Source of the DNA: Pseudobdellovibrionaceae bacterium | GTDB taxonomy: Bacteria; Bdellovibrionota; Bdellovibrionia; Bdellovibrionales; Bdellovibrionaceae | Reading direction: 5' to 3' | NCBI GenBank assembly: GCA_044359815.1 | Contig: JBIKLL010000061.1 | Coordinates: 1-16,682 of the forward strand | DNA: 16,682 nucleotides | The notes under the pieces: model-generated | Seen by the model: the letters and a program-made list of their open reading frames with translations, nothing else | Databases searched by the model: none | Told to the model about the DNA's origin: nothing | Part shown: piece by piece, positions 1-16,682 of the stretch | How positions within the stretch are numbered: the stretch's first letter is position 1 | How the letters are laid out: each line of letters begins with the position of its first letter | Position numbers and translations under genes: made by a program

Positions 1-20
1 AATTTAACCAAGCTCCTGAA

Positions 21-248
21 TAATAAATTATCATAAACCAAATTAAATGACACAACACCAGATATGCCATGCGCGCTCGCAAATGTATTCAAAAGGTATA
101 AAATAAAGAAATATTTGAAAATAGAAAATCTGGCTTCAGAAGACTAGCTCTAGATTGATTAATCGCTTTCAAATTTATGACACAATACGAGAGATGAGCT
201 TGCGGCCGTTAGCAAGTATTCACAAGATGTAAAATCATAGACATATTT
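21..248 (+). repeat. A/B motif repeat element, locus 1 (17-mer 21-37, motif B 53-80, motif A 183-213; 130-bp-period direct repeat)
   Basis: Motifs and 17-mer recur at 13826-14236. Downstream flanks 85-116 and 216-248 align with 5 mismatches and 1 indel. May continue left of the window. Confidence 0.85.
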
Positions 249-314
249 TTTTAAAATTTATTTTTTTGTTTTTGAACTTATCTTTGGGCGGTGGAGTTCA
301 GATTCAGGTGTAAA

Positions 315-1148
315 TCAGCTGGCGCGGCGTTGGAATATTTTGCTGAGGCTTCCGTCCAAGAACTCGTTGATGTATTCGGAAACTTTCGGTCCGTTTTCTA
401 AGGTCATGATATGACCGTAGCCCTTTAGGTTCACCACATAATCACAACTGAACCATTCGGCAAAAACCTCGTGGGAAAAATTGCGAAACAAGGGATCTTT
501 AACGTCGTAAATCAGCATAGCCGGATGAATCCACTGATCCATGCGATCTCTCCAATAGGACCAATTTTCATTGCGGCAAATCCAACTGAATCTATGGGTG
601 ATGTGGGTCAAAAAATCAAGCTTACGCCCCTTAAGGTTGTAGGAACGGTCTTTGTAATGTTCACGTTCTGCTCTGAATATATGGGTGGCTGTTTTAAAAA
701 AATGTTTTCCAATCACTGTCATAAACAGCAATCGCATAATGAATGCAGGTATAGGAAATGCCAAAACCATTTTGACAATACCCCAGTTAAAAAACTCGAT
801 AGGTTTAGGAGGCATTGGATTTATAAAAATCACTTTTTCTACCATTTCGGGATATCGCAGCGATAATCCCCAAACGATGGCTGCGCCATAACTGAGTCCA
901 CAAAAATGAAATTTTTGACCTCTCCAGTTTTCACGTAAAAAATCAGCCAATTGATCTATCTGCTTTGAAAATGAAATCGCTTCTTTGCCCATAAACAAAT
1001 GGGTCATGTTAGGTACGATGACATTAAAATTTGTATTTAGCAGTGGGACAACTGTATCCCAATGATGAACACTTCCCCCGTATCCGTGGATCAAGATAAT
1101 TTTTTTTCCGGAACCTGACTGTGTAAAAGTGATTTTGCTTTTGTTCAT
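315..1148 (-). CDS. alpha/beta fold hydrolase
   Basis: HGYGG oxyanion motif, GLSYG nucleophile elbow (G-x-S-x-G), candidate acid residue in DPLF and His in GHIM. Start overlaps the upstream stop (ATGA). Confidence 0.9.
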   Translation of the reverse strand: MNKSKITFTQSGSGKKIILIHGYGGSVHHWDTVVPLLNTNFNVIVPNMTHLFMGKEAISFSKQIDQLADFLRENWRGQKFHFCGLSYGAAIVWGLSLRYPEMVEKVIFINPMPPKPIEFFNWGIVKMVLAFPIPAFIMRLLFMTVIGKHFFKTATHIFRAEREHYKDRSYNLKGRKLDFLTHITHRFSWICRNENWSYWRDRMDQWIHPAMLIYDVKDPLFRNFSHEVFAEWFSCDYVVNLKGYGHIMTLENGPKVSEYINEFLDGSLSKIFQRRAS

Positions 1149-1636
1149 TGCTTGGCCACGAATTCCAGTTTTTCTTTTTTGCCGGCGGCACTGACACAGG
1201 CCATCAGATCGATTTCGTTATTTGACGACACAAAAGTCGCCCCACACATAAATACAGGATAAAGCTGCTCGCGGGTCGCGCCTTCTTTGTAAAATTCATT
1301 TATCAGCACAATGATTCTGTCAAAATTTCCGTAGCGCTTAAGATTGTACAGACATTTGCCGCCAGATTTTTTTACCTTGGATGAGATTTCACAATCAGTC
1401 AGATAATCCAAATACATCGAAATCAAGCCGCGCTCTTGGGCACCTGTTGAATTTTTAAAATGACTGTCAAAGGTATCATGGATCGACCAAGGATTATTAC
1501 GATCAACATTAAAACTAAACAGCATTTCAAATCGATTTTTAATGTCTTCGTTGACATTAAATTTCTTGGCAGGCCCATCCTGCGCCATCGATTGAAAACT
1601 AATGACTGAAAAGAATAAAATTATAAGTGCTTTCAT
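1145..1636 (-). CDS. secreted hypothetical protein
   Basis: 163-aa ORF with Sec-type signal peptide (MKALIILFFSVISFQSMA/Q) and four Cys. Translationally coupled to the hydrolase. Confidence 0.75.
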   Translation of the reverse strand: MKALIILFFSVISFQSMAQDGPAKKFNVNEDIKNRFEMLFSFNVDRNNPWSIHDTFDSHFKNSTGAQERGLISMYLDYLTDCEISSKVKKSGGKCLYNLKRYGNFDRIIVLINEFYKEGATREQLYPVFMCGATFVSSNNEIDLMACVSAAGKKEKLEFVAKQ

Positions 1637-1646
1637 CCACTTAAAC

Positions 1647-1673
1647 TCATCGGAATCAGCAATTCAGTATTTA
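1647..1673 (-). promoter_or_regulatory. putative sigma-28 (FliA) promoter
   Basis: Minus strand reads TAAA-N15-TCCGATGA against the consensus TAAA-N15-GCCGATAA, ending 10 nt before the ATG at 1636. Confidence 0.55.
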
Positions 1674-2087
1674 AGGCTTGTTTTGCCCTTTATCACCAGA
1701 TTCCAGGACCAAAGTCCCTTGTTTTGCGACTGAAACAGTGGGTGCTGAGCCCTTAGGAGCTTTGTAGCCTCTGATTTTTTTGTTAGCTGAATCATTTCGA
1801 TCCTGATGTTCGCTAATATCAATAACCATGGGACCAAAACAGCGAAGCTGACAGGACAGCCGTCTTTGATCGATGTAATAACTGGTACCAATCAAACTGA
1901 GCTCAGCCTTGGAAGGCGGTAAAACATTGTTTTCTCCCTCTACAATTTTAATCCGGCATTCCGCACAGCTGGGAACACCTTTGCAAAGCGATTTGATAAA
2001 AATCCCATTATCCATGCAATTTTGCAGCAGTGATTTGTTGGGATCCAGTTCTATTTCTTGATTTGTCGGCAAAAATTTAATTTTCAT
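1671..2087 (-). CDS. 2Fe-2S ferredoxin-domain protein with basic C-terminal extension
   Basis: [10 protein letters not shown] (C-x5-C-x2-C) and RLSCQ motifs. Confidence 0.9.
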
Positions 2088-3316
2088 TCTATCACCAATT
2101 TTGCAAATTTCTTTTTACCGGCTTTGATCAATATTTGGGCGCCGGGTTTTAAATCTAATTTTAGTTTTTCATCACTGACTTTTTGACCATCGATTTCGAC
2201 TGCATTTCCCTGAATCAGTCGCTTGGCCTCGCCATTGGAAGTGCTTAAACCCGCTTGAGTTAACAGCTGACAAACACCAACGCCAGATGCTGATTTTAAT
2301 TTCACCGTGGGGATTTCATCAGGAAGACCTTTTTGTACGAACACACGATTAAATTCTTCTTCGGCTTTTTGTGCAGCCGTTGAATCATGAAATCTGGCCA
2401 CCAGAGTTTTTGCTAATTGAACTTTGATTTCACGAGGATGTTTTTTGCCGGATTTCATATCGCTTTTCAGATTTTCAACCTGAGCTGATGTTAAATCTGT
2501 GAGCAATAAATAATATTTAAACATCAGCTCATCATTGATCCTCATGGTTTTGCCAAACATGTCCTTGGGACTATCAACGACTGAAATATAATTATCCATG
2601 CTTTTTGACATTTTGTGAACGCCATCAGTGCCCTCTAGCAACGGCACAGTGATCACTGCCTGCTGGTATTTAGAGCCATAGCTTTTTTGCAGCTCTCGCC
2701 CCACCAGCAAATTAAATTTTTGATCAGTACCACCTAGCTCAATGTCCGATTTTAAAAACACTGAATCGTAACCTTGCACCAAAGGGTACAAAAACTCATG
2801 CACACTTATGGGAGTGTTTGATTTAAATCTTTTGGTAAAATCATCTCTTTCCAGCATTCTGGCCACTGTGTACTGAGCCGCTAGCTTGATAAATTCGGCA
2901 GGTTTTAAAATATTTAACCAATGCGAATTATATACCACGTCTGTTTTATCTTTATCTAAAACTCGAAACACTTGCTCGGCATAGGTCTTTGCATTGGCCT
3001 GAATTTCTTCAGGACTCAATGGGGGCCTGGTTTCATTACGGCCGGTGGGATCACCAATAAGCGCCGTAAAGTCGCCGATGATAAACTGCACCCTATGACC
3101 AAAATTCTGAAACTGCCTGAGCTTATTGAAAACCACAGTGTGGCCTAAATGCAAATCGGACCTGGTAGGATCAGCGCCAAATTTTATCAGCAAAGGTTTT
3201 TTGTTTTTATAACTGACTTCAAGCTTCGCCAAAATCTCAGCGTCGCTAATAAAATCAACCGTCCCCGCTTTCAGGTGTTCCAGTTGTTCTTTTGGAGTCG
3301 CTTTGCTTAAATCCAT
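2084..3316 (-). CDS. tyrS: tyrosine--tRNA ligase
   Basis: HLGH (HIGH) and KMSKS motifs, GGTDQKFN, C-terminal S4-like domain. Confidence 0.98.
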
Positions 3317-4881
3317 TACCTGGCCATCTCGACACTTCTGGTTTCACGAATCACAGAAACTCGCACTGATCCCAAATGAGGCATTTCGCGTTCGATTTTT
3401 TTAACAATATCGCGATTTAAAATTGAAGTCTGTTCATCGGTGACTCGGCTGGCTTCAACCAACACCCTGACCTCTTTACCCGCTTGCACGGCATAAGTTC
3501 TGGCCACTCCATCAAAGCTGTTACCAATGCTTTCCAAATCCTGCAGACGATTAATGTAATTATCCATTCCCGGTCTGCGAGCTCCAGGCCTTGAATTTGA
3601 TAGCATATTTGCTGTCTGCACCAAATAGGCCACTGTTGAATTTGGATTTTCCTCGTTATGATGTGCACGCACAGCGTGGCAGACGGCTTCGTTTTCACCG
3701 TATTTTTTCAAAAATTCGGCGCCCACAATTGCGTGACTGCCCTCAACGGTGTGATCAACACCTTTGCCAATATCGTGCAACAATCCTGCCCTTTGTGCCA
3801 ACTTCACATTGGCACCCATTTCAGAAGCCATGATTCCAGCCAAATAAGCGACTTCTATACTGTGATTTAACAGATTCTGCGTGTGACTGTGTCTGTACCG
3901 TAGTGATCCCAGAATTTTAATAATTTCTGAATGCAGATTGGTCACACCCAAATCAACGGCAACCTTATCACCGTCTTCACGGATGGATTTATTCAGTTCA
4001 GTTCGCATTTTTTCAACGACTTCTTCGATGCGCGCAGGATGAACCCTGCCATCTTCCATAAGTTTTTCCAAAGTGCGTTTTGCCAGTTCACGGCGAACAG
4101 GATCAAAACCTGAAATAACCACGGCCTCGGGAGTGTCATCAACAATCAAATCCACTCCGCAAAGAGCTTCCAGGGTTCTGATATTACGGCCTTCTCGACC
4201 AATGATTTTGCCCTTCATTTCGTCACTAGGCAGTGACAGAACACTAACTGTTCTTTCAGAAGTGTAATCCCCTGCAAATCGGCACATGGCCACGGCTAAA
4301 ATTCTGCGAGCTTTTTTGTCAGCTTCGGCTTCCGCGGTTTTTTCAATTTCTTTGATTTTAGTTGCTGCCACTATTTTGGCGTCTTCTTGTAAAGCATCAA
4401 CCAATTCTCGTTTTGCTTCTTCGGGTGACATCCCTGCCACTCTGGATAGCTTCATGCTGAGCTCTTGATTTTCAGCTTCTGTTTTGCGTTCAAGCTCTCT
4501 GATTCGGTCTTCAGCTATTGAAATTTTGTCCTGTCTGGATTTGAGCTGCAGATTAAATCTGTCGTTTTCCTCAATGCGATTTTTATGAACATCATCCAGT
4601 TCCTTCAGTTTTCTATCAAACTGCTGTTCTTGGTTTTTCAGTTTTGATTTTTGTTTTTGAATTTCTTGTTCCGCATTTCTGCGAGCTCTGTTTTCAAAAT
4701 CTTTGGCTCGGTTTTTGGCGTCCCGGTCAATCTTTGCGGCCTCTGTGTTGGCTCTTTGAATGATTCTGTCGGCTTCAATCTTAGCAGATTTTTTCTTGGC
4801 ATCATCTTGAACTTTTTTGAAATAAAAAGTGATCGCTCCACCTAAAAATAAGCCCACTAAACTGGCAATCATGGCTTCCAT
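3316..4881 (-). CDS. rny: ribonuclease Y
   Basis: N-terminal TM helix, coiled coil, KH domain ([13 protein letters not shown]), HD domain (LLHDIGK), RPGAR and IRETR motifs. Confidence 0.96.
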
Positions 4882-4893
4882 TTAATTTTCCTT

Positions 4894-5391
4894 TCAGTTT
4901 CCAATCTCAATTACACATTTATCAGTCACAATAAAATTCATCTTCACGTCATGGCCTTCGTCAGGGATTTTGTCTGACAAAAATTCATGAAAACAAACGC
5001 CAATTCTTAGTGGCTTTTGCTTCGCGAAGTATTTGTCAAAATGCCCTTTGCCCCTGCCCAGCCTGAAACCCCTTTTGTCAAAAGACAATCCTGGTATCAT
5101 CAAAGCCTCGGGCCTAACCCCATTTCCCTGCTGATCAAAATAATTTATTTGATCACCAATAACCTGGGGGTAACTGAAAAAACCTTTACCAAAAACATTT
5201 TCGATAAAGATCAAATCAGGTTCATGTTTAAATAATTTGTTGATGATGGGTTTGAATGATCCCCAGCTCACATTGTGGCTTTTGATAAGTTCAGTTAAAT
5301 TCTGAATCATCAAAAAATATTGCGACACTTTTGGAATAAAACTTATTTCCGAAAAATATCTGCGAGCAGAGTCTTTAGTATCAAAAATCAT
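4894..5391 (-). CDS. 5-formyltetrahydrofolate cyclo-ligase family protein (YgfA/Fau-like)
   Basis: PGLSFDKRGFRLGRGKGHFDKY and HDVKMNFIVT motifs. Typical position between zapA and rny. Confidence 0.88.
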   Translation of the reverse strand: MIFDTKDSARRYFSEISFIPKVSQYFLMIQNLTELIKSHNVSWGSFKPIINKLFKHEPDLIFIENVFGKGFFSYPQVIGDQINYFDQQGNGVRPEALMIPGLSFDKRGFRLGRGKGHFDKYFAKQKPLRIGVCFHEFLSDKIPDEGHDVKMNFIVTDKCVIEIGN

Positions 5392-5412
5392 AACTACACC
5401 AAAATCAAAAAA

Positions 5413-5766
5413 CTATTTCTGACTTTTGATGTGCTCTAATTCACTGGAGATTTGGTGGGCCTTTTCCTCGATTTTAGCCAATTCTTTTGCGGCTTTTCTT
5501 TTAAGCAGAATCAACTCTTCGGCAATATTCAGTGCAGCCAGTACAGCTGCGCTTTGTAAAGAACCCTTTTTAGTCGCCTGCATCGCCTGATTGATTTTTT
5601 GATCAACGAAATCGACCAAATTTTGCACAGTAGCTTCATCATGAGAGGATTTTAATCTGTAAGGCAAACCTGCAATTGTAAATTCAAATGTCTGTTTGTC
5701 TTTAACACTGTGATTGGTTTCAATGCTGTCTTTATTTAATGGCTTGTTTTCCAAGGCGTCTAACAT
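5413..5766 (-). CDS. zapA: cell division protein ZapA
   Basis: FTIAGLPYRL ... VDFVDQKI ... AVLAALNIAEEL signature and C-terminal coiled coil. Confidence 0.92.
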   Translation of the reverse strand: MLDALENKPLNKDSIETNHSVKDKQTFEFTIAGLPYRLKSSHDEATVQNLVDFVDQKINQAMQATKKGSLQSAAVLAALNIAEELILLKRKAAKELAKIEEKAHQISSELEHIKSQK

Positions 5767-5873
5767 TTATGCTTTCCGTTCAGCTCACAGTCTGTAAGTT
5801 CTTGAAACTCATACAGAACAGCGAATCTCCAACTGTTAATTAGACCACATACAATTAAGTCTTGGTCGCCTTA

Positions 5874-5901
5874 AGTATACTCTGGAAGTGATTGATATCA
5901 A
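5874..5901 (-). promoter_or_regulatory. putative sigma-70 promoter of the zapA operon
   Basis: Minus strand TTGATA-N16-TATACT about 105 nt upstream of the zapA ATG. Confidence 0.5.
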
Positions 5902-5925
5902 AAGATTTATTGCAATTGCTTTGCG

Positions 5926-7089
5926 TTAATTCGACGACACACAGTTCATTAACTTTTCCAGATTAGTTCCTGTGGTGTTTTGCAAGGGTCCAAAGTGATT
6001 ATAGGACTTCCCAGCGGCAAAGTGCAAAGAAACACAGCGGTTGTTGGGGTCTTTCAATTTTCCTGAAACCAGATTTAGCGGCGCGGTGCTACTGGCAGAG
6101 CTTGTGTTTACCTGCACTGAAAAAGTCTGATGGATTTTGTCGATGCCGCAAAAAGCGTTAAAGGTCTGATAACCGCTACCAAATAGTTTAATCATGTCGC
6201 CCTGACTGCCATCCTGATTGACAGAACAGCTAGGGTTGATGCGGTTCCATTGTTTTAAACAGGCGTAAATGTTTCCGTTAGAATTGGGCGTGAATTGAAA
6301 CAGGCCAATGTTCAATCTGCTGACAGCGCTTTGGCTGGGATCTTCATAAAAAGCCACACCTGATGGTCTGGTGTAACCTGCTGGTTGGTATTTCTGAGCC
6401 ACACTGATGGATGAACTGCTGTCAGGATTTCCCAAAGACTCGGCCATCGAAAGGCACATAAAAAATTTGCTCCAATGTTTTACCAGTTTGATTTCAGAAT
6501 CTGTTTCGTTATTCAAAAATTGTGATCTGAGCAAATTATTTTGATTAACAAAGGCATTGATTTTACTAATTGTCGCCGTTGACGGAACGTATGAAGCTCC
6601 TCCAAGGGTTTTAGTCAGCGAGCTGACGCTGACTGGACACATAGGGTGCGACACTAATGATACAGGTTTTGCGACACTGGATGACGGCAACGAATAACTG
6701 CTGGCCACATAATCCAGCTGAGCCACTCGGGTTTCCAGATGACCATAGGCAAAATAAGCTATCCTGTCGGCAAAGCGATTTTGTCCCTGTAATTCAGGGA
6801 TGCATGAATCCTGTGGGACCAAACTGCTGGCTGATCGGGTTTTCGTCAGTTGATTTTGTTGGGGCACACGCTTGTCAACCACCAGGGCCACAGGCGATGC
6901 CACATCTAAAAACAAATCATACTGCATTTTAGGAACTGTTTGGTCAGGGGCCGGAGGTTCATCAATATTCATCCCTAATTCTGAACTTAAATCTACAGAT
7001 GAATTAATTTCGGGATCTGAACAACCCACTAATGTTGCCAACAGTGTAGACAGGTAAAAAATTCGAAACCAGTTTAGTCCAATAAGCAT
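5926..7089 (-). CDS. cysteine-rich lipoprotein with possible lysozyme-like/lytic transglycosylase domain
   Basis: Lipobox LVGC. MAESLG and NIGLFQF resemble SLT motifs I (ES) and II (GLMQ/GLFQ). The CDS is well supported; the function is inferred. Confidence 0.65.
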   Translation of the reverse strand: MLIGLNWFRIFYLSTLLATLVGCSDPEINSSVDLSSELGMNIDEPPAPDQTVPKMQYDLFLDVASPVALVVDKRVPQQNQLTKTRSASSLVPQDSCIPELQGQNRFADRIAYFAYGHLETRVAQLDYVASSYSLPSSSVAKPVSLVSHPMCPVSVSSLTKTLGGASYVPSTATISKINAFVNQNNLLRSQFLNNETDSEIKLVKHWSKFFMCLSMAESLGNPDSSSSISVAQKYQPAGYTRPSGVAFYEDPSQSAVSRLNIGLFQFTPNSNGNIYACLKQWNRINPSCSVNQDGSQGDMIKLFGSGYQTFNAFCGIDKIHQTFSVQVNTSSASSTAPLNLVSGKLKDPNNRCVSLHFAAGKSYNHFGPLQNTTGTNLEKLMNCVSSN

Positions 7090-7095
7090 ACCGGC

Positions 7096-7122
7096 TTATC
7101 GGCATTTGGTCCTGCTGATTAA
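7096..7122 (-). promoter_or_regulatory. putative sigma-28 (FliA) promoter, likely leaderless transcript
   Basis: Minus strand TTAA-N15-GCCGATAA (perfect -10), 6 nt before the ATG at 7089. Confidence 0.7.
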
Positions 7123-7255
7123 GGTTTGATGGTGACAAATTTTGTTTTTTTTAAGGGCTGATTTTAGTGACGAAATTTTTGACGGTACCATTGCTAAAAT
7201 TCAAAGATTCTGTCTTTCATTGTGACAGCTCACCGCACACCTTAGATTGTTCATT

Positions 7256-8266
7256 ATGTTGATAAAGTCTTCTCTTTTTATATCTGTATTAATGGCTATT
7301 GTTGTTGGCCATGCGGCGCCCTTTGTACCCTTCAGTGGCTCTTACAATCAGAGTTTACCCAATAAAGAACTGGTCATGAGTGCCACTCACCATTTAGCTA
7401 TTGAGGGAAGTTCTTGCACTGGGACCTTTATAAATAACGAAGGCTTTATTTTAACGGCTCAACACTGTTTAAATAAGTTGTTCTTAAACAGAGGGCTTAC
7501 TGAAAAAACAATTTTCTCAGATCAAATCGGCAGTTCCGAAGTTCATCGCATTCAACGTAACAAGCTGAATTCAGTAGAAGTTGAAATTGATTTCAGAAAC
7601 CTGACCCGCAACCAAAATTATGTGATCAAAAAATATAAAATCTTTGCCTTGGGTGCTTTTGGATGGATTCAGAATGTTTCCCAAATAACTACGGTCAACG
7701 TAAAAAATCTGGTTTCGCAAAGACTGAGTGGGCTTTCTAACGAAGGCGATTTTGTGATTCTGATGCCGTCCAATCCAGCTGAAAATATTGTGGGTCAATG
7801 GGCACAATCCAAAGACGTAGGAACAATTAATGTAAATTGTCTGAAAAATGACAACGTCTCAGGCGATACCGGATCGTTTATGTGGAATGTTAGTTTTCCT
7901 AAATTTCAACGCCAATCCCAGTCCAGCACTATGGACATGCAAATCTCTGAAGGGTATTTGAGGGATTCACTAGAGCAACTTGTAGGGGCTACCCAAGTGC
8001 CCTTTGAAAACATGGCCAGAAACCCCAAGCATATGATGTTAAGTGATGTGGATTTTGCCGGTGGCGCCAGTGGCTCTGTCATGATCAATGCCTTAGGCTA
8101 CATTGCAGGAATCAACGTAGCCAATGTCTTCAAGCGCACCGAATCCACTGAATTCAATCCTTTAGGAAGCACTTTGGGAATCAGGATTGAATTTATAATC
8201 CAGACTTTGCGAGAAATTTATGGCCAGGATGCTGTGTCCACAGCCTTCAATTGCCCTCAAGGGTGA
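7256..8266 (+). CDS. secreted trypsin-like (PA clan) serine protease
   Basis: Signal peptide; CTGTFI...LTAQHC (His), GDFVIL (Asp), GGASGS (Ser). ATG at 7256 preferred over TTG at 7247. Confidence 0.85.
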   Translation: MLIKSSLFISVLMAIVVGHAAPFVPFSGSYNQSLPNKELVMSATHHLAIEGSSCTGTFINNEGFILTAQHCLNKLFLNRGLTEKTIFSDQIGSSEVHRIQRNKLNSVEVEIDFRNLTRNQNYVIKKYKIFALGAFGWIQNVSQITTVNVKNLVSQRLSGLSNEGDFVILMPSNPAENIVGQWAQSKDVGTINVNCLKNDNVSGDTGSFMWNVSFPKFQRQSQSSTMDMQISEGYLRDSLEQLVGATQVPFENMARNPKHMMLSDVDFAGGASGSVMINALGYIAGINVANVFKRTESTEFNPLGSTLGIRIEFIIQTLREIYGQDAVSTAFNCPQG

Positions 8267-8413
8267 TCATTCATTGGCCAAGTCTGAAAATCCTTTGTGA
8301 CAATTTTTGTGACATCAGTTTTCCTAGTTTCAATTTAGAATTTGCAAGTATCAGTCACAAAAATTTTTAGTTATTATCACTATCGAAATATTTAACCGCT
8401 ATGGGTGGATTGC

Positions 8414-9085
8414 ATGAAAGATTCAGGATTATACAAAACAGTGAAATTTGTTTTTTTAATTTGCGCGTTAGCCGTTTTTGTTTATTCAACAATGGCTTTT
8501 GGCAATTTAGCTAGAGCTTCTGACGAAGTCTCAAGGGAATTCAACCCCTACAGAATGTGCAGTGTAAAGGTTCTGTGGCTGCCAACACAGAAAGTCTTGG
8601 TGAACACTGTCATTGAAACCAACGAATTCGTAAAAGAAGATCCTTATTTAAGAATCATCGAAAATCCCACCACAGGATTAAAACTGCGCTCTGTTTCATT
8701 GTACGCAGTCCAAGGTCCATTGTTGAAAACCTTGTTTCCTCACGACGCCCCTAAAATGATGACCGTGATAACTTTGGACAGATTTAAAGGTGAAATCAAG
8801 AGTGTTTTTGATCCATCAAACAATGTCAAAAAAGTTTCTTCAGCCAAAAAACCTAAACAGAAAGCGGTTGTAGCTATTATTATCCGCGAGGATGATAAAA
8901 AAGTTTACCGCGATCAGGACAATTACAGAATCATTAGTACTTGCCGAGCAGTAGTTCCCAAAGTTAAAAAGTACGCTCCTAGAACGCCTCGGGAGTTCGT
9001 TGTAGAGTCTGATGAAAAACATCAAATCGAAACTGAATTAACCAATGATGGATTCGATATACACAGAGCTAGCGAAGGTTTTTAG
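8414..9085 (+). CDS. secreted or membrane-anchored hypothetical protein
   Basis: Long ORF with hydrophobic N-terminal segment (FVFLICALAVFVYSTMAFG). ATG 8414 is the likely start, GTG 8405 an alternative. 3' end overlaps ftsY. Confidence 0.7.
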   Translation: MKDSGLYKTVKFVFLICALAVFVYSTMAFGNLARASDEVSREFNPYRMCSVKVLWLPTQKVLVNTVIETNEFVKEDPYLRIIENPTTGLKLRSVSLYAVQGPLLKTLFPHDAPKMMTVITLDRFKGEIKSVFDPSNNVKKVSSAKKPKQKAVVAIIIREDDKKVYRDQDNYRIISTCRAVVPKVKKYAPRTPREFVVESDEKHQIETELTNDGFDIHRASEGF

Positions 9086-10123
9086 GTCTTCAACACGTTC
9101 GCCAATCCCTATCATTTTAATAGGGAGCTTCAGTTCATTGGCTAATGCCACGGCCACTCCGCCTTTGGAGCTGCCGTCCATTTTGGTTAAAATAATCCCA
9201 CTAAGTCCAATTGCTTGATGAAATTCCTTAGCTTGAATTAAAGCATTCTGACCCGAGTTTGCGTCCAATACGATCCAGGTTTCATGAGGGGAATCGCTAA
9301 TCACCTTACCCATCACCCGCTTAACCTTTTTAAGCTCTTCCATTAAATTAGACTGAGTGTGCAGCCTTCCTGCCGTATCCAGCATAACCACATCAAAACC
9401 CTGAGCCTTGGCTTTTGAAACAGCATCAAAGGCTATGGCACTGGGATCACTGACATTGGGTGGAAAAAATATTTCGACCTGAGCACGTTCAGTCCAAGTT
9501 TTTAATTGGTTCCCAGCAGCCGCCCTGAAGGTATCGCCTGCCGCTACTAAAACTTTTTTTCCCTGCTTTGCAAACAGTGCAGCTAGCTTTCCTATGCTGG
9601 TGGTTTTACCCGCACCGTTCACGCCAACAATCATTATCACCGTGGGTTTTATGTCGCCAAAATCTATGGACACTTTTGAATCTAAAGGGGCAAAGATTTT
9701 TTCAAATTCAGATCGAAAGGCATTTTTGACCAATTCAAAATCTTTTTTTTCAGATCTGGACAACTGATCCTTAACTGCAGCCATCAGTCTTTCGACAGTG
9801 GAAGGACCAATATCACTGGTGTATAAAATCTCTTCTATTTCATCAAAATGCTGGCCTGAACTGCCAGTGAATAGCTCGTTGATTCTGCCAAACAAATGTT
9901 TACTGGTTGATTGCAGGGCTGACTTGAAAGCCGCCTGATTGGAAGTGGTCTCAGTAACTGTAGGCGCCGATTGTGCGGTGTTGGTTTCTGCTGAATTAAT
10001 ATCCGGCAAGGGATTGGCAACGGTGTTTGAAACCCTTGGTTTTTTGCGAAGCAGATAATACCAGGCCGCAATCAGGATCACAGGTCCCGTCACTGCACCC
10101 ACTAATATAAATGGATCAATCAT
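9038..10123 (-). CDS. ftsY: signal recognition particle receptor FtsY
   Basis: GVNGAGKTT, DTFRAAA, DTAGR and TKMD GTPase motifs. Coupled to smc. Confidence 0.97.
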   Translation of the reverse strand: MIDPFILVGAVTGPVILIAAWYYLLRKKPRVSNTVANPLPDINSAETNTAQSAPTVTETTSNQAAFKSALQSTSKHLFGRINELFTGSSGQHFDEIEEILYTSDIGPSTVERLMAAVKDQLSRSEKKDFELVKNAFRSEFEKIFAPLDSKVSIDFGDIKPTVIMIVGVNGAGKTTSIGKLAALFAKQGKKVLVAAGDTFRAAAGNQLKTWTERAQVEIFFPPNVSDPSAIAFDAVSKAKAQGFDVVMLDTAGRLHTQSNLMEELKKVKRVMGKVISDSPHETWIVLDANSGQNALIQAKEFHQAIGLSGIILTKMDGSSKGGVAVALANELKLPIKMIGIGERVEDLKTFASSVYIESIIG

Positions 10124-13100
10124 AGGTCTTGGAGATTTACACTAACCATGGTCGAAACGCCACGTTCTTGCATTGTGACACCGTACAGTTTTCCGGCGAC
10201 TTCCATAGTATGTTTATTATGGGTCACAACAATGATCTGAGATCTTTTGGCCATTTCACGGACTAAGTCATTAAATCTGTACACATTGGCGTCGTCCAAT
10301 GGCGCGTCAACCTCATCCAGTAAGCAATACGGAGATGGCTTAACCAGAAAGATCGAAAACACTAAAGACACTGCAGTTAAAGCTTTTTCACCACCCGACA
10401 GCAATGAAACATTTTGCATTTTTTTGCCCGGAGGTTTTGCGATGATCTCGATACCCATTTCTTGTTTTTCAGGATCCTCGATCAATTGCAATCGGGCTTC
10501 GCCCCCACCAAACAAGACTGGGAAAACCTTGGTGAATCTGTCGTTCACCAAATCAAAAGTTTCTGTAAATCTGCGCGAACAGATTTTGTTGATCCTATCG
10601 ATAACACGGTTTAACTGAGCTTTGGATTCATTCAGATCAGTTTGTTGCTGAGTTAAAAACTCATAACGCTTTTGAGTGTCTTCAAACTCATTGATAGAAG
10701 ACAAATTAACCTCACCCATTCGTCCCAGTTTTTCCTTGAGTTCTTTTAATTGAACTTCGGCAGTTTCCATACTGTGGGGTTTATCCAAATGCTGTTCAAA
10801 GCAAAGTGATAAGTCCAACATATACCGTTCGCGGATCTGATCCAGCAGATTGGTTTCTTTCATTTTAGCTTGTTCAAATTTCAGCTGAGATTCGTTCATC
10901 GTCATCATACGCTGATTGCGCTCTGTTTGCAGTTTCTGCAGCTGGCTGTCCTGGTCCACAACCTGAGCATGCAAAATCTCGTAAGTGTTTTTGCATTCAG
11001 CTAAGCGTTTTTTAGTTTCTTCAACAGACTGAATGGATTTTTCAAATTCTACTTTGCGCTCTTCAAGCTTGTACTGACTGTCTGTTAGGACAATAGAGTA
11101 CTTTTGGGATTCTTCAGAATATTTCGACAACTGACCGTTCAGTTCATCCAGTGAGCGGTTCAATAAATCAAGCTGCCCCTGCATGCCCTGAAGCTCTTGT
11201 TCCTTCTGGGCCAATTGCACACGAAGCTCGTTGGTTTCAGTTTTAGATGATTCAAAAGATAATTTTAAATTTTCCAGATCTTGCTCTAGCGTGACTGTGC
11301 TTTCAGCCAAGGAATTTTTGCGCGCTAAAATCGTCACATGTTCTGACAACAAGGTTTCTTTTTTGGCCGTCAGATTTGCCAGCTGATCCGAAATTTTTTG
11401 CACTTCCAACTGATTGCGGTGCAAAGCATATTCTGCCTGAGAAACTTCGGTTTCGGCCCGTTCTAAATCTTTTCTAAATTCTGTGACTTTGATTTCTTGT
11501 TCTGATTTTCGCTTTTGTGCGCCTTCAAAATCATGGGTGACGTTTGCCAATTGTTCCTCAAGCTTTTTCAGTGCCTGAGAAGCCAAGGCGTGTTTACCAG
11601 CCCATTCTTCTTTTTTCTGCGACAATTCCTTGATTTCGCGACGCCGTTTCAGCAATCCACTTTCAACGTCCTTGGCTGAACCACCTGTCAATATTCCATC
11701 GGCAGTCAGGGCATCGCCTTCTTTTGTAACAAAAGTCCATCCAGGGTATTCAGATCTCAGCCTCAAGGCTGTTCTGATTCCGTCGACCACGGCAACTCGG
11801 CTTAAAACCTTGTCCACCGAAGGTTTAAAATTTTCAGGAGCACTGACCACACTGTGAAGCATTTCAAGCACGCCTTCACCTGATGGGGCATTACCAATTG
11901 CAGGTTCTGAACTGCCATCAATCAAAAATGAGGTCCTACCTGCACTGTTTTGTTTCAGATAATCCACAGCCTGCAAAGTTGCTTCTTGATCCTGCGAAAA
12001 CAGCATTTGCAATCGCACGCCCAAGGCCGCTTCCATTGCTAATTCGTATTCGCTGGGGACCTCAACGACCTCAGCCACTGGGCTGAAATACACTGAACCA
12101 TCAGCTGAAATTTCGGTCTGTTTGGTTTTCTGCCAAAGCATGATGTTTTTCACGCCTTCCTCGAAACCCTCAAAATTTTGCTGCAGATTTTCCAGTCCAT
12201 ACAACCGGCTGGCTGTTTCATTTAGAGCGTCTTTGTATTCGTCGACCTGATTGCGTTTTTCGGAAATTTGTTCGTTTAAAACTTTTTTATTGGCCTCAAA
12301 CGAATCAACGTCACTGGAAAGATCAATTTGCAATTGTCTTTCTTTGTCGTATTCGGTGCCAATTTTTCGACGTCTGGTTTCAAATTCTTCTTTTTTGCTG
12401 GCAAGTTCTGTCGATACTTCTTGCTGCTTCGCCAACTGAGCTGTGGTGTCTTCGATTTGGACTTCCAGCCCCTGAATCTTGGTAGAAACCGTAGCTTCCG
12501 TCTGACCAACGGCGATAAATTCTCGCCTTTGTTGAGTCAGCTCTTGATCCATTTCTTGAATCCTGGCTTCACCCTCGTCAAAAATTGATTTCTTGGTTTC
12601 ATAGGAATTTTGAACCTGATTTTTAACTGTTAAAACATCGCTGTATTCTGTGTTTAACTTTTGGATGTCTTTTTCTAAAATTTCTTTTCGCGCTTGCTGT
12701 TCCGAAATCATCGAGCCCGTCATTTGCTCACTTCTGCGAGCCTGCTCGATTTCCATTTTTAGCTCTTGGATTTCGTATTCTTTTTTCTGTGAGCTGCTTT
12801 GAGCTTCAAAATTCTGAGTTTGCAAAACCTCGATCTGTTTTTCCTGTTCAGTGGCTTGCAACCTCAGTGTCTCGAGCTCTGCGCCAATTTCTGCTAATCG
12901 GGCTTCACTGTCGATTTCAAAAGACTGAGCTTCCTGAAATATTTTTTGAGCTTCTTCAGCGGCTTTTTTCAGATCAACAAACTGATTGCTCGATAACCAC
13001 AAATCTAAATCTTCAATCTGGCGTTTGACCTCTCGGTATCTTTCGGCTTTTTGAGCCTGTCTTTGCAAATAATCAATCTGCCTTTTAAGTTCGCCAACAA

Positions 13101-13689
13101 TGTCTTGAAGCCTTAGCAAGTTGCCTTCAGTGGTTTGCAATTTGCGCTGAGATTCGCGCTTACGCATTTTAAATTTTGTGATTCCAGCGGCTTCCTCGAT
13201 CAAATGTTTTCGATCCTCGGGTTTTGCCGTAATAATCCGGCCAATCATCCCCTGCTGAATAATTGAAAACCCTTTTGCGCCAGCACCGGTATCCATAAAG
13301 ATTTCTTGGATGTCTTTCAGTCTGGCAGGTTCTTTGTTGATATAATATTCAGATTCGCCATCACGGTGTAATTTACGAGTCACCATGATTTCAGAGTGTT
13401 TTAAATACTGAGACGGAAAAGGCCCCCCGTCGTTTTCTAGGGTCAACGACACTTCAGCCATTCCCATTGGGGCATAGCCTTCAGCACCGGCAAAGATCAC
13501 ATCAGTCATAGTAGAAGCTCTGAGATCCTTGGCAGACATGTCCCCCATGACCCACACCAATGCATCAACTATGTTTGATTTTCCACAACCATTTGGTCCA
13601 ACTATACCTGTGATACCAGCATCAAACTGAATGACGGTACGATCTTTAAATGATTTAAATCCGACGAGCTCGATTTTTTTAATTCTCAA
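10120..13689 (-). CDS. smc: chromosome segregation protein SMC
   Basis: Walker A GPNGCGKSN, long coiled coils, hinge, LSGGE signature, LDEVDA Walker B. TTG start with AGGAG RBS. Confidence 0.98.
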   Translation of the reverse strand: MRIKKIELVGFKSFKDRTVIQFDAGITGIVGPNGCGKSNIVDALVWVMGDMSAKDLRASTMTDVIFAGAEGYAPMGMAEVSLTLENDGGPFPSQYLKHSEIMVTRKLHRDGESEYYINKEPARLKDIQEIFMDTGAGAKGFSIIQQGMIGRIITAKPEDRKHLIEEAAGITKFKMRKRESQRKLQTTEGNLLRLQDIVGELKRQIDYLQRQAQKAERYREVKRQIEDLDLWLSSNQFVDLKKAAEEAQKIFQEAQSFEIDSEARLAEIGAELETLRLQATEQEKQIEVLQTQNFEAQSSSQKKEYEIQELKMEIEQARRSEQMTGSMISEQQARKEILEKDIQKLNTEYSDVLTVKNQVQNSYETKKSIFDEGEARIQEMDQELTQQRREFIAVGQTEATVSTKIQGLEVQIEDTTAQLAKQQEVSTELASKKEEFETRRRKIGTEYDKERQLQIDLSSDVDSFEANKKVLNEQISEKRNQVDEYKDALNETASRLYGLENLQQNFEGFEEGVKNIMLWQKTKQTEISADGSVYFSPVAEVVEVPSEYELAMEAALGVRLQMLFSQDQEATLQAVDYLKQNSAGRTSFLIDGSSEPAIGNAPSGEGVLEMLHSVVSAPENFKPSVDKVLSRVAVVDGIRTALRLRSEYPGWTFVTKEGDALTADGILTGGSAKDVESGLLKRRREIKELSQKKEEWAGKHALASQALKKLEEQLANVTHDFEGAQKRKSEQEIKVTEFRKDLERAETEVSQAEYALHRNQLEVQKISDQLANLTAKKETLLSEHVTILARKNSLAESTVTLEQDLENLKLSFESSKTETNELRVQLAQKEQELQGMQGQLDLLNRSLDELNGQLSKYSEESQKYSIVLTDSQYKLEERKVEFEKSIQSVEETKKRLAECKNTYEILHAQVVDQDSQLQKLQTERNQRMMTMNESQLKFEQAKMKETNLLDQIRERYMLDLSLCFEQHLDKPHSMETAEVQLKELKEKLGRMGEVNLSSINEFEDTQKRYEFLTQQQTDLNESKAQLNRVIDRINKICSRRFTETFDLVNDRFTKVFPVLFGGGEARLQLIEDPEKQEMGIEIIAKPPGKKMQNVSLLSGGEKALTAVSLVFSIFLVKPSPYCLLDEVDAPLDDANVYRFNDLVREMAKRSQIIVVTHNKHTMEVAGKLYGVTMQERGVSTMVSVNLQDL

Positions 13690-13825
13690 GGAAAATCTCC
13701 TTAGATTTTCAGGTTGGACAAAGGCCTAGATAGTTTTTACTGTGTCTTGTCTTAAGCCCAGCAGTCAACTGACTTATTGTAAGATGATTTCATTTTAAGC
13801 AGCCCCTTGCTGCGCCGCATTTCGC

Positions 13826-14236
13826 CCCTAATGGCCGCGGTCTACCTCGTTTTTAACAAAATCAGCATCCCTTATTTTATTTTTTTTGGCCACAGACAGT
13901 GTACCAACCTCTGGCATCGAATGATTTAAAACAAATTAGATTTTTATATTTTGAGGGCACGTCGAGCGAGCGCGCGGTGCATATCTCGTGATGCGTAAAT
14001 GCAAAGATAATTTTTTTTACTATTTTTAGACACTCGCTAACGGCCGCGGGCTCATCTCTCGTATTGATTCATTTGGATTAATCAATTTTACGATTAATAA
14101 ATTATCATAAAACTGATTAATCCAAATGACTCAACACCAGATATGCCCCGCGCGCTCGCTGCATGTGTCTAAAAACAGTAAAAACAAATTACCTTTGCAT
14201 TTATGCAATACGAGAGATGAGACCGCGGAAGGTAGG
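13826..14236. repeat. A/B motif repeat element, locus 2, containing a ~255-bp imperfect palindrome (13973-14227)
   Basis: Minus-strand copies: degenerate A 13826-13853, B 13966-13993, A 14036-14066. Plus-strand copies: B 14132-14159, A 14206-14236. Inner stem 14069-14094/14104-14129 is 24/26 complementary. Confidence 0.9.
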
Positions 14237-14240
14237 GAAA

Positions 14241-15548
14241 TTAGTAAAGCTTTACTTCGACCCGACGGTTCTGAGACCGCCCCTGGTAATTGCCATTATC
14301 AGCAATAGGACGAAGCTCACCGTAACCGATGGCTTCCACAGTGACCTTGCCTAGCTTCACATTTTGTCTGATATGGTTTCTGATTGCTTGAGCTCTAAGC
14401 TCACTCAGTTTTTGATTGTACTGATTGGATCCCACTGAATCTGTGTGTCCCTCGATCACGATTTTTTTAACGTCTTTACGACTGCTTAAAATATCTGCCA
14501 AAATTAAATCCAAACGATCCAGGGTATCCTTGGAATTACCCGCCAGCTCAGCAGTTCCAGTGATAAAATTTAAACCTGGTAATTCAATTTCTTCAAACTG
14601 TGGGGCTTGCGCAGGTTTCACCTTTACGAGCTCTGATTGTTTTCGCCACAGAGGACCAAATGTATAGTTGAGGCCCGCATAAATTCTCCAGTCAGGTGAA
14701 GAATTGCCGTGCTCAAGCTCTGTGCCCCCACCTGCGTGAACGGCTAAATTGGTATTAATGTCGTGCTTTACACCGGCGATCAGTTCACGGCTGGATAAAT
14801 CCCTGTCAGTTTGATTGGTACCCGTGCGGGTAGCCGCCGTGCTGGTGAAAATCTCGAAAATCAATTTCGTATCTATATCTGTTAACAAATAACTGGCAGC
14901 CACTGACGCCAAATAAGAATCACCCACAGGGTCAAGGTTTAAACCTGCAATGGGGGCTCCAGGTCTGCGCCATCTGTATCCAGCGTTAGCGCCTAATTGC
15001 CAATTGTTAAAGGTCGTATCATAGACAAATTCCAAGCTGGTTGAGGGACCCGCGCCCGATCCCGCAAAGGGGTTGTTTTGAATTTGGTTAAAATTTTGAG
15101 TTAGGACTGCTGCCCAACCGCCCTTGGAATCACCATAAAATTTATATTTAGTGTTCAATCTGATTTCAGTTAAGCCGTCTGAATAAATTCCTAAATTGTT
15201 TGTATTGTCAGCCTTGCTGCGAATCACATAGGGAAAGCTGATCCCCACATCCCAATTTTTAGCCAAACCCAAACCGAAATTCAGATCAGAGGAAGTCATC
15301 GAATCATTAAATTCTGTTCTGGATTGTGAAACCGAACCTGTAGGGGCCGGAAAATACGGCAATGTGTTCACCGCATGATTTATAAAAATACCTAAATTAA
15401 AAACACCGGGTTCTAGGGTTTCTGAGGATTGAACTGTGACAAAGTCTATACCATTTGTAGTGGGATTAAAATTCTGAGCATCACTGCCGATGACGTTGGC
15501 CTGCGCCTGAGAAATCATCAAAAAAATTAAAACCAAAACTTTGCGCAT
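14241..15548 (-). CDS. OmpA family outer membrane protein
   Basis: Signal peptide, beta-barrel-like N-terminal region, C-terminal peptidoglycan-binding motif EGHTD...NQKLSELRA...NRRVE. Confidence 0.92.
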   Translation of the reverse strand: MRKVLVLIFLMISQAQANVIGSDAQNFNPTTNGIDFVTVQSSETLEPGVFNLGIFINHAVNTLPYFPAPTGSVSQSRTEFNDSMTSSDLNFGLGLAKNWDVGISFPYVIRSKADNTNNLGIYSDGLTEIRLNTKYKFYGDSKGGWAAVLTQNFNQIQNNPFAGSGAGPSTSLEFVYDTTFNNWQLGANAGYRWRRPGAPIAGLNLDPVGDSYLASVAASYLLTDIDTKLIFEIFTSTAATRTGTNQTDRDLSSRELIAGVKHDINTNLAVHAGGGTELEHGNSSPDWRIYAGLNYTFGPLWRKQSELVKVKPAQAPQFEEIELPGLNFITGTAELAGNSKDTLDRLDLILADILSSRKDVKKIVIEGHTDSVGSNQYNQKLSELRAQAIRNHIRQNVKLGKVTVEAIGYGELRPIADNGNYQGRSQNRRVEVKLY

Positions 15549-15568
15549 AATTAATTACAGTCCTATTT

Positions 15569-16387
15569 TTACGGGCAAACAACAGTATTTTGCAGTTTCA
15601 AAATAAAATTTTGCAAATCACCTTTGTTGTTAGCAATCAAATGCACAGTTTCTTTGTCGCTGTCTTCACTGGACCCCACGCCGCTGGTTTTTTTGTCAAT
15701 ACGATTGCCACTGATTCCGGTCACATGAATTTCAATATCATCACCAGACAACGGCCCGATCACGGCTCCGTCAGAATTATCATCGTGGCTTAAAGTCACA
15801 TTAAACAGATTTCCTTTTTGCTCAAAAATATCCAGTTCGTGTTTTGGATCGTCTTTGACCACAAAATGAGCCTGAGTTCCCGCATTTTTAAGCTCAACAC
15901 TCAGTTTTAGATTTTGCCAGTCTCGGTCTGGCGAATTGTCCATGTCGTGGTGGAAAAACAAATACAATCCGTCGCTGGCTTTCACTAAATAGAAAAACAA
16001 AGCGTCGTTTTGAGCTTTGGGTCCAACATGATTATGGGTTGAAGTGCTGTAATAATCATAAGTCTGCACCGCTGTGTCGCGGGATTGATAGACGCCCACA
16101 TTGGCTTTAAAAAACATCTTGTTTTCAGCATTGGGTTGATACAGCTTCCAATCGGTCTGCTGTCTGCATTGCGATGAATCCCTACCTGGTGCTGATTCAT
16201 CTGGCTTGGGGGAACTGCCTTCAGTCGCAGGAGTGACCTGGGCTTCGGCTTTTTCGCCCATATTGAATTCGGAAGCCTTACAACCAATCATGGCTGAAGA
16301 CATCAAACAAAGAGCCAATACAGACAGGGTCATCGAACCGGTTAATCCTGTTTGTTTTTTATCCATCAATTGGAATCCTGATTTCAT
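15569..16387 (-). CDS. hypothetical lipoprotein
   Basis: AGGAG RBS, hydrophobic segment ending in the lipobox-like MIGC, low-complexity linker, beta-rich acidic domain. 20 nt upstream of the OmpA gene, likely co-transcribed. Confidence 0.75.
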   Translation of the reverse strand: MKSGFQLMDKKQTGLTGSMTLSVLALCLMSSAMIGCKASEFNMGEKAEAQVTPATEGSSPKPDESAPGRDSSQCRQQTDWKLYQPNAENKMFFKANVGVYQSRDTAVQTYDYYSTSTHNHVGPKAQNDALFFYLVKASDGLYLFFHHDMDNSPDRDWQNLKLSVELKNAGTQAHFVVKDDPKHELDIFEQKGNLFNVTLSHDDNSDGAVIGPLSGDDIEIHVTGISGNRIDKKTSGVGSSEDSDKETVHLIANNKGDLQNFILKLQNTVVCP

Positions 16388-16581
16388 AAAATTCTCCTAA
16401 CCCTACAATTCACTGCAATTTAAGCGCTAAAATGGAAACTAAAATCCCATCCCTGGGATCTGGTTTTAATGCTTTTAATGGTGATGTAAAAAAAATCGAC
16501 AAGCAAGTAATACAATTTGCCAGTCGCATTTTGGCAGCTGGGTCATGCTGAAAGGTCACGCTGAAAACAGGAGGTGACTTT

Positions 16582-16680
16582 TTAAGGTTTAATTTTTTTG
16601 CAAGAAGCTGCGCCCTTTTTTACCAATAATCCATAGGGCATCCACGGCTTAACATCCAAAGTGCATTTCAGTCCGCTATC
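16582..16680 (-). CDS. 3' end of an unidentified gene entering from the window edge (partial)
   Basis: Open frame DSGLKCTLDVKPWMPYGLLVKKGAASCKKIKP-stop from the edge. Too short to assign. Confidence 0.4.
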   Translation of the reverse strand, partial: DSGLKCTLDVKPWMPYGLLVKKGAASCKKIKP

Positions 16681-16682
16681 GC

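Follow-up and report, generated by a model that had tools for sequence, protein, structure and literature searches.

Among the closest described systems, the Correia elements of Neisseria and the ERIC elements of enterobacteria are MITEs or foldbacks that are small, non-coding and AT-rich, carry terminal inverted sequences and form a hairpin over the whole element. Insertion sequences of the IS200/IS605 group carry at each end their own small subterminal hairpin, the two lying in direct order, and their enzymes act on single strands bearing imperfect hairpins and leave no target duplication. Reading of imperfect hairpins is a general property of Y1 HUH transposases. Integron attC sites form hairpins of 57–141 nt that present the core sites R″ and R′ (RYYYAAC ... 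GTTRRRY) on facing arms.

Two further systems are closer in architecture. The BIMEs of Escherichia coli combine REP units of type y with units of type z1 or z2, have linkers of class S or L and differ from strain to strain, and the TnpA-REP enzyme of this species requires a mismatch in the stem for binding (PMC3333891). The spacers of REPINs display compensatory changes (PMC3116915).

The window considered here, that is, the whole stretch of DNA that was analysed (16,682 nt), corresponds to the entire contig C63 of a Pseudobdellovibrionaceae assembly of 2.95 Mb, comprising 125 contigs and estimated to be 91% complete. A sequence-only reading of this stretch had described two related motifs, A and B, alternating at two intergenic loci, one towards each end. 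Motif A matched without mismatch at 183–213 (+) and 14036–14066 (−), compared with a mean of 0.00 and a maximum of 0 in 200 shuffles, while motif B matched without mismatch at 53–80 (+) and 14132–14159 (+) and with two mismatches at 13966–13993 (−), again against a shuffle mean of 0.00. The copy of A at 14206–14236 (+) is diverged at its 3′ end, as had been reported, sharing 80% identity with the first A copy and having a GC box that is diverged on the 3′ side. A further degenerate A had been proposed at 13826–13853 (−); read by eye, it retains only an ACGAG stretch and a GACCGCGGCC.TTAG box, and the motif scan missed the site.

The second locus is a single imperfect palindrome of 255 bp (13973–14227, centre ~14099), the arms of which were delimited by a repeat finder at 13973–14094 and 14104–14227. 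Its parts follow the order B′–linker–A′–hairpin–B–linker–A and folding brings every A opposite a B. At the first locus (1 to ~300), the right half of another element is present, truncated by the contig end. The window carries one S-type and one L-type composite, with the following features.

1–300, no strand assigned: right half of an L-type composite, motif spacing 130; the same layout occurs in the complete L-type copies on C6, C20 and C106
4–46, no strand assigned: right arm of the central hairpin of the first locus
53–80, + strand: motif B, slot CAT, 0 mismatches
81–182, no strand assigned: L linker/tail of the first locus
183–213, + strand: motif A, slot CTT, 0 mismatches
From motif A (183–213) to the stop of a hydrolase ORF at 315: outer tail of the first locus
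10120–13689, − strand: SMC gene (SMC_N, SMC_hinge), with its start ~280 nt from the element
13826–13853, − strand: degenerate third A-like unit of the left arm, from reading of the sequence
13966–13993, − strand: outer motif B, slot ACC, 2 mismatches, facing outer A at 14206–14236
13994–14035, no strand assigned: left S linker, pairing with 14160–14205
14036–14066, − strand: inner motif A, slot CCC, facing inner B at 14132–14159
14067–14131, no strand assigned: central AT-rich hairpin (H), arms 14053–14094 and 14104–14145, 86% complementary
14132–14159, + strand: inner motif B, slot CCC, from the motif scan
14160–14205, no strand assigned: right S linker, from the repeat finder
14206–14236, + strand: outer motif A, slot ACC, diverged GC box, adjoining the stop of the OmpA-family ORF; the usual outer tail is absent
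14241–15548, − strand: OmpA-family gene (PF00691, E 5.4e-15), its 3′ end abutted by the element

The description of the motifs as dispersed at two loci does not hold at the genome scale. Scanning the window's own assembly recovered 261 full motifs (133 A and 128 B), grouped into 95 clusters, each representing a locus. A blastn search of the same genome with a 281-base core returned 106 loci, 38 of which were full length at 76–95% identity. Many of these 106 loci fall at contig ends. Separately, 37 of the 250 contig ends in the assembly lie within 300 bp of an A/B motif, which explains its fragmentation into 125 contigs. At least part of the window is present in 24 sequencing runs, all but one labelled lake water and none listed as RNA, and four of them contain half or more. 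In four lake metagenomes, the repeat had a summed depth ~13- to 130-fold that of its flanks, and metagenome contigs of those four runs stop at 14003 and 14192. A single contig of run X2 skips 53 nt within H.

Several properties noted in the window extend across the genome. Strict alternation of A and B holds within the window and in all but three of the 95 clusters (C22:2401, C34:14944 and C38:13181), the motifs are intergenic genome-wide, and A and B are related yet asymmetric, with their diagnostic differences preserved over many loci. In contrast, the two motifs had been regarded as free-standing paired sites, whereas they form the facing arms of long hairpin repeats. Complete elements were recognized at 46 of the 95 clusters, and in every one of them A faces B. 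Four motifs, arranged as B′ A′ B A or the reverse complement of this order, are present in 33 of these elements, and the other 13 carry two motifs, arranged as A′ B or B′ A. Palindrome span varies among copies from 204 to 599 bp. Each arm consists of one or two units of ~74 nt in direct order (B–linker–A or A–linker–B), and, read outward from the centre, the arrangements B–s1–A and A–s2–B constitute the same alternating array in different phase, placed head to head.

The AT-rich spacers, thought from the window to differ from locus to locus, instead belong to two linker classes defined by motif spacing, namely S-type composites with 73/74 nt (29 copies) and L-type composites with 128–139 nt, each having its own conserved asymmetric linkers. 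The central 3-nt slot does differ between copies, as had been observed, but is not freely variable, adopting a few main states that mark subfamilies. In motif A these are CTT (71), CCC (55), ACC (1) and CAT (1), with five unread; in motif B they are CCC (51), CAT (46), ACC (2) and CTA (1), with one unread, and in 27 further B copies an 18-nt mini-hairpin replaces the slot. Outside the motifs, AT-rich tails that form subfamilies end in a terminal box, GCAGRCAAGTGGGCCA, present at both ends in many copies. The two element ends are consistently unlike (...GGGCCAG(C/T)T versus ...GGGCCATCTA). Conservation is highest in the A/B cores, above that of the termini, and the second-locus copy of the window lacks tails altogether. 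Seven of the eight possible combinations of three two-state modules occur among the 29 S-type composites, indicating that modules reassort between copies.

Structural predictions place the fold at the level of the whole element. A 436-nt copy treated as single-stranded DNA folds into one hairpin of −152.6 kcal/mol (z −25.2), matched by none of 100 shuffles. Self-folding of five single A or B units with their flanks, also as DNA, yielded −1.9 to −4.5 kcal/mol with z between −0.66 and +1.51, and between 54 and 189 of the 200 shuffles gave a fold as good. H and the tails vary between copies, yet both arms of any one copy agree. Across 28 aligned S-type composites, 53 of the 132 predicted pairs still pair after changes on both sides, all 53 located in the tails and the central hairpin, where alignment columns 207–219 pair with 252–263 (within H) and many pairs are changed on both sides; the A/B cores and S linkers hardly vary. 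Facing slots also agree, with CCC opposite CCC in 32 pairs and CTT opposite CAT or the long insert in 43. At the tail junction, A-AA faces B-AA in 37 pairs and A-GG faces B-TGG in five, with no mixed pairs and four more that are unread or of another type, which in hairpin terms corresponds to a change from AA:TT to GG:CC. Together, the covariation of slot and junction supports the long hairpin pairing A against B as the relevant structure, one that forms equally on both strands.

Elements are positioned at the ends of genes. On a crude ORF map, 42 complete elements have ORFs on both sides, and 28 of these lie between convergent ORFs, compared with 389 of 2338 (17%) in the background. A single element lies between divergent ORFs (background 380 of 2338), and the remaining 13 occupy tandem contexts, mostly with the element close against the 3′ end of the upstream gene. 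The palindrome ends near neighbouring stop codons, typically at about −37 to +60 nt. No orientation bias was detected, either in tandem contexts (7 versus 6) or overall (22 versus 24). In the best-kept part of the tail, the long stem is preceded by an A-run and followed by a T-run (AAAAAATATTTC...GAAATATTTTTT). A simple terminator scan returned no sites in a typical element or in the window copy, and promoter-like sites numbered zero in the window copy and six, all weak, in a typical copy against 3.0 expected.

A tRNA/tmRNA scan of the window found none, and the best match of the window in Rfam 15 was mir-9, at 44.5 bits against a gathering score of 58.6. Eight element loci returned 18 Rfam matches, all far below gathering scores, and these sub-threshold look-alikes of microRNA precursors are attributable to the long hairpin shape. 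No known RNA family (Rfam 15) could be assigned, as no match reached its gathering score. Inspection by eye of the translations of genes on five small contigs bounded by elements (C115, C97, C102, C72 and C66) and of ORFs between neighbouring elements revealed ordinary genes, with no nuclease or transposase. This agrees with the earlier view that any protein partner is encoded elsewhere: with no adjacent coding gene, a partner, if any, acts in trans. Since the assembly is 91% complete and broken at repeats, such a gene may be missing from it.

Taxonomic distribution is narrow. The element was not found in 40 relatives of other genera, in which the sole hit was a 22-nt AT-rich chance match in G011. 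The motif A pattern gave no loci in a genome-contig collection that may exclude the window's own genome, and the element matched nothing in phage and plasmid collections. At the window locus itself, the OmpA-family proteins of relatives share 37–48% identity and have no SMC-length ORF (1189 aa) alongside. We found no description of such repeats for Bdellovibrio-like bacteria among the papers listed by keyword searches of the literature.

A sister lineage is represented by eight short contigs from one metagenome assembly, with flanks 87–96% identical to those of the window's genome. All eight carry elements at loci also occupied here, and neither an empty site nor a new insertion was found among them. 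REPINs are vertically persistent, and here the loci are likewise retained in the related lineage. Four sister pairs were aligned, and in these the outer tail, where both copies have one, is nearly unchanged while the interior has been remodelled in place. One pair shows an end-for-end flip of the core together with loss of an inner module; in another, H is exchanged for a different, fully complementary variant known from other loci; in a third, an S-type interior stands where the window's genome has an L-type; and the fourth differs only in the form of B, which is the mini-hairpin B. At orthologous loci the core is better conserved than flanking coding DNA, which could mean a host function instead of selfish spread.

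Compared with the described systems, the architecture agrees with the BIME/REPIN kind, which the sequence-only reading had set aside. Both systems always pair two related kinds of unit (A with B here, y with z1 or z2 in E. coli) and both have a short and a long linker class (S and L; here 73/74 and 128–139 nt) (PMC3333891). Both also show mosaic combinations that vary between strains at a fixed locus, an extragenic position at gene ends, a stem mismatch that is kept and a Y1 HUH gene in the genome. The E. coli REP unit is a 30–40-nt imperfect palindrome with a 5′ GTAG (PMC3333891, PMC2817692), whereas A and B are not self-folding, and no GTAG/CTAC foot adjoins A or B in any of the 261 motifs. 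Neighbouring units are inverted in BIMEs, while here they are direct along an arm and the whole arm is inverted. The hairpins are 200–600 bp long and the RAYT-like gene of this genome lies beside a different REP, unlike the BIME system.

The likeness to REPINs lies in two conserved regions inverted around a hairpin-forming spacer of free sequence, in common compensatory changes and in copy numbers of tens to hundreds (PMC3116915). The arms of a REPIN are near-identical copies of one REP, whereas here they are heterotypic (A versus B) and nested two deep (PMC3116915). The elements are also several times longer than REPINs, and no single-copy RAYT is flanked by A/B.

The remaining systems fit less well. 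Correia and ERIC elements are found in or beside transcribed gene ends and have size variants produced by internal insertions, and the same applies here. Terminal inverted repeats were found, as in MITEs, but an autonomous partner with the same ends was not. Unlike MITEs, moreover, the family has no apparent target duplication and no parent insertion sequence was found, and its interior is the best-conserved part; the target-site comparison covered the ends of the 46 complete elements and box-bearing ends and was made by reading, with no statistic. Eight intact Y1 genes of the IS200/IS605 type are present in the genome, a point of likeness with that group. A gene-less derivative of an IS200/IS605 element was nevertheless rejected as an identity, because single units are not self-folding, the palindrome spans the entire element and the Y1 genes are not bounded by A/B. 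CRISPR and attC had already been discounted from the window, and both are rejected on architecture. From reading of the motifs, A ends in GTTAGC(A/G), with C at the third R, the facing B ends in GCGCGCTCGC and lacks AAC, and the elements are dispersed and not in cassette arrays, unlike integron attC sites. A CRISPR array is incompatible with at most two canonical units per arm (plus one degenerate in the left arm of the window), two unit types, inverted arms and conserved linkers.

The genome encodes nine Y1_Tnp matches, namely one RAYT-like gene and eight copies of a 206-aa family. The RAYT-like gene (C8:9501–10136) has its own, unrelated REP on both sides, which ends in GTCTAC. The eight 206-aa copies share 86–92% protein identity, and an eight-sequence profile of the family aligned the HUH motif and catalytic Tyr with ISDra2 TnpA (2xm3) at E 7e-4; a direct PDB search with the 206-aa protein returned nothing. 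An HUH/RAYT-like enzyme had been suggested for the motifs; the genome does encode one RAYT-like gene and eight IS200-type Y1 genes, but no tie of these to A/B emerged. The expected co-occurrence of the motifs with a transposase gene was not found, as no canonical A or B lies within 600 bp of any of the eight IS200-type genes and the RAYT-like gene is flanked by the different REP. Upstream of one IS200-type gene, on C56, degenerate B-like units occur together with a terminal box. The 206-aa family was found in 24 of the 40 relatives, often in multiple copies, and none of those has the element; one relative (G029) has 17 Y1 matches, and its first 400 kb contain no long palindrome. Among other transposase types, a single rve gene was located, in an IS3-type element with ends unrelated to the repeat, and profiles for DDE_Tnp_1, IS110 and TnpB had no match in the genome. 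No transposase ORF lies beside solo terminal boxes. By elimination and by analogy, a Y1 enzyme is the leading, still unproven, candidate for a partner.

The A/B repeats belong to a palindrome-rich genomic background. We counted 174 long local palindromes in the 2.95 Mb, of which 73 carry A/B, 58 have the same arms and terminal boxes but a different GC-rich apical core, and 25 belong to a canonical REP family. The terminal box of ~25 nt is common to the A/B family and this second family with a different core. A fourth family, of four copies, combines a core resembling A/B with perfect stems that are specific to each copy. In two relatives, the first 400 kb contain zero and two long palindromes, respectively, versus 21 in 419 kb here. 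A model of SbcD scored above cut-off in none of 25 genomes of this order, compared with 8 of 14 controls. Long palindromes would be tolerable given the seeming absence of SbcCD, a condition that is order-wide and not specific to this genome.

Collectively, the A/B repeats form a genuine family of mosaic repeats with long hairpins, abundant and specific to the lineage, for which the data establish anatomy, covariation, position and remodelling in place. They are best filed as a new variant of the REP-BIME/REPIN/foldback-MITE kind, although the family departs from the defining features of each. The earlier interpretation as a whole is partly supported. We regard it as somewhat probable that this is a gene-less modular foldback family, with A and B as conserved, non-identical inner arms, that has spread as selfish DNA by way of a hairpin intermediate in single-stranded form. 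The two arms meet head to head at an AT-rich hairpin of variable sequence, so that A always faces B. By analogy with Y1 HUH transposases and imperfect hairpins, a trans-acting enzyme may read the fixed pattern of A-against-B mismatches, and recombination between copies would then reshuffle the modules. Handling of the single-stranded hairpin by a trans-acting Y1 enzyme is the mode of spread that we infer from this analogy, and it is unproven. At the 3′ ends of genes the hairpins may be tolerated, and perhaps useful, as structures, and the seeming absence of SbcCD in the order would let long palindromes survive. Because A and B are not self-folding, they are unlike REPs or the end hairpins of IS200/IS605, which counts against this explanation. 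The shared terminal boxes, for their part, resemble the inverted ends of a DDE-type MITE, and this likewise counts against it, as do the failure to observe any step of mobility and the presence of the 206-aa family in relatives that lack the element. A stricter form of the proposal, in which the A/B heteroduplex is itself the recognition element and its mismatches and bulges are read by an amplified Y1 HUH protein that drives spread, flipping, tip replacement and swapping, appears unlikely.

Several features of the elements would also be expected of structures kept by the host at gene 3′ ends, acting as two-way transcription stops, message stabilisers or sites for a nucleoid- or topoisomerase-type protein, with a host protein reading the mismatches. 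Such roles have been proposed for REP/BIME, and a host role at gene 3′ ends is a live alternative or addition here. Elements adjoin stop codons and lie preferentially between convergent genes (28 of 42, versus 17%), all eight comparable loci are kept in a lineage with 87–96% identical flanks, the core modules exceed neighbouring coding DNA in conservation, and the A-run before and T-run after the stem accompany a symmetric element with no orientation bias. The terminator scan, however, returned zero sites, the AT-rich stem beside the T-run is weak, tails are missing from the window copy and the family was not found in the 40 related genera; moreover, ~95 near-identical cores require a spreading mechanism in any case. 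We consider host retention as the primary explanation rather unlikely. The hairpins could instead be transcribed and processed into functional, motif-delimited RNAs, either as structured RNA genes or as the dual-repeat RNA array that the sequence-only reading had offered. The very strong hairpin fold and the many covarying pairs are compatible with this, as are an alternative RNAalifold structure, a possible fold for RNA, in which inner A′ and outer A are paired with the help of two G-U pairs in the slot, and the common A junction variant GCAAGT to GCGGGT, which keeps a local stem through G-U pairs only. Such an RNA is nonetheless highly improbable, since the Rfam matches are generic microRNA-precursor hairpins far below gathering scores, orientation relative to transcription is unbiased (7 versus 6 and 22 versus 24), slot and junction covariation favours a symmetric A-against-B DNA hairpin, the A/B mismatches, as read from the motifs, are mostly not G-U compatible, and promoter-like sites are absent from the window copy and weak in a typical one (6 versus 3.0 expected).

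The terminal boxes raise the question of an ordinary MITE, in which they would be recognized by a DDE transposase whose gene is located elsewhere or has been lost, with A/B as mere passengers. The ~25-nt box shared by the A/B family and the second family with a different core is consistent with that origin, as are the small, AT-rich, non-coding nature of the elements and their tail subfamilies. The evidence from the ends and from the gene content points the other way: no target-site duplication was apparent by eye, the two ends consistently differ, no transposase ORF lies near solo boxes, the sole rve gene is part of an IS3-type element whose ends are unrelated and DDE_Tnp_1 and IS110 have no match, while the A/B cores, as the most conserved part, do not behave as passengers. 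An ordinary MITE is very unlikely in our assessment.

For Bdellovibrio-like predators, the repeats of which are little known, the A/B elements represent an additional, well-resolved family of high copy number. They provide a test case for REP/BIME/REPIN-type DNA with respect to what keeps two arm types paired and to how very long palindromes persist and evolve, as exemplified by orthologous loci at which cores have been flipped, swapped or shortened while outer arms were kept. If no Y1 enzyme reads the A/B heteroduplex, the family would represent ordinary selfish or structural DNA. If one does, the substrate range of HUH transposases would be wider, and were the heteroduplex the recognition element, the system would amount to a REPIN-RAYT-like partnership of new design in an order seemingly without SbcCD.

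A second large family of hairpin repeats, present in 46 oriented copies in the genome, shares with the A/B family its AT-rich arms and terminal boxes (the sequence ending the outer tails) and differs in its apical core, which is conserved and GC-rich, CACAGCTC...CTCTGCTCGGGC-NNN-GCCCCCGCC...GGCTCCGCAGAGG; the family gave no match in Rfam. In a further family, of four copies, the tip of the stem is formed by an 85-nt core that is conserved and includes A-like and B'-like GC boxes; the stems are perfect, 40–75 bp long and different in sequence from copy to copy.

Hairpin repeats and transposase genes in the genome (contig:positions)
C101:4328-4517; C109:15393-15584; C67:11911-12087, example copies of the second hairpin family
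C10:1074; C26:9835; C33:133554; C113:5778, four-copy family
C23:201-821; C48:48177-48797; C56:2969-3616; C47:11964-12584; C49:93331-93951; C100:633-1253; C125:2378-2998; C8:23373-24056, genes of the 206-aa Y1 protein
C56:2330-2640, three degenerate, non-palindromic B-like units in tandem, then a tail and terminal box
C8:9501-10136, minus strand, canonical RAYT-like Y1 gene, 211 aa, PF01797 at 33.5 bits (with flanks)
C20:24396-24531; C106:26478-26635; C106:36491-36530; C28:21447-21485; C32:10812-10849, other copies of REP GAAAAGAGACCGTACGACTTTTTCTGTCTAC
C40:1-1100, IS3-type element at a contig end, frameshifted orfA/orfB, rve domain at 65.6 bits

The 206-aa protein, of IS200/IS605 type, retains the HUH motif and the tyrosine in its eight copies; among 40 relatives, 24 have the family in multiple copies. 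Conservation among the eight is confined to the ORF and ~95 nt upstream; a microsatellite or tandem array lies 100–400 bp upstream in seven of them and differs each time, as in (CTATCTAA)n, (GATTCCC)n and (GATT)n. The B-like units on C56, ~350 bp upstream of one Y1 gene, represent the sole physical proximity of the repeat superfamily to any Y1 gene in this genome. The RAYT-like gene is flanked on either side by its own REP, GAAAAGAGACCGTACGACTTTTTCTGTCTAC, which also forms inverted doublets at further sites and whose cluster, when the genome's long palindromes were clustered, held 25 of them. Apart from the IS3-type element, no DDE-type transposase was found in the genome with the models tried.

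SbcCD presence was judged from the SbcD model TIGR00619. Of the 25 genomes searched from the order (G000–G015, including the present genome as G000, and G025–G033), none gave a score above the model's cut-off, compared with 8 of the 14 controls. Should the order as a whole lack this hairpin nuclease, its absence could explain why long palindromes are tolerated.

Follow-up and report, generated by a model that had tools for sequence, protein, structure and literature searches.

How does a long palindrome come to hold two unlike motifs that always face each other across its arms, and what keeps it in this state? The question is posed by a ~255-bp non-coding element in the 2.95-Mb, 91% complete genome of a Pseudobdellovibrionaceae bacterium (GCA_044359815.1; G000 below), located in the 16,682-nt stretch of contig JBIKLL010000061.1 (C63) that was analyzed here and is referred to as the window.

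An imperfect palindrome behind an OmpA-domain gene

The element lies between smc (10120..13689, minus strand; TIGR02168 over the cut-off), its downstream neighbor, and an OmpA-domain gene (14241..15548, minus strand; PF00691), the stop codon of which abuts it; both genes are outside the element. Its left terminal arm (13919..13965) is a decayed, AT-rich remnant without the arm anchor, and the ompA-side partner of this arm has been lost in this lineage; in a contig from a relative (run X13), an arm matching the remnant adjoins the ompA stop. Next come outer motif B (13966..13993, minus strand; PWM score 44), the 5' half of an outer core that folds on the plus strand; the 38-nt spacer S1 (13994..14031), which is paired to S2 with fixed mismatches; and inner motif A (14032..14066, minus strand; PWM score 67), the 3' half of an inner core that folds on the minus strand. 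The center is an AT-rich stem with an apical loop, of the 65-nt type (14067..14131; loop at ~14095-14103). It is followed by inner motif B (14132..14159, plus strand; PWM score 55), which supplies the 5' half of this minus-strand inner core; by the 46-nt spacer S2 (14160..14205); and by a truncated outer motif A (14206..14227, plus strand) that scores 28 compared to 60-67 in intact copies, with the right terminal arm missing. The window copy is a short-type double minus the right arm and half of the outer A. The right half of a second copy, of the long type, is found at the start of the window, where it is cut by the contig end (1..260, plus strand: B(+) at 53-80, a 102-nt spacer, A(+) at 183-217 and a terminal arm).

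On recounting, the pairing described in the initial annotation of the window proved exact: 14069-14094 and 14104-14129 pair at 24/26 positions, 13992-14033 and 14165-14207 differ by 3 mismatches and 1 bulge, and four of the five spacer mismatches are G-T pairs on the minus strand. The motif order, A(-)/B(+) inside and B(-)/A(+) outside, was reproduced by a PWM scan, in which outer A matches only to ~14227; 13 nt separate this position from the OmpA stop (14241-14243), close to the ~14 nt given before, and the element starts 7 nt to the left of the previously assigned coordinate, preceded by the decayed arm. Folding of both strands, which had been proposed as a check, gave -79.8 kcal/mol (z -13.5) for DNA and, for RNA, -145.9 on the minus and -125.4 on the plus strand; none of 200 shuffles folds as well as the palindrome, with z from -13.5 to -15.8 across foldings.

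The junctions of the palindrome are real and not an assembly artefact because contigs from two independent runs (X1 and X2) cross the boundary between each flank and the outer motif without a single difference; a third run (X4) covers the left flank only, and the element is nowhere spanned in full by one contig. The sources of the best-matching contigs are lake-water metagenomes.

A high-copy repeat family in the same genome

A profile scan of G000 detected 91 clusters comprising 132 A and 101 short B motifs; a further 28 B motifs are long, each bearing a small inserted hairpin. A fuller list comprises 98 clusters; with seven lone, weak matches to the B head counted as chance, it gives ~90 sites, including 36 four-motif doubles and 14 singles. 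Six further single copies are older. The initial annotation held that A is always opposite B, an arrangement that random A/A, B/B and A/B pairing in other copies would contradict. Random pairing is not what the copies show: across G000, facing pairs are A:B in 98 of 100, and the two exceptions, in C34 and C38, resemble internal deletions. Successive motifs on one strand alternate 106 times out of 107; in the odd case, C22, both outer sides bear a B-type motif. Many contigs of this assembly end at the repeat.

A second repeat family of G000 (48 core matches; for example, C101:4318-4528, C104:16882-17077, C109:15387-15589 and C2:2332-2531) has a different, GGA-rich core enclosed by arms that share homology with the A/B-family arms. 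Elsewhere in the genome, an arm pair surrounds an empty center (C105:1105-1182), and short tandem repeats holding the arm start lie beside an unrelated core (C56:2380-2634).

Two strands of one core, nested in opposite orientations

Motifs A and B are two unequal strands of one folded core, not swapped motifs. On the strand that reads reverse B and then A, they form a single helix that contains G-T pairs and is interrupted by fixed internal loops, and their variable positions covary. The suggestion that defined mismatches are built into the structure was borne out, with one strand folding better in 96 of 96 pairs under DNA parameters and in 95 of 96 under RNA parameters. A single copy consists of arm, reverse B, stem-loop, A and arm; a double is one such unit placed upside-down in the tip of another. 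This nesting is apparent because some copies keep only the outer pair round a short loop (C5:4280, C110:637) and because the inner unit's own arms persist in long-type doubles. The A/B 'swap', previously put down to selection or a specific mechanism, requires neither: opposite nesting alone yields A(-)/B(+) inside and B(-)/A(+) outside, and hence one well-folded core on each DNA strand.

Alternation is seen in all 19 spacers of the long type, even though in the four complete cases the inner arms are perfect over 32-59 bp. This is a hint that the antiparallel order is under selection, shared descent being the alternative. The coincidence of the G-U-rich strand with that of ompA and smc, to which attention had been drawn, is incidental: doubles are 6 sense and 5 antisense, and, across genomes, the folded strand of singles is mostly antisense (42/58; see below).

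Three families of the order share the core

A search with exact or near-exact motifs yielded nothing in 181 family genomes, and a near-exact search of 60 genomes gave weak matches of 22-34 nt only, in 6 of the 60. Model R1 found no match in 150 genomes of G000's own family and a single one in a phylum sample of 150, in genome G053, where a DNA search then revealed 21 places. Model R2, built from 19 G053 and 4 G000 cores, recovers the inner core of the window on the minus strand (14024-14174; 69.6 bits) and matches 18 of the 109 genomes of family f6, 2 of 150 other genomes from family f1, and 4 of the 15 sampled from family f2. The core is present in 24 genomes besides G000, from three families of the order, and sequences from 20 of the 24 were inspected; R2 scoring covered 26-36 candidates per genome. 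Chance matches that lacked the core or the arms (L041; L048, L049, L052, L054; G486; L294, L295) were discarded. No true copy was detected in four scans of viral contigs, and the plasmids and phages searched contain none.

The collection of homologous palindromes, suggested at the outset as a test of covariation, shows that the core is kept across families with compensatory changes. The alignment features a near-invariant A-G mismatch between two U-A pairs, two C-G pairs present in all 23 rows, and a pair that is A-T in G000 and G-C in G053. Paired cells amount to 87.8%, compared to 38-58% in slid controls, for a structure drawn from the same sequences.

Copy number of the core in the relatives ranges from 1 to ~50. 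In the closed genome G415, 46 matches to the left half and 52 to the right half were counted, and G053, which is 99% complete, has 33 matches. In most genomes examined, the core sits inside arms of 40-80 bp that are largely unrelated between copies: arm identity between copies is about that of shuffled arms in G053 (0.543 vs 0.521), G415 (0.535 vs 0.523) and G354 (0.551 vs 0.497). In G415, the inner cores are 96% alike across 36 copies, with arms of 46-81 bp in 35 of the 36, and one arm class has common outer tips; arms are 36-59 bp in 25 of 26 copies of G354, and short, 7-27 bp by ungapped extension, in 14 of 14 copies of G439. Five or six copies in G415 (L280-L284, L271) carry a conserved ~125-nt multi-hairpin insert in the B strand, which makes a four-way junction and has no Rfam match, and in L271 and L195 (G415:C1:234420-234552, 904971) the right half and the arm are tandemly duplicated.

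At one orthologous site, G477 has the core, G475 has another core enclosed by long arms, and G476 and G478 have nothing; G474 is rearranged there. The G475 element (L226, G475:C104:4770-5140) is a third core in ~125-bp arms. The arm could be an inverted copy of its target: the G477 arm takes in ~14 nt of the gene end, but the empty sites are too diverged for comparison, and in G000 the arms are mutually homologous.

Paired zones diverge fastest and mismatched zones slowest

Arms were compared over their first 45 nt in 47 complete elements of G000, four others lacking the arm anchor. The two arms of a copy are 95-96% identical, compared to 73-79% between copies, and departures from the consensus that are common to both arms number 217, against 49 with shuffled partners. 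The same pattern holds for the center arms (97% within a copy, 68% between copies). Spacers S1 and S2 are 96% and 94% alike between copies, respectively, and 86% alike to each other within a copy; within the short type, they differ by 0.018-0.037 per site and are about as conserved as B. Differences per site amount to 0.005 for inner A, 0.024 for inner B, 0.06-0.13 for the center and 0.18 for the arm; divergence between copies is fastest in the perfectly paired zones (0.06-0.18 per site) and slowest in the mismatched ones (0.005-0.05). The apical loop is inverted in 3 of 46 classifiable centers (16 of 62 were unclassified). Arm covariation is no evidence of function because copying at the DNA level alone can yield it; according to two reports, template switching homogenizes arms and inverts spacers (PMC8604942; PMC8794818).

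Nine metagenome contigs represent a sister lineage in which the flanking DNA is 87-96% alike. All eight comparable sites, scored by eye, carry a copy in both lineages and thus give no sign of recent transposition in this one; three of the eight are flipped and seven differ in interior type. At the window's own site in another relative (run X13), B instead of A lies beside ompA, so that orientation differs at 4 of 9 shared sites. The interior swaps could in part be mis-assembly, given that short reads can mix interiors. Copy C83:701 looks chimeric, its arms matching two other loci: in C83:701-1069 and in C95:1858-2122, the left and right arms match separate loci (C90/C47 and C102/C9, respectively), as mis-joins or real rearrangements between copies would produce.

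Preference for convergent gene ends

At the 54 sites of G000 with genes on both sides, as delineated by a simple ORF caller, the genes are convergent in 35, tandem in 16 and divergent in 3; the convergent excess over background gaps (170/852) is highly significant (p 7e-12). The tips mostly lie 1-22 nt past a stop codon, with no fixed register. No replichore bias was found in G000 (singles 6 vs 5, doubles 18 vs 13) or in G415 (16/36). No fixed bases indicative of target duplication were seen beyond 72 strong tips, the empty sites being too diverged for comparison at the base level.

Where a single copy is flanked by co-oriented genes, its folded strand is more often the antisense one, in 42 of 58 copies (G415 11/14, G053 7/8, G354 8/13, G439 4/5, others 8/12, G000 4/4 and 0/2), with a pooled p of 0.0009 for copies that are not independent; taken alone, no genome reaches significance (p 0.057, 0.070, 0.58).

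No mover among the known candidates

No mover was found for the repeat. G000 has nine Y1 matches. A RAYT-like Y1 gene (72.5 bits, with a cut-off of 80) lies between inverted copies of its own GTAG-type REP (L001, G000:C8:9475-10290), a separate family with 54 copies in G000, mostly doublets. Eight close Y1-domain paralogs of ~211 aa (L002-L008 and G000:C8:23571-23774) have a common AT-rich upstream stretch, with hairpin ends not seen; a perfect 7-nt tandem array lies upstream of one of them (L002:1-130, at the start of G000:C23), and a suspected match of the arm to the region upstream of the 211-aa genes was not borne out. No core lies within ~1.5 kb of 28 Y1-gene loci in six genomes, although with G000 91% complete a Y1 neighbor could have been missed there. 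G053 has no Y1 gene at 99% completeness, despite its 33 core matches, and G414 has Y1 genes and no core match. An IS200/IS605 derivative (PATE-like) was considered and rejected given that the arm HMM and the core model both miss the Y1-gene flanks.

Searches of G000 gave no match to IS630, IS4/5 or IS110 and no reverse transcriptase; the genome has one IS3, the end of which is by eye weakly similar to the repeat tip, and only two tyrosine recombinases, XerC/D-like by eye. No small GIY-YIG (Ssn-type) gene was detected in G053 or G415 (family f6), each of which has one GIY-YIG match, in a frame of 577-627 aa. The 567 ORFs neighboring the cores include no protein family common to more than three genomes and none that is transposase-like by eye, and no gene-carrying loop was found among the G000 copies or the G415 half-sites.

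Similar to REPINs and BIMEs but a member of neither

The repeat resembles REPIN/RAYT systems, as described in PMC3116915 and PMC8266576, in being a high-copy, extragenic, inverted doublet that folds as a long hairpin with compensatory changes, in inserting into existing copies, and in its strand-specific fold with conserved mismatches and a sequence-free stem. However, the A and B profiles contain neither GTAG nor a short palindrome that folds by itself, whereas the host RAYT's own repeat, used as a positive control, shows GTAG on the reverse strand. The ends are unequal and jointly make up one internal-loop core; arms of 40-80 bp lie outside that core; no core was seen to have a RAYT next to it; and the REP family of the host RAYT is a separate one. 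According to PMC8266576, Escherichia coli BIMEs (the y-z1, y-z2 mosaics) likewise consist of two unlike but related motifs in fixed inverse pairing that alternate within higher-order units. A BIME, however, is a tandem series of REPs that each fold alone; in the present repeat the units are nested, none is a REP, and neither A nor B folds well without the other. Thus the repeat works like a REPIN or BIME but is no member of either, given that a GTAG REP and a linked RAYT are both missing.

The TwoAYGGAY motif (RF01731) is similar in having a structured core, a long basal stem, variable copy number, opposed doublets and no known mover; in Pseudomonas, according to bioRxiv 10.64898/2026.09.22.753630, copy number varies and divergent doublets form. 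The repeat has no AYGGAY loops and no Rfam match, and its GNA tips are of the DNA type, so that the likeness is one of layout only. Bacterial MITEs, such as ERIC, Correia and RUP, are non-coding, have inverted ends and lie just behind stop codons, and the repeat shares these features, with common outer tips in some copies. In contrast to MITEs, its conservation is central rather than terminal, no fixed target duplication was seen, and no matching DDE transposase was identified among the IS families searched; as for terminal repeats, an eroded common tip is seen in G000 and in the one arm class of G415, the arms being otherwise unrelated in G053 and G415. The NTS repeats of Ssn nucleases are, according to PMC11893778, oriented hairpin repeats read as single-stranded (ss) DNA on one strand only, but the repeat described here is much longer, and G053 and G415 have no small Ssn-type gene. 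Template switching at quasi-palindromes, as outlined in PMC8794818 and PMC8604942, accounts for the homogenization of the arms and the inversion of spacers and loops; it is a mutational process rather than a family and leaves the sparing of the core mismatches unexplained. By eye, any likeness to dif sites, K-turns, loop E, ssoA and the hammerhead and hairpin ribozymes was rejected. The repeat is not described in the main texts of the open-licence literature searched; the supplements of bioRxiv 10.64898/2026.09.22.753630 may list such motifs.

Single-stranded DNA or RNA

On the folded strand of 95 cores from 19 genomes, the tip loop is GNA in 34, GNRA in 17, GNYA in 13 and other in 30; one core has such a loop on the opposite strand, and UNCG is absent. 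These counts are not independent, 44 of the 95 coming from G415. GNA tips occur in 11 of the 19 genomes, with 2/16 in G053; in the later analysis of G354 they number 22 of 26, with all four middle bases, and in that of G439 0/14. The abundant G000 copies have long AT-rich tips without GNA. According to PMC13037366, only GNA triloops form a DNA mini-hairpin, the RNA versions being far less stable. With tips that are often GNA and a folded strand that tends to be antisense, the evidence moderately favors a core that acts as ssDNA rather than RNA.

That the palindrome is a copy of a high-copy non-coding repeat with two oppositely nested cores is plain from its anatomy and spread. We lean towards the reading that the core is, in addition, recognized as folded ssDNA by a putative DNA-processing enzyme that mobilizes it in trans. 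Template switching or conversion between the arms would keep the arms perfect and flip the core, and interiors may be overwritten from other copies; the mismatched core would be kept by selection, with a protein reading the folded state as RAYT reads the REP bulge; and new copies would insert immediately after stop codons and into the tips of existing ones. Of the possibilities raised in the initial annotation, a folded ssDNA with the logic of attC sites or REPINs or else a rod-like RNA, the REPIN-like form is the best reading, the attC form fails, and RNA is a weaker rival.

More speculatively, and with considerable doubt on our part, the core could be the recognition site of a new ssDNA-processing system of this order, with an enzyme that belongs neither to the Y1 or Ssn families nor to the common DDE ones. 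Such an enzyme would read the folded core and drive its copying, the core being inserted and an inverted arm of ~50 bp built around it; cores at old sites would be overwritten or flipped, and the arms could carry other cores, making the repeat a self-maintaining 'inside-out' mobile element.

A structured RNA module is an equally tentative alternative. The core would be a TwoAYGGAY-like structure borne by a long basal stem at the 3' ends of genes, serving in mRNA stability, antisense control or as a protein sponge, and spreading as a mobile element. The strand gap is indeed wider under RNA than under DNA parameters, with 308 vs 82 G-U pairs; the GNRA tips, the four-way junction in the G415 insert, the convergent excess, the arms in common with the second G000 family, and the variable number and divergent doublets of the Pseudomonas TwoAYGGAY (bioRxiv 10.64898/2026.09.22.753630) are all compatible with it. 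However, GNA and GNYA tips outnumber GNRA by 47 to 17, with no UNCG, the folded strand would mostly be absent from read-through mRNA in tandem contexts, and orientation flips at shared sites. Furthermore, no promoter-like site was found in 13690-14300, and no Rfam family matched at the gathering score, the matches below it being to generic hairpin models.

Less probable readings: domestication, neutral persistence and others

Somewhat less probable still is a domesticated repeat, the extruded hairpin of which a host nucleoid, topoisomerase or repair factor would use at convergent gene ends, with conversion and no transposase. The age of the sites, which are common to lineages 87-96% alike in flanking DNA, the strong convergent bias and the diverged cores that G053 retains without any Y1 gene fit this reading, as does the scarcity of the SbcD-type hairpin nuclease: SbcD (TIGR00619) is over the cut-off in 1 of 61 genomes (G000 and 60 relatives) and was not found in G000, so this lineage may tolerate long palindromes, as a permissive background only. 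Against domestication stand the patchy spread of the core (18/109; 2/150), its copy number of 1 to ~50 and the filled and empty sites within a genus, and a lack of SbcD that is lineage-wide does not explain the presence of the repeat.

The A/B mismatches could also have no reader and persist simply as perfect palindromes of 300-400 bp get deleted, the alternating order being a founder effect. Spacers S1 and S2, which keep fixed mismatches and are about as conserved as B in the short type, are in line with such persistence, and the doubles may stem from two founders. However, the core retains the same paired and unpaired positions in all three families despite turnover of the arms, with a compensatory A-T to G-C change and a near-invariant A-G mismatch; neutral interruptions would preserve neither identity nor polarity. 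This explanation is largely refuted and, in our view, very improbable.

Typical attC sites have RYYYAAC and GTTRRRY core sites, a cassette array and IntI. Motif A ends in a GTTAGC stretch that we take to resemble an attC core site, strand-specific extrahelical bases follow a similar logic, and many contigs break at the repeat, but an integron attC-type site or an assembly artefact is already refuted and can practically be dismissed: B has no complementary TAAC, the copies are dispersed in both orientations and form no cassette array, the only two tyrosine recombinases are XerC/D-like by eye, both junctions are confirmed by independent runs, and a closed genome has 46-52 copies.

Implications

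On its own, the window locus is ordinary, one decayed copy among ~90. Small repeats of bacteria mostly have conserved ends and a known transposase. In contrast, this family has a conserved middle, perfect ~50-bp arms of free sequence, flips and exchange of interiors at fixed sites, and no recognizable mover. Given the patchy spread of the core (18/109 in f6) and the availability of a closed genome with near-identical cores, the mover should be findable by profiling, and the family would allow the maintenance of long palindromes to be tested directly.
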